A stretch of DNA of 64,000 nucleotides, taken from the NCBI GenBank assembly GCA_049967655.1, contig JBMFSH010000004.1:78521-142520 (forward strand). Direction: 5' to 3'. Below the pieces are notes generated by a model that saw only the letters and a program-made list of their open reading frames with translations, searched no databases and was not told the DNA's origin. This DNA is from Acidobacteriota bacterium. Its GTDB lineage: Bacteria > Acidobacteriota > UBA4820 > DSQY01. Below, piece after piece: positions 1 to 64,000 of this stretch. The position numbers and the translations under genes are program-made. How positions within the stretch are numbered: position 1 is the first letter of the stretch; every line of letters starts with the position of its first letter.

Positions 1-335
1 CGCTCCTTGAAGAGGTACTTGATGCTGTGCTTGTAGACGAGCAGGTTGGGTTCGTTCAGCCGGTGCACCTTGATGCAATCCCGGTCGTACCACTCGATCC
101 AGCCCCTCAGCTCCTCCCCGTCGGTCAGGACGATGATCATGGGGGTCTTGCTGCCCATCTGTTTCAGGTAGTAGAAGTTCTCGGCGTTGGTCTGCTCGGG
201 CGGCACCTGTTTGCGGCGGGCGGGCACGAAGGCGCCGGAGGCCGGGGCCGGCTCCTCCTCTTTCTCCTCGCGGGGCTCCCGCCGGGCGGTCTTATAGTCA
301 CGCAGATTGGGACGGATGAGCTTGCGGTCTGGCAT
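1..335 (-). CDS. Hfq/Lsm-fold RNA chaperone-like protein (Acidobacteria-type paralogue), 3' end runs off the window
   Basis: Not in the ORF track. Manual translation: [11 protein letters not shown]...[67 protein letters not shown]. Sm1-like (L.DGEELRG.I..YD) and Sm2 (LVYKHSI, cf. Hfq YKHAI) motifs. AAGGAG RBS upstream of the ATG at 335. Confidence 0.75.
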
Positions 336-353
336 GGGAGGCTCCTTGCCGCG

Positions 354-1034
354 CTATTCTTCGGCAGGCGATGGCGTGGGGCCCTTCTTGCGCGCCGGAC
401 ATTCGTAGCGGAGGCAGCACATGAGCCGGCCGCATCGGCCGGAGATCTTCACGGGATTCAGGCTCAGACCCTGCTCCTTGGCCAGCCTGATCGTGATGGG
501 ATAGAACTGCTGGAGGTGGGCGGTGCAGCAGAGGGGCTGCCCGCAGTGGCCGTAGCCGCCCAGGCTCTTGGCCTCGTCGCGGACCCCCACCTGGCGCATT
601 TCGATTCGCATCCGGTATTGGTGGGCCAGGATCCGGACCAGCTCCCGGAAATCCACGCGGTTTTCCGACGTGTAGACAAAAAGCAGGCGGCTCTCGTCGA
701 AGAACACGTGGGCGTAGACGAGCTTCATCTCCAGGCGCAGGGTTCGGGCCTGGTCCCGGCAGAAGAGGAAGGCTTCGCGTTCGAGCTGGCGGTGGCGCTG
801 GCGCCGTTTGATGTCCTCCTCCGTGGCCACGCGGACGAAGGGGACCACCTGCTCGCTCGTGAGGTAATCGCGAAGGAACCCCCTGGCCTCCAGCACCTCC
901 GCGAAGGCGGCGCCCTGTTCGGTCTGAACGACGCAGGCCGAGGGCCGCAGAATGGGAGGGCCGTCCCACTGCGCATAACACGGCCTGGCTTGGTTCTCGA
1001 TCTGGACCTGGTAGAGGCTCATGGGTGGATCCAC
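354..1034 (-). CDS. PSP1-domain protein (RicT/YaaT family)
   Basis: RVDFRELVR..RIEMRQVGVRDEAKSLGG.G.CGQPLCC and SLNPVKISGRCGRLMCCLRYE motifs. Alternative start ATG at 1022. Confidence 0.85.
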   Translation of the reverse strand: MDPPMSLYQVQIENQARPCYAQWDGPPILRPSACVVQTEQGAAFAEVLEARGFLRDYLTSEQVVPFVRVATEEDIKRRQRHRQLEREAFLFCRDQARTLRLEMKLVYAHVFFDESRLLFVYTSENRVDFRELVRILAHQYRMRIEMRQVGVRDEAKSLGGYGHCGQPLCCTAHLQQFYPITIRLAKEQGLSLNPVKISGRCGRLMCCLRYECPARKKGPTPSPAEE

Positions 1035-1224
1035 CCCCTCCGTCTAAGGGCGTACGATAGGGCACCGGCGCTCCCAAAGTCAAGGTTGTGCGGGACCAAG
1101 CCGGGAGTTCTGGCCAGCACCCCCGGTGCCCTGCCCCTCTAGCGCCGGCCGGCCGGATGGGGGGGGGGCGAAAAGATGGGCATATCCCCCACCGCCCGTC
1201 CCGCCTTCTCCCGCGGGTTTTCCC

Positions 1225-2226
1225 CTACTCTCCTCTCTTGGCCTTGCCCCGGCGGGCGGTCGCGGGCTGCGGCGGGGGCGTTTCGAGAAAAGCCCCCATG
1301 GTCCGGAACTTCTCGTAGCGCCTGGCGAGGAGGGCCTCTCCGTCCATCGCCGCGAGCTCCTCCAACTGCTCCGCCCACAGGGCGCCCAGCCGATCGTAGA
1401 CCTCCTGGGGAGCCACGTGGGCCCCGCCGAGCGGCTCCTCCACCACCCGGTCGATGAGCCCGAACTCCAGGAGATCGGGAGCGGTGAGCTTGAGAGCCGC
1501 CGCCGCGGTCTCGGCCTGAGTGGCGTCCTTCCAGAGGATCGCGGCACAGCCCTCGGGCGAGATGACGGAGTAGATCGAATGCTGGAGCATGTTGATCCGG
1601 TCGCCGATGCCGAGGGCCAGGGCGCCGCCGCTGCCCCCTTCCCCGGTCACCGTCACGAGGATGGGGACGCGGAGCCTCGACATGACCTCCAGGTTGACGG
1701 CGATGGCCTCCGCCTGGCCCCGCTCCTCGGCGTCCATGCCCGGATAGGCGCCTGGCGTGTCGATGAGCGTGAGGATGGGCAAGCGGAACCGCTCGGCCAT
1801 CCGCATGATCCTCAGCGCCTTTCGATAGCCGTCGGGCCTCGGCATGCCGAAGTTCCGGTAGATCTTCTGCTTCGTGTCTCGGCCCTTCTGGTGGCCCACC
1901 ACGCAGACGGGACGGCCCCGGAAGCGCCCGAACCCGGCGATGATGGCGGGATCGTCGGAGAAGCAGCGGTCTCCGTGGAGCTCCACGAAATCGGTGATGA
2001 GGGCCTGGAGGTAGTCCTGGGTGTAGGGGCGCTGCGGATGCCTAGCTATCTGCACCACCTGCCACGGGGTCAGATTGGAAAAGACCTCCTTGCGGACCTT
2101 CTCAAGCTTCTTCTGGAGGGCGGCCAGCTCCTTCTCTTTGCCGTGCCCCTCCCCGAAGAGCATCAGACTCTCGATCTGGGCTTCAAGCTCCAGGATGGGC
2201 CGTTCGAAGTCGCGGGCGTCCTTCAT
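1225..2226 (-). CDS. accA: Acetyl-CoA carboxylase carboxyltransferase alpha subunit
   Basis: [35 protein letters not shown] motifs. ATG at 2226 overlaps the dnaE stop (ATGA). Confidence 0.95.
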
Positions 2227-5200
2227 GCTCTCCTCTCCCTGCCCTTGCCGTTCGCGGGGCGGAACAGGTACTGCACCCTTCCTCTCCCGAGGGCCGCCTC
2301 CAAATCCGCCAGCAGGCCCGCGCCCGCCGAGACCTGGCATAGGTTGCCCAGGAGGAGGCGCGTCACCGCCCGGCCCGGCTCCACCACGTCCATGTAGACG
2401 GGCAGCTTGCCCTTGTGGCGCCCCAGCAAGCCCTCCAGCTCCAAGAGCCAGTCCTCCTCGCAGAGGGTAGAGGGAACGCGCACCAGGAGCCCCACCGCCT
2501 TCGGTTCCAGCTCGGCGTCGGCCTGGTCCAAGGGTACCACGGCGGTGGCGATGACCTTTACCTTCTGCTCCTCCCGCGTGGCCCGGCCCACCACCAGGAG
2601 CGGCCGGTCCTTCACGACCCGCTCGTGGTAGGCCTGGAAGGTGTCGGAGAAGAGGAGCACCTCCGCCCTGGCCTCCAGGTCTTCGATCGTCGCCAGCCCG
2701 TACATTTCCCCCTTGCTCTTGCTTTTCCGCTGGTGCCAGGCGCTGACGACCCCTCCCACCGTGACCTCCGTGGGCTCCGAGATGGTGGAGAGCTCCGACA
2801 GGCTGTGTGAAGCGTACCGCCGCAGCACCTCCTCCTGCTCCATGAGGGGATGTCCGGAGAGGTAGAACCCAAGGCTCTCCTTCTCCCGGCTGAATTTCTC
2901 CATGTCCCGCCAAGGCTCACCCTTGACGTAGGCCTCGGCCTGGGGCGAGGCCTCCTCCTCGCCGAAGAGGCCAGCCTGCCCGCGGGCCTTGTCGGTCTGG
3001 GACCGCGCCGCGCCGGACATGGCGGCCTCGATGGAGGCGAAGAGGTCCCACCGGGGGACGTTGAAGCAGTCCATGGCCCCCGACTGGATCAGGTTTTCCA
3101 GCACGCGCTTGTTCACGTGGAACCGGTCCACCTCCCGGCAGAACTGGAAGAGGTCCGCGAAGGAGCCCACCCGCCGCCGGGCCTCCAGGATCGCCTCCAC
3201 AGAGGAGAGCCCCACGTTCTTGATGGCCGAGAGGCCGTAGCGGATCGCCTCGCCTTCGATGCTAAAGCTCTCCTCGCTCCGGTTCACGTCCGGCGGCAGG
3301 AGCCGGATCCCCATCTCCCGGCTGGAATTCATGTACTTGAGGATCTCGTCCGTGTTCTCGGCCCAGGCCGAGAGCATGGCGGCCATGAAGTGGATGGGGA
3401 AGTGGGCCTTGAGGAAGGCCGTTTGGAAGGCCACGAGGGCGTACGCCGCCGAGTGGGACTTGTTGAAGCCGTAGCGCCCGAAAGTCTCCATGTTGTCGAA
3501 GAGCTCGGAGGCTTTCCGGGGATCCACCTGGCGTTCCTTGCAGCCCGCGAGGAACAGCTCGCGCTGGTGCTGCATGGCCGCCGAGTCCTTCTTGGACATG
3601 GCCTTGCGCAGGGTGTCGGCCTGGCCCAGGGTGAAGCCCGCCAGGCGGTGCGCGATGAGCATCACCTGCTCCTGGTAGACGATCACTCCGAGGGTCTCCT
3701 TCAGGATGGGCTCCACCTCGGGCACCGGGTAGGTGACCTTGTTCCGCCCGTGGGCGCGGGCGATGTACTCGGTGATCATGCCCGCGTCGAGGGGGCCCGG
3801 ACGGTAGAGGGCGTTGAGCACGATGAGGTCCTCGAAACGCTGCGGCTTCAGGCGCCTGAGGATGTCCTTCATACCGCCGGATTCGAACTGGAACACCCCG
3901 TCCGTGTCTCCCCGGCCGAAGAGATCGAGGGTGGCCTTGTCGTCAAGCGGGACGGCGGCGAGATCGGGCGGTTCCTGACCCGACCGGCGGATGAGCTGCA
4001 GGGCGTCGTCGAGGATCGTGAGGGTGCGCAGGCCGAGGAAGTCCATCTTGAGGAGCCCCAGGGCCTCGATCTCGTCCTTGCTGTACTGGGTGGTGATGTC
4101 CTCCTTCCCTCCGCTTCCCCGGTGCAGCGGAAGGAACTCGGTGATGGGCCTGGGGGCGATCACCACTCCGGCGGCGTGGGTCGAGGCGTGCCGCGTGAGC
4201 CCCTCCAGGCGCTCGGCGATCTGAAGCACCTCCCGAACCTCGGCGTCCGTCTCGTGGAGGCTCTTGAGCTGGGGCGACAGCTTGAGGGCTCCCTCGATGG
4301 TGACCCCGAGCTCCTCCGGCACGAGCTTGGCCACCCGGTCCACCTTGTCCAGGGGGACGGCCAGGGCCCGGCCCACGTCCCGGATGGCTAGGCGCGCCTT
4401 CATCTCTCCGAAGGTGATGATCTGGGCCACGTTCTCCCGGCCGTACTTCTCGGTGACGTACTCGATGACCTGCCCCCTGCCCCGGATGCAGAAGTCGATG
4501 TCGATATCGGGCATGGAGATGCGCTCGGGGTTGAGGAAGCGCTCGAAGAGAAGGCCGTATTTCAGGGGGTCGATGTCCGTAATGCCCATGCAGTAGGAGA
4601 CGAAAGAGCCGGCCGCGCTCCCGCGGCCCGGGCCCACCGGAATGCCCCGGTCCTTGGCGTAGCGGATGAAGTCCCAGACGATCAGGAAGTAGCCCGCCAG
4701 ATCCATCTTCTGGATCAGATCCAGCTCCCGGTGCAGGCGCTCCTCGTAGTCCTCCCTGGAGTGGGCCCCCGCCCGGCCGAGAAGCCCCTGGGCCAGCCGC
4801 CGCTCGAAGCCTTCGCGGGCCACCTTCATGAAGTACGAGTTGAGGGTCTCCCCCTCCGGGACCCTGAAGACGGGGTAATGCTTGGAGCCCGTGTCGAAGA
4901 CGAAGTGGCAGCGCTTGGCGATGGCGAGCGTGTTCTCCAGCGCCTGGGGCAGGTGGCCGAAGCGCTCCCACATCTCGGCGGGGCTCTTGAGGTAGTGCTC
5001 CGGGCTGTAGGCCATCTTGCCGCTTCGCTCCCGCTCCTCCCGCGTGGTCTTGGTCTGGATGCAGAGGAGGATGTTGTGGGCCTCGAAGTCGTCCTTCTTC
5101 AGGAAGTGCACGTCGTTGGTGGCCACCAGGGGGATGCCCGTCTCCTGGGACATCTCCACGAGCTGCCGGTTCACCTCGGCCTGCTCGGGCAGCCCCTGGT

Positions 5201-5747
5201 CCTGCAGCTCGAGGAAGAAGTTCCCCTCCCCGAAGATCTCCCTGAACTCCAGCGCCGATCGGAGGGCCTCCTCGGGCTTGCCCCTCAGCAGGTTTTGGGG
5301 CACCTCGCCGCCCAAACAGGCGGAGAGGCAGATGAGCCCCTCGTGGTGCTCGCGCAGGAGCTCCTTGTCGATGCGGGGCTTGTACTGGAACCCTTCGAGG
5401 AAGGCGGCCGTGGCCAGCCGGCAGAGGTTGTGGTACCCCTTTTCGTTCTCGCACAGCAGGATGAGGTGGGAATAGGGCCGCCTGCCGCCGCCAGAGGCCA
5501 TGGTGTCCTGGTCGAAGCGGGAGTTGGGCGCCAGGTAGGCCTCACAGCCGATGACCGGCCGGAGGCCGGCCTTGGAGGCCTTCTTGAAGAATTTCACGGC
5601 ACCGAAGAGGTTCCCGTGGTCGGTGATGCCCAGGGCCGGCGCCTTCTGCGCCACCGCCTGCTCCACCAGGTCATCAAGCCGGCAGGCGCCGTCGAGCAGC
5701 GAGTACTGCGTGTGCAGGTGAAGGTGCACGAACGGCCTATCGGTCAT
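2223..5747 (-). CDS. dnaE: DNA polymerase III alpha subunit
   Basis: PHP domain [46 protein letters not shown]. Start reset to MTDRPF at 5747. Confidence 0.96.
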
Positions 5748-5768
5748 GGCACCCCTTTCGGAGAGAGC

Positions 5769-5874
5769 CGGGGAACCAGGGAGCCAGAGAGTCAGGGATA
5801 AGGACGCGGGGAGGTCTGTGCATTCGTTTTGGGGACGAGGTTCTTCCCTGCTTCCCTGTTTCCCTGCCTCCCTG
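5769..5874. repeat. Two oppositely oriented arrays of degenerate 8-bp repeats (CAGGGAnn x4 and nnTCCCTG x4)
   Basis: cggggaac cagggagc cagagagt cagggata (5769-5800) and cttccctg cttccctg tttccctg cctccctg (5843-5874), in the guaA-dnaE spacer. Confidence 0.7.
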
Positions 5875-5894
5875 TGTCTGTCGCAACGAGGCAC

Positions 5895-7436
5895 CTATTC
5901 CCATTCAATGGTCCCCGGCGGCTTGCTGGTGACGTCGTACACCACGCGGTTCACGCCGCGCACCTCGTTGACGATTCGAGCCGCCACGCGGGAGAGAAAG
6001 TCGGGCTCGAACCGGTACCAGTCCGCCGTCATGAAGTCCTGGGTCGTGACCGCCCGCAGAGCCACCACGCGGTCGTAAGTGCGGCCGTCCCCCATGACAC
6101 CCACGGTCCGCACCGGCAGAAGCACGGCGAAGGCCTGGGCGATCTCGTCGTAGAGCCCCGCCGCCCGGATCTCCTCCAAGAAGATGGCATCGGCCTCCTG
6201 CAGGATCGCCACCTCCTCGCGGCAGACCTCCCCCAGGATGCGGACCGCCAGTCCGGGGCCGGGAAAGGGCTGGCGCCGGACGAAGACCTCGTCCAGCCCG
6301 AGCAGCCTTCCGAGGGTCCGGACCTCATCTTTGAAGAGGTCCCGCAGGGGCTCCACCACCTCCATGCGCATCCGCTCGGGAAGGCCGCCCACGTTGTGGT
6401 GGCTCTTGATGACGGAGGCCGCACCCGACACCGCGGCCGACTCGATGCGGTCGGGGTAGATGGTGCCCTGGGCCAGGAAGCGGATCTCGCCGAGGGCCGA
6501 GGCCTCCTCCTCGAAGACCTCGATGAAGGCGCGTCCCACGGCCTTCCGCTTGGCCTCCGGGTCGGACACGCCCTGAAGGGCCCGGAAGAAGCGCGCCGAG
6601 GCGTCCACCGAGCGGAGCTTGAGGTGGAACTTCCGCGCGAAGCTCTCCTCTACGAGCCGGGCTTCATCCTTGCGCAGCAGCCCGTGGTCGATGAAGAGCA
6701 GGTCGAGCTGGTCACCCACGGCGCGGTGGAGGAGCAGCGCCATGACGGAGGAGTCCACACCGCCCGAGATGGCGCAGAGCACCCGCTCCTTCCCCACGCG
6801 GGCTCGAAGGTCGGCGCAGGCTGTGGCCACGAAGGAGTCCATGCTCCAATCCCCCTTCGCTCCGCACGCCCCGTAGAGGAAGTTCCTGAGCATGGCCGTG
6901 CCGTGGGGAGTGTGGGTCACCTCGGGGTGGAACTGGATACCGTAAAGGCGCTGGTGCGGCTCCTCCATGGCGGCCACGGGCGCCTCCACGCTGGAGCCGG
7001 CCACCCGAAAACCTGGCGGTAGGCGGGCTACCCTGTCTCCGTGGCTCATCCACACGGTCTCGGACTCGGGAAGGCCTTGAAAGAGCAGGCAGGCGCCGTC
7101 TCCCTTGAATTGGGCGGGACCGTACTCCCGCCGGTCGCCGGGAACCACATCCCCGCCCAGCCGCCGCGCGAGCCACTGCATTCCGTAGCAGATCCCCAGG
7201 ACGGGCACCCCCAGCTCCAGCAGGCGAGGGTCCGGGCTGGGCGCCCCCACGGCGTACACCGACTGGGGGCCTCCCGAGAGGATCACGCCGATGGGGCCGA
7301 AGGAGCGGATCGCCTCCGCGGGCAGGCTGTAGGGCTCCACCTCGCAGTAGACCCCGAGCTCGCGGACGCGCCGGGCGATGAGCTGGGTCGTCTGGGACCC
7401 GCAATCGAGGATGAGGAGCTTCTGGCCAGCGTGCAT
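5895..7436 (-). CDS. guaA: GMP synthase (glutamine-hydrolysing)
   Basis: GICYGMQ, QFHPEV, SGGVDS, IKSHHNVGG, SKPPGTIEWE. Confidence 0.97.
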   Translation of the reverse strand: MHAGQKLLILDCGSQTTQLIARRVRELGVYCEVEPYSLPAEAIRSFGPIGVILSGGPQSVYAVGAPSPDPRLLELGVPVLGICYGMQWLARRLGGDVVPGDRREYGPAQFKGDGACLLFQGLPESETVWMSHGDRVARLPPGFRVAGSSVEAPVAAMEEPHQRLYGIQFHPEVTHTPHGTAMLRNFLYGACGAKGDWSMDSFVATACADLRARVGKERVLCAISGGVDSSVMALLLHRAVGDQLDLLFIDHGLLRKDEARLVEESFARKFHLKLRSVDASARFFRALQGVSDPEAKRKAVGRAFIEVFEEEASALGEIRFLAQGTIYPDRIESAAVSGAASVIKSHHNVGGLPERMRMEVVEPLRDLFKDEVRTLGRLLGLDEVFVRRQPFPGPGLAVRILGEVCREEVAILQEADAIFLEEIRAAGLYDEIAQAFAVLLPVRTVGVMGDGRTYDRVVALRAVTTQDFMTADWYRFEPDFLSRVAARIVNEVRGVNRVVYDVTSKPPGTIEWE

Positions 7437-7508
7437 GCTATGACCTTTTCCTGGAGGTTGGAGTATAGCCCGTCAGCACCGCTCCCCTCAAGACGGCGGC
7501 TTTGCCCC

Positions 7509-8612
7509 TCAGGAGGACGCCACCCCGCCGCTCCTCAGCCACTCCCGGAGCGCCTCCAGGAGGGCCGCCGGCTCCTTGGTGCTTCCCAGCGCTCCGCGCA
7601 GTGAGGCGGCTCCCGCCATGCCCGCGGTGTACTTGCCGAGAAAGCTCTTCATGCGGTGGAGGGCCAGGCCCGGGGGCCCCAGGGCGAGCAGCTCCTCGAA
7701 GTGGCCCAGGATGAGCCGAGAACGCTCCTCGAAGGAGGGCTGGCCGTAGGATCCCGTGCCCGCCAGCTCCTCGATCTGCCGGAATATCCAAGGGTTCTTC
7801 ACGGCGGCCCGGCCCACCATGAGGCCGTCGCATCCCGTCCGGCGCCAAAGGGACAGGGCCTGCGCGGGGTCCCGGATATCGCCGTTGCCCACCACGGGGA
7901 TCGAGACCGCCGCCTTGAGCTGAGCCACCCGCCCCCAGTCCGCCTCCCCCGAGTAGCCCTGCCTCCGCGTGCGGGCGTGGAGGGCGAGGCCGGCCACCCC
8001 CTCCGCCTCCAGCGCCCGCGCCACCTCCAGAAAGGTCATCTCGCTCTCGGACCAGCCCAGCCTCATCTTGACCGTCACCGGAAGGGAGACGGCCCGCACC
8101 ACCGCGCCGGCAACGCGGGCGGCCAGGGCGGGGTCCCGGAGAAGGGCCGCTCCGCAGAAGCCCTTGGTCACCTTTGAGGCCGGGCACCCCATGTTGATGT
8201 CCACCACGTCGGCACCCTCCCCCTCGCACCAGCGCGCGGCCTCGGCCATACGCTCGGGGTCGGACCCGGAGAGCTGGAGGGCGATGGGATGCTCGTCGGG
8301 AGCGATGCGGAGGTACTCCGCGGGATCGAGCCGCCCGCGAATCAGCCCCTCTGACGAGAGGATCTCGGAAACCACGAGGCCCCTGTGCCCGCAGCGGCGG
8401 ACGACCCTGCGGAAGGTGAGGTCGGTGAGACCGGCCATGGGCGCCAGTGCCAGTCCCGGAGAGACGCGCACCGGCCCCAGGCGGTAACCCGGGAGCAGGG
8501 AACGTTCGCCGGCCGGCGAGGGCGAGCCCGGCGCGCCTTCGTACCCTGAGGCCCCGGGCTGGGGATGGGGAGCGGGCGAAACGGCATGGAGGGAACAGAC
8601 GGGGGGCCGCAT
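7509..8612 (-). CDS. dusB: tRNA-dihydrouridine synthase (DusB family); start uncertain
   Basis: LAPMAG, DINMGCP, VTVKMRLGW, HARTR, GNGDI, MVGRAA motifs. Confidence 0.85.
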   Translation of the reverse strand: MRPPVCSLHAVSPAPHPQPGASGYEGAPGSPSPAGERSLLPGYRLGPVRVSPGLALAPMAGLTDLTFRRVVRRCGHRGLVVSEILSSEGLIRGRLDPAEYLRIAPDEHPIALQLSGSDPERMAEAARWCEGEGADVVDINMGCPASKVTKGFCGAALLRDPALAARVAGAVVRAVSLPVTVKMRLGWSESEMTFLEVARALEAEGVAGLALHARTRRQGYSGEADWGRVAQLKAAVSIPVVGNGDIRDPAQALSLWRRTGCDGLMVGRAAVKNPWIFRQIEELAGTGSYGQPSFEERSRLILGHFEELLALGPPGLALHRMKSFLGKYTAGMAGAASLRGALGSTKEPAALLEALREWLRSGGVASS

Positions 8613-8653
8613 CTCCTCCCGATCCGCACTCCCCAGCTTGGCGTCTTGCTGGC

Positions 8654-8911
8654 TCAATTCTCTCCGCCTTCCACGGCGAAGAACTCCCCCTCTTTGCCCT
8701 TCGGCACGGGCCGGAGGGCCTCCCGCAGGACGCGGATCCGGACCGGCGCCTCCTCCTCTTCCAGGATGGAGAGCAGATCGCCCGCCCGCACCTCCTTGCC
8801 GGGCTTGCCGGGGTGGCCGTTCACGAGCACGGCCCCGTCGAGGACCGCGGCCTTGGCCGAGGAGCGCCGCTTGACCAATCGCGTGTTCTTCAAGTAGAGG
8901 TCGAGGCGCAT
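8654..8911 (-). CDS. S4-domain RNA-binding protein (YabO/RqcP-Hsp15 family)
   Basis: MRLDLYLK..RLVKRRS.AK..V..G.VLVNG..GKPGKEV.AGD S4 motif. Confidence 0.85.
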   Translation of the reverse strand: MRLDLYLKNTRLVKRRSSAKAAVLDGAVLVNGHPGKPGKEVRAGDLLSILEEEEAPVRIRVLREALRPVPKGKEGEFFAVEGGEN

Positions 8912-9030
8912 GGCCAGTCCGAGAAGCGGCCGTTCCGCTCTCCTCCCCGGGCGGAGGGAGGAGCAAGCGTCGAGGGTCGAGCGATGAGGCAAGAGAGATC
9001 GCCCAGCGGCCTTCGATCCGCCGGCAGCGG

Positions 9031-9079
9031 CCTACCCTCTACCATCTATTTCCCTCATCCCCTGTCCCCCGTCCCTCAC
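9031..9079. repeat. Degenerate 7-bp-period pyrimidine-rich tandem repeat
   Basis: cctaccc tctacca tctattt ccctcat cccctgt cccccgt ccctcac, directly after the stop of the PPIase gene. Confidence 0.45.
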
Positions 9080-10035
9080 ACGTACTTCGGGTTGATCCGA
9101 ACGTAGTTCTGGGCCTTGAGGTTGTCGATGTACTTCTTGTACTCCTTCTGGAACTTCTCCTCCTTCAAGGCCTCGATGATCTGGTCCCTGGCCTGGTCGA
9201 GCGTGGGGACCGTCGCGTCCTTGCGGTTCTCCAGGCGGAAGAGATACCAGCCGGCGTCGGTGGGGATCAGGTCGGTCACCTCCCCGACCTTGAGCGCGAA
9301 AACCGCCTTGGCGATGGGAGCGGCCAGATCGTCGGCGGTGAACCAGCCGGCCTCCCCCTTCCTGGTCCGGGAGAAGGCCTGCGAGTACTCCTCTGCCAGG
9401 TCGCCGAAGGACTTGCCCGCCATGAACTCCTTGCGGATTTGCGCGGCGAGGGCCTCGGCCTCTTCCTTGGTGTGCCCCTGCCTGAGGATGAGGATCTCCT
9501 GGAGCTGAACCTGGGGCTTGCTCGCCAGTTGGCTCTTGTGGGTTTCGTAATAATTCTTGATCTCATCCGTGCTGATGGAGATCTTGCTCCGGATCTCCCG
9601 GCTCCGCATGAACTCCGGCACGTAGATGAGCGTGAGCTGCTTGCGGAACTCCTCCATGGTGAGGCCTTCCGATTGGAGGGCCTTGGCCAGGTCGGCCTTG
9701 GTCGCGATGTGGTTCTCCTTCATGAACTCGTCGATCTGGTTATCCACGATGGCGTCGACGTTGTAGAGCTGCTTGGCCTTCTCCACGAGGAGAAGCTCGT
9801 CCTCCATCTGCTCCAAGAGCTTCTGGGGCACCTCCTTGAGCTGCGCCTGCAGGTCGGGCCCCTTGTACTCCCGCTTGAGGCCTTCGATGGTGCTCTTCAG
9901 GCGCTGCTCGTATTCGCTGCGGGTGACGATGGCGTCGTTGACCTTGATGACGATCTCTTCCACCACCTTGGCCCGGGGCGCGGCACCGGGCAGTAGCAGG
10001 AAGAGGGCAAGGCTTAAGAGGACAAGGCGTTTCAT
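9076..10035 (-). CDS. SurA/PrsA-like parvulin peptidyl-prolyl isomerase (exported)
   Basis: Signal peptide, SurA N-terminal helical domain, rotamase motif F.DLA.EYS...GE.GW. Confidence 0.85.
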   Translation of the reverse strand: MKRLVLLSLALFLLLPGAAPRAKVVEEIVIKVNDAIVTRSEYEQRLKSTIEGLKREYKGPDLQAQLKEVPQKLLEQMEDELLLVEKAKQLYNVDAIVDNQIDEFMKENHIATKADLAKALQSEGLTMEEFRKQLTLIYVPEFMRSREIRSKISISTDEIKNYYETHKSQLASKPQVQLQEILILRQGHTKEEAEALAAQIRKEFMAGKSFGDLAEEYSQAFSRTRKGEAGWFTADDLAAPIAKAVFALKVGEVTDLIPTDAGWYLFRLENRKDATVPTLDQARDQIIEALKEEKFQKEYKKYIDNLKAQNYVRINPKYV

Positions 10036-10904
10036 GGTGTCTCCTTCTGGTACCGGAAGGGTAGTTTAGACCAAAACACCACCACCTGGAAGCGCTGGCG
10101 GAGGCTGGCCAGGTACTCCTTGAGCAGGCGGTCCCCCTTGGCGTCGCTGAGGGTGAGCCGGATCTGGGGCGCCACCTCCTCCAGGGGCAGCACGTAACTC
10201 GCGCAGCGCTGCTGCACGAGCACGATCTGGTAGAACTCGTCGGAGACGCGGATGGGCTCCGTGGGCACGCCCGGGCTCGCCTGCGCCAGCCGGTCGCGCA
10301 GGTAGTCGGGAAGCTCCGAGGATTGGAAGTACTGAGGGGCGCCCCTGTCGGGAGAGACGGAATAGAGCCGGGCCACGTCTCCGAAGCTGTGCCCCGCGCG
10401 GAGGAGCTTCTCTGCGTCCTGGGCCTGCTTCAGACCGGGAACGAGGATGGTCCTCAGGAGCACGCCCTCCCCTCGCCTGTAATCGGCCAGGTGCTGCTGG
10501 TAGTAGCGCTCCACCTCCCCGGGCAGAACGTTGATCTTGCTGTAGACGTTCTCCTCTAGCTCGGCGCCGGTCTGGTCGTCTCGAACCCTGGGATCCGAAT
10601 AGGGCCCCAAGCTCACGGGTGCGGGAGGCACGGGGCCGGTGGCCGCATCGTTCAGGATCAGGACGCTGTTCACGAGGCTGTCCCAGATCCGGCTCTGGAT
10701 GAGGGGGTCCTGGGTATCCGGCACCTGGTTGTAGGTGAGGGCGGAGGCTAGATCGCTCCGGGTGATGAAGTAGCGGCCCACGACGGCGAGGATATCGGGG
10801 TTGCGCTCCAGACGCTTCATGGGGCTGTTGGCGCAGGCGGCCAGGAGCAGCAGGAGCGCGAGGGCCGGCGAGGTCCTGCCGCAGGGAACCTTCCTCACCC
10901 CCAT
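10032..10904 (-). CDS. Second parvulin-type PPIase, probable lipoprotein
   Basis: Lipobox LLAAC and the motif SFGDVARLYS.SPD. Lies in the mfd-PPIase-PPIase arrangement with overlapping ends. Confidence 0.75.
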   Translation of the reverse strand: MGVRKVPCGRTSPALALLLLLAACANSPMKRLERNPDILAVVGRYFITRSDLASALTYNQVPDTQDPLIQSRIWDSLVNSVLILNDAATGPVPPAPVSLGPYSDPRVRDDQTGAELEENVYSKINVLPGEVERYYQQHLADYRRGEGVLLRTILVPGLKQAQDAEKLLRAGHSFGDVARLYSVSPDRGAPQYFQSSELPDYLRDRLAQASPGVPTEPIRVSDEFYQIVLVQQRCASYVLPLEEVAPQIRLTLSDAKGDRLLKEYLASLRQRFQVVVFWSKLPFRYQKETP

Positions 10905-13900
10905 GCCTCCCCCGAAGGGCGCACCGCCTCCAGCAGGGAACCCAGGAGCCGGATCGAACTCTCGCCCTCCACCAGCCCCATCTCCAGGCTTCCGGCCGGA
11001 TTCAGGTGGACTCCCGGGCGACGGGAGAGGAAGCGCACCAGGCGCGCGGGATCCCAGGGGACCGAGGGATCGAAGCTGATGGCGAGAGCCCCCTTTCTCG
11101 CCGCCACACTGCGGATCCGCAGCCGTTCGGCGCGCAGGCGCAGCCGAACAGCCTCCAGCATGGCGAGCACCTTGTCCGGTGCCGGTCCGAAGCGATCTTG
11201 CAGCTCTTCCGCTACCCGGTCTACCTCGGCCTCCGTGGCGGCCAGCGACAGCTTCCTGTAAAACTCGAGCCGCTGGTGCATCTCTTCCATATACTCCACG
11301 GGCACGGCCAAATCCAGCCCCAGGTTCAATTCGCACCGGACCACCGGGGCGACCGCCTCACCCTTGGCCTCGGACACAGCCTCTTCGAGCATCCTGAGGT
11401 AGAGCTCAAAACCCACCGAGGCCATGTGGCCGGACTGCTCGGCGCCCAGGAGGTTGCCCGCCCCCCTCAGTTCCAGATCCACGGCCGCCACGCGGAAGCC
11501 GGCCCCCAGCTCCGAGAACTCCCGCAGGGTCTCGAGGCGGCGCTCGGCGTCGCCCTTCAGGGCGAGGCCCGGCGGGGTGAACAGGTAGGCGTAGGCGGGC
11601 ACGTCGCTCCGGCCGATCCTCCCCCTCAGCTGGTAGAGCTGCGTGAGGCCCATGGCGTGGGCGTTCTCCACCAAGAGGGTGTTGGCCCTGGGCAGGTCCA
11701 CCCCGTTCTCGATGATGGTCGTCGAGACGAGCACGTCGTATTGACCGTGAAAGAAGGCGATCATCACCTCCTCCAGGGCCCTCTCTCCCATCTGGCCGTG
11801 GGCCACGGTGACCCTGGCCTCCGGGACCCACTCCTGGATCTTCCTGGCGGCGCCCGCGATGGTCTCCACCTTGTTGTGCACGAAGTAGACCTGGCCGCCC
11901 CGCGCCAACTCCCTGCGGATGGCGGCCTTGACGAGTTCGGGGGCGAAGGGCTGAACGGAGGTCTGGATGCTGAGGCGGTCCTTGGGCGGCGTCTGGATGA
12001 GGGACATGTCGAGGATCCCCGAGAGACCCATCTGGAGCGTCCTCGGAATGGGCGTGGCGGTGAGGGTGAGGACGTCCACCTTGGTCTTGAGCTGCTTGAT
12101 CTTCTCCTTGTGGGTCACGCCGAAGCGCTGCTCCTCGTCCACCACCAGGAGGCCGAGCCGGGGCATAACCACGTCCTTGGAGAGGATCCGGTGGGTTCCG
12201 ATGAGCACGTCGATCTCCCCCGCCGAGGCGGCGGCGGCCACCCGCTTCTGGTCCCTGGCTTGGACGAACCTTGAGAGCATGGCTACGCGGACAGGAAAGG
12301 GGGCGAACCGCTCACCGAAGCGCTCCATGTGCTGCAGCGCCAGGACGGTGGTGGGGCAGAGCACGGCCACCTGCAAGCCGTCGGCCACGGCCTTGAAGGC
12401 CGCCCGCAGGGCCACCTCCGTCTTGCCGAAGCCCACGTCCCCGCAAACGAGTCGATCCATGGGCTTCACCGACTCCATGTCGGCCTTCACCTCCTCCACC
12501 GCTCTCGCCTGGTCCGGTGTGAGCTCGAAGGGGAACTGCGCCTCGAATTCGGCCTGCCACTCGCCGTCCGGCCCGAACCGGTGCCCCTCCACCGTCTTCC
12601 TCTGCGCGTAGAGCTTCAGGAGGTCGCCGGCGATCTCCTTGACCGCCCGTCGCACCTTGTCCTTGGTCTTTTTCCAGGCGGTGCCCCCGAGACGGTCCAG
12701 GGGCGGGACGTAGCCCTCCGGCCCGGCGTACTTCTGGACGAGATCCATCCGCTGGACAGGCACGAGCAGCCGGCTGTCCCCCTGGTAGGTCAGCACCAGG
12801 TAGTCCTCCCGAAGCCCCTCCCGGACCAGCGTCTCGATGCCCTGGTAAAGCCCGACCCCATGTTCCAGGTGAACCACCGGGTCGCCGGCCTTGAGGTCCC
12901 TGAGCCCCGTGAAGAAGGCCTCGCGGCGCTGGACGCGCGCCTCCGGGAGCGCCCCTCCGCGCCCGAAGATCTCCTTCTCCGTGACCGTCATCCAGAGAAG
13001 GCTTGGGAAGATCACCCCCTCCTCGGCGGGAGCCAGGGCGCCGTAGAAGCCGGGCGGCAGCTCGCCGCCCGCCGGCGCCTCTCTGAGGAGCGGCAGATCC
13101 TCGGCCAGCGCCATCTCGGCCAGCCGGTCCAGGGTGCCCTGCCCTTGGAGTAGGGCCAGGCAGCGGTACCCTTGCGCCACGCGATCCTTGATGTGGGTCA
13201 GGAGGCGGTAGGGTTCGCCGGGGTACACGGGGGCGCGCTCCGTGGGCACTCCCTCCCCCGCTCCGCCTGAAAAGCGGACGGTTCGAGGATCTTGGAGCAG
13301 GGCTTCCAGCTCCCCGAGGCCCATGAACAGACGCTCCGGGTCGAGGAAGGGGGGTCTGCGCCTGGCCTCGAAACCGGACCTCCAGCCCTCGAGGGCGCTC
13401 TTGGCCTGGTCCAGGACTTGGGGCGGGTCCCAGAAGGCCCACTGGGCGGAGGAGAGGAACTCCTTCAGGGTGCCGAAGAACTCGCGGTCCTGGCGCACCT
13501 CCACGGCGAGCGACGGATAGGTCCCCACGCTGGAGAGCCCCTCCAGCCGCAGGGCCCCGAATTCTCCGGTTCCGGCGAGCCGGGACCTCATGTTCTCCAA
13601 CAGGGCGTCGTCGCGAACGGCCTCGGAGAGCGGTGGCACGAGGAGGGGCCGGCCCACGGCCCCCAGGGAGTGCTGCGAGGCGGGATCGAAGAAGCGCAGG
13701 GAATCCACCTCGTCGCCGAAGAGTTCAAGGCGCACGGGGAGGTTCTCCAGGGGAGGGAAGAGGTCCACGATGCCCCCGCGGAAGGCGGCCTCGCCCGGCT
13801 CGCCCACCTGGTCCACCTGCCGATAGCCCAGGCGCCACAGGGCGGTGCGGAACTCCCGCCGGTCCAGGGCCTGCTCCTCCTCGATCGTGATCAGGCAGCT

Positions 13901-14287
13901 CCTCCACCAGCCGGGCCTGGGCACCCTGTAGAGGAGGCTCTCCGCCGTGGCGAGCAGGGAAGGGCGGGCGGAGGCGGCGAGGAGGGACAGGGCGGTGGCC
14001 CGCTGGGCAAGGATTCCGGGGTGGCCCGGCAATCCCTCGTAGGGGTCCGCGTCCGGGGCGGGCAGCCAGAGGGGGGCCCTCCCCTCACCCAGCAGGGCGC
14101 GCAGGAACCCGTGGAGCTTCAGGCCCACGGCCTGGGAGGGAACCACGATGGCGACGGCGACGTCCCGCTCCCCGAGTAGCGCCGCCAAGGCGTAGGACCG
14201 GCCCGCTCCGCCCACGGAGGCCAGTCCCTGCGCACCGCCCAGCCGACCTCCGAGCTCGGCCAGGAAGGCCCTGACCAGGGGCGTCAC
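10895..14287 (-). CDS. mfd: Transcription-repair coupling factor
   Basis: RGGIVD, CarD-like [51 protein letters not shown]-terminus. GTG start at 14287 overlaps the upstream stop. Confidence 0.95.
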
Positions 14288-14766
14288 GGCCGCGCGCCTC
14301 CCAGCCGGGCCAGAAGGGCGGTCGTGGACCGGCCCTCCACGACCGGAATGGTGAGGACGCGACCGCCGTGGGCCAGGACGTGATCCCGTCCCACGATGGC
14401 CTCCGGGGCCCAATCGCCGCCCTTCACCAGCAGGTCCGGCGTGAGGAGCTCAATGAGCCGGAGGGGCGTCTCCTCCGCGAAGAGGCAGACGGCGTTCACG
14501 GCATCGAGCGCGGCGAGGAGCTCCGCCCGCTCCGCCTCGGGCGTGACGGGCCGCCCCTCGCCCTTCAGCCGCCGCACCGATGAGTCGCTGTTGAGTCCCA
14601 CCACCAGGCGGTCTCCGAGCCCTCGGGCCGCGTTCAGGTAGCGCACGTGCCCCGCGTGCAAGAGATCGAAACAGCCGTTGGTGAAGACCACGGTCTGCCC
14701 GTCCCGCCGCCAGCGGCGCCGGCGGCTCAGCAGCTCCTCGAGATCGAGCACCCTCCCCGCGATCAT
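14284..14766 (-). CDS. rfaE2: D-glycero-beta-D-manno-heptose 1-phosphate adenylyltransferase (RfaE domain II)
   Basis: [36 protein letters not shown]. Confidence 0.9.
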
Positions 14767-15956
14767 TTCCCGAACCTCAGCTCGTCGACCCGGCGCTGCA
14801 TGGGCGGCAGCACCTGGTCCAGCACCGATTTCAGGGGCACCGCACGCCCCCCCTCGGCCACGCAGGCCTCATAGGTCTGGATGACGTCTCCCCTGGCGTC
14901 GAAGCTCATCGAACCCGAGGCCCCCTGGAAGTCCTTCACGGAGAGCAGCCCCTTGCGGACGTCCTGGGCCGAGAGGCCATCCCTGGCCATCACCGAAACC
15001 AGGACCATGACGGCATCGTAGGCGTGGGCGGCATAGATGTCGGGCACATCGTGATAGCGCCCCTCGTAGGAAGAGACGAAAACCTGCACCGCAGGGGACG
15101 ACGCGTCGGGGTCGTAGGTCGGCCCCAGGAAGACCACCCCATCCAGTAGGCGGCCGGCCTTGGCCATGAGGTGCCGCTCCGCCAGGGCGCTGACGGAGAG
15201 CATGGGGCGATCGACCCCCTCCCTCTTCAGGCCCGCGATTAGCGGCAGCAGGTCCGGGCCGTACCCCACTAGGTAAAGGACCTGAGCCCCGCGAGATCTC
15301 TCCAGGGCGCTCTTCAGAAAGGGCTCGCTCCCCGCCTCGCCGGCGTTGAAGTCGAGCCGATCGACGCTCCTTCCCTCCGTGGAGAAGCGCTTTTCAAAGG
15401 CCGAGGCGAGGCCGTCTGCGTAGGCATTTCGCTCTGCCAGCAAGAGCACGCGGTTGGCGTGGAGGGTGTAGGCCGCCAGGTCCGCGGTCGCTCTTCCCTC
15501 CAGGGCGTCCGAGGGCCAGTTTCGAAACACGAAGTCTCCAGCCTCCGAGAGCCTGGGGCTGCTCGCGGAGGGCGAGAAGAGGACCCGCTGGTACTGCTCG
15601 GCCAGTGGCGCCATGGCCAGAGCCTCGTCGCTGCTGCCTCCGCCCACCACCACCGCCACCTTCTCATCAAGAATCAAACTCCGGAAGGCCTCCACGGCCC
15701 GCCCGGGATCGGAGGCGGAGTCGCGGATGAGGACCTCCAGCCGACGGCCCTCGATCCCGCCTTCGCGGTTCACCTGGTCCGTAGCCGTGAGGACCCCGCG
15801 CTCGAGGCTTTGACCATAGGCGGCCAGGCTGCCGGTCAGGGGCAGCACGGCCCCCATACGGACGGGCCTGGGGCCGCAGCCGAACAAGAGGAGGAGTGCT
15901 CCCAGGCCCGACAGCGTCCGACAACCACCTGGAAAGAGAGTAACGAGGTTCCGCAC
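14763..15956 (-). CDS. LivJ/LivK-like periplasmic binding lipoprotein
   Basis: LFGC lipobox, [27 protein letters not shown]...FD..GD. No cognate permease in the window. Confidence 0.8.
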
Positions 15957-16223
15957 GCATGCCCTCCCGGGAGGTCCACTCTAGCCACCCGGGCCATTCC
16001 GGTCAAGGACAGGAGCCCGCCCAGCGTTCGGGCATCGCCCGGGGCGTGCTATCATCTGGCGTCAAAGGGAGGAGGAGCATCCATACGCGCTCCATGGCTT
16101 GCGGCGGCGGCCTTGGGATTCGCCGCTATAGGAAAGGGCCTAGTACATTAGGGACTTAGCGGGTACGGCGACTCACGGGCTCCCTTAATCACTGTTTCGT
16201 TCTTTCTCTGTCTCCATCTCCGC

Positions 16224-16982
16224 CTATCCCCTCGGCATTGGCAGGAGCGCCCCGCCCGAGCAGCAGAGATCCACGCCGGTGAGATGGCGGCTCGCCTCGC
16301 TCGCCAGGAACAGCACCGCCGAGGCCACGTCCTCCGCCTCCGCCACGCGGCGCAGCGGCACCGCGGCCACGATGCGATCCTCGCGCTCGGCCAGGGCCGC
16401 TTCGCTCATGGGGGTCCGGACCCATCCCGGAGAGACCAGGTTCACGCGGATACGGGGTGACAACTCCTGCGCGATGGAGGAGACGAGCGATTGGACCGCC
16501 CCCTTGCTCCCGGCGTAGTGGCTGTGCCCCGGCTCGCCGCGCTGGCCCGCCGTGGAGCCGATGAAGATCAGGCTGCCGTGCCCCATCCGGCGCGCCGCTT
16601 CGCGGGCCAGGTAGTACGAGGAGAAGGTGTTGGTCCGGAAGGTGGTCTCCAGGGTCGTTCGGTCCATCTCCAGAATGGGCCCGTCGGTCCAAATGCCTGC
16701 CGAGTGCACCAGCACGTCGAGGCCCCCGAGCACCGCCTGGGCGGCCTCGCACAGGCCCACGCACCCCTCCTCCGAGGCCAGGTCGGCCCGGAGGGCGTAG
16801 GCCCGGCCCGCAGAGGCCTGAACGAGCCCGAGCAGCGGCGCCTCCTGGTTGTGGAACTGGGCCGCCACTCGGGCCCCCTGGCCAAGGAAGGCCTCCGCGC
16901 AGGCCAGGCCGATCCCCGAAGAGGCTCCGGTGATCAAGACCCGCTGGCCTTCGATATCCCCGTAGTGCACGTTTACTGTCAT
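16224..16982 (-). CDS. Short-chain dehydrogenase/reductase (FabG-like)
   Basis: TGASSGIG, YAGSK, IRVN.VSPGWV.T. Confidence 0.9.
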   Translation of the reverse strand: MTVNVHYGDIEGQRVLITGASSGIGLACAEAFLGQGARVAAQFHNQEAPLLGLVQASAGRAYALRADLASEEGCVGLCEAAQAVLGGLDVLVHSAGIWTDGPILEMDRTTLETTFRTNTFSSYYLAREAARRMGHGSLIFIGSTAGQRGEPGHSHYAGSKGAVQSLVSSIAQELSPRIRVNLVSPGWVRTPMSEAALAEREDRIVAAVPLRRVAEAEDVASAVLFLASEASRHLTGVDLCCSGGALLPMPRG

Positions 16983-17008
16983 ATGACATCCTCCTCGGCC
17001 ATCGGCCC

Positions 17009-17770
17009 TTACAGGTCCAATTCCAGCCCGTCGAACGCCGGCTCCGTTCCCTTCGGAAGCGACGCGGCCAGCTCCTCGTGCTCCAGCTCGTGGCCCATGT
17101 GGATCAGATAGGTCCGGCGCGGCCCGATCTCCTCCGCCGCCGTCAGGGCCTCCGCCACCGTCATGTGGGTGGGATGGTCGGGATGCCTACGCAGGGCGTT
17201 GATCACGAGCGTGTCCACGCCGCGCAGCGCCTCCACCGCCTCCCGAGGAATCCGCTTGCAGTCCGTGAGGTAGGCGAAGCCGTCGATTCGGTAGCCCGTC
17301 ACGGGCATGCTGCCGTGGTCCGCCTCCACGGGGATGACGGTGAGGCCCGGAAGGTGCAAGGGACTTTCGAGCGGCCTCAGCTCCAGCCTTGGAACGCCCC
17401 CCCCCTTGGGCACCGGCTCGAAGGCGTACCAGAAGGTCCGCCTGACGCCCTCCAGGGTGGTCGGGCTTCCGTAGACGGGAAGGAAACTCTTCTGCCAGTA
17501 GGCATAGGGGCGGGTGTCGTCGAGGCCCAGAATGTGGTCAGCGTGGGCATGGGTGAGCAGGATGGCGTCGAGGCGCCGGATGCCGGAGCGAAGGGCCTGC
17601 TGCCGGAAATCCACGGCGGCGTCAATGAGCACCGAGAGCTCCCCCTGGCGAATCCAGATGGACTGCCGGAGCCTGTGGTTTCTGGGATCTCTCGACGCGC
17701 AGACGGGGCAGCGGCATCCCGCGACGGGCACCCCGACCGACGTTCCGGTACCGAGGAAGGTGACCTTCAT
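17009..17770 (-). CDS. MBL-fold metallo-hydrolase (PhnP-like)
   Basis: FLGTGTS.GVP..GC.C.VC, THAHADH, YLTD, H.T...A, HMGH. Confidence 0.88.
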   Translation of the reverse strand: MKVTFLGTGTSVGVPVAGCRCPVCASRDPRNHRLRQSIWIRQGELSVLIDAAVDFRQQALRSGIRRLDAILLTHAHADHILGLDDTRPYAYWQKSFLPVYGSPTTLEGVRRTFWYAFEPVPKGGGVPRLELRPLESPLHLPGLTVIPVEADHGSMPVTGYRIDGFAYLTDCKRIPREAVEALRGVDTLVINALRRHPDHPTHMTVAEALTAAEEIGPRRTYLIHMGHELEHEELAASLPKGTEPAFDGLELDL

Positions 17771-17841
17771 CCGGCCTCCAGGGCGGGATGGTACCACGCC
17801 CCACGGGGATCGCCCAAGAGGTAAGAGAGAACCTCTGTCAC

Positions 17842-17870
17842 TTGACATCTGACCGTCCAGGGGCTAACCT
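17842..17870 (+). promoter_or_regulatory. sigma-70-type promoter, probably giving a leaderless mRNA
   Basis: TTGACA-17 nt-TAACCT, with the ATG 7 nt after the -10 box and no RBS. Confidence 0.55.
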
Positions 17871-17877
17871 TGGCTCC

Positions 17878-18600
17878 ATGGAGAATGACCTCCTCTCCCT
17901 GTTCGAACGTGGACGCTGTGTCCTGGCGCGTGCCGACTATGGCTACGAGGTGGCGACTCCCGCCGGATGGTCCGAAGCCGACCTGGAAAGGACGGCCCTT
18001 CAAGCGGCGGTGGCCAAAGCATCGGCGGGCAAGGGCCTGCTGGTGAGGAACTCGGGGCTGTTGCTGGGCTGGAGCAAGACCCGTTCCGCCCACGAGCTGT
18101 GGGGCTCCCTGCGGGCTCTCGCCCGTCGCGGTCCCCTCCTCCTGCTGTGCAGGTTCCCCCGGCACGCCAAGGAGCTTCTCTCCCGGCTCAAGACGGCCGG
18201 TGTTCCTCCCGCTCTCTGGGAGACCCCGGCATCCGGAGCCGTTCCTCCGCTCTACCGCCGCCTGCCGCCGGGCTCCGAGCTCAGGCGCCTTCACCTGAGC
18301 TACGAGTGGGCCACCGGTCTGGCGGCGGCCCGGGGAGGAGTGGCCCTGCGGCGCGTGGCCTTTCTGGTAGCGGAGGCTGGACCGATGACGGTGCCCTCGT
18401 TGGCCAAGTCCCTGGGGATCACGACCGGGGCTGCCCGCTCCTACGCCCGCTGGATGGAGGAAGCGGCCCTCGTCAGGCGCTCGGGCAGCGCCCTGCACCT
18501 CCGACACCCTCTGCTCGCCGAACTCTTTCAGGAACCTGCACCCGCAGAGGCCAAGCCTGCGCCGAAGGAAAGGGCGTGGGACCCCATCGAGTTGGACTGA
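17878..18600 (+). CDS. Hypothetical protein with C-terminal winged-HTH
   Basis: GPMTVPSLAKSLGITTGAARSYARWMEEAALVRR is wHTH-like. Own promoter upstream. Confidence 0.6.
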   Translation: MENDLLSLFERGRCVLARADYGYEVATPAGWSEADLERTALQAAVAKASAGKGLLVRNSGLLLGWSKTRSAHELWGSLRALARRGPLLLLCRFPRHAKELLSRLKTAGVPPALWETPASGAVPPLYRRLPPGSELRRLHLSYEWATGLAAARGGVALRRVAFLVAEAGPMTVPSLAKSLGITTGAARSYARWMEEAALVRRSGSALHLRHPLLAELFQEPAPAEAKPAPKERAWDPIELD

Positions 18601-18694
18601 TGGCTCACTGCCTCTCCATACCGTTGGGTGCCGAGGTGACCTTCCACGTGGGTCCCCTTCTGCTTCCAGGAAGCACCTATTGTGCAATAACTCA

Positions 18695-18723
18695 TTGACC
18701 TGCAAAGGATTTTTCGATAGGAT
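18695..18723 (+). promoter_or_regulatory. sigma-70-type promoter of thpR-plsY-gpsA
   Basis: TTGACC-17 nt-TAGGAT. Confidence 0.5.
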
Positions 18724-18740
18724 CGGATGGGGCGAAGGCG

Positions 18741-19307
18741 ATGAGAGCATTTTGTGCGCTGGACATCCCGGAAGTGGCCAAGGGGAGGCTCACCGAATGG
18801 ATCGCGGGGCTACGCCCGCTGGCCCGAGGCGTGAAGTGGGTCTCGCCGCAGGCCATGCACCTCACCCTGCACTTCTTCGACGACCTGCCCGAGGAGAAGC
18901 TCGCCGCCGTCTCCGGCGCCTTGGGTGAAACGACGGGCCTGGCGAAACCCTTCACCTTCGCCCTCCGGGGGCTGGGCTCCTTCGGTCAGGCGGGCAAGAT
19001 CCGCGTCCTCTGGTGCGGCGTGGAGGAGCCGTCCGGCGCTCTGGCCGAACTGCACCGGTCCGTGGAGAGCTCCCTGGCGGCGATGGGCTTCCCCGGCGAG
19101 TCCAGACCTTTTCATCCCCATCTCACCCTGGGGCGCCTCAGGGTGCCCTCATTCGAGCCGCGGCTCTCGGAGGAGCTGAGGCGATCGGCGGACAGCTCCG
19201 CCGGGGAGGTGGCGGTCCGGGAGGCGACCCTCTACCAGAGCACGCTCACCCCGGCCGGACCCGTCTACCGGGTCCTCGGCCGCTTTCCCCTGGGAGGCAC
19301 GCCTTGA
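18741..19307 (+). CDS. thpR: RNA 2',3'-cyclic phosphodiesterase (2H family)
   Basis: Two HLTL motifs and C-terminal STLTP.GPVY. Confidence 0.9.
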   Translation: MRAFCALDIPEVAKGRLTEWIAGLRPLARGVKWVSPQAMHLTLHFFDDLPEEKLAAVSGALGETTGLAKPFTFALRGLGSFGQAGKIRVLWCGVEEPSGALAELHRSVESSLAAMGFPGESRPFHPHLTLGRLRVPSFEPRLSEELRRSADSSAGEVAVREATLYQSTLTPAGPVYRVLGRFPLGGTP

Positions 19308-19930
19308 GCTTCCGAGATCTCCTGCTGGTCCTCCTCGCTTACTGCCTGGGTTCCATGCCTTTCGCGTACGTCATCACCCGCTGGCGGACGGGGCGCGACA
19401 TCCGGGAGATGGGCTCCGGCAACGCGGGAGCCACCAACGTGCTGCGCACGCAGGGCAAGCTCCTCGGCTTACTCACGCTCCTCCTGGACGCTGGAAAGGC
19501 CGCCCTCTCCGTCTGGTTCTGCCGGAAGTGGGGGAGCGCCGAGTGGATGGGCGCGGCGGGGGGGGCGGCGGCGGTGGTGGGCCACTGCTTTCCCTTCTCG
19601 CTCCAGTTCCGGGGCGGCAAGGGCGTGGCCTCCGGCCTGGGGGCCTTCCTCTTCATCGCCCCCCTGCCCACCTTGCTGGCCCTGGCCGTCTTTCTTCTGG
19701 AGATCCTGACGATGCGCTTCGTCTCCCTCGGGTCCATCTTGGGGTCGCTCACCTTCGGGTTCTCCCTCCTGGCCCTCCACCTCATCAAGGGGTGGTACAG
19801 CCTGCCCACGGCCCTCCTGGGGCTGGGCACCGCACTCCTCCTGGTGGCCAGGCACCACCGCAACATCCGAAACCTGATGAAGGGCAGCGAATCCACCCTG
19901 TGGGGCAAGGGCAAGGAGAAGAGACCTTGA
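19304..19930 (+). CDS. plsY: Glycerol-3-phosphate acyltransferase PlsY
   Basis: YCLGS.P, DIR..GSGN.GATNV.R, GH.F, FRGGKGVA, H..NI. TTG start overlaps the thpR stop. Confidence 0.92.
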   Translation: MSFRDLLLVLLAYCLGSMPFAYVITRWRTGRDIREMGSGNAGATNVLRTQGKLLGLLTLLLDAGKAALSVWFCRKWGSAEWMGAAGGAAAVVGHCFPFSLQFRGGKGVASGLGAFLFIAPLPTLLALAVFLLEILTMRFVSLGSILGSLTFGFSLLALHLIKGWYSLPTALLGLGTALLLVARHHRNIRNLMKGSESTLWGKGKEKRP

Positions 19931-20934
19931 GGGCCGGCCGCATCGTCGTGTGGGGCGCGGGCGCCTGGGGCACCGCCCTGGCCATCCACCTGGCCTCCCT
20001 CTGCGAGGAGGTGGCTCTCTGGGTGTACGAGGAGGAGCAGTTCGAGCGGATGCTCTCCTCCGGCGAGAATGTGGACTTTCTGCCGGGGCATCCTCTGCCC
20101 GCCAACCTTCATCTCTTTCATGAGACCACCAGCGTTCCCTGGCCCGCCCAGACCTGGCTCTCCGTCGCCCCGGCCCAGGCCACGCGCGCTCTCTGGAGAA
20201 GCATCGGCCCTCTCTGCCCACCCGGTGCCCTCGTGATCTCCGCTTCCAAGGGGATCGAGCAGAAGAGCCTCCTACCGGTCAGCGCCCTGATCGAAGAACT
20301 CCTCCCCGAATCCTGCAAGCCGGTGGTGGTGCTCTCCGGCCCCTCCTTCGCCGCGGGCCTGGCCGCGGGACACCCGACCGCCGTAGTGCTCGCCTCACCC
20401 GATGCGGACCGGGCCGAGGCCGCGCAGCGCCTGGTCTCGCGGCCGCCCCTGAGGGGATACGCCAGCACCGATCGCACCGGCGTGGAGCTGGGGGGCGCCC
20501 TCAAGAACGTCATCGCCTTGGCCTGCGGCATAGCGGTCGGGCTGGGGTTCGGACCCAACACGATCGCCGCCCTGATCACCCGGGGACAGCGCGAGATCAC
20601 CCGCCTGGGCACGGCCATGGGAGCCGACCCCCAGACCTTCTCGGGGCTGTCGGGGGTGGGCGACCTGGTCCTCACGTGCACGGGTGCCGAGAGCCGCAAC
20701 CGCACCGTGGGAGTGCGCCTGGGGCGGGGAGAGCCCCTGGACGCTATCTTGAAGTCCATGAAGACGGTGGCCGAGGGTGTTCCCACCACCCGGTCGGCGG
20801 CCGATCTCGCGCGCAGCAGGTCCGTGGAGATGCCCATCACCTTCGCCGTGGAGCAGATCCTGTTCGAGGGCTTGGCTCCGGCTAGGGCGCTCGCGGAGCT
20901 TCTGGCCCGGGGCCTCAAACACGAAATGGCCTGA
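19927..20934 (+). CDS. gpsA: NAD(P)H-dependent glycerol-3-phosphate dehydrogenase
   Basis: GAGAWGTALA, SKGIE, LSGPSFA, GGALKNVIA, GDLVLTC..SRN, AEGV. Confidence 0.93.
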   Translation: MRAGRIVVWGAGAWGTALAIHLASLCEEVALWVYEEEQFERMLSSGENVDFLPGHPLPANLHLFHETTSVPWPAQTWLSVAPAQATRALWRSIGPLCPPGALVISASKGIEQKSLLPVSALIEELLPESCKPVVVLSGPSFAAGLAAGHPTAVVLASPDADRAEAAQRLVSRPPLRGYASTDRTGVELGGALKNVIALACGIAVGLGFGPNTIAALITRGQREITRLGTAMGADPQTFSGLSGVGDLVLTCTGAESRNRTVGVRLGRGEPLDAILKSMKTVAEGVPTTRSAADLARSRSVEMPITFAVEQILFEGLAPARALAELLARGLKHEMA

Positions 20935-20968
20935 AGGCAGGCAACCGCGACACAACCGCACCACCAAT

Positions 20969-20997
20969 TTGACAGGATGGGGAGGGTTTGATAGGCT
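20969..20997 (+). promoter_or_regulatory. sigma-70-type promoter
   Basis: TTGACA-17 nt-TAGGCT upstream of the small lipoprotein gene. Confidence 0.55.
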
Positions 20998-21059
20998 CTT
21001 TGGGGAATCGGAAACCGTAGAGTTACGGAAGGGTCACCTTTCACTGTGGAGGAAAGCGT

Positions 21060-21332
21060 ATGAAGACCGCAAGCAAGATTCTCATGGGCCTGATGCTGGT
21101 TCTGAGCCTCGCCGCCTTCGTCTCTTGCCAGAAGACCGAAGCCCCGGCCGAGGCGCCCGCCCCCGCCGAGCAGCCCGCGCCCGCGCCGGCTCCCGAGGCC
21201 ACCGCACCGGCCAATACGGCCGAGCAGCCCCAGGCCGCTCAGCCCGCGACCACCGAGCAGAAGCCTGAGGCCGCTCAGCCCGCCCCCGCCGAGCAGAAGC
21301 CTAAGGCTCCCCAGCCGGCCGCCGCCAAGTAG
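21060..21332 (+). CDS. Small Ala/Pro/Glu/Gln-rich low-complexity lipoprotein
   Basis: Signal peptide ending FVSC, repeats AEQP/EQKP..AQPA, GGAGG RBS, own promoter and terminator. Confidence 0.75.
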   Translation: MKTASKILMGLMLVLSLAAFVSCQKTEAPAEAPAPAEQPAPAPAPEATAPANTAEQPQAAQPATTEQKPEAAQPAPAEQKPKAPQPAAAK

Positions 21333-21353
21333 GGGCCGCGAAAACTCTTATTG

Positions 21354-21398
21354 GAAGAGGGGGAGCCGCCATGGGCGCTCCCCCTCTTCGTTTTGTTT
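21354..21398 (+). terminator. Rho-independent terminator
   Basis: GAAGAGGGGGAGC / GCTCCCCCTCTTC 13-bp stem followed by GTTTTGTTT. Confidence 0.8.
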
Positions 21399-21476
21399 GG
21401 GCCGCCATGGAAGGCGAGTTCCCAGTGGAGGGTGGAGCAACGATCCCGCCGCGGTTCTACCTGTCTGCGCACCGAG

Positions 21477-22412
21477 CTACCGTCCGGGCGTCCCTTCTCC
21501 CAGGGCCTCCTGAAGCAGGGAGAGGTAGCTCTCGTAGCGGCGGGGGCTGACTCGGCCCGACTGGAGGCCCCCCTTCACGGCGCACCCCGGCTCGCGGGAG
21601 TGCTGGCAGTCGGGGAAGCGGCATCCGGCACCGGCCTCGTGGATTTCCGGGAAGGCCGCTTCCACCTCGCGCCAGCCCACCCCCCAGAGCGCGAACTCCC
21701 GAATACCCGCGGTATCCACGAGGATGGTGCCGTCCCCCAGCCGGTGGGCGATGGCGCTGGAGGTGGTGTGCCGCCCCTTGCCGGTGGCTTCGCGGACCTC
21801 TCCTACCTTCTCCTCCGCCCCCGGCACAACAGCGTTGACCAGGGTGGTCTTGCCCACCCCGGAGTGTCCCACGAGGACCACCCACCGGCCCGCCACGGCG
21901 GAGAGGAAGGCGTCCAGATCGCGGCGGAGCTTGGCGGCCATGGGGAAAATCGGGTAGTTGAGCCTCCGGTAGGGCGCCAGGGTCTCATCCACGTCGGATT
22001 CCGAGAGGAGGTCCATCTTGTTCACGAGGATCGCCGCCTCGATTCCCTGGGACAGGGCCGCCACGAGATAACGGTCGAGCAGGGCCGTGTTCAGAAGCGG
22101 ATTGGGGGCGAGCATGACCGCCAGCACGTCCACGTTGGCCGCCACCACGTGTTCCGCCCCCGTGAAGGACATGCGCCGGGAGAGCTTGCTCCTCCTGGGC
22201 AGGATGGACTCAATGAGGGCCGAACCGTCAGGCTGGAGCCTGAGCGTGACCCGGTCGCCCACCGCCACCCTGTTCTTGCGCCGGCCTTCACCCAACGCAA
22301 GGCGCCCGCCGGGGAAACCCCGCCTCACTTCGGCACCGACCCAGACCCAGTGCCACTTCCCCATGGTCTGGCAGACCTGGCCCTCCACTTGCAAACTCGG
22401 CCCTCCAGGCAT
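21477..22412 (-). CDS. rsgA: Ribosome small subunit-dependent GTPase A; start uncertain (22412/22394/22388)
   Basis: VGDRV, AANVD, NKMD, GHSGVGKTT, GKGRHTT, DTAG, CRFPDCQH..EPGC. Confidence 0.93.
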   Translation of the reverse strand: MPGGPSLQVEGQVCQTMGKWHWVWVGAEVRRGFPGGRLALGEGRRKNRVAVGDRVTLRLQPDGSALIESILPRRSKLSRRMSFTGAEHVVAANVDVLAVMLAPNPLLNTALLDRYLVAALSQGIEAAILVNKMDLLSESDVDETLAPYRRLNYPIFPMAAKLRRDLDAFLSAVAGRWVVLVGHSGVGKTTLVNAVVPGAEEKVGEVREATGKGRHTTSSAIAHRLGDGTILVDTAGIREFALWGVGWREVEAAFPEIHEAGAGCRFPDCQHSREPGCAVKGGLQSGRVSPRRYESYLSLLQEALGEGTPGR

Positions 22413-22497
22413 TATAATTTGCCCCTCTTTTCCGGGGGGGCGACCGCGTATTTTAGCATGCCCGCGGGTAGACGGCATCGCGTCCGAAGGGGGTTCC

Positions 22498-23352
22498 ATG
22501 TACCGAATCACCGGCAAGAAAGTGCTCGCCACCGGAGTGGTGGAGATGACCATCGAGGCCCCTCGCGTGGCCAAGGCCCACAAGCCCGGGCAGTTCCTGA
22601 TGGTCATGAACCGGGAAGACAGCGAGCGGATCCCGCTCACCATCGCCGACTCCGATCCGGAGAAGGGCGAGGTCACCATCGTCTTCCTGGAGGTCGGCCG
22701 CTCCACGATCGAACTGGGAGAAGAGTTTCAGGTGGGAGAGGAGCTCTTCGCCGTCCTCGGCCCCCTGGGCACGCCGACCCACATGGACAAGGTGGGGACG
22801 GTGGTGGTCATCGGCGGCGGCCTGGGGGTGGCGCCCATCTACCCCATCTGCAAGGGGCTGCGCGCCGCGGGCAACCGCGTGGTCACCATCATCGGCTACA
22901 GGCGCAAGGACCTGATGTTCTGGGACGACAAGCTTGGGTCGGCTTCCGACGAGCTGATCGTCACCACCGACGACGGCTCCTTCGGCATGAAGGGGTTCGT
23001 GAGCGACGCCCTCAAGAAACTCCACGACGAGGGACGGCCCATGGACAGGGTGGTGGCCATCGGCCCGCCCATCATGATGAGGGCCGTGGCGGAAATGACC
23101 CGGCCCTGGGGGGTGCCCACCACCGTCTCCCTGAACACCATCATGATCGACGGCACCGGCATGTGCGGTGGGTGCAGGGTGGGCATCGGGGACGAAACGA
23201 AGTTTGTCTGCGTGGACGGCCCCGATTTCGACGGCCACAAGGTCCACTGGGACGAGATGTTCGCCCGAATGAAGGTTTACCAGAAGGAGGAGCGGGAGGC
23301 CATCGCCTCAAGCCCTTCCTGCCGGCTCTATTTCGAAACGCTCAAGCGGTAG
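22498..23352 (+). CDS. FAD/[2Fe-2S] subunit of NfnAB-type transhydrogenase (NfnA/SudB-like)
   Basis: ERIPLTIAD, GPLG, GGGLG.AP, DDGS.G.KG, IGPPIMM, DGTGMCGGCRV...CVDGP. Confidence 0.88.
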   Translation: MYRITGKKVLATGVVEMTIEAPRVAKAHKPGQFLMVMNREDSERIPLTIADSDPEKGEVTIVFLEVGRSTIELGEEFQVGEELFAVLGPLGTPTHMDKVGTVVVIGGGLGVAPIYPICKGLRAAGNRVVTIIGYRRKDLMFWDDKLGSASDELIVTTDDGSFGMKGFVSDALKKLHDEGRPMDRVVAIGPPIMMRAVAEMTRPWGVPTTVSLNTIMIDGTGMCGGCRVGIGDETKFVCVDGPDFDGHKVHWDEMFARMKVYQKEEREAIASSPSCRLYFETLKR

Positions 23353-23365
23353 GGGAGATGGATTC

Positions 23366-24850
23366 ATGAGCGAAACCGTTGACATCGCAGCCCTGGGCGG
23401 CGTGAAGGAGGGGGAGAAGAAGCGCCCCCGCTCCAAGGAGCCGCGCCTGGAGATCGCCTGCCAGAGCGTTGAGGCCCGCCTGAAGAACTACGACGAGGTG
23501 GCCCTGGGTTACTCGCCCGCCGAGGCCGTCGCCGAGGCCATGCGCTGCCTCGAGTGCCCCAAGCCGCGGTGCGTGGTGGCTTGTCCCGTCCATATCGACA
23601 TCCCCACTTTCATCGGCCACATCTCGAGGGGCCACTTCGTGGAGGCCGCCGAGGACATCCGGAAGTACAACAACCTGCCCGCCGTCTGCGGCCGTGTTTG
23701 CCCTCAGGAGAACCTCTGCGAGGCGGCCTGCATCATCAACGACACCAACCCGAAGAACCCCATCGCCATCGGTCGCCTCGAACGTTTTTCGGCGGATTGG
23801 CAGTTCGGCCATTCGGAGCGGCGGGCCGACTCGGTCTCCAAGGCACCGGCCACGGGCTACAAGGTGGCCGTCATCGGTTCGGGCCCCGCCGGCCTCTCCT
23901 GCTCGGCGGACCTGGCCAAGATGGGTCACACGGTCCACCTCTTCGAAGCGCTGCACAAGGCCGGCGGCGTGCTCATGTACGGCATCCCCGAATTCCGCCT
24001 CCCGAAGGCCATCGTCCAGAAGGAGGTGGAGTACGTGCAGGCCCTGGGCGTCCAGCTGGAGTGCAACGTGGTGGTGGGGCGCACCATGCCGGTTCAGGAG
24101 GTGCTGGGCGAGTTCGACGCCCTCTTCGTGGCCTCCGGCGCGGGGTACCCCAACATGATGGGCATTCCCGGGGAGAACCTGAACGGCGTCTACTCGGCCA
24201 ACGAGTTCCTCACCCGCGTGAACCTCATGAAGGCCTGGAAGCCGGGCGTGGGAACCCCCATCCGGAAGCCCCGCAGGGTGGTGGTCGTGGGGGCCGGCTT
24301 CACGGCTTTCGACGTGGTGCGCATCAGCCTTCGCCTGGGGGCCGAGGAGGCGAGGATCGTCTACCGGCGCAGCCGCGAGGAGATGCCAGGCCGGGGGGAG
24401 GAGATCGAGCACGCCCTGGAGGAGGGCGCCATCTTCACCCTTCTCACCAACCCCGTGCGCTACATCGGGGACGACAACGGCTTCGTGAAAGCGGTGGAGG
24501 TGCAGAAGATGGAGCTCGGCGAGCCGGACTCCTCCGGGCGCCGTCGCCCCGTCCCCGTTCCGGATAGCAACTACATCATCGAATGCGACACGGTCGTGGT
24601 CTCCATCGGCCAGACCCCCAACGTGCTCATCCCCTCCAATCTGCCGGGGCTAGCCACGCGCTGGGGCTCGGTCATCAAGGTCAACCGTGAGACCTACATG
24701 AGCACGGTGCCGAAGGTCTTCGCGGGAGGCGACGCCATCACCGGGGCGGCCACCGTGATCCTGGCCACGCGGGCGGGCAGGGAGGCCGCGCGTTCCATCG
24801 ACCGTTACGTCCGCGACCCGAACCGCGGTTGGTACCCGCCGGCGGTCTGA
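23366..24850 (+). CDS. GltD-like FAD/2[4Fe-4S] subunit (NfnB/SudA-like)
   Basis: RCLECPKPRCVVACPV, CGRVCPQE..CE..C, GSGPAG, YGIPEFRLPK, FAGGD. Confidence 0.88.
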   Translation: MSETVDIAALGGVKEGEKKRPRSKEPRLEIACQSVEARLKNYDEVALGYSPAEAVAEAMRCLECPKPRCVVACPVHIDIPTFIGHISRGHFVEAAEDIRKYNNLPAVCGRVCPQENLCEAACIINDTNPKNPIAIGRLERFSADWQFGHSERRADSVSKAPATGYKVAVIGSGPAGLSCSADLAKMGHTVHLFEALHKAGGVLMYGIPEFRLPKAIVQKEVEYVQALGVQLECNVVVGRTMPVQEVLGEFDALFVASGAGYPNMMGIPGENLNGVYSANEFLTRVNLMKAWKPGVGTPIRKPRRVVVVGAGFTAFDVVRISLRLGAEEARIVYRRSREEMPGRGEEIEHALEEGAIFTLLTNPVRYIGDDNGFVKAVEVQKMELGEPDSSGRRRPVPVPDSNYIIECDTVVVSIGQTPNVLIPSNLPGLATRWGSVIKVNRETYMSTVPKVFAGGDAITGAATVILATRAGREAARSIDRYVRDPNRGWYPPAV

Positions 24851-24863
24851 GAGAGGGGGAACC

Positions 24864-25649
24864 ATGGATCTGAAGAACGTGTTCGAGAGCTACCTGAACG
24901 CCCCCTACACCGAGAGCCTCGCCAAGGACTTCGAGGCGGCCGTCGCGGCCCTGGGCCAGGAGCCGCTTCCCGTGGGCAGCCTTCAGGAGGCCCTTCAAAC
25001 CATCATTCCGGCCCGCGGACACATGGCCTTCGCACGGAAAGCGGGGCTTTTCCTCTCCGCCGTCCGCCGGCGCCTGCCCTCCGACCAAACCCTCGATCTC
25101 TCCGGGCTAGAGGAGGTGCTGCTCGACTGCGTGGGCGTCTTCGGCCGCAACTTCGATTTGACCGTCAAGGGGCACCTCGGCGCCTTCACCGGAGCCTACA
25201 TGGAGTCCGGCGTCCTGACGGTGGAGGGCGACACGGGCGACCAGGCCGGCGCCGGGATGAAGGGTGGAACCCTCCACGTGAAGGGCCTGGCCGAGAACAA
25301 CCTGGGCCATTCCATGGTGGGCGGCGAAATCCTGGTGGAGCGCAACGCCTACGACCTTATCGGGAACTCCATGGTGGGCGGGCGCATCGTGGTCCGGGGC
25401 AACGCGGGCTACTCCGCAGGCTACCGCATGATGGGGGGCGTGATCGACATCCGGGACCTCACGTGGGATCAGGCCGGCGAAGAGATGGTGGGCGGGCGCA
25501 TCCAGATCGGGGGCCACATCGGACGCGAGCTGGGGCTCGCCATGGCCGGCGGCGAACTGGCCCTCAACGAGAAGAACGAGGGCGCCCAGCGGACCAAGGC
25601 GAGCGGAGGCAAGCTGGTGATCCTCAAAAAGGGCAAGAAGACGGCTTAA
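24864..25649 (+). CDS. GXGXG beta-helix protein (GltB C-terminal/FwdC-like)
   Basis: Repeated G..M.GG.I.V.G units in the C-terminal two thirds. Confidence 0.75.
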   Translation: MDLKNVFESYLNAPYTESLAKDFEAAVAALGQEPLPVGSLQEALQTIIPARGHMAFARKAGLFLSAVRRRLPSDQTLDLSGLEEVLLDCVGVFGRNFDLTVKGHLGAFTGAYMESGVLTVEGDTGDQAGAGMKGGTLHVKGLAENNLGHSMVGGEILVERNAYDLIGNSMVGGRIVVRGNAGYSAGYRMMGGVIDIRDLTWDQAGEEMVGGRIQIGGHIGRELGLAMAGGELALNEKNEGAQRTKASGGKLVILKKGKKTA

Positions 25650-25672
25650 GGTCGGGAGAGCGTAAATTCCCC

Positions 25673-25744
25673 AGGGGGAGGACCGTCCGTTACCTCCGGG
25701 TCTCCGTCACCGACCGCTGCGACCTCCGGTGTAGTTACTGCCTC
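25673..25744 (+). pseudogene. Remnant of moaA (GTP 3',8-cyclase) N-terminus
   Basis: Reads GRTVRYLRVSVTDRCDLRCSYC (MoaA radical-SAM CxxxCxxC context). No start or RBS, and the similarity stops right after the motif. Confidence 0.7.
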
Positions 25745-25766
25745 CACGCCTCCGCCAGGAGCTGGC

Positions 25767-26144
25767 TCAATAGGATTGCCTGGCTGGGATGACCCCGCGG
25801 ACCCCGCCCCTGGGGTTGGCCACGTCCCCCTTGTACCGCGGAATGAGGTGCACGTGGACGTGCCAGACGGTCTGGCCGGCGCAGGCGCCCACGTTGACCC
25901 CCAGATTGTATCCCTGCGGAGAAAAACGCAGATCCAACAGAGTCTTCGCCTCCTCCATCAAGTCCATGAGCGCCCGTTTCTCCTCCCACGTGGTCTCAAA
26001 GAAATCCGACACGTGGCGGTTCGGTATCAGTAGGAGATGGCCCGGGTTCACCGGAGAGGTGTCGAACCGGGCGTAGGCCAGCTCATTGCGGAGGAGGGCA
26101 TCCCTGGCATCGCAGAACGGGCACGGCCGCGCACCTTCCATCAT
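25767..26144 (-). CDS. HIT family nucleotide hydrolase
   Basis: CPFC, PGH.L.IP.RH, AGQTVWHVHVHLIPR. Confidence 0.9.
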   Translation of the reverse strand: MMEGARPCPFCDARDALLRNELAYARFDTSPVNPGHLLLIPNRHVSDFFETTWEEKRALMDLMEEAKTLLDLRFSPQGYNLGVNVGACAGQTVWHVHVHLIPRYKGDVANPRGGVRGVIPARQSY

Positions 26145-26376
26145 GGCCTCTCCTTTCGGCGGGTCCGTCCCGCCATTGCGCCTATTCAGATGGCCGCCCA
26201 GGGCGGGTGCAGAGATGAACGACGGCCCCCCTTCGCACCCGCGAGCCCGAAGGGCTGGGACACATCAGGGCGGGCCGACCCGGGGTAGCGCCATCTCCAG
26301 CAGAAGATAGGCAGGCCGTAACGGGAATGCAACCGCCGGCTGATTCCTCCTGGCACCTCCTCGCTTCCTCCTCCCA

Positions 26377-26393
26377 TTGGCACCCGTCTTGCT
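26377..26393 (+). promoter_or_regulatory. sigma-54 (-24/-12) promoter of the regulator-degP operon
   Basis: TTGGCACCCGTCTTGCT, GG-N10-GC spacing, 35 nt before the ATG. Confidence 0.75.
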
Positions 26394-26428
26394 TTTGAGA
26401 TATTCTCGCGGATAGGAGGTGTGCCAAA

Positions 26429-27847
26429 ATGGCCTTGGGTTCGATTCTGATTCTCGAAGACGAGGAAGAAAATCTTCGAAGCCTGACCCGGGCCCTGGAG
26501 AAGGTGGGCTATGAGGTGCACCCGTTCCAGCGTTCCGACGAAGGCATGGCTTACTTCAAGACCCACGATTCCGTGGATCTGGTCCTGACCGACCTCAGGA
26601 TGCCGGGCATGGACGGCATGGAGGTGCTCCGCCAGGTGAAGCAGTCGGAGAACTCGGTGGGTGTGCTCCTCATCACCGCCTTCGGCTCCGTCGAATCCGC
26701 GGTGCAGGCCATGAAGGTCGGCGCCGACGACTACCTGGCCAAACCCGTCGACCTCTACGAGCTGAGGAGGCGGGTGCAGGCCCTCGTGGAGAAGCGCCGC
26801 CTGAAGGTCGAGGTGGACGAGCTGAAGGCGAGGCTGGACGAGCGGTTCGGCTTCGAGAACATCGTCGGCAACTCGGACCCCATGCGCGAGGTCTTCCAGC
26901 AGATCCGGATGGTCGCCCCCACGCGTGCCACGGTCTTCATCCAGGGCGAGTCGGGAACGGGCAAGGAGCTCATCGCCAACGCCATTCACCAAAACTCCGA
27001 GCGCAAGCGGAACCGGTTTCTTCCCATCAACTGCGCCGCCATCCCGGCCAACCTCATCGAGAGCGAGCTCTTCGGTCACGAGAAGGGCTCCTTCACGGGG
27101 GCCGACAAGGCCCACGCCGGCAAGTTCGAACAGGCCAACGGCGGCACCCTCTTTCTCGACGAGATCGGCGAGCTCTCCCTGGACCTCCAGGCCAAGCTGC
27201 TCCGCGTCCTGGAGGAGCGCGTGGTCACCCGCGTCGGGGGGACTCAGCCCATTTCCGTGGACGTCCGGTTCATCACCGCCACCCACCGGGACCTCACCAA
27301 GATGGTCCAGGAGTCGAAGTTCCGCGAGGACCTCTTCTACCGGCTGAAGGTGGTCGAGATCGTGATCCCGCCGCTGAGGGAGCGGCTGGACGATATCCCC
27401 CTCCTCGCCCACTCCTTCATGGCACACTTCAACCGCGAACACGGCAAGAACATTTCGAGCATTCATCCCGAAGTCCTGCGGGCCCTGGGGAACTACTCCT
27501 GGCCCGGGAACGTTCGGGAGCTGAAGAACGTCGTGGAACGCATGGTCATCTTCGGCACGGGGGAGGAGTTGCTCCCGCGCCACCTCCCGCCCGAGCTCAA
27601 GGCGGGCCCCGATGCCGGTCCCATAGGGCCACCTCTGTCGTCCATCCCGGGACGCCGTGCCTTTGCGGAGCCAGGGCGGCCGGTCCAGGCCTTGGACGAA
27701 CTGGAAAAACAGGCCATACTAAGGGCTCTCGACCAGACGCACGGCAACAAAACACAGGCCGCGCGCGTATTAGGGATCGGCATCCGGACTCTGCACCGGA
27801 AGCTCAAGCAATACCTCGTTGAGGAACAGGAAAGGAGCATTCAATGA
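26429..27847 (+). CDS. sigma-54-dependent response regulator (NtrC/AtoC/ZraR family)
   Basis: Receiver ([11 protein letters not shown]), AAA+ ([39 protein letters not shown]) and Fis-type HTH. Confidence 0.93.
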
Positions 27848-29361
27848 AGATAGCAAAAACGTTGATGTTCGCAGCCGCTGGGAGCCTGTTGATCCTCATG
27901 GGCTTCGGACTGGCTCAACTGAGGAACGTCAGCGCACCCACCGCCAAGGCCGTTACGAACGCAGCCGCCGTCAGCGCCACTCAGGCCGCCACCAACGCCA
28001 TGGGGCTGCCGAGCTTCGCCGACATCGCCGCCAAGGTGAATCCGGCGGTGGTCAGCATCACGGCCATCTCCGTGGAAAAGAGCCAGGGGATGGGCAACAT
28101 GCCCCAGCAGTTCATGGGCCCCTTCGAGTTCTTCTTCGGAAACCCCCACCAGCAAGGGCCCCAGGGGCAACCTCCCGTGCAGGAGGCCGGCGGCAGCGGC
28201 TTCATCATCAGCCCGGACGGCTACATCCTCACCAACAACCACGTGGTGGACGACGCCACCAAAGTGACGGTGACCTTGGATGACGGGCGCACCTTCGACG
28301 CCAAGATCGTGGGCCGGGACAAGGAGACGGACGTGGCCCTCCTCAAGATCGACGCCACCAATCTGCCCACCGTCCCCCTCGGCGATTCGAGCGCCATGCG
28401 ACCAGGCGACTGGGTCATGGCCATCGGCAATCCCCTCATGTACAGCCATACCGTCACGGTGGGCGTGATCTCCGCCAAGGGCCGCCGCATCTCCTCCAAC
28501 TCCCTGGATGACTTCCTCCAGACCGACGCGGCCATCAACTTCGGCAACTCGGGTGGTCCCCTCGTCAACGTCCAGGGCCAAGTCATCGGCATCAATACCG
28601 CCATCACCCGCAGCGATTATATGGGCCGGATGGTGGAGGGCATAGGCTTCGCCATCCCCATCAACATGGTCAAGGGCGAGTTGGAGCAACTCAAGACCAC
28701 GGGCAAGGTGGAGCGCGGCTACTTGGGCGTGCGCGTCAGCGCCGTGGACCAGGACGCCAGGGATTACTTCAAAAAAGCCTACGGCCTCGACCTGAAGGGC
28801 GGTGCTCTGGTCCAGAGCGTGGACGACGGCACGCCCGCCGCCAAGGCCGGCATGCAGAAGGGTGACATCATCGTCTCCGTGAACGGAGAGCCCATCAAGG
28901 ACAGCATGGAGCTGACCCACAAGGTCGCCGGCTATCCGCCCGGGAAGACCATCACCCTGGAGGCTTACAAGGACGGCAAGAAGAAGGAGTACCGGGTGAC
29001 CCTGGGCAACCGCGCCAAGGCGCTGGCCGGCCAGGAGTCGGGCGGAGAGAGCCAGGGCGAGAAACCCGCCAAGGACGTGCTGGGCATCCAGGTGCAGAAC
29101 CTCACCCAGGACAATCGGATGGCCTACCGGATCCCGCAGGACGTCCAGGGCGTGGTGGTGGTCGGGGTGGATCCCTCATCCAACGCCTTCACCAAGGACA
29201 TCCGTGAGGGAGCGGTCATCTCCGAGGTGAACGGCCACATGGTCAACAACGTGGAGGACTACCGGAAGGCCATCGCCAACATTAAGAAGGGCGACCCCGT
29301 TTCGGTCTACCTCCAGGACGGCCAGGGCGGCGGCTTCTACGTCTACTTCCTCGCCGGCTGA
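27844..29361 (+). CDS. degP: HtrA/DegP (Do) family serine protease with two PDZ domains
   Basis: [37 protein letters not shown] overlap with the regulator. Confidence 0.9.
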
Positions 29362-29380
29362 GGCGAAACAAAACCAGGCC

Positions 29381-29417
29381 AAAGCGGCGCGCCATTTTGG
29401 CGCGCCGCTTTTCTTTT
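29381..29417 (+). terminator. Rho-independent terminator
   Basis: AAAGCGGCGCGCCA-TTT-TGGCGCGCCGCTTT followed by TCTTTT. Confidence 0.8.
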
Positions 29418-29568
29418 GGGGAGGCTCCCTATCCGCGCAGAGTGCTCCATTGCTTGATTTTTCCACCACCCTTGCCTATAATCCGGCAACCGGTGGTCCT
29501 GGGCATCGCCGCGCTGGACGGGAGACCGGAGTCCGGCGATCGGAGAGCCTCTCGGCCCGCCTCCTCCA

Positions 29569-31077
29569 ATGGGGAACCCCGTGGAAGACGAACTGATCGC
29601 GCAACGACGAACCAAGCTGTCCCAATGGCCGGAGGCGTTTCCCGGGTGCTGCCCGATCCGATTCGAGACCGACCGGTCGCTGGCCGGCATCCTCTCGGAC
29701 CACGGGGAGGAAAGCGCCGAGGCCCTCGCCCAGAAGGCGCCATCGGTAAAGACCGCCGGGCGCCTGCTCACGCTGAGGAAAATGGGCAAGCTCGCCTTCG
29801 GCCATGTCAGCGAGGGTGGTGCCCGGCTCCAGGTCCTCTTCGAGCGCCAGAGGCTGGGCGAGGCCTACGGCCACCTGTCCCTGCTGGACCTCGGAGACTG
29901 GATCGGCGTGGAGGGGACCCTCTTCCGCACCAAAACCGGCGAGCTGACCGTCGCCGTCGACCGGTATCTGCCCCTCCAGAAGTGCCTCCACCCCCTGCCG
30001 GAGAAGTGGCACGGCCTCTCCGACGTGGAACTGCGTTACCGCCAGAGGCACCTCGATCTGATCGTGAACGCCGACAGCCTGCCGCGCTTCCTGGTGCGCT
30101 CCCGCATGATCGCCTCTCTGCGCCGTTTCATGGGAGACGAGAGCTTCGAGGAGGTGGAGACCCCCATGCTCCACCCCATCGCCGGCGGGGCCGCGGCCCG
30201 GCCCTTCGTCACGCACCACAACGCCCTCGACCGCCAGCTCTACCTGAGGATTGCCCCTGAGCTCTACCTCAAGCGCCTGGTGGTGGGAGGCCTCCCTCGG
30301 GTCTTCGAGATCAACCGCAACTTCAGGAACGAGGGGATTGACACCACGCACAACCCCGAGTTCACCATGATGGAGTTCTACAGGGCCTACGCCAGCGCCT
30401 CCGATCTGATGGCCTTCACCGAACGAATGCTGGCCGCGGTGGCGGGAGAGGTCCTGGGGACCACGGAGATCACCTACCAGGGGCGGTCCCTCTCCTTCGC
30501 CGCGCCCTTCCGCCGCATCTCGCTCAGGCCCGCCGCGAGGGCCGCTCTGGCCGAAAAGGGCGTCCCTGAGGGCGCCTGGCTGACACCCGAAGGCCGGAGC
30601 GAGTGGGCCCCCAAGCTGGGGATGAGCCCGGCCAAGGCCCAGACCCCCGAACGCTTCCTCGTGGAGGCATTCGAGACCCTGATCCAGCCCGCGATTGAGC
30701 AGCCCACCTTCGTGCACGACTATCCGCTGGAGGTCTCGCCCCTCTCCCGGCGGCTTCCCGGCTCGGAGGACACGGTGGACCGCTTCGAGCTGTTCGTGGC
30801 GGGGATGGAGCTGGCCAACGGCTTCTCCGAATTGAACGAGCCCGAGGACCAGAGGGCCCGATTCAGGGAGCAGGTGCGCGAGAAGGCCCAGGGCAATGAC
30901 GAGGCCATGCCCTATGACGAGGACTACTGCCAGGCCCTGGAGTACGGGCTGCCGCCCACCGCCGGCGAGGGGCTGGGCATCGACCGGCTGGCCATGCTCC
31001 TGACGGACACCGCCTCCATCCGAGACGTGGTCTTCTTCCCCCTGCTCAAGGCGCTGCCCTCGGGCGCTGGATCATGA
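29569..31077 (+). CDS. lysS: Lysine--tRNA ligase (class II)
   Basis: RYRQRHLDL, GGAAARPF.THHN, LRIAPELYLKRL, FRNEG, YGLPPTAG.G.GIDRL. TATAAT at 29477-29482. Confidence 0.96.
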   Translation: MGNPVEDELIAQRRTKLSQWPEAFPGCCPIRFETDRSLAGILSDHGEESAEALAQKAPSVKTAGRLLTLRKMGKLAFGHVSEGGARLQVLFERQRLGEAYGHLSLLDLGDWIGVEGTLFRTKTGELTVAVDRYLPLQKCLHPLPEKWHGLSDVELRYRQRHLDLIVNADSLPRFLVRSRMIASLRRFMGDESFEEVETPMLHPIAGGAAARPFVTHHNALDRQLYLRIAPELYLKRLVVGGLPRVFEINRNFRNEGIDTTHNPEFTMMEFYRAYASASDLMAFTERMLAAVAGEVLGTTEITYQGRSLSFAAPFRRISLRPAARAALAEKGVPEGAWLTPEGRSEWAPKLGMSPAKAQTPERFLVEAFETLIQPAIEQPTFVHDYPLEVSPLSRRLPGSEDTVDRFELFVAGMELANGFSELNEPEDQRARFREQVREKAQGNDEAMPYDEDYCQALEYGLPPTAGEGLGIDRLAMLLTDTASIRDVVFFPLLKALPSGAGS

Positions 31078-32305
31078 GCCTCACCACCTTCGTGGGGCGG
31101 CGCTACCTCTTCGCCCGCCGGCGGCAGGCGTTCATCTCCCTCATCAGCGTCATCTCCATCCTGGGAGTGGCCGTGGGGACCATGGCCCTCATCATCGCCC
31201 TGGCCATCTCCACCGGGTTCACCACCCGCATTCGGGAGAAGATCCAGCTCCTGAACGCCGACCTGAACATCCTCGGAGGCCCCGAGGAACTCCAGCCTTC
31301 CGACGTGAAGACCGTTACCGAGGCGCTCGCCAAGGATCCCCGGGTCGCGGCCTACACGCCCATCGTCCTGGGCACGGGCTTGGTGAGCGGCCCCACCACG
31401 CGAGTCGGACTGGTGGCCAAGGTGGTGGGGGTAGACCCCGGCACCCAGGCCCGGGTCGTGGATCTGCGGCCCTACGTGCGCGGCAGCTCCTTCCTCGGAA
31501 AGGACGGCCAGGGCGAACCGGAGGCGATCCTGGGGGCGGATCTCGCCGAGAGGCTCGGCGTGTGGGAGGGGGACACCATCCAGCTCCTCGCCCCCAAGCT
31601 GACCCTGTCGCCCTTCGGCAACTTCCCCAAGATCATCTCCCTCAAGGTCACGGGCATCCTCCGCACGGGGTACTACCTCTACGACACGGAGTTCGTTTAC
31701 GTGGCCCTGCCTCTGGCCGAGCGCCTCTTCACGGCTCCGGGCACGGTGAGCGCCATCCAGGTTCGGCTCAAGAAGCCCGGGGAGCTCGCCGCCGCGCACG
31801 CCGCGCTCCAGACCGAGCTGGGCGATCAGTACCGGGTGCTGGACCTGGTGGGCAGCAACGCCGAATTCTTCAAGGCGCTCCGGATGGAGAGGATACTGCT
31901 CTTCCTCTCCATCGGGCTCATCGTGATGGTGGCCGCGTTGAACATCGTCTCCACCCTGATCCTCATGGTCATGGAAAAGGTGCGGGACATCGGCATCCTC
32001 CGCAGCATGGGGGCGTCGCCGGCCCACATCCTGAAGATCTTCCTCTTTCACGGCATGGTCATCGGGATCGTGGGCACCATCCTCGGCTCGGCGGCCGGGG
32101 TCATCGCCAGCACCGTCCTGGACAGGACGCACGCCATCCCCCTCTCCCTCGACGTCTATCCCCTTCCCTACGTGCCCTTCATCACGTCGTGGGCACAGGT
32201 GCTGGCGGTCAGCGCCTTCGCCCTGCTCATCTCCTTCGGGGCCACCCTCTACCCCGCCTATCGGGCGGCCAAGCTGGACCCCGTGGAAGCCTTGAGGTAC
32301 GAGTG

Positions 32306-32306
<1 letters not shown>
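31074..32306 (+). CDS. lolC: Lipoprotein-releasing ABC transporter permease (LolC/E)
   Basis: FISLIS.ISILGVAVG, NIVSTL...V.EK..DIGILRSMG, YPA.RAA...PVEALRYE. Confidence 0.9.
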
Positions 32307-32968
<662 letters not shown>

Positions 32969-33013
32969 CAGCCCTCCAGGCCGATGGTATAATCCGGCAG
33001 TTGGAGTAAGCGG

Positions 33014-35353
33014 ATGTACGAGCGCTTCACGGAACAGGCACGGCGGGCACTCTACTTCGCGCGGTACGAGGCCCACCAGGCTAACGCACCGGTGGCCGAC
33101 ACGGAGCATCTCCTCGTGGGCCTCGTGGCGGTGGATTCTCCTTTGCTCAAGGAGGTCCTCGGACGCGGACGCGTGACCCTTGACGAGCTGCGGGAGGGTA
33201 TCGCCGCGAGCCGCCCGGAGGAGCCCGCCGCCGCGAAGCCGGCCACGCCGGGCTGGTCCCGCGACGTCCGGCTGGTCCTGGAGAAATTCGCGCCCGAGGA
33301 GTTCGAACGGATGGCCGGACTGAGGATCGGAGTGGAACACCTCTTCCTCGGCCTCCTCCACCTGGAGGATACGCCCGCCTCACGCCTCCTGCAGGAGCGG
33401 GGCATCACGCTGGCCTCGGCCCGCGAGCGCCTGCAGGCTGCCTTGCGCCGCCAGGGGCTCGAGCGGCGGAAGGAGGCCAAGCCGGCCCTCGAGGAGTTCT
33501 CCCAGGACTTCACGGCCCTGGCCTCGGAGGGGCTCTTCGACCCCCTCATCGGACGCGAATCGGAGCTGGAGCGCATCATTCAGATCCTGGCACGCCGCCA
33601 CAAGAACAATCCCATCCTCCTCGGAGAACCGGGGGTAGGCAAGACTGCCCTCGTGGAGGGGCTGGCCCAGCGCATCGTCTCGGGCGAGGTCCCGACCGCC
33701 CTGAAGGACAAGCGGATCCTCTCCCTCGACCTCTCCCTCGTGCTGGCCGGGACCAAGTACCGCGGCCAGTTCGAGGAGCGCCTCAAGGCCATTCTCAAGG
33801 AGGCCTACGAGGACCGGACGGTCATCCTCTTCGTGGATGAGATCCACACCCTCGTCGGGGCCGGGAGCGCCGAGGGCTCCCTGGACGCCGCGAGCATCCT
33901 CAAGCCCGCCCTGAGCCGCGGGCAGGTGCAGTGCATCGGCACCTCCACCTTCCGCGATTTCAAGCGCCACATCGAAAAGGACCGGGGCCTCGTGCGCCGG
34001 TTCCAACCCGTGAAGGTTTTGCCGCCCTCCGAGGAGGAGACGGTGAGGATCCTGGAGGGCACCCGGCGACGCTACGAGGAGTACCACCAGGTGCGTTACA
34101 CGGACGAGGCCATCCAGAGGGCGGTTCTGCTCTCCAACCGGTACATCACGGACCGGTTCCTGCCCGACAAGGCTCTCGACGTGATCGACGAGGCGGGCGC
34201 CAAGGCCCGCATCCTGGGGTACCCGGCACCGGAGCCGCCGGACGGGCGGTCCGGCTCGGAAGGGTGGATGCCCGAACGGCGAGGCGCCGCCACCCGCGAG
34301 GAGGAAATCCCCGCCCCGCCCGAGGTGGGACGGGAGCTCGTGGAGGAGGTGGTGGCCCTCTGGACGGGGATTCCGGTCACCGCCATTCGCGAAGACGAGC
34401 GGGACAAGCTCATGCGCATCGAGCAGATTCTGCACCGGCGCGTCATCGGACAAGACAAGGCCATCTCGGCCCTGGCGCGCGCCATCCGGCGCTCCCGCGC
34501 GGGGATCCGCAACCCCGGGCGTCCCATCGGCTCCTTCATCTTCCTCGGCCCCACGGGGGTTGGCAAGACCGAGGCGGCCAAAACCCTCTCGGAGTTCCTC
34601 TTCGGCGACGAGCGCGCCCTGATCCGCATGGACATGAGCGAGTACGCCGAAAGGCACTCCGTATCCAAGATGATCGGCTCGCCGCCCGGTTACGTGGGGT
34701 ACGAGGAGGGCGGGCAGCTCGTGGAGCGGGTCAAACGCCGGCCCTACGCCGTCATCCTCCTGGACGAGATCGAGAAGGCCCACCCCGACGTCCTGAACGT
34801 CCTGTTGCAGATCCTGGAGGACGGCATCCTGACGGACAGCTACGGCGACACGGTGGATTTCAAGAACACGATCCTCATCCTCACGAGCAACCTGGGCTCC
34901 AAGTTCATCCTGGACAGGGGCGTGCCGGGGTTCGAGGGGGCGCAGAGGACCGCTTCGGTGCAGAAGGACGAAGTCCACCGGCACCTGCGGCGGACTCTCC
35001 AGCCCGAATTCCTGAACCGCATCGACGAGATCATCGTCTTCGATCCCCTATCGAGGGAGGACCTTCAGGCCATCGCCGTCCGCATGATTGAGAACCTGAA
35101 CCGGGTGATGAGGGACCGGGGCATCGACCTGGCCGTGGAGGGGGGAGTCCCCGATTTTCTCGTGGACACCTGCTGCACCGATCCCACCTACGGTGCCCGC
35201 CCCCTCCGGCGGGGAGTCCAAGCCTACATTGAGGATCCGCTCGCGGAGTGGCTCCTGCTCAATGACGTGCGCGAGAACACTCGAATCAACCTGGAAGTGC
35301 AAGGGGATCGGATCGCGCTGGCCAGCGTAGAGCCAGTGCCCGTATCCGGATAG
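33014..35353 (+). CDS. clpC: ClpA/ClpC-type AAA+ chaperone
   Basis: Clp N repeats, [54 protein letters not shown] promoter just upstream. Confidence 0.88.
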
Positions 35354-35360
35354 GTGGAGC

Positions 35361-37760
35361 ATGGCCCGAAGACTGTTGCCGATCCTGACCGTCCTTCTCC
35401 TCACCACGGTGGCATTCGCCGCCCAGAACCCACCGCCCGCCGGAGATAGGAGCGAGAAGAAACCGGCGTCCCAGGCGGAGCAGCCCGCCAAGGCCGCCCA
35501 GGGCAAGCAGTCCGAACAGCCCAAGATCGAGAAGATCGTGCTCGAAGGGAACGACCGCCTCACCCAGGACGCCTTCCTGGCACTCACGAGCCTGCGGCCG
35601 GGAGACGTCTACGATGAGGCTCGCCTGCGGCGCGAGTTCATGAAAATCTGGAACTCCGGGCTCTTCGAGGACCTCTCGATCGACGAGGAGAACGGCAAAA
35701 CGGGGAAGATCATCATCTTCCACATCAAGGAGCGGCCCATCGTGGCCTCCGTGGAGTACACGGGATCGAAGGCCCTTACCTCCAGCACCATCCTTGACAA
35801 GCTCAAAGAGAACAACGCCGAGATCAAGACCGGCACCGTCCTGGACTACACGAAGGTGATGCACACCGAGGCCGCCCTCCGGTTCATGGCGGCCGAGAAG
35901 GGGTTCCCGGAGGCAGACGTCACCTCCAAGGTCCAGACCATGGGGCGGTCGGAGGTGGCCCTCACCTTCAACATCAAGGAGGGCCCCAAGGCGCGCATCG
36001 AGAAGGTGAAGTTTCTGGGGGTCCACGCCTTCTCCCAACGCAAGCTGCGCTGGACGCTGAAGAAGACCCGCGAGCACTGGTTTCTCTCCTGGGCCACCCG
36101 GCACGACATCTACTCGGAGGACCGCTACTACGAGGACATCAAGGGACTGAGAGACCTGTACGAGTCGGAGGGGTACCTGGACGTGGACGTGGGGGACCCC
36201 ATCGTGGACAAGAGCTTTAACAAGAGCCACACCAAGGAGTGGTTGAAGCTGACCATCCCCATCCAGGAGGGCATCGCCTACAAGCTGGGGAAGGTCTCGT
36301 TCGAGGGGAACACGGTCTTCCCAAGCGCCGACCTCAAGAAGCTCGTCTTCCTCAAGGAGGGCAAGCCGCTGGACAAGGTGGCCCTCGGATACGTCATCAA
36401 GTCCATCGAGGCCAAATACGGCGAGAAGGGCTACATCTACGCCACGGCCACTCCTATCTTCGACAAGCACGCCGCCACCAAGACGGCGGACGTGGAAATC
36501 TCCATCACCGAGGACCAGATCTACTACGTGAACCGAATCGAGTTCCGCGGCAACGTCTCTACCCGGGACTACGTCCTCAGGCGAGAGATGCTCATTTACG
36601 AGCAAGAGGTCTTCAACTATGTCCGCTACCAGCGGGGGCTTTACCGCCTCAAGGCGACGGGGCTCTTCACCATCAAGGATGATCCCACCATCACCAAGGT
36701 GCCCAACACCAACACGGTGGACGTGCTGGTGAAGGGCGAGGAGGCGAGCAAGAACGAGCTCCTCTTCGGCGGCGGGTACGGCGGAATCAACGGCTTCTTC
36801 ATCTCGGGGTCCTTCCGGACCTACAACTTCCTGGGCACCGGTACAACCTTCTCCCTGAACGCGGACGTCGGCAAGGTGCAGAAGCTCTACTCGATCAACT
36901 ACTCGGACCCGTGGTTCTTCGGCAAGCGGATCGGCGCCTCCTTCTCCATCTACAATTCCGACTTGACCTACCTGCAGTTCGACCAGCTTACCAAGGGCGC
37001 CTCCTTCTCCGTCTCCTTCCCGATCACCGACTTCTCCTCCTGGTCCGTGGGATACCGTTGGGAGCGCTCCCACGCCAACAATTTCACCACCACGATCTCT
37101 CCCCTTTACACGGATTACCTGAATAACAGCACTACTTCGGCGGTGTTTGGCGGAATTAACTACAACTCGGTCAACAACCCCTTCCGGCCCATGCGCGGCA
37201 TGCAGCTCTCCTTGAACACGAGCGTGGCGGGCAATTGGCTCGGAGGGCAGAACAAGTTCATCAAGTCCAACTTCGACGGCGACATCTACATCCCCACCTT
37301 CCGCAAACAGAACGCCGCCTTCCGCCTGAGCATCGGCTACATCACGGCTTACGGAGGCCAGCAGATCCCCCTCTGGGAACGCTACTTCCTCGGCGGCGAG
37401 GACACGCTGCGCGGATTCGGCATACGGTCCGTCTATCCCCTCACAAAGGATGGACGATACTTCCTCGATCCCTCCACGCAGACCATCGAGGGTGGGAACC
37501 GCTACCTGCTGACCAACTGGGAGTACGTCTTTCACGTGGTCGAGCAGGTGGACGTGGCCCTCTTCGTGGACGCCGGCAACACCTACCACGAGCGACAGAA
37601 AATGGAGTTGAGCAACTACCGAGCCGACGCCGGCGCGGAGCTGCGCTTCTTCATCCCCCAGTTCAACGTGCCTCTGAGGCTTATTTACGCGTACAACCTC
37701 AAGAAGCGGCCCAATGATGACTTCAGCAATTTCCAGCTCTCCATAGGACTGACGTTCTGA
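35361..37760 (+). CDS. bamA: Outer membrane protein assembly factor
   Basis: Signal peptide, POTRA repeats (GN..TRDYVLRRE), LGG..TLRGF, C-terminal F. Confidence 0.93.
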   Translation: MARRLLPILTVLLLTTVAFAAQNPPPAGDRSEKKPASQAEQPAKAAQGKQSEQPKIEKIVLEGNDRLTQDAFLALTSLRPGDVYDEARLRREFMKIWNSGLFEDLSIDEENGKTGKIIIFHIKERPIVASVEYTGSKALTSSTILDKLKENNAEIKTGTVLDYTKVMHTEAALRFMAAEKGFPEADVTSKVQTMGRSEVALTFNIKEGPKARIEKVKFLGVHAFSQRKLRWTLKKTREHWFLSWATRHDIYSEDRYYEDIKGLRDLYESEGYLDVDVGDPIVDKSFNKSHTKEWLKLTIPIQEGIAYKLGKVSFEGNTVFPSADLKKLVFLKEGKPLDKVALGYVIKSIEAKYGEKGYIYATATPIFDKHAATKTADVEISITEDQIYYVNRIEFRGNVSTRDYVLRREMLIYEQEVFNYVRYQRGLYRLKATGLFTIKDDPTITKVPNTNTVDVLVKGEEASKNELLFGGGYGGINGFFISGSFRTYNFLGTGTTFSLNADVGKVQKLYSINYSDPWFFGKRIGASFSIYNSDLTYLQFDQLTKGASFSVSFPITDFSSWSVGYRWERSHANNFTTTISPLYTDYLNNSTTSAVFGGINYNSVNNPFRPMRGMQLSLNTSVAGNWLGGQNKFIKSNFDGDIYIPTFRKQNAAFRLSIGYITAYGGQQIPLWERYFLGGEDTLRGFGIRSVYPLTKDGRYFLDPSTQTIEGGNRYLLTNWEYVFHVVEQVDVALFVDAGNTYHERQKMELSNYRADAGAELRFFIPQFNVPLRLIYAYNLKKRPNDDFSNFQLSIGLTF

Positions 37761-37785
37761 TAAGGACCTCAAGGAGGAACAAACC

Positions 37786-38319
37786 ATGCGGAAACTGACA
37801 GCCGCTCTCGCGGCCACTCTCACCCTCGCATCCCTCGGCGTGTTTGCCCAGGCCCAGCTCAAGATCGCCGTGGTGGACACCATGCGCGTGGCCAACGAGT
37901 GCAAGGAGGGGAAAAGTATTCAGGCCGCCCTGAAGGCCTTCCACGATCAGAAGCAGGCCCAGATCACGGCCAAGGAGACCGAGCTGAAGGCCCTGGAGGA
38001 ACAGGTTAAGGACCCGAAGATCAGCGAGGACAAGAAGGACGACCTCAGGGCCAAATTCAACTCCAAGATGTACGAGTACCAGGCCTACGCCAAGGCGGCT
38101 CAGGACGAGATGGAGGCCCGCAGCCAGAAGATGCAGGCCGAGTTCCAGCAGAAGCTCGCCGGGGTGATCACCCAGTACGCTCAGTCCAAGGGGCTCTCGC
38201 TGGTGCTCGAAAAGGGCATCTGCCTCTACAACGCGGAAACCCTTGACGCCACCGCGGACGTCATAGCCGCCATGAACCAGGCTTACCCGGGCACGAGCAC
38301 CGCCGCGAGCGGCAAATAG
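37786..38319 (+). CDS. skp: OmpH/Skp periplasmic chaperone
   Basis: Signal peptide, KIAVVD, coiled coil. Lies between bamA and lpxD. Confidence 0.88.
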   Translation: MRKLTAALAATLTLASLGVFAQAQLKIAVVDTMRVANECKEGKSIQAALKAFHDQKQAQITAKETELKALEEQVKDPKISEDKKDDLRAKFNSKMYEYQAYAKAAQDEMEARSQKMQAEFQQKLAGVITQYAQSKGLSLVLEKGICLYNAETLDATADVIAAMNQAYPGTSTAASGK

Positions 38320-38321
38320 GG

Positions 38322-39350
38322 ATGAAGATCTCGGTCATCGCCGAACAGGTCGGAGCCCGGGTGGAGGGCGATCCCGAAATGGAACTCTTCGGGATCGCGC
38401 CCCTGGACTCCGCCACCGGCCGTGACCTCGCTTTTCTGGCCAATCCGAAGTACCGGGAGGCAGCCCGCGTCAGCGAAGCCGGAGCCATCCTCGTGTCCGA
38501 GGGCGAGAGCCTGCCCGGAAAGACGCTTCTCGTCTGTAAGGACCCTTACGTCGCCTTCGCCAGGGCCATTGGACTCTTCTACAATCCCCGCGAGTTCAAG
38601 CCTGGCATCCACCCCACCGCCATCCTCGGGGAGCGGTGCGAGGTGGCCCCCGACGCCCATGTCGGACCCTACGCGGTCCTCGGCGAGTCCACCAGGGTGG
38701 GCGCTGGAAGCGTCATCGAGGCGGGGTGCGTGCTGGGGGCCGGCTGCGAGATCGGAGAGCACTGCCGGCTCTTTCCGCGCGTGGTCCTGTACGATGGGAC
38801 GGTCCTCGGCAACCGGGTGATCCTCCACGCCGGGGCGGTCATCGGCTCCGATGGGTTTGGCTACGCCCAGGAAGCCGGAAGGCACGTCAAGATTCCCCAG
38901 ATCGGCCGGGCGGTGGTGGAGAGCGACGTGGAGATCGGCGCCAACACCACCGTGGACCGGGGAGCCATCGAAGAGACGCGCATCGGCGAGGGCACCAAGG
39001 TGGACAACCTGGTCCAGGTGGCCCACAACGTCCGCATCGGTCCCCGGTGCCTGCTGGTGGCCCAGGTGGGCATCAGCGGGAGCACGGTCCTCGGGGAAGG
39101 CGTCATCTTCGCTGGACAGTCGGGCGCCGTCGGCCACATCCGGATCGGCGACGGGGCGAGGGTGGGAGCCAAATCGGCCGTCACCAAGGACGTCCCCGAC
39201 GGAGGATTCGTCACGGGCCATCCGGCGCAGGAGCACCGGCTCTGGCTCAGGGAACGGGCCCTCACCGGACGCCTGGAGGAGCTGTTCCGCCGACTCAAGC
39301 GCCTCGAGGAATCCCTCGCCGGGGCCCCCGCCAAGGAGAGTCCGCAATGA
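38322..39350 (+). CDS. lpxD: UDP-3-O-acylglucosamine N-acyltransferase
   Basis: FLANPKY, hexapeptide repeats, [28 protein letters not shown]. Confidence 0.95.
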
Positions 39351-39778
39351 TGGACGTGACGGAAATCCAGCAGATCCTGCCGCACCGGTACCCCTTTCTC
39401 CTCGTGGACCGGATCCTGGAGGTGGAGCCCGGCAAACGGATCGTGGGCCTCAAGAACGTCACCGTCAACGAAGAGTTCTTTCAGGGGCACTTCCCGGGGA
39501 AGCCCGTGATGCCGGGAGTCCTCATCATCGAGGCCATGGCCCAGGTGGGCGGGGTGCTGCTCCTGCGGGAGGTCCCGGACCGGGATCAGAAGCTGGTGTA
39601 CTTCATGGGCATCGACGAGGCGCGCTTTCGTAAGCCGGTGGTTCCGGGCGATCAGATCCGCTTCGAGCTGGAGGTCCTCAAGCGCAAGGCCACCACCTGC
39701 AAGCTGCAGGGCAAGGCCTTCGTGGACGGGACCCTCGTGGCCGAGGCGGTCATCCTGTCCGCCATGGTGAACCGCTGA
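39347..39778 (+). CDS. fabZ: 3-hydroxyacyl-ACP dehydratase
   Basis: [36 protein letters not shown]. Confidence 0.95.
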
Positions 39779-39877
39779 GGCTTGAGGCAGGAGCGGGGGG
39801 CAAGGACCTGGCCCGAAGGCCCGGCCGCATCCCGGGACGACCGCGAGGCGCAATCACCTTCTGAACAGTGACGAGGC

Positions 39878-40666
39878 ATGAGAATGACGACTATCCATCC
39901 TTCCGCCGTTGTGGACCCGGGCGCCAAGATCGGTGACGACTGCACCATAGGTCCCTTCACCTACATCGGGCCCGAGGTAGTGCTGGGAGCCCGCAACAGC
40001 ATCGGCCCCAACTGCGTGCTGCACGGCCGCGTGACGCTCGGCGACGACAACCACCTCGTCTCCCACGTGGCCATCGGAGGCCCTCCCCAGGACCTCAAGT
40101 ACAAGGGCGAGCCCACCGAGGTGGTCATCGGCTCCCGTAACACCATCCGCGAGTTCGTGACGGTCAACCGGGGAACGCCGGGCGGCGGCGGGGTCGCGCG
40201 CCTAGGCAACGACATCCTGATGATGGCCTACAGCCACGTGGCGCACGACTGCGCCGTGGGGGACTTCGTGATCTTCGCCAACGCGGGCACTCTGGCCGGC
40301 CACGTGCACGTCGGCCAGCACGCCACCGTGGGGGCCCTCTCCGCGATACACCAGTTCTGCGTGGTGGGGGATTACGCCTTCATTGGAGGCGGCTCCATCA
40401 TCACTCGCGACGTGCTCCCCTACATCAAGACCGTCGGGGCTCGGGGCGAGGGCAAGACTTTCGGGATCAATACCATCGGCCTCCAGAGGAAGGGATTCAG
40501 CCCGGAGGCCATCGAGGCGCTCAAATCGGCCTACCGCATCCTCTTCCAATCCAAGATATTGTTCTCGGAGGCGGTGGGCGTGGCCGATGAGAAGCTCGGA
40601 CACGTACCCGAGGTGGCCTACCTGCTCCGGTTCATTCGAGAATCCAAGCGCGGCATACAAAGGTAG
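39878..40666 (+). CDS. lpxA: Acyl-ACP--UDP-GlcNAc acyltransferase
   Basis: IHPSAVVD, PQDLKY.GE, IRE.VT.NRGT, HVAHDC, LAGHV, HQF. Confidence 0.95.
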   Translation: MRMTTIHPSAVVDPGAKIGDDCTIGPFTYIGPEVVLGARNSIGPNCVLHGRVTLGDDNHLVSHVAIGGPPQDLKYKGEPTEVVIGSRNTIREFVTVNRGTPGGGGVARLGNDILMMAYSHVAHDCAVGDFVIFANAGTLAGHVHVGQHATVGALSAIHQFCVVGDYAFIGGGSIITRDVLPYIKTVGARGEGKTFGINTIGLQRKGFSPEAIEALKSAYRILFQSKILFSEAVGVADEKLGHVPEVAYLLRFIRESKRGIQR

Positions 40667-40684
40667 AGCCGGGGAGGGACGAGC

Positions 40685-41617
40685 ATGAACACAAACAGGT
40701 CTCTCCGTCTGGCCGTGGTGGGAGTGGGCTCCCTCGGGCAGCACCACGCCAGGATCCTGTCGGACCTGGACGGCGCGGAGCTGGTCGGCGTCGTGGACGC
40801 CAACGGGGCCAGGGCGGAGGAGATCGCCCGCAAATTCGGCGCGAAGGCCTTCACGCGGCCCGAGGAGCTGCCGCCGGTGGACGGCGTGGTCGTGGCGGCT
40901 CCGACGAGCCTCCACCGGGCCCTGGCCGTGCCCTTTTTGGAACGGGGCGTGGGTGTGCTCTGCGAAAAGCCCATGGCCACGACCCTTGAGGAGTGCGACG
41001 AGATCCTCGCCGCCAGGGATCGCGGCGGCGCGCCCCTTCTCGTGGGACACATCGAACACTTCAATCCTGGCGTGGCGGCGCTAACCCGAAACGTGGAGGC
41101 GCCTGGATTCCTGGAGGTGCACCGCCTGGGCGTCTTTTCGGGCCGCTCCCTGGACGTGGACGTCATCCTCGACCTCATGATCCACGACATCGAGATCGCC
41201 CAGAGCCTGGTGAGGCGCCCCATACGCTCGGTGGAGGCCGTAGGGGTCCGGGTCCTCACCCCTTTCGTGGACCTGGCTAACGCCCGCCTGACCTTCGAGG
41301 GAGGATGCGTGGCCAACCTCACCGCCAGCCGCATCTCCAGGGACAAAGTCCGAAAGCTGAGGGTCTTCCAGCACGAGGCCTATCTGAGCGTGGACTACTC
41401 CGAGCAGGCCGTCGAGTTCTACCGCCTGGAAGAGCGCGACGGGCAGAGGGCCATCGTCCAGGTGCCGGTGGCCGTGGACAAGCGCGAGCCCCTCCGGTGC
41501 GAGCTGGAGCATTTTCTTCCAGTCCTCCGCCGCGAGAGCGGCCCCCTCGTGAGCGGCGAGGCCGCCCGCGAGGCGGTTTCGGTGGCTCGCTCCATTCTGG
41601 CGTGCATGTCTAGGTGA
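40685..41617 (+). CDS. Gfo/Idh/MocA oxidoreductase (GnnA-like)
   Basis: GVGSLG..H, EKP, VGH.E.FNP, DV.LDLMIHD, ASRIS..K.R. Directly after lpxA. Confidence 0.8.
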   Translation: MNTNRSLRLAVVGVGSLGQHHARILSDLDGAELVGVVDANGARAEEIARKFGAKAFTRPEELPPVDGVVVAAPTSLHRALAVPFLERGVGVLCEKPMATTLEECDEILAARDRGGAPLLVGHIEHFNPGVAALTRNVEAPGFLEVHRLGVFSGRSLDVDVILDLMIHDIEIAQSLVRRPIRSVEAVGVRVLTPFVDLANARLTFEGGCVANLTASRISRDKVRKLRVFQHEAYLSVDYSEQAVEFYRLEERDGQRAIVQVPVAVDKREPLRCELEHFLPVLRRESGPLVSGEAAREAVSVARSILACMSR

Positions 41618-42684
41618 CGGCGCACCTGTTGTCCTCCTTCCTTTCGGAGCTTTCGCCGGCCCAGAGCCCCGGCTACGCTTGGAGTGTCAGCACCCCGGCC
41701 GGCCGCTTGGCGGGGGGCTTCGGCGGCTTCCGGATCGTGGAGCCGACGCGGGCGCCGGTGGAGGAGTCCACCCTTTTCGACCTGGCCTCCCTGACCAAAC
41801 CGCTCGCCACGGCACTCATCGCGCTCCGCGCTTTCGATGCGGGCCAGTTGGACCTGGAGGCCCCCGTTGCCGCGGCGGGCCGCCCACACTTCACCCTGCT
41901 GGATCTCCTGAGGCACGAGGCCGGGTTTCCCGATTGGCTCCCCCTTTACGGGTGCGCTCCCTCCCCAGCCGCTCTCAAGCCATGGCTGCTGCGGGAATGT
42001 CCCAGGGAGGAACGGGCGGGATTGCGAGCGGTCTATAGCTGCGCCGGCTACGTCCTCCTGGGAATGCTGCTGGAGGAGGGCCTGGGGGCCCCGATGGAGC
42101 AACTTTTCGAGCGCTACGTCTCGATCCCCCTCGGCCTGCCCCCGCGGGAGGCCTGTTTCTCCCCCCCGGCGGCCTGGCGCGATCGATGCGCGGCGGAGGA
42201 GCTGGATGGGGGTTACGAAGCCCGGATGGCGCACCCCTTTGGTGCCACTCCTCCTCCCTTCCGCTCCGGCATGGCCTGGGGGGAAGTCCACGACGGGAAC
42301 GCCCGCTTCCTGGGCGGAGCGGCGGGCAACGCCGGCCTCTTTGGCACCCTCGCGGCGGTGGAGAGGCTATGCCGCGCCTTCAGCCCCCAGGACCGATTCC
42401 TCTCGCCCGAAGCCCTTCGTTTGGCCTGGGAGAGCCCCCGCAGCGAGGGCCGGCACAGAACGGCCGGTTGGAAGGCGGCGGGCTCCGAGGGCTGGTGGGC
42501 CAACGCCCTCCTCCCCGAAGGGGCGATCGGGCACGAGGGCTTCACCGGGACGGGGGCCTGGATGGAACCCGAGACCGCCAGAACTTATATCTTACTTACC
42601 AACCGGATTCATCCCCGGCACCCGGGGACGGACTTCGGAAGGGTGCGGGCCGCCTTCCTGAAGGCGGCCAAGGAGCTCCAGTGA
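41614..42684 (+). CDS. Beta-lactamase-family serine hydrolase
   Basis: FDLASLTK (SxxK), LLRHEAG, YS..GY, VHD.NA, GNAGLF, GHEGFTG, LTNR.HP. Confidence 0.85.
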   Translation: MTAHLLSSFLSELSPAQSPGYAWSVSTPAGRLAGGFGGFRIVEPTRAPVEESTLFDLASLTKPLATALIALRAFDAGQLDLEAPVAAAGRPHFTLLDLLRHEAGFPDWLPLYGCAPSPAALKPWLLRECPREERAGLRAVYSCAGYVLLGMLLEEGLGAPMEQLFERYVSIPLGLPPREACFSPPAAWRDRCAAEELDGGYEARMAHPFGATPPPFRSGMAWGEVHDGNARFLGGAAGNAGLFGTLAAVERLCRAFSPQDRFLSPEALRLAWESPRSEGRHRTAGWKAAGSEGWWANALLPEGAIGHEGFTGTGAWMEPETARTYILLTNRIHPRHPGTDFGRVRAAFLKAAKELQ

Positions 42685-43736
42685 GAGACCGCTACACTCC
42701 GAGCCTCGCCTTCCTCATCGCTCTCGCGCTGCACGTGTTCTTCCTCCTCCTCATCTCGCACCAGTACCTCGCCTCGGCCACCAACCCGAGGAGCCTGAAT
42801 GAAGGGTCCCAGCGCCTCACGACCATCAACGGCCGTCCGGTCCGCTTCATCTACGTCAAGGATATGGTTCCCGCCAAAGAACCGCCCATGGATGCCTCGC
42901 GACTCTCGGACATGAATCGGCGAGGGGCCAGCCCCTACCCGAAGAAGGGAGAATCTCCCGATCCCACCTCCTTCGGCCAGAGCCCCATCCGCCAGTCCGG
43001 CGGCCCTGGGGGCGCCCCGGACACCAGGCCCTCCGTCCCGCCCTCGCCGGCCTCCCCCAGCCCCCGCCCCGGACGCCCGGGGAGTGTGGGGCGCGAGATG
43101 GCGCAGATGGAGCGCCCCCGGAGCCCGCGCGGCGAGAGCCGGCAGGATCGTCCGGCCAACAACCAGGCCTCCAAACCCTCGTCCACCCAAGGTCAGAATG
43201 AGCTTCAGCAGGGGAAACCGACCAACGCGGAACGCGGGTTGCCCGTGGGAGGAGAGGCCATCCAGGAACCCGCGTCCTCCCTTCCAGGTTCGCCTTCACA
43301 GACGCCCATCCAGCCTCGTCCGGGGCTGGGCACGCAGCTCGAGAGGATGATGCTCGGCAGCCTCCAGGGGGGCTACAACAACCCCAACGCCAGCCGGCTC
43401 AATACGGGGTCCCTCTCCTTTGACACCGCCGCCTGGGACCTCGGCCCCTACGCCCGGCAGGTGCAGGAGCGGGTGCAGGGCAACTGGCACGTTCCCGAGG
43501 CGCAGATGGTGCTGAGACAGAAGGGGTGGGTGGCCATACGCTTCAACGTCCAGAAGGACGGCACCATCACGGACATGCAGATCATCCGGCCTTCCGGCAT
43601 CCCCTCCTACGACCAGGCGGCGGTGGATGCGCTGCGCTCCTCCAACCCGCTGCCTCCCCTTCCCTCTCAGGTCACAGCGCCCAAGCTCGGTGCCGTCTTT
43701 CGGTTTTTCTACAACCTGGAGGACGAGGGCGACTGA
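42681..43736 (+). CDS. TonB/TolA-like energy transducer
   Basis: N-terminal TM helix with LH, Pro/Ser-rich linker, C-terminal W...F....DG....SG...D.AA..A.....P.PPLP. GTG start overlaps the upstream stop. Confidence 0.8.
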   Translation: MRDRYTPSLAFLIALALHVFFLLLISHQYLASATNPRSLNEGSQRLTTINGRPVRFIYVKDMVPAKEPPMDASRLSDMNRRGASPYPKKGESPDPTSFGQSPIRQSGGPGGAPDTRPSVPPSPASPSPRPGRPGSVGREMAQMERPRSPRGESRQDRPANNQASKPSSTQGQNELQQGKPTNAERGLPVGGEAIQEPASSLPGSPSQTPIQPRPGLGTQLERMMLGSLQGGYNNPNASRLNTGSLSFDTAAWDLGPYARQVQERVQGNWHVPEAQMVLRQKGWVAIRFNVQKDGTITDMQIIRPSGIPSYDQAAVDALRSSNPLPPLPSQVTAPKLGAVFRFFYNLEDEGD

Positions 43737-43820
43737 ACGCCCCTCGCACCCGTGCATTCAGGCCAAGTTTTGGGCCTCCCGTCCGGCGATCGCAGACCGG
43801 TGCGCTTGGGTCGGAGGGAT

Positions 43821-43835
43821 TGGCATGCCCATTGC
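43821..43835 (+). promoter_or_regulatory. sigma-54 promoter (sRNA 1)
   Basis: TGGCATGCCCATTGC, GG-N10-GC. Confidence 0.75.
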
Positions 43836-43845
43836 TCATATGTAT

Positions 43846-43896
43846 CTCTCATACCTCCCTCCATACCTCCGAGCCCCGACAGGGGCTCATTTATTT
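43846..43896 (+). ncRNA. Candidate sigma-54-dependent CU-rich sRNA 1
   Basis: CATACCTCC twice, then hairpin GAGCCCC-GACA-GGGGCTC and ATTTATTT. Begins ~12 nt after the -12 box. No ORF. Confidence 0.6.
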
Positions 43897-44038
43897 GGGT
43901 AGCCCTACCCGCAGAGGAGTGAGTCCAAAAGGACACGCCGTGACTCACCCACCCCCAGCAGAGCGCCTTTATGGCGCATGCGGCCAAAATGGCACTGGCC
44001 GCCTTTTGAGACTGCCATATATTTTCATGGCGTTTCGA

Positions 44039-44053
44039 TGGCACGGCCATTGC
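44039..44053 (+). promoter_or_regulatory. sigma-54 promoter (sRNA 2)
   Basis: TGGCACGGCCATTGC(A), a full consensus match. Confidence 0.8.
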
Positions 44054-44064
44054 AAGGTAAAAAT

Positions 44065-44121
44065 ATCCCCTCCTCCCTTCCATTCCTCCAGCGGGAGCCA
44101 CAAGCTCCCGCTCCTCTTTTT
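44065..44121 (+). ncRNA. Candidate sigma-54-dependent CU-rich sRNA 2
   Basis: CCCCTCCTCCCTTCCATTCCTCC, then hairpin AGCGGGAGC-CACAA-GCTCCCGCT and CCTCTTTTT. Confidence 0.6.
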
Positions 44122-44145
44122 CTGGAACTGGAACTGGAATTGGAA
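44122..44145. repeat. Hexamer tandem repeat (CTGGAA)x4, last unit degenerate
   Basis: ctggaa ctggaa ctggaa ttggaa. Confidence 0.7.
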
Positions 44146-44249
44146 GGCAGGCGCCCAATAGGCGCCCGGAAGCTCGGCGGCCGAGTCTCCGTACGGCGGC
44201 CTGGAGACAGCCTCCGAACCGAGTCTACCGGGGAGGGCGCTCTCGCCGG

Positions 44250-44759
44250 CTACTCTTCGAGGTTGAATTCCTGGAAGTCGAAGAAGTATCCCGTGCGGGT
44301 GAGCACGTCCACCTCGAGCTGGACGATGGCGGTGTGGCCGTCCTCGATTTCGAGGAATCGCGAAAACATGGTCCGCCCGTCGGGATTGTCCAGCGTCTCT
44401 ACGAGGTGCTTGTAGAAGTCGCTGACCTCATCTTCGAGCTTTAGGGCCGTGAAGAGGCGGCGGTAATCATCCTGATAATCGCGCTTCTGCCCCGAGCTTT
44501 CCAGCATGGAGACGCCTTTGGAGAGCCATTCGGGGCTGGGCAGCGTGGTTCGAACGGGGCTGGTGTCGAGCTTCTTCTCCGCCCGCCAGGTTTTGAGCCG
44601 CGACTCCAGGTAATCCACGTGGCCCTGCTCCTCCTTGGCCAAAGACTCGAAGAAATGGCGGCCCTTGGGCTCCTGCGACTCCTTGGCGGCCTGCAGGTAG
44701 TGATCTCTGACCTTGGTCTCGTAGTTGAGCGCGGTGACGATGGCTTCCTCGACGTTCAT
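44250..44759 (-). CDS. Ferritin-like/rubrerythrin family protein
   Basis: A...E....Y, LA.EE.GH, LE......Y, EIEDGH diiron-type motifs. Confidence 0.85.
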   Translation of the reverse strand: MNVEEAIVTALNYETKVRDHYLQAAKESQEPKGRHFFESLAKEEQGHVDYLESRLKTWRAEKKLDTSPVRTTLPSPEWLSKGVSMLESSGQKRDYQDDYRRLFTALKLEDEVSDFYKHLVETLDNPDGRTMFSRFLEIEDGHTAIVQLEVDVLTRTGYFFDFQEFNLEE

Positions 44760-44867
44760 CAGCGTCCCCCTTGTGCGATCTCTCCGGCCTAGACCATTCA
44801 GCGGCCCCTGTTGAGCCCGAGCCTCTACCATAAGGCATTGCCCCCCCCGGGTCAACCTGCCGGGGCC

Positions 44868-44897
44868 TTGACAGGGGGGGGCTTTCACCGCTACAGT
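44868..44897 (+). promoter_or_regulatory. sigma-70 promoter of tRNA-Gly
   Basis: TTGACA-18 nt-TACAGT, 10 nt upstream of the tRNA. Confidence 0.65.
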
Positions 44898-44907
44898 AAC
44901 CTCTTGG

Positions 44908-44983
44908 GCGGGAATAGCTCAGTTGGTAGAGCACAACCTTGCCAAGGTTGGGGTCGCGGGTTCGAATCCCGTTTCCCGCTCCA
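44908..44983 (+). tRNA. tRNA-Gly (GCC)
   Basis: GCGGGAA acceptor stem, AGCTCAGTTGGTAGAGC D arm, anticodon loop TTGCCAA, GGTTCGAATCC T arm, encoded CCA. 76 nt. Confidence 0.97.
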
Positions 44984-44998
44984 GAAGAGCGCAGCGAG

Positions 44999-45019
44999 AG
45001 GGGCCGAAAGGCCCCTTTT
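44999..45019 (+). terminator. Terminator after tRNA-Gly
   Basis: AGGGGCC-GAAA-GGCCCCT followed by TTT. Confidence 0.7.
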
Positions 45020-45226
45020 GGTTTGCCCGGCCGGAAAGCCAAGGGATTCGAACCCGCGACCCGCCCAAAGGGCCCGTCTTGTGGTGTTGAAGGTCATCAG
45101 AAGCCCATTCCTCCCCCCTTCCTGCGCCCCTTGTGTTGACCCCAAAGTCCTGTAAATGGTACGCTTTGCTTCTTGCCTGCGAAGAATGCCGGGTCCGGCA
45201 GCCGCACATGCAAGGAGGTATGTTCC

Positions 45227-46540
45227 ATGAAACCCCAGAATGTCCTCATCATGGGAGCCGCGGGAAGAGACTTCCACAACTTCAACGTCTTCTTCCGGGG
45301 CAACAATTCGTACCGCGTGGTCGCATTCACCGCCACCCAGATTCCCGACATCGCCGGACGCAAATATCCCGCTGCCCTGGCGGGCGAGGGTTATCCCGAG
45401 GGCATCCCGATCTACGACGAGAAGGAGATGCCCGAACTGATCCGCAAGGAGAAGGTGGACCTCGTGGTCTTCGCCTACTCCGACGTCTCCCACGAGACGG
45501 TCATGCACAAGGCCTCCACGGCCATCGCCGCCGGTGCCGACTTCATGATGATGGGCGCCGACCACACCATGATCTCCTCCAGCAAGCCGGTGGTCTCCAT
45601 CTGCGCCGTCCGCACGGGATGCGGCAAGAGCCAGACGACCCGCCGGGTCTGCGAGATCCTGAAGGCCGCCGGCAAGCGCGTGGTGGCCATCCGCCACCCC
45701 ATGCCCTACGGCGACCTGGTGGCCCAGCGCGTGCAGCGTTTCGCCACGCTCCAGGATCTGGACAAGCACCACTGCACCATCGAGGAGCGCGAGGAGTACG
45801 AGCCGCACATCCAGCGCGGCGTGGTGGTCTATGCCGGCGTGGACTACGAGGCCATCCTCCGCGAGGCCGAGCGCGAGGCCGACGTGATCGTGTGGGACGG
45901 TGGGAACAACGACCTGCCCTTCTACCGGCCTGACCTGGAGATCGTCGTCGTGGATCCCCACCGTCCGGGCCACGAGATCGCCTACCACCCCGGCGAAGCC
46001 AACTTGCGCCGCGCCCACGTGGTGGTCATCAACAAGATCGACACGGCCAACGGCGACGACATCGACGAGGTGCGCTTCAACATCCACCAGCTCAACCCTA
46101 AGGCCATGGTCGTGGACGCCGCCTCGCCATTGAAGGTCTCCGATCCCGCCGCCATCACCGGCAAGAGCGTGCTGGTCGTGGAGGACGGCCCCACCCTCAC
46201 GCACGGAGAGATGCAATACGGCGCCGGCGTGATGGCCGCCCGGAAGTTCGGGGCGGAGGAGTTGGTGGACCCGCGGCCCTTCGCCGTGGCCTCCATCCAG
46301 GCCACCTACGAGAAGTACCCGGACATCGGCATCCTGCTGCCAGCCATGGGCTACGGGGACCAGCAGATCAAGGACCTGGAGACCACCATCAACTCCACCG
46401 AGTGCGACCTGGTGGTGATCGCCACGCCCATCGACCTGGGCCGCATCATCCGCATCAACAAGCCCTCGGTCCGCGTCCAGTACGAGCTGCAGGAGATCGG
46501 TCAGCCCACGCTGGAGGTGCCGCTCAAGCGGTTGCTGTAG
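45227..46540 (+). CDS. cDPG synthetase-like P-loop protein, probable arginine synthetase (ArcE family)
   Basis: IMGAAGRDFHNFN, AFTATQIP, AVRTGCGKSQT, RHPMPYG, EEREEYE, WDGGNND, EDGPTLTHG, LPAMGY. First gene of an operon with arcC and OTCase. Confidence 0.75.
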   Translation: MKPQNVLIMGAAGRDFHNFNVFFRGNNSYRVVAFTATQIPDIAGRKYPAALAGEGYPEGIPIYDEKEMPELIRKEKVDLVVFAYSDVSHETVMHKASTAIAAGADFMMMGADHTMISSSKPVVSICAVRTGCGKSQTTRRVCEILKAAGKRVVAIRHPMPYGDLVAQRVQRFATLQDLDKHHCTIEEREEYEPHIQRGVVVYAGVDYEAILREAEREADVIVWDGGNNDLPFYRPDLEIVVVDPHRPGHEIAYHPGEANLRRAHVVVINKIDTANGDDIDEVRFNIHQLNPKAMVVDAASPLKVSDPAAITGKSVLVVEDGPTLTHGEMQYGAGVMAARKFGAEELVDPRPFAVASIQATYEKYPDIGILLPAMGYGDQQIKDLETTINSTECDLVVIATPIDLGRIIRINKPSVRVQYELQEIGQPTLEVPLKRLL

Positions 46541-46547
46541 GCCTGCC

Positions 46548-47546
46548 ATGAGGAAGAAGAAAGCGCTGGTGGCCTTCGGGGGCAACGCCCTCATCAAGGC
46601 CGGCGAAAAGGGCACGCTCCGCGAGCAGCTCGCCAACGCCGACGAAGCCGCCCGCCAACTGGTTCCGCTGCTGGAGAACTACGCCTGCGTCATGCTGGTG
46701 CACGGCAACGGTCCGCAGGTGGGCCAGAACCTGATCCGGGTGGAGGAGGCGGTGACCAAGGTCCCGCCCCTCCCCCTGGATGTTTGCGTAGCCGAAACCC
46801 AGGGCAGTATGGGATACCTCATCGAGAAGGCGCTCTCAAACGAACTCCAGCGCCGGGGCATCCAGAGGGACCTCATGTCCGTGCTCAGCCAGGTGGAGGT
46901 GGACGCGGAGGATCCCGCTTTCCGGAATCCCACCAAACCCATCGGCCCCTTCTACACGGCCTACCGCGCCAAGCACCTCATGGAGGTGGAGCGCTGGCCC
47001 ATGGTGGAGGACAGCGGCCGGGGCTACAGGAAGGTCGTCCCGTCGCCCAAGCCCAAACGGATCCTCTCGGTGGGGGCCCTGAAGGCGCTCTACGAGACGG
47101 GCTCCATCATCATCGCCGGGGGAGGGGGAGGCATTCCCGTGGTGCGGGAGCTGGACGGCACCCACCGTGGCGTGGAGGCGGTCATCGACAAGGACCGCAC
47201 CTCCGTCCTGCTGGCCTGCGAGCTGGATGCGGACGAGATGCTCATCATCACCTCTGTCCCCTGCCTCTACGTGAATTTCGGTAAGCCCGACCAGAAGGCC
47301 CTGTCCGTGGTCTCTCTGGAGGAGATCCTGAGATACCAGAAGGAGGGCCAGTTTCCGCCCGGCTCCATGGGACCGAAGGTGGAGGCGGCGGTCCAGTTCC
47401 TGGTCCGCAAGGGCGGTAGCGTCGTCATCACCGACGCCGCCCACCTCCAGGCCGCCTCCGAGGGCAGGGCCGGAACGCGCATCATTCACGAAAAGACCGA
47501 GAAGGCCGAGAAGATCCACCGCCTGGAGACGGTCAAGCGGGGCTGA
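46548..47546 (+). CDS. arcC: Carbamate kinase
   Basis: AFGGNAL, HGNGPQVG, PTKPIGPFY, GGGGIPV, EAVIDKD, GSMGPK. Confidence 0.95.
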   Translation: MRKKKALVAFGGNALIKAGEKGTLREQLANADEAARQLVPLLENYACVMLVHGNGPQVGQNLIRVEEAVTKVPPLPLDVCVAETQGSMGYLIEKALSNELQRRGIQRDLMSVLSQVEVDAEDPAFRNPTKPIGPFYTAYRAKHLMEVERWPMVEDSGRGYRKVVPSPKPKRILSVGALKALYETGSIIIAGGGGGIPVVRELDGTHRGVEAVIDKDRTSVLLACELDADEMLIITSVPCLYVNFGKPDQKALSVVSLEEILRYQKEGQFPPGSMGPKVEAAVQFLVRKGGSVVITDAAHLQAASEGRAGTRIIHEKTEKAEKIHRLETVKRG

Positions 47547-47647
47547 AGGACGCGGCCGCTTGCCGGCATGACCGAGCCGTCCGCGAGGCCTTCGCCATTC
47601 AAGCGATAGGAGGCGCCCGTCGCCGCCGACCCTAGGAGGAGCCTAAC

Positions 47648-48580
<933 letters not shown>

Positions 48581-48750
48581 CCGCCCGGCTTCGGGTGGGG
48601 ACTCCTCGCTTCTCATCGGCTACCCACCGGCGGCCCTCCGGCGAACCCGGGGGGCCGCTTGGCATACTTCTTGATCGGGGATCCCCAGGGTTGCTTTTCG
48701 ACGGGGGACGCCCCATCCTGGGGCCTGAAACGAAGGAGGAGGCCAGAACC

Positions 48751-49791
48751 ATGGAGATCTCGAAAGAACGGAAAAAGGCCATCGACGCCGCCGTGGCCCA
48801 GATCGAGCGCCAGTTCGGCAAGGGCTCCATCATGAGCCTGGGAGAACGCGGCGCCAAGGTGAAGGCGGAGATCATCTCCACAGGGAGCCTCAGCCTGGAC
48901 CTGGCCCTGGGCATCGGCGGGCTGCCCCGAGGCAGGGTGGTCGAGATCTACGGGCCCGAATCCTCGGGCAAGACCACGCTGGCCCTGCAGGCCGTCGCCG
49001 AGGTCCATCGCAACGGGGGCATGGCCGCCTTCGTGGACGCCGAGCACGCCCTGGACCCCGACTACGCCCAGAGGCTGGGAGTCAACGTGGACAACCTGCT
49101 CATCAGCCAGCCCGACACGGGCGAGCAGGCCCTCGAGATCGCCGAGGCCCTGGTGCGCTCCGGGGCCATCGACATTGTGGTCATCGACTCGGTGGCCGCC
49201 CTGGTGCCCAAGGCCGAGCTCGAGGGAGAGATGGGCGACAGCTTCGTGGGGCTTCAGGCCCGGCTCATGTCGCAGGCCCTGCGCAAGCTCACCGGCATCG
49301 TCAGCAAGAGCAACACCACCTGCGTCTTCATCAACCAGCTCCGCGAAAAGATCGGCGTCATGTTCGGCAACCCCGAGACCACCACCGGGGGCCGGGCGCT
49401 CAAGTTCTACGCCTCGGTCAGGCTCGACATCCGCCGGATCGCCAACATCCAGAACGCCGCCGGCCAGGTCATCGGCGGCCGGGTCAAGGTCAAGGTGGCC
49501 AAGAACAAGCTGGCCCCTCCCTTCCGCGTGGCCGAGTTCGACATCCTGTATGGCACGGGCATCTCCAAGGCCGGCGACATCCTCGACCTGGGCGTGGAGT
49601 ACAAGATCGTCGACAAGGCCGGCACCTGGTATGCCTACGGCGAGACCCGCCTGGGACAGGGCAAGGAGAACGCCCGCCAGTACCTGGTGGAGAACCCCAA
49701 GCTCATGGACGAGATCGAAGCCAAGGTCCGCGAGAAGGCGGGGCTGAACGGAGCCAGTTCGGCCCCCGCGGAGGCCGCGGAGGCGGAGTAG
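48751..49791 (+). CDS. recA: Recombinase A
   Basis: [44 protein letters not shown]. Confidence 0.98.
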
Positions 49792-49820
49792 CTGGGACCG
49801 CCGCTTCTGGCCGATAATGG

Positions 49821-49855
49821 GCCCCGGGGAGGAGCTTCTCTCCCCGGGGCGTTTT
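49821..49855 (+). terminator. Rho-independent terminator of recA
   Basis: GCCCCGGGGAG / CTCCCCGGGGC followed by GTTTT. Confidence 0.8.
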
Positions 49856-49910
49856 CGTGCCCGCGGGCGAGGGGCCGAATGGGCTCCATTCCCGATGATC
49901 GGAGGCCAAG

Positions 49911-51200
49911 GTGAAACGAACGCGGAGCCAAGATCTGCTGAAGCGGGCCATCCCGCTCATTCCCGGCGGCGTCAACTCGCCCGTCCGCGCCTACCGCTCG
50001 GTGGGCGGCGACCCGCCCTTCATCGCGCGGGCCGAGGGCGCCACCCTCACCGACGAGGACGGCAACACCTACCTCGATTACGTGGGCTCCTGGGGTCCCA
50101 TGATCCTCGGCCACAACCACCCGGAGGTCCGGGAGGCCGTGGAGCGGGCGCTTGCGGACGGCGCCTCCTTCGGAGCCCCCACGCGCCTCGAGGTGGAGAT
50201 GGCCGAGTGGCTGACGGGCCACCTTCCCCACCTGGAGATGGTGCGCATGGTGAACTCGGGCACCGAGGCCACCATGTCGGCCCTGCGGCTGGCGCGGGGC
50301 GCCACGGGCCGCGACAAGATCCTCAAGTGCGCGGGCTGCTACCACGGCCACGGCGACTCTCTGCTGGTGGAAGCGGGGAGCGGCGCCCTCACCTTCGGGA
50401 CCCCCTCCAGCCCGGGAGTGCCCGCCTCCCTGGCGAAGGACACGCTGGTCATCCCGTTCAACAAGGTCCAGGCCCTGGAGCTCGTCTGCGAGGAGAACCG
50501 GGGGCAGATCGCGGCCTTCATCCTGGAGCCGCTGCCGGGCAACATGGGGGTCATCCCGCCGAGGCCCGGCTACCTGGAGGCGGTGCGGGCCATCACCGAG
50601 CGCGAGGGGATCGTCCTCATCTTCGACGAGGTCATGAGCGGCTTCCGCATCGGGCTGGGAGGTATGGCCCAGCGCGCCGGGGTGCGGCCCGACCTGGCCA
50701 CCTACGGCAAGATCATCGGCGGAGGCCTGCCCGTGGGCGCCTACGGCGGCAGGCGGGAGCTCATGAGCCAGGTCTCCCCCGCCGGATCGATCTACCAGGC
50801 CGGCACCCTCTCGGGCAATCCGCTGGCCATGGCGGCGGGCCTCGCCACGCTCAAGATCCTGGAGCGAGAGGGAGAGGCGCTCTACCTCCGCCTCGAACAG
50901 CTCACCACCAGCCTCGCCGCGGGCCTGGCCGTGATCGCCAGCCAGCACGGGGTGCCCTTTACGGGCAACCACGTGGGCTCCATGTTCACCGGCTTCTTCC
51001 ATCCGGGGCCGGTGGCGGACTACGTCTCAGCGACAAAGTCCGACACCCAGCGCTTCGGCCGCTTCATGCGGGGCATGCTGGAGAGGGGCATCTACCTGGC
51101 CCCCAGCCAGTTCGAGGCGGGCTTCCTCAGCGCCGCCCACACCGAGGCCGACATTCGACGCACCCTCGATGCCGCCCGGGAGGTCTTCGAAGGGCTTTGA
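49911..51200 (+). CDS. hemL: Glutamate-1-semialdehyde 2,1-aminomutase
   Basis: PGGVNSPVR, SGTEATMSA, YHGH, FDEVMSGFR, GKIIGGG.P, YQAGTLSGNP. Confidence 0.96.
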   Translation: MKRTRSQDLLKRAIPLIPGGVNSPVRAYRSVGGDPPFIARAEGATLTDEDGNTYLDYVGSWGPMILGHNHPEVREAVERALADGASFGAPTRLEVEMAEWLTGHLPHLEMVRMVNSGTEATMSALRLARGATGRDKILKCAGCYHGHGDSLLVEAGSGALTFGTPSSPGVPASLAKDTLVIPFNKVQALELVCEENRGQIAAFILEPLPGNMGVIPPRPGYLEAVRAITEREGIVLIFDEVMSGFRIGLGGMAQRAGVRPDLATYGKIIGGGLPVGAYGGRRELMSQVSPAGSIYQAGTLSGNPLAMAAGLATLKILEREGEALYLRLEQLTTSLAAGLAVIASQHGVPFTGNHVGSMFTGFFHPGPVADYVSATKSDTQRFGRFMRGMLERGIYLAPSQFEAGFLSAAHTEADIRRTLDAAREVFEGL

Positions 51201-51342
51201 GCGACGAGCGGCGCGTGGAAGGAAGCCAGGACGAGACGAGGAGAAGGCGCAATGCGCGCGGCGAGGGTCGACCGGAGTTCCCCGGCCCATTTTCTTCCCG
51301 CGCCTTCGTTCTCGCGCGTTCTCGCCACCGTCCTTCTCGGCC

Positions 51343-52038
51343 CTATCCGTTCAGCAGTCCCTCGCGGGCGAAGCTGAAGTAGCCGTTCCCGCCGACGATG
51401 AGGTGGTCCAGCACGCGCACGTCCAGGTGGCCGAGGAGCCCCTTCAGCTCCTCCGTGAGCCTGAGGTCGTCCGGGCTGGGAGAGACGTGGCCGCTCGGGT
51501 GGTTGTGGGCCAGAATCACGGCGGCCGCGTTCTCCTTGAGGACCGCCTTCACGATCTCCCTCGGGTGCACGGAGCTGGCGTGGATGGACCCGCGGAACAT
51601 CTCCCGGTAGCTGAGGACCCCGTGCTTCTGATTGAGGAAGATGACCGCGAAGACCTCGTGGGGAAGGTCGCGCAGACGCGGCTTCAAGAAGCGGTAGGTG
51701 TCTTCGGCCCCGGCGAGGGTCTCGGCGAGCCGGACCTCCTCCTCGGTGAAGCGGCGGGAGAGCTCCAGGGCGGCGAGCAATTGAGCCGCCCTGGCGGGGC
51801 CCAGGCCGTAGGCGCGGGCCAGCTCCGAAGGTTCGACCGCGCTGAGAGCCCGCAGGGAGCCGCACCGGGAGAGCAGCTCCGCGGAAAGGTCCAGGGCCGT
51901 CTTTCCCCTCGTTCCCGTCCGGAGCAGGATGGCCAGCAGCTCCGTCGTGCTCAAGGCCGCCGGCCCGCACCGCAGGCACCGCTCCCGGGGCCTTTCGGGC
52001 TCGGGCATCTCCTTGATTCCAAGACAATGTTCTCGCAT
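51343..52038 (-). CDS. radC: RadC family JAB-domain protein
   Basis: ERPRER, ELLAILL.TG, HhH, VHPRE, AHNHPSG..PS..D, LDH.I. Confidence 0.92.
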   Translation of the reverse strand: MREHCLGIKEMPEPERPRERCLRCGPAALSTTELLAILLRTGTRGKTALDLSAELLSRCGSLRALSAVEPSELARAYGLGPARAAQLLAALELSRRFTEEEVRLAETLAGAEDTYRFLKPRLRDLPHEVFAVIFLNQKHGVLSYREMFRGSIHASSVHPREIVKAVLKENAAAVILAHNHPSGHVSPSPDDLRLTEELKGLLGHLDVRVLDHLIVGGNGYFSFAREGLLNG

Positions 52039-52334
52039 GATCCACCTCCGGCCCGGGGAAGAGCAAGCCCACTGCCAGCGCCCGGAGGCGCTTCCGGATC
52101 GCACCCGCCGCGGCATCTTCCGAATATCTGCTTACGGATCAATCGGTTAGAGAAACGAAGCGGAATCGGCCTCCTCCCCCGCCCCTGTCCAATGGCGATG
52201 TCATCGTAACCAGCTGATCCCGAATGACATCCTCTTCCCCTGTCCATTTTCCGACGGAGCCTCTTCACGCCGTTTCCCATGGGCACGGCTCCTTCTGGCA
52301 GTCACTGAAAGGTTGTTCCCTGGTGCGGAGCCGA

Positions 52335-52349
52335 TGGCACGCAGGATGC
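52335..52349 (+). promoter_or_regulatory. sigma-54-like promoter upstream of comEA
   Basis: TGGCACGCAGGATGC, GG-N10-GC, with a -12 box one mismatch from TTGC. Confidence 0.5.
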
Positions 52350-52438
52350 CCCTCGGAAATCGTCCCCGAAGGGGGCTTCGGGACAGGGGAACCCGGTGAG
52401 GGCCCCTTTCATGCGGCACAGGCCGCGAGGAGGATCCT

Positions 52439-52822
52439 ATGAAGGCAGCGATCGGACGGTGGATGGTAGCACTGGCTGGGATGATGGTCGCTGGGGCGCT
52501 CACGGTTTCGGGTTTTCCCGCTTCGGCGGCGACTCCCGAGCAGGCGCCGACCATAAAGGTCCAGAGGGCCCAGAGGACGCCCAAGGGGCAGAAAGCCCAG
52601 CGCACGCCCAAGGCGGCCAAGGCCATCGAAGGGAAGATCAACCTGAACTCGGCCTCGGCCGAGGAGCTGGACGCCCTACCCCGCATCGGCCCCAAGGTGG
52701 CCCAGCGCATGGTGGAATACAGGACCACCCACAACGGCTTCAAATCCGTCGACGAACTCAGGAACGTGAAGGGCATCGGCCCCAAGGTCCTGGAGGCGAT
52801 CCGGCCCTACCTGACCCTGTAG
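52439..52822 (+). CDS. comEA: ComEA family DNA-binding protein
   Basis: Signal peptide, INLNSAS.EEL..LP.IGP..A, F.SVDEL..VKGIG double HhH. Confidence 0.88.
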   Translation: MKAAIGRWMVALAGMMVAGALTVSGFPASAATPEQAPTIKVQRAQRTPKGQKAQRTPKAAKAIEGKINLNSASAEELDALPRIGPKVAQRMVEYRTTHNGFKSVDELRNVKGIGPKVLEAIRPYLTL

Positions 52823-52888
52823 GCCCGTGAGGGGGGGGGCGGACGACGGGTCGCCGCCCCCCGCCTCTCCGGCGCCGAGGAGGAGACC

Positions 52889-53497
52889 ATGTCCCCAAAA
52901 ACGCGTGCCAGTCGCAGGGGCGAAGGGGGGATGAGCTTCGCCGACGTGCTCGTCACCGCGGCCATCCTGGGTTTGTGCACTATCACGGCGGCCGAGGCCC
53001 TGGGACGCCAGCTCGAACGAAGCGCCCTGAAGGGCCTCGCGACGACCTTCCATGCCCTCGTGGTGGAGGCCTCCTCCACGGCGGTGATCCGGCGCCGGAA
53101 CACGGGCCTTCTCTTTCGCCGCGGTCCCTCAGGCGTCACGGCCCAGCTCTACGTCGATGGAGATCGGGACGGCCTGTCCCTCTCGGACATCAGGGACGGC
53201 ACCGATCGGGCGATCTCTTCGCCCATACCTCTGGGGCAGGGTGCCGCAGAGCCGGGGCTCCCTTCCGGCTTGGAGCGGGATCCGTTCGGAAAGAGCCTCA
53301 CGGGGCAGGACCCCATCCGCTTCGGCCCCGCCGACCTCCTGAGCTTCACTCCCCACGGCACAGCCACCCCGGGCACGCTGTACGCTCGCGACGCCTCCGG
53401 CCAAGAGGGGTGGGCGTTTCGCGTGGCCGGCATCGACGGGAGGGTCCGCGTGTATCGCTGGTGGCGCGGCTCATGGACGGAGATCGCCCGCTGGTGA
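52889..53497 (+). CDS. Minor pilin/pseudopilin-like protein (FimT/GspH-like)
   Basis: Basic leader then G|MSFADVLVTAAILGL (type IV prepilin-like, D in place of E5). C-terminal F.P.G.A.PGT...GRV. Confidence 0.6.
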   Translation: MSPKTRASRRGEGGMSFADVLVTAAILGLCTITAAEALGRQLERSALKGLATTFHALVVEASSTAVIRRRNTGLLFRRGPSGVTAQLYVDGDRDGLSLSDIRDGTDRAISSPIPLGQGAAEPGLPSGLERDPFGKSLTGQDPIRFGPADLLSFTPHGTATPGTLYARDASGQEGWAFRVAGIDGRVRVYRWWRGSWTEIARW

Positions 53498-53661
53498 ACC
53501 CGCCGGCGCGAGGCCTAGCCCGGGAGCCACCGCAAGGTGCCCAGCCCAGTCCCGTCCGTCTCCACCATTGAGTGCACTGGGGAATAGTAAGGCCTTGCCC
53601 TTTAAGATCTTCTCCGTGCCTCTGTGCCTCTGTGGTTAGTTTTTTGATTGGAAACCCAGCC

Positions 53662-54246
53662 CTACTTCTTGCTGAGTTCGATGAGGACCTGCTTGGCGCA
53701 GGCCTTGAGCGTGTCGAAGACGCCGATCCCCTTGGGGGCCACCGCCTCGAAGTAGGGCTCGCTCTTGATCCTGAGCTGGCGAAGCATCTCGTCGATGGGG
53801 ACGGCCGTGGGGAGGTCCCGCTTGTTGAGCTGCAGCACGTACGGGACCATCGCGAGATCGTAGCCGTGGTCCTTCAGATTGGACTCGAGGTTGCGCACGG
53901 ACTCCACATTGGCATCCATGCGGGCCTCCTGAGAATCCGCCACGAAAACCACGCCGTCCACACCCTTCAGGATGAGCTTCCGGGAGGCGTCGTAGAAGAC
54001 CTGGCCCGGCACGGTGTAGAGGTGGAAGCGGGTCTTAAATCCGCGGATCGTCCCCAGATCCAGCGGGAGGAAGTCGAAGAAGAGGGTCCGGTCCGTCTCC
54101 GTGGCGAGGGAGATGAGCTTACCCTTCGCGCTGGGGTTGGTCTTCTCGTAGATGTACTGGAGGTTCGTGGTCTTGCCGCACAGGCCGGGGCCGTAATAGA
54201 CGATCTTGCAGTTGATCTCGCGTGAGGCGTAGTTGATGAAAGACAT
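53662..54246 (-). CDS. mglA: MglA small GTPase
   Basis: [45 protein letters not shown]. Confidence 0.95.
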
Positions 54247-54267
54247 GCACCCACTTCCTTAGATCGC

Positions 54268-54768
54268 CTACTCGTTGAACAGGGCGTCGATATCCTCGTC
54301 CGTGATCTCCGCAAAGGGAGAATCAAAGGAGGATTCCCCGGCGGCCCTTTCGCGCTCGGTTTTTTCCATGATCTGCTGGAAGAGCCGGTTGAGCTCTTCA
54401 GAGCTCCGCTTGACCCGCAGGCGAACCAGCCCGAGGGAGGAGCGTTCGTCGAAGATCACGACCAGGATGACCTTCCCCCCGACGATGGAGATGTGGATGT
54501 TGTCCTTCTCGCCCTCGTGGAAGAGAACGGAGAATTCCTTTTCGCCGATGAGCTTGGCCAGCCCGTCGGTGGCCGCCACGTTGCCCGCCGTGAGGGAGGC
54601 CAGAGAGGTCGTGTCCAGACGTTCGATGTCCCCCGTGGCGGCGATCTGCTGGCCGTTCTTGTCCACGAGAAAAACCACGTTGGCGTTGGCGTCGACCCTG
54701 AGCTTGCTGATGACCTCCTTGATTTTTTGGAATTCTTCCTCATACATGATGAGGTCGGACGCGCCCAT
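54268..54768 (-). CDS. mglB: MglB roadblock/LC7 GAP
   Basis: LVDKNGQ, SLASLTAGNVAAT, SSLGLVRLRVK, FAEITDEDID.LF. Confidence 0.93.
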   Translation of the reverse strand: MGASDLIMYEEEFQKIKEVISKLRVDANANVVFLVDKNGQQIAATGDIERLDTTSLASLTAGNVAATDGLAKLIGEKEFSVLFHEGEKDNIHISIVGGKVILVVIFDERSSLGLVRLRVKRSSEELNRLFQQIMEKTERERAAGESSFDSPFAEITDEDIDALFNE

Positions 54769-54891
54769 GCGGGTCTCCTCCAATCCTGATTCGTATACCA
54801 CACAGTCCGGAAGGGATGCAATACGCTGAAAATCAAGCCCTCTCTGAACTACGGCCCTTTCGAAGGCTCCCCTTCGGGCCTGGGCGGGGGT

Positions 54892-55506
54892 TTACAGGAA
54901 CCGCCGCCGTCCCGACAGCGCCCTGCTCAGCGTCAGCGTATCCACGTACTGGAAGTCCGTGCCCACGGGCAGCCCGTAGGCGATCCGGCTGATCTGGGCC
55001 ACCCGTCCGGCCAGGTGGTTGGCCAGGTAGGAGGCGGTAGCCTCGCCCTCGGACGTGGGAGGCGTGGCGAGGATCACCTCCTCCACCGTGCCGCTCCCCA
55101 GGCGCCGGTCCAGCGTTTCCAGGCCCAGCTGCTCGGGGTGTACGCCCTTCATGGGGGAGAGGAGGCCGTGGAGGACGTGGTAATGGCCCCGGAACTCCCC
55201 CGTCCCCTCGATGAGCAGCACGTCCGCGGCCGACTCCACAATGCAGAGCAGGCGAGGATCCCTCGATGGATCGCCGCAGAGGGCGCACGGCTCGCCGGAC
55301 TCCTTGAAGGCGCGGCAGTCCGGGCAGCGCTCCACGCGGTTCCCAAGGGCCAGGAGGGTTTCCGCCAGTTCGACCGGGGCTCCCGCCCCCCTTTCCAAGA
55401 GGTGGAAAAGGATGCGCTGGGCCGACTTGGGCCCGATGCCGGGCAGTTTCTGGAGCTCCTCCAGACAGCGCCGGAGGCTGGGCGGATAGGCGCTCACGGC
55501 CTTCAC
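54892..55506 (-). CDS. recR: Recombination mediator RecR
   Basis: LPGIGPKSAQR, C4 zinc finger, YHVLHG.LSP, EGEATA.Y. Confidence 0.95.
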   Translation of the reverse strand: MKAVSAYPPSLRRCLEELQKLPGIGPKSAQRILFHLLERGAGAPVELAETLLALGNRVERCPDCRAFKESGEPCALCGDPSRDPRLLCIVESAADVLLIEGTGEFRGHYHVLHGLLSPMKGVHPEQLGLETLDRRLGSGTVEEVILATPPTSEGEATASYLANHLAGRVAQISRIAYGLPVGTDFQYVDTLTLSRALSGRRRFL

Positions 55507-55516
55507 CGGCCCTTCG

Positions 55517-55816
55517 TCACATGCCCGGAAGGCCCAGGCCCGTTCCCAGGCCGCCCAGCTTGTCCTGGAGGGTCTCGTCCACCTTGCGCGCCGCCTGGTT
55601 CACCGCGGCCACCAGCAGGTCTTCGAGCATCTCCTTCTCGGAGGGGACCAGAAGCGAGGGGTCCAACGTCACCTTCAGGATCTGTTTCTGGCCGCTCATC
55701 CGGACGGTGACCATGCCCCCTCCGGCCGACTCCTCGACGACCAGCGCCTCCATCTCCTGCTGGACTTGCTCCTGCATCTTCTGGGCCTGTTTGAGCAGCT
55801 TATTCAGGTTCGGCAT
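55517..55816 (-). CDS. ybaB: YbaB/EbfC nucleoid-associated protein
   Basis: KQAQKMQ, AGGGMV.V, EMLEDL..AA.N.A. Confidence 0.92.
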   Translation of the reverse strand: MPNLNKLLKQAQKMQEQVQQEMEALVVEESAGGGMVTVRMSGQKQILKVTLDPSLLVPSEKEMLEDLLVAAVNQAARKVDETLQDKLGGLGTGLGLPGM

Positions 55817-57497
55817 CGGCTCCTCCTGCTGGGGGCTCCAGCGCCATGGGCGTCACCCTCTGCACCTGGCCGCCCAGTATCTTCATCACGCGCCTGACGG
55901 CCTCTCCATGCTCCTCCTGGACGGCCGGTCCCGTCCGGGCCGGCTCGGCGGGGCCCGCCTCAGCCGTCTCGATGAGAACCGATCCGGAGAGTCCGAGCCG
56001 GCGAGCCACCTCTTCCAGTTGGAGCTTCCTCTCCTTGGAGTTGAGCAGGGCCGCCGCGGTGGCTGCCGCGGCCGGGAGCGCGACGTGGACCGCTCCTTCC
56101 GGATCGAGCGAGATCCGTGCCGTGGAGAGGGCCGGACCCGCCAGGGGCAGGCGGTGGCTTGCCTCCTCCCGGAACCGCTCCGATCGCTCGTCCTCCGCTT
56201 CGAAGGAGCGGGCCTCGTGTTCGTCCATTCTCTGGAAGGGGATAAGGGCCCGGAACCGCAGCCCGTCGCCCGCCTCCTCGGTGGCCTCCTGGGGATCGGG
56301 GGATTCGGCCTTGGCCGCCGGCCGCGGGGGGCCGGCGGGTTTGCTGGCCTGGCTCCGCCTCGAGAGGGTCCCCTCCGCGGGCCCTGCGACCGCCGCCTCG
56401 GCCAGGAGCTGGTCGAGGGGGAGAATCTTGGGCAGGAGCGCGGCCTTCACGAGCTGGAGCTCCAGGAGCGCGTCGGGGTCGGGCGCTCCCTTCATCCGCT
56501 GCTGGGTCGCGACCAGAAGGTCCCAGAGCCGAAGGAGGTCCTCCAGGGAAAAGCGGGAGGCCACACGGGCCAGGTGCGGGTCATCCCCCGGCGTCCCCTC
56601 CCCTCCCACCCGGATTCGGAGCGCATCCCTCGTCAGCTCCGTGAAGTCGGAGAGGAAGTGCTCCAGGCTCTGTCCTCGCTCGCGCAGGCCGTCCACAAAG
56701 GCCGGCACCCCGCCGGCGTCTCCCGCCGCCAGCAGCTCCAGCAATCCGAGGAGCGCCTCCCTCCCCACCACTCCCAAAACCTCCACCGCGAGGGCCTCGG
56801 TCACGGGCCCGTCGGCATAGGCCATAAGGCGGTCCAGCAGGGTCAGGCCGTCGCGCACCGACCCTTCGCCGGAGCGGGCCACGAGGCGGAGGGCCGCCGG
56901 GTCCACCTGGACGCCTTCGCTCTGACAGACCGCCTCCAGATGACGGACCACCTGTGCCTCGGTCACCCGCCGAAACTGGAAGTGCTGGGCCCGGCTGTGG
57001 ATCGTCTCCGGGATCTTGTGGGGCTCCGTGGTGGCCAGGAGGAAGATGGCGTGAGGCGGCGGCTCCTCCAGGGTCTTAAGGAGGGCGTTGAAGGCCGCCG
57101 TGGAGAGCATGTGGACCTCGTCGATGATGAAGACGCGGAAGCGGTCCCGCACGGGCATGTAGCGGGCGGCCTGCATGAGGTCCCGCGCCTCCTCGGCCTT
57201 GGTGTTGGTGGCGCCGTCGATCTCCAGGACGTCCATGGACCGGGCGGCCGCGATCTCCAGGCAGGAGGCGCACTCGTTGCAGGGCGCCGCGGTGGGACCC
57301 TTTTCGCAGTTGAGCCCCTTGGCGAAGAGCCTCGCGGCGGTGGTCTTTCCCACCCCGCGGATGCCCGAGAAGATGTAGGCCGGGTGGATCTTCTGCGACT
57401 TCAGAGCGTTGGTCAGGGTCCGGACCACGGCCTCCTGGCCCACCATCTCCTCGAAGGTCCTGGGACGATATTTCCGAGCCAGCGCTTCATGGGCCAT
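55800..57497 (-). CDS. dnaX: DNA polymerase III gamma/tau
   Basis: ARKYRP, GIRGVGKTT, C..C..C, IIDEVHMLS, LLKTLEEPP. Start reset to MAHEAL at 57497. Confidence 0.94.
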   Translation of the reverse strand: MAHEALARKYRPRTFEEMVGQEAVVRTLTNALKSQKIHPAYIFSGIRGVGKTTAARLFAKGLNCEKGPTAAPCNECASCLEIAAARSMDVLEIDGATNTKAEEARDLMQAARYMPVRDRFRVFIIDEVHMLSTAAFNALLKTLEEPPPHAIFLLATTEPHKIPETIHSRAQHFQFRRVTEAQVVRHLEAVCQSEGVQVDPAALRLVARSGEGSVRDGLTLLDRLMAYADGPVTEALAVEVLGVVGREALLGLLELLAAGDAGGVPAFVDGLRERGQSLEHFLSDFTELTRDALRIRVGGEGTPGDDPHLARVASRFSLEDLLRLWDLLVATQQRMKGAPDPDALLELQLVKAALLPKILPLDQLLAEAAVAGPAEGTLSRRSQASKPAGPPRPAAKAESPDPQEATEEAGDGLRFRALIPFQRMDEHEARSFEAEDERSERFREEASHRLPLAGPALSTARISLDPEGAVHVALPAAAATAAALLNSKERKLQLEEVARRLGLSGSVLIETAEAGPAEPARTGPAVQEEHGEAVRRVMKILGGQVQRVTPMALEPPAGGADAEPE

Positions 57498-57593
57498 GGG
57501 CCACCACCTGCTCAAGCAAAGGTCCGGCGCAACCGGGTTCGTGTGCCGCCGGGGCACCGCTCCCCGCGCGGGCCGAGCCCCACAAAAGGGTAT

Positions 57594-57693
57594 GGGGTTC
57601 AAGCGACCTGCGGCACACGGGCTTGCTGCTTACCGTTGCTCCCTTCCGGGCCTGGCGGGGTTCACAGGGCACGTTGCACAGGGCTCGAACCCC
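57594..57693 (-). ncRNA. ffs: Signal recognition particle RNA (small type)
   Basis: Minus strand contains GAACCCCGCCAGGCCCGGAAGGGAGCAACGGTA, closed by GGGGTTC/GAACCCC. Canonical position upstream of dnaX. Confidence 0.92.
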
Positions 57694-57773
57694 ACAAAGG
57701 GACGGGGTGCGTACCCATCCTACCCCGGCATCATACCCCAGCTCCGCGGCGGGACCAAGGGGCCGAATCTCGG

Positions 57774-58520
57774 TCACGGCCGCACGAGATCCACCCGCTC
57801 CACGGGCACGAAGGTCTCCAGGGGATCCACCAGAAGCCCCTCCGAGCGCCGTGGCTCCAGCTCGTAGAAGCGGTCGTCCGCCGTGCGGACGGGCTCTCCG
57901 TGAGGGTCGAAGAGGAGGTTCCCCGCTCCCGCGAACTCCTCCCCCGGATAGGCGGAGGCCGCCACGCAGCAGCCCAGCACCCACACGCCGTTCTCGATGG
58001 CGCGCGCCCTCAGCAGCGTCTCCCAGACGTGGTGGCGCCGCCACGGCCACCACGCCGCCACCGCCAGGTGCGTGCAGCGGGCCTCCATCCGCAGGGCCCT
58101 GGCCTGTTCGGGAAACCGCAGATCGTTGCAGGTCATCAGGCCCAGCGTCAGCTCGCCCAGCCTCACCGCCACGTACCGGTCCCCCGGGTCCCAGAGGGCG
58201 GCCTCGCCGTTGGGGGCGAAGAGGTGGACCTTGTCGTAGCGCGCCAGCTCCCGGCCGGCCCTCCAGAGGGTCATCCGGTTGCGGCGCTCCTGCGTGAAGG
58301 AGCCGAAGAGGCACACCACGCCCGGATTCGCGGCGGAGGTCTCCGCGAAGGCCGCCCGGGCCCTCTCCGGCTCCACCGTCCGGGTATAGCCGTGGAGGAA
58401 GGCCTCCGGGAAGCAGGCCAGCTCCGCGCCGCCCGCCGCCGCGCGCGCCGTCTCCTCGGCCATCCGGCGGAGATTCGATTCCACATCCAGGCAGACCCAG
58501 CGGGAGAGGTAGACACGCAT
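57774..58520 (-). CDS. Carbon-nitrogen hydrolase (nitrilase family)
   Basis: FPE, YDKVHLF, CNDLRFPE (E-K-C triad), RARAIEN. Confidence 0.88.
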   Translation of the reverse strand: MRVYLSRWVCLDVESNLRRMAEETARAAAGGAELACFPEAFLHGYTRTVEPERARAAFAETSAANPGVVCLFGSFTQERRNRMTLWRAGRELARYDKVHLFAPNGEAALWDPGDRYVAVRLGELTLGLMTCNDLRFPEQARALRMEARCTHLAVAAWWPWRRHHVWETLLRARAIENGVWVLGCCVAASAYPGEEFAGAGNLLFDPHGEPVRTADDRFYELEPRRSEGLLVDPLETFVPVERVDLVRP

Positions 58521-58560
58521 GGACCGAGTGTATACCGAAAGGGGAGCGGGGTGGTTGGGT

Positions 58561-58630
58561 GATGGAGCGATGGAGCAATTAAGCGATTAAGCTATAAGCT
58601 ATTAAGCGATTAGGCGATTGAGCGAGGAGC
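58561..58630. repeat. Degenerate 8-bp tandem repeat (GATTAAGC-like, ~8 units)
   Basis: gatggagc gatggagc aattaagc gattaagc tataagc tattaagc gattaggc gattgagc. Confidence 0.75.
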
Positions 58631-58660
58631 GGAGGAGGTGCGGCGGCGGAGAATCCTGCT

Positions 58661-60361
58661 TTAAGGAGGACCCACCGCGGCGCGGATGGCCGCCTCCTGC
58701 CGGGAGAGGGCTTCGAGCCGCTCGGCGACGGCCTGTTCCCCTTGCTCCCGCTGGCGTACGCCTGCCTCGATGGTGGCGAGGATGGCCTCCTCCAGGTGGT
58801 GCAGCGCCTGCATCATGTCCTGCTGGAGGAGGCGCATGGCGCCGTCCAGCTCCTCCACGCGCCGCTCTTCGATGGCGTATAGGTTGGCCCGCAGCCAGTC
58901 GGCCATGAGGGAGGCGGCGCGATGGCGGGCTAAGGCGTTGGCCAGATTGGAGGGCAGGACCGTCTCCAGCAGAGGGAAGAGCCAGTCCTGCGGGTCGAGG
59001 GCCAGGGTGGGTTTGACGAATTCGAAGAGGATGCGGTCGAAATCGGTCTTGGGCGCCCTGATGGTGTAGGGGGTGAGCGGCACGTCAAAGCATTCGGTAG
59101 CCGCCTGCTCGACGCGCTCGGCGAGCCTGTGCGTCTCGGCGGCAATCCGTTCCGTGCGGTTCTTCACCAGCCGCAGCGTCTCGTCGGTGGCCCTTTGGAG
59201 CCATGCGGCAATGGCCTCCCGGACCAGGCGCTCCGAGAGGGGCTGGATGAGGCGCCGCCGGGCGCCCCGCCCCCTGGTTTCGCGCAGGGTCTGATCCAAA
59301 GTCTTCAAGGCCACGGCCAGTTGAGTCCGGGCGAACTCGGTCCGTTCCAGCTCGGCCTCCCGGGGATCCACGCCCTCGGCGCGAGCGAGGCGGGACTGGG
59401 CCGCCAGGGCCAGGTCCTCCACGTCCTCCACGGCGCGCTTGAAGCGCTCGATTCGGGCCCCCATCTCCTCGATGGGGGTCAGCAGCGCCTGCCGCTCCAG
59501 CGCCATGCCGTGCCGGAGCCGGCCGGCGAAATACTCCCTGGAAGCCGATTCGGAGAGGGCCGCGAGCTGTCCCCCGGCCTCGCGGGCCAGCTCCTCCAGG
59601 GTCCTGCGCAACTCCCGGAATCCCTCGTCGTCCTCGCCGCGCTGCGCCCGCCGGGCCGACAGGAAGAGGAAGGGACCCGGATCGCGCCCCAGTGCCTCTC
59701 CGATGACCTTCCGGGCGAAGGCCTCGGCCTTGATCCGCGTCTCGCCCTCCAGGAGGTCGGCCTTGTTCATGACGAAGATGAGCCTGCCGGCCCTGGGCGC
59801 CGCCGCCTTCACCAGATCGAGCTCGTCCCCCGTGATGGGGGGCTCTCCTCCCAGGACCACGAGGGCCACGTCGATGCGGGGCAGAAACCCCTGCGTCACG
59901 TCGGTGTTCAGCCCGAAGACGCTGCCGACGCCGGGGGTGTCCACGAGCCGGACGCCGAGCGAAAGCAGCGGGTGGTCCATGTGGACGAAGGCAGCCTGCA
60001 CGCCGAGGCGGTTGCCGGGATTGCCCTCCTCCGTTACGTAGGTGGCGATCTCCTCGAAGGCCACGGCCTCCCTTCGGCCCTCCTGGAACTGGATCTCGCA
60101 GCGCTCGTCGGAGCCCTGCTGGATAACGATGATGGTGCTCGTCAGCGGCGCCACGTCCACCGGCGAGACGGGACGCCCGAGGAGAGCGTTCAGCAGGGTG
60201 CTCTTGCCGCGCTTGAACTGGCCGAGCAGGGCCAGGGTGAACTGCCCCGCTTCGGCGGCCTTGCCGGCCTCGGCGATGTCCGCCGCGAGAGCCAACTCAC
60301 CGCGCTCCCGGGCGACCCGCTCCAGATCTTTCAATCCCTTCTGATTCACCGTACCCCCCAT
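58661..60361 (-). CDS. Bacterial dynamin-like GTPase
   Basis: G1 GQFKRGKST, G2 PLT, G3 DTPG, G4 NKAD, long helical stalk. Confidence 0.85.
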   Translation of the reverse strand: MGGTVNQKGLKDLERVARERGELALAADIAEAGKAAEAGQFTLALLGQFKRGKSTLLNALLGRPVSPVDVAPLTSTIIVIQQGSDERCEIQFQEGRREAVAFEEIATYVTEEGNPGNRLGVQAAFVHMDHPLLSLGVRLVDTPGVGSVFGLNTDVTQGFLPRIDVALVVLGGEPPITGDELDLVKAAAPRAGRLIFVMNKADLLEGETRIKAEAFARKVIGEALGRDPGPFLFLSARRAQRGEDDEGFRELRRTLEELAREAGGQLAALSESASREYFAGRLRHGMALERQALLTPIEEMGARIERFKRAVEDVEDLALAAQSRLARAEGVDPREAELERTEFARTQLAVALKTLDQTLRETRGRGARRRLIQPLSERLVREAIAAWLQRATDETLRLVKNRTERIAAETHRLAERVEQAATECFDVPLTPYTIRAPKTDFDRILFEFVKPTLALDPQDWLFPLLETVLPSNLANALARHRAASLMADWLRANLYAIEERRVEELDGAMRLLQQDMMQALHHLEEAILATIEAGVRQREQGEQAVAERLEALSRQEAAIRAAVGPP

Positions 60362-60398
60362 GATGTCTCGCTTTCAAAGACCCTGCAAAGGGTTCCTC

Positions 60399-61700
60399 CT
60401 ATGAAGAGAGGTTCCCGGTTCCCCCGCTCTCTCCGCGCCGCGCAAGCGCCGCCAGAAGGGCCGATCGGTTCAGCGTGCCCACGAGCCGGCCCTCCTCATC
60501 CACGGCCGGCAGCAGCTTGATCCCGCGTTCGATCATGATCTTGAGGGCCTCGGATACGAGCGCCGTGCGCGGCACCGTGACGACGGGTTTTGACATGACC
60601 TCGGAGGCCCTCTTGTCTTTGGCGGCAAGGGCTAGTCCGCTCGGCACCCGGCCGCCCCTCAGCCATGCCCCCACGGCCCGCATGACTTCGGGGCGGACTT
60701 TCTTGCCGGCCCTCTTGAGGATATCCCCCTCGGTGATAATACCGGCCACGCGTTCCTCTGCGTCCGTCACAACGACGTAGCGCGAGCGGGATTCGAGAAT
60801 GCCGTCGAGCACTTCGGCGAGAGGAGCATCCAAACCGACGGAAACCCCGCCGCTCTGCATGGCCTCTTCCACCGTGGCGGCCAGGTTGACCCTCGGCCTC
60901 GCGTCGGCCTTGGCCTCCTCGAGGGCGTCAACCACCGTTTTGAGGACGTCGGAACGGCTCAGGATGCCGATCAAGCGGCCGGAATCTTCCACCACGGCCA
61001 GGCGCTTGAGCCCCTCGTCGGCCATGCGGGCGGCGGCCTCGGGGATCAGGGTCTCGGGACTCACCGAGGCCATACCGGGACGCATCACCTGAGCCGCCGT
61101 CTTCGCCCCCTGCCCCGAGGGGGCGAGCCCAAGGGCAGCGACCTCTTCCCGAAGCGAGGCCGGAAGCTCCAGGCCGGCGCGGATGAGCAGGTCCTCCTCG
61201 TTGATCGTTCCGAGCACCCTGCCGTCGCCATCCACCACCGGGATGGCCCGCAAATCACGGTCGATGATCTTGTCGAGGACCTCCGCCACGGAGGCCTCCG
61301 GGCGAACCGACAGGACTTGCCTAGTCATGACTTCACCAACGGTCAGACCCGGAGGGAACGGCCCGGGGACGCGGTGGGTATATTTGATCACCTCGACCGG
61401 CGTGAGGGTCACCAAGCCCTCCTGGACCATCTCGCAGATCTCGGGGAGGAGCCGCTGGAGGCGATCCTCCCGATCCACGAGGGTGATCACGAGGGGGAGG
61501 TCCGTGCTCAGTTCCAGCAGGAGGACCGTGTGGATGAGGCTGTTGGCGCCGAAGCCGGCGAGCCCTCGAAAGACGGTCGCGCCAGAGCATCCCTGCTGCT
61601 GAAGCACCTCTAGAATGGCGAGATACAAAGGTTTGCCCTGCCAGCGGTCCTTCTCGCCAATGAAGATCCAGAGCTGTTGGGCCTTTCCATCCATCGCCAT
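60399..61700 (-). CDS. DUF190 (PII-like) domain fused to CBS domains
   Basis: N-terminal IFIGE.D...GKPLY, GATV.RG..GFG, LS.DLP..I..VD, followed by two CBS pairs. Confidence 0.85.
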   Translation of the reverse strand: MAMDGKAQQLWIFIGEKDRWQGKPLYLAILEVLQQQGCSGATVFRGLAGFGANSLIHTVLLLELSTDLPLVITLVDREDRLQRLLPEICEMVQEGLVTLTPVEVIKYTHRVPGPFPPGLTVGEVMTRQVLSVRPEASVAEVLDKIIDRDLRAIPVVDGDGRVLGTINEEDLLIRAGLELPASLREEVAALGLAPSGQGAKTAAQVMRPGMASVSPETLIPEAAARMADEGLKRLAVVEDSGRLIGILSRSDVLKTVVDALEEAKADARPRVNLAATVEEAMQSGGVSVGLDAPLAEVLDGILESRSRYVVVTDAEERVAGIITEGDILKRAGKKVRPEVMRAVGAWLRGGRVPSGLALAAKDKRASEVMSKPVVTVPRTALVSEALKIMIERGIKLLPAVDEEGRLVGTLNRSALLAALARRGESGGTGNLSS

Positions 61701-61729
61701 GGTTTTCTCCCCTCTCGGCAAGTCCTTGG

Positions 61730-62107
61730 CTAGGGAACCAGACGGGCGATCAAGAACCCGGCCACGATCCCCAGCAGTCCCAGGCCGACGCTGGCGACCA
61801 CGTTGAAGCCGGCGCGCCAGATGCTCCCCGCGCTAAAGAGCTCGTAAGTCTCGTAGGCGAAGGTCGAAAAGGTCGTGTACCCGCCGCAGAAGCCGGTCAC
61901 GACCAGCAACCGCCACGTCGGGGACAGAGCCAGGCGGGTGGCCGCCAGCCCGATGGCGAAGCCGATGAGGAGGCTGCCCGATACGTTGATGATCAGCGTA
62001 CCAACCGGGAAGCCGCTCCCCCACCTCTTGGCGGCCCAAAGGGCCAACCCATACCGGAGATTGGCCCCGAGGGCGGCGCCCACGGCCACGGCCATGATCC
62101 TCATCAT
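61730..62107 (-). CDS. crcB: Fluoride efflux channel Fluc/CrcB
   Basis: GAALGA.LRY, GTL.IN..GS, TGFCGGYTTFSTF..E. Confidence 0.93.
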   Translation of the reverse strand: MMRIMAVAVGAALGANLRYGLALWAAKRWGSGFPVGTLIINVSGSLLIGFAIGLAATRLALSPTWRLLVVTGFCGGYTTFSTFAYETYELFSAGSIWRAGFNVVASVGLGLLGIVAGFLIARLVP

Positions 62108-62214
62108 CCACACTCTCCATGCAGCCGTCATGGTGCCGGACGCTTTCTCATGTCGACGCAAACGCTTCCGACCTCGGCGGAAGTCCACATCCGTGGGGCA
62201 GCCTTGTCCCCAAC

Positions 62215-62628
62215 CTATTCGGCTTCATCGGAATCATGCGCTTCACCTTCATCGAAGCCTGCGAGAAGCTCCTGTGCGCGGCGCGACACGAGAACCCGGA
62301 AATCTTGACAGCGCGCCCGAACACCCTCTTTTGCCATCCGGCCCCCGATTCGAGCCAGGGCCTCCAGGCACGCCATCGCGAGATAGACGTCCGCCGTGCT
62401 CTCGGCCTTTCGGATGAGGTAAGGAACGGCGGCGTGGTCCTTTCGCATGCCGAGGATCGTGGCGGCTCGGAGCGGGGTTTCGGGCTCGGGGTGGTCCAGC
62501 GACGCGATGAGACGCTCCGTGTAGCTCGCCCGGGCCAGCCGCTCCTCCACCTGGCTCCCGCAGTGGGGGCAGGGGTCCTGCTTCTCCCGAATCTCCGCCC
62601 AGCACGACGGGCAAAAGAAGGTCGTCAT
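62215..62628 (-). CDS. Zinc-ribbon plus HEAT-repeat protein
   Basis: FCPSCW...CPHCG followed by HEAT-like helices (RAATILG, ACLEALARIG). Confidence 0.75.
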   Translation of the reverse strand: MTTFFCPSCWAEIREKQDPCPHCGSQVEERLARASYTERLIASLDHPEPETPLRAATILGMRKDHAAVPYLIRKAESTADVYLAMACLEALARIGGRMAKEGVRARCQDFRVLVSRRAQELLAGFDEGEAHDSDEAE

Positions 62629-63113
62629 GGTTTCGACTCCAGCGGCTCGCTCCGGGGTGTTCCATCCGATTCCGGATCGCATGCGCTTCGGATGTCTTCC
62701 AGGGGTCCGCGAAGCCGCTCCCAGAGGGCCGGCAGCTCCCCTTGTTTCTCCTGTGGGACCATTCCGAATTCCCTGAGGCGCGAGGGGCGCAGATCCTCCA
62801 GGTCGATGAGGCTGAAAGTGGCGGCGGCCCGGACCGAGCTTGAGGCTACCTTTTCCCTGGGCTCGACGCCCAGCGCGTCAGCCACGGCCGCCAGCTCCTC
62901 GTGGGCCCGGCGCACCGCCTTTCGTATTCTGCCGGCCTGCTCGGGCGCGAGGTCCTGCCGCCAGTGGTAAAGAGGGCCCGACGGGGTCCGCCCGCTGGCC
63001 CACAGGTCGATATCGTCCAGGCGCTGGTCCAACACGAGCAGAGTGGACGCAATGTAGATCCAGTAGGGTTCGGGCAAATCGTGAATCCCCTTTCTCTCGT
63101 CCTTCGCGTCCAT
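62625..63113 (-). CDS. Hypothetical helical protein (paralogue A)
   Basis: Shares STL..LDQRLD.I..WASG..PSGPLY.WRQDL...FSL..LE.L.P with the next gene. Confidence 0.65.
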   Translation of the reverse strand: MDAKDERKGIHDLPEPYWIYIASTLLVLDQRLDDIDLWASGRTPSGPLYHWRQDLAPEQAGRIRKAVRRAHEELAAVADALGVEPREKVASSSVRAAATFSLIDLEDLRPSRLREFGMVPQEKQGELPALWERLRGPLEDIRSACDPESDGTPRSEPLESKP

Positions 63114-63156
63114 GGCCGATCCTCGGTTCATCATTCTGTGGAGAGCGCGAGCCCGC

Positions 63157-63657
63157 TCATGGGTCGCCCTCGGCTGAGGAGGCGGTGCTGCCCGCTCCCG
63201 GAGCTCCGCACAGGCGACGGATCTCTTCCAGCGGGCCGTTGAGCGGTTCCCAGATCTCCTCAAAGAGCCTGACCTGATCCTCGGTCAACGCCCCGTAAGC
63301 CCGGATGCGGCGGGGCTCCAGCTCCTCCAACTCGACGAGCGAGAAGATGGCCCCCGTCTGGATCGCGCGCGAGGCTACCCGCTCCTGCGGCTGGAGATTC
63401 AGCCTTGCGATGATGCGGGCCAGCTCTTCGCGCACCTTCCCCGCCTCCAGGGCGATCCGCTTCAGAGTCCTCGGATCGAGATCCTGGCGCCACCGGTAGA
63501 GAGGGCCCGAAGGCAAGGGACCCGAAGCCCACCGTTCGATTTCGTCCAACCGCTGGTCCATCAAGACCAGCGTGGAGGTGATCCGCCGAAGGTGCGACTC
63601 GCCCAGCCCGAAGGCGCGGGCGGGTGCACGGTCACGGTGATCCATGCTCACCTCCAT
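63157..63657 (-). CDS. Hypothetical helical protein (paralogue B)
   Basis: Clear paralogue of 62625-63113, with motif LEELEPRRIRAYG. Confidence 0.65.
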   Translation of the reverse strand: MEVSMDHRDRAPARAFGLGESHLRRITSTLVLMDQRLDEIERWASGPLPSGPLYRWRQDLDPRTLKRIALEAGKVREELARIIARLNLQPQERVASRAIQTGAIFSLVELEELEPRRIRAYGALTEDQVRLFEEIWEPLNGPLEEIRRLCGAPGAGSTASSAEGDP

Positions 63658-64000
63658 GGTCCAGCCGCCGACCGTGCGTCAGCGTAAACGCCAGCAGGGC
63701 CAGAAAGCCGGCCCCCGTGAAGGCCGCCGCCACGCCGTAGGCCCAGACCCTCCCAGCGTGATCCAGCAGCCAGCCGGTGAGAACGCTCGAACTCAGGTCC
63801 CCCACGGCGTTGGCCGTAGCGAGCAGACCCAGCGCGTAGGCGCGGGCCTCGACGGGGATCATCTTCGCGGCGGTAGCTTTCTCCACGGTCTCCTCGATGG
63901 CGCGCAGATACACCTCGGTTTTGCCGCTTGCGGTAACGCCGTGGATGAGGAAGCGACCCGGGGTACCGCGGGCCAGGCTGGCGAGGATGGGCGCAAGGGC
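63632..64000 (-). other. Open frame to the window edge: PriA-like Walker A segment joined to an MFS-transporter C-terminus
   Basis: Translation from 64000: ALAPILASLARGTPGRFLIHGVTASGKTEVYLRAIEETVEKATAAKMIPVEARAYALGLLATANAVGDLSSSVLTGWLL... Confidence 0.6.

Follow-up and report, generated by a model that had tools for sequence, protein, structure and literature searches.

The Qrr1-5 RNAs of Vibrio are small RNAs transcribed by sigma-54, the genes for OmrA and OmrB are arranged in tandem, those for GlmY and GlmZ are not adjacent in tandem, and degP is a sigma-E gene. OmrA and OmrB of enterobacteria are described as a paralogous pair under a two-component regulator that represses outer-membrane and TonB-dependent receptor mRNAs, namely FepA, CirA and FecA (bioRxiv 10.64898/2026.06.26.734639), and MicA and RybB as sigma-E envelope stress RNAs which reduce outer-membrane protein synthesis (PMC1804206). 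GlmY and GlmZ are reported as homologous small RNAs with sigma-54 promoters, activator sites and an IHF site, acting with GlrR and IHF (PMC3045617). Pxr of Myxococcus and Cystobacter is described as a sigma-54-transcribed RNA of 108 nt with three stem-loops, encoded beside its activator, and the Cystobacter pxr paralogs as a tandem, each with its own sigma-54 promoter (PMC5568312). Occlusion of ribosome-binding sites by anti-Shine-Dalgarno (anti-SD) C/U seeds is the mode of action given for the NfeR1/alpha-r14 'cuckoo' RNAs and AbcR1/2 (PMC10746234). For the Acidobacteriota, only four annotated small RNA families appear in Table 1 of a 2022 review (PMC9029176).

The two short RNAs predicted here, from the spacer behind an Acidobacteriota tonB gene, share something with each of these systems and, judged by their sequence, the pair is a member of none. 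Like OmrA and OmrB as described, they form a paralogous pair with outer-membrane receptor repression as the predicted output; OmrA and OmrB are OmpR-driven, whereas the Acidobacteriota pair has sigma-54-type promoters, shorter RNAs, a C/U anti-SD seed and no Rfam match, and shows neither the OmrA/OmrB sequence family nor OmpR control. The predicted output, less outer-membrane protein within an envelope regulon, is also that reported for MicA and RybB, but those depend on sigma-E rather than sigma-54, there is no sequence match and the RseB domain was not found in the source genome. GlmY and GlmZ offer the parallel of a homologous pair from sigma-54 promoters with (here candidate) activator and IHF-like sites; in the published account, however, they are long, structured and activate glmS. 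The promoter type is that of Pxr and Qrr and the tandem arrangement that of Cystobacter pxr, but with 50-57 nt, a single stem and a candidate activator 17 kb away the RNAs differ from Pxr as described, and have neither the multi-stem structure nor the sequence family of Pxr or Qrr. The seed type resembles that of NfeR1/alpha-r14 and of Campylobacter CJnc230; in the reported 'cuckoo' RNAs CCUCCUCCC lies in the loops of three hairpins under LsrB/NtrC control, whereas RNA 1 has a single hairpin and one linear 5' tract with a different core, CCCUCCAU. Nor do the RNAs resemble decoys of the CsrB/RsmZ type, given that the unit-1 tract is G-free in 23/25 orthologs and CsrA was not found in the source genome. 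What they do have is the -24/-12 promoter at conserved spacing, in a genome with rpoN, of a sigma-54 small RNA gene, and, as expected of a base-pairing RNA, a conserved seed that stays unpaired, a terminator hairpin followed by a U tail (weak in the source genus) and Hfq in the genome. The locus is thus predicted to encode a conserved, uncatalogued pair resembling OmrA/OmrB or MicA/RybB but under sigma-54. The Acidobacteriota are abundant, and for these two RNAs a candidate target, a candidate activator and a candidate binding site can all be named.

Two cassettes between tonB and a ferritin-like gene

The window (the whole stretch of 64,000 nucleotides that was analysed) contains, between tonB and a ferritin-like gene, a spacer of 513 bp rather than the 510 bp of the first-pass annotation, and the two sigma-54 cassettes which that annotation had placed there were found at its positions, with the same 218-bp offset. 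In each, a C/U tract free of G begins about 12 nt past the sigma-54 motif (TGGCATGCCCATTGC at 43821 and TGGCACGGCCATTGC at 44039) and leads into a hairpin with a U-rich tail. The inventory needed amendment in two respects: the tails, called T-rich, are weak in the source genus (ATTTATTT, CCTCTTTTT), and conserved enhancer-like dyads between the units had been overlooked. The features are as follows.

42681 to 43736, plus strand: tonB (Pfam TonB_2), last gene of a lolCE-clpC-bamA-skp-lpxD-fabZ-lpxA cluster, where lpxD, fabZ and lpxA are presumed names, given from the sequence rather than a family scan
43821 to 43835, plus strand: sigma-54 -24/-12 promoter of RNA 1, matching the consensus, TGG-A and TTGC invariant in 25/25 orthologs
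43847 to 43896, plus strand: predicted small RNA 1, about 50 nt, its putative 5' end 12 nt past the -12 element; unpaired C/U tract 43847-43870 with the invariant core, hairpin 43871-43888, then U-rich tail
44039 to 44053, plus strand: sigma-54 -24/-12 promoter of RNA 2, TGGCA and TTGC invariant in 23/23 aligned orthologs
44065 to 44121, plus strand: RNA 2, a predicted small RNA of about 57 nt, made up of an unpaired C/U tract (44065-44089), a hairpin (44090-44112) and a U-rich tail
44250 to 44759, minus strand: ferritin-like gene, the other flank of the spacer

Folding of both predicted RNAs leaves the 24-25-nt 5' tract fully unpaired (mean unpaired probability at least 0.999) and forms a single hairpin, with z-scores of -4.5 for RNA 1 and -6.2 for RNA 2 and none of 200 shuffles equally good. 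A genome-wide search for TGGCAY-N5-TTGC, as had been proposed, returned 24 strict sites against about 5.6 expected; most precede an SD and start codon, and only the two in this spacer lead directly into a G-free run of at least 28 nt. Among four congeneric genomes the transcribed parts are near-invariant while the promoter-to-start spacer varies. The stem of unit 2 is paired in 184/184 cells of the 23/23 orthologs, with compensatory change in 2/8 pairs; no compensatory change was seen in the RNA 1 stem of the ortholog alignment. The earlier remark that no ORF fits also stands, as no conserved ORF was found in the orthologous cassettes, the minus strand included. Assembled RNA contigs from one run (0.10 of words) cover the ferritin-like gene and a tRNA and not the spacer, and since such contigs cannot reveal RNAs of 50 nt, this is no evidence either way.

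Unit 1 is present in 25/25 genomes of the source family, one of uncultured Acidobacteria, its model matching the 24/24 others with E values of 8e-8 or better, and unit 2 in 24/25; the exception, G012, gave only a unit-1 cross-match with the unit-2 model. In G015 a contig end cuts unit 2, and a complete copy lies on another contig. The exact pattern promoter-N10-30-CCCTCCAT finds one copy in each of the 25 genomes and none in the reversed control. The units lie 216-557 bp apart, and unit 1 directly follows tonB in 19 genomes and another gene in 6, which indicates that the pair moves as a block; the genes downstream vary among genera while the cassettes persist. Neither unit was found in five genomes of two sister families, in the nearer of which, represented by four genomes, tonB is followed directly by the next gene. 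Among 28 metagenome pattern matches the unit-1 layout occurs in 13, nine of them with unit 2 behind. The Rfam scan gave no match at gathering score (best sroE, 19.9 bits against 51; eight further loci, 0 matches), so this is not a described Rfam family, and no published description of these RNAs was found in the literature searched, outside which motif catalogues could sit in supplements. Given the invariant promoters, the folds and this distribution, it is very probable from sequence that the cassettes are real sigma-54 RNA genes. Models of the two units cross-match, with scores inflated by the promoter part, which is consistent with the paralogy first proposed; the RNAs seem to have grown apart in targets and upstream control and do not look like redundant copies.

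Three further features adjoin the cassettes. A CTGGAA repeat expansion follows RNA 2 (window 44122-44145) in the source genome only, of the four congeners. A tRNA-like gene (44909-44984) lies upstream of the ferritin-like gene, and repeated tRNA-fragment elements follow in relatives. Window 45227-48580 holds genes for a P-loop protein, carbamate kinase and ornithine carbamoyltransferase.

Predicted pairing of RNA 1 with a receptor leader

Genes were called by a heuristic script (n=2,579), and duplex energies were computed over 2,558 start regions with accessibility ignored. The notion that CCUCC-type tracts pair with ribosome-binding sites is borne out in prediction, where RNA 1 favours start regions (mean -15.6 kcal/mol) over coding controls (-13.0 kcal/mol), and there is a good probability, on such complementarity, that both RNAs act as anti-SD repressors in trans. 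The best partner of RNA 1 in the window from -30 to +15, rank 1 of 2,558 at -31.2 kcal/mol, is the TonB-dependent receptor G000:C4:69899-72889, with Pfam domains CarboxypepD_reg, OMP_b-brl_4 and a weak Plug, which we take to be Oar-like; in a wider window it ranks third. Shuffled seeds bring this receptor into the top 5 in 0/53 cases (median rank 458), and it ranks 278 with the 16S tail and 293 with RNA 2. The predicted duplex spans both SD and AUG, through the pairings CUCAU/AUGAG, CCUCCAU/AUGGAGG and CCUC/GAGG, and sets the invariant core of RNA 1, CCCUCCAU-CC, opposite GAGGUUAUGGAGG, which is present in the 19 orthologous receptor leaders retained after 10 of 29 loci were dropped as paralogs or truncated, a selection made after the leaders were seen. 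An independent pattern finds the site in 21/25 family genomes and 0 in the reversed control. The start region GAGG-N1-3-ATGGAGG is unique to this receptor in the source genome, where AT preceding GGAGG is otherwise rare (24/1,031 SD genes). Four other genera, which are related and not independent, were sampled for start regions, and among these each genome's own RNA 1 ranks the receptor ortholog 2/145, 7/160, 5/155 and 9/144 (top 1-6%). In the sister family, whose genomes gave no RNA 1, 2 of 3 receptor orthologs (G026 and G027) have C in place of T at a position that pairs with the seed, a point in favour of the pairing. The explanation that we favour, as reasonably probable, is that the spacer encodes two paralogous sigma-54-transcribed RNAs that occlude ribosome-binding sites, of which RNA 1 most likely silences this Oar-like receptor; taken by itself, regulation of the receptor by RNA 1 is favoured by a slightly narrower measure, on the strength of the predicted duplex.

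Two other targets were considered and set aside. The neighbouring receptor C4:73310-76114 fell from rank 2 to 22 after start correction, and the orthologs examined have not retained its site; HU/IHF genes pair at just -14 to -25 kcal/mol. Close to its 5' end, the leader of the Oar-like receptor has a further perfect SD (GAAAGGAGGTG), preceded by a sigma-70-like promoter; conservation of this SD extends to both families (L056-L085, L297, L298, L307), and it is possibly a stabilising or standby site.

In a genome of 67% GC, any C-rich RNA pairs with many SDs, and 466 of the 2,558 start regions fall below -20 kcal/mol with RNA 1. The RNAs could therefore be broad anti-SD repressors of many mRNAs, comparable to NfeR1 and AbcR1/2, with the receptor a weak target or none and its leader kept as a double-SD or mini-cistron translation enhancer. 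Several results agree with this: C-run lengths differ from ortholog to ortholog, covariation between RNA 1 and the receptor across genera is not significant (40/120 permutations as good), and in the sister family, G025, where neither RNA was found, retains the full receptor site, while G026 and G027 keep the double-SD layout. The site must then have a reason to persist that is independent of the RNAs, and it predates or does not need RNA 1, which may have evolved to fit a pre-existing receptor leader. However, breadth of pairing leaves the first rank of the receptor and its unique start region unaccounted for, and the putative ATG of the mini-cistron reads ACG in G026 and G027, so that the mini-ORF is not required. 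Broad repression of this kind is judged unlikely, although it is the strongest of the alternatives.

More improbable still is a role as sponges or protein decoys, for a G-rich small RNA, an RNA chaperone or a C-rich-RNA-binding protein, in place of pairing with mRNA start regions. Minimal, unstructured tracts and two divergent Hfq-like genes would suit such a role, as would the results for RNA 2: its complement patterns, counted in 10 genomes, were about as frequent as the reversed controls and had no gene in common, and ortholog pairs taken from four genomes over 800 kb yielded no conserved target. Against it, a genome that is 99% complete yielded neither CsrA nor ProQ, the GGA motifs are on the other strand from the promoter, and RNA 1 mirrors an actual SD-AUG region. 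Least probable of all, the conserved sequence would serve on the minus strand, as a leader or mini-ORF (GGAGG...ATG), or be just a bidirectional terminator, with a nonfunctional plus-strand RNA: the reverse complement of unit 1 does read SD-ATG-GAG, tonB and the ferritin-like gene converge on the spacer and the RNA contigs, uninformative for 50-nt RNAs, do not cover it, but the minus-strand ATG keeps no fixed frame with respect to the promoter (all three are represented, by 13, 8 and 4 of 25), the plus-strand promoters are invariant and the cassettes stay while downstream genes differ among genera.

Upstream sites and a candidate envelope circuit

The dyads between the units, and an activator gene in the same window, are the basis for a proposed control of the pair of RNAs.

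43921 to 43936, no strand assigned: dyad B (GAGTCC-AAAA-GGACAC), candidate activator site of putative role, retained behind RNA 1 in G012
43963 to 43995, no strand assigned: dyad A, two copies of GYGCC-N5-GGCRC in tandem with 18-bp spacing, a candidate enhancer for promoter 2
26378 to 26435, plus strand: sigma-54 promoter (26378-26392) and dyad-A-like site (26421-26435) over the activator start codon, at 1 of 2,558 genes in the source genome
26429 to 29361, plus strand: candidate cognate activator, receiver-AAA-HTH (26429-27847), and DegP/HtrA-like protease (27844-29361), by Pfam; putatively linked to the RNAs

The dyad A copies lie at about -77 and -59 of promoter 2, with the dyad B type further up, and of the 48 positions open to a site in the 24 pairs, 39 carry one; with two mismatches allowed, dyad A is also met upstream of unit 1 in 16/24 controls. 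An IHF-like motif lies at about -29 of promoter 2 in 15/24 pairs, upstream of unit 1 in 0/24 and in 0/4 of the source genus. No conserved DNA was found upstream of promoter 1, which can be 7 bp from the tonB stop; promoter 1 is probably served by sites on its downstream side, either dyad B or dyad A.

A matrix trained on the dyad A sites finds only four tandem sites genome-wide, all intergenic and with 18-bp spacing: promoter 2 itself (by construction), two other Oar-like receptor genes (C39, dyad A at C39:15372) and a gene for a small secreted Lys/Ala-rich protein (C48, dyad A at C48:16160), with a sigma-54-like promoter about 110 bp past dyad A at two of these three other loci. At a looser threshold, 800 kb of relatives' DNA gave three matches, none near a sigma-54-like promoter, and a receptor locus of G004 has a dyad-A match with such a promoter. 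The activator at 26429 has an ortholog in 24/25 family genomes; the half-dyad over its start codon is kept in 22/22 orthologs examined and the promoter in 21/22, and the half-dyad also in 4/4 of a sister family. This conserved site suggests autoregulation and points to 26429 as the likely activator of RNA 2, an assignment that we hold to be rather likely. The site could instead be a short RNA hairpin over the activator AUG and not an activator-binding dyad.

The machinery for such control is encoded in the source genome: rpoN, whose presence the first-pass annotation had made a condition of its reading, 23 full-length matches to sigma-54 activators, two Hfq-family genes and RNase E/G. The 99% complete assembly gave no match for CsrA, ProQ or RseB domains. 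It is suggested that a sigma-54 activator, probably the receiver-type 26429 cotranscribed with degP, would bind tandem dyad A and open promoter 2, aided by the IHF-like site in most genera. Hairpin and U tail would terminate transcription and load Hfq, and RNA 1 would pair over the SD and AUG of the receptor mRNA, so that receptor synthesis falls. The activator would raise DegP, other receptors and RNA 2 while RNA 1 lowers one receptor and, with dyad A also upstream of two other Oar-like receptors and the small secreted protein, the set of receptors in the outer membrane would be remodelled by this circuit. The RNA pair probably belongs to a cell-envelope control circuit of this kind. A stronger version, in which sigma-54 replaces sigma-E for outer-membrane stress and remodelling, the degP-linked activator inducing the protease, alternative TonB-dependent receptors and the RNA pair behind the bamA-skp-lpx-tonB cluster while the RNAs shut off a housekeeping receptor, is speculative and on present evidence doubtful. 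If true, it would represent an independently evolved system like MicA/RybB/OmrAB and a single node in a larger collection of anti-SD RNAs under sigma-54 across the phylum. If the proposed circuit itself is right, it would show convergent evolution of small RNA control over outer-membrane receptors with a different sigma factor; the RNAs, little more than seed and terminator, would be near the smallest possible regulators and a model for small RNAs that arise to fit a pre-existing leader.

The second, divergent Hfq-like gene, with an N-terminal extension, lies at window 1-335 (G000:C4:78511-78855, minus strand), three genes upstream of two receptor genes.

Similar elements elsewhere

In 140 other Acidobacteriota genomes, weak model matches were found in 38. 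Nineteen of these loci were inspected, and four (L162, L170, L164 and L167, from three other families of the phylum) have a single sigma-54 promoter, a short C/U RNA and a terminator; three of the four lie downstream of a gene that we presume, from its sequence, to be htpX-like. These single cassettes may be analogues or remote relatives of the tonB pair.

Within the source genome, a third model match (C4:41048-41126) was rejected as a third cassette, being the lpxC 3' region without a promoter of its own and ranking the Oar-like receptor only 209. The lpxC gene (G000:C4:41048-42038, minus strand) carries a sigma-54 motif, and its C/U-rich 3' region and terminator are kept in three genera and one sister-family genome (L296, L209, L210, L212, L213, L217, L051), which makes it a candidate source of a 3'-derived small RNA. 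From G000:C32:2160 onward (plus strand), an orphan sigma-54 promoter precedes a stretch of about 110 nt that closes with AACCCUCCUAACCUCC plus a hairpin, and this tract ranks the Oar-like receptor leader (C4:69899-72889) 12 of 2,558. At G000:C18:33399 (minus strand; L295), between convergent-looking intergenic DNA and an acetate-kinase-like gene, an RNA-1-like C/U tract is followed by a strong hairpin, without a sigma-54 motif.
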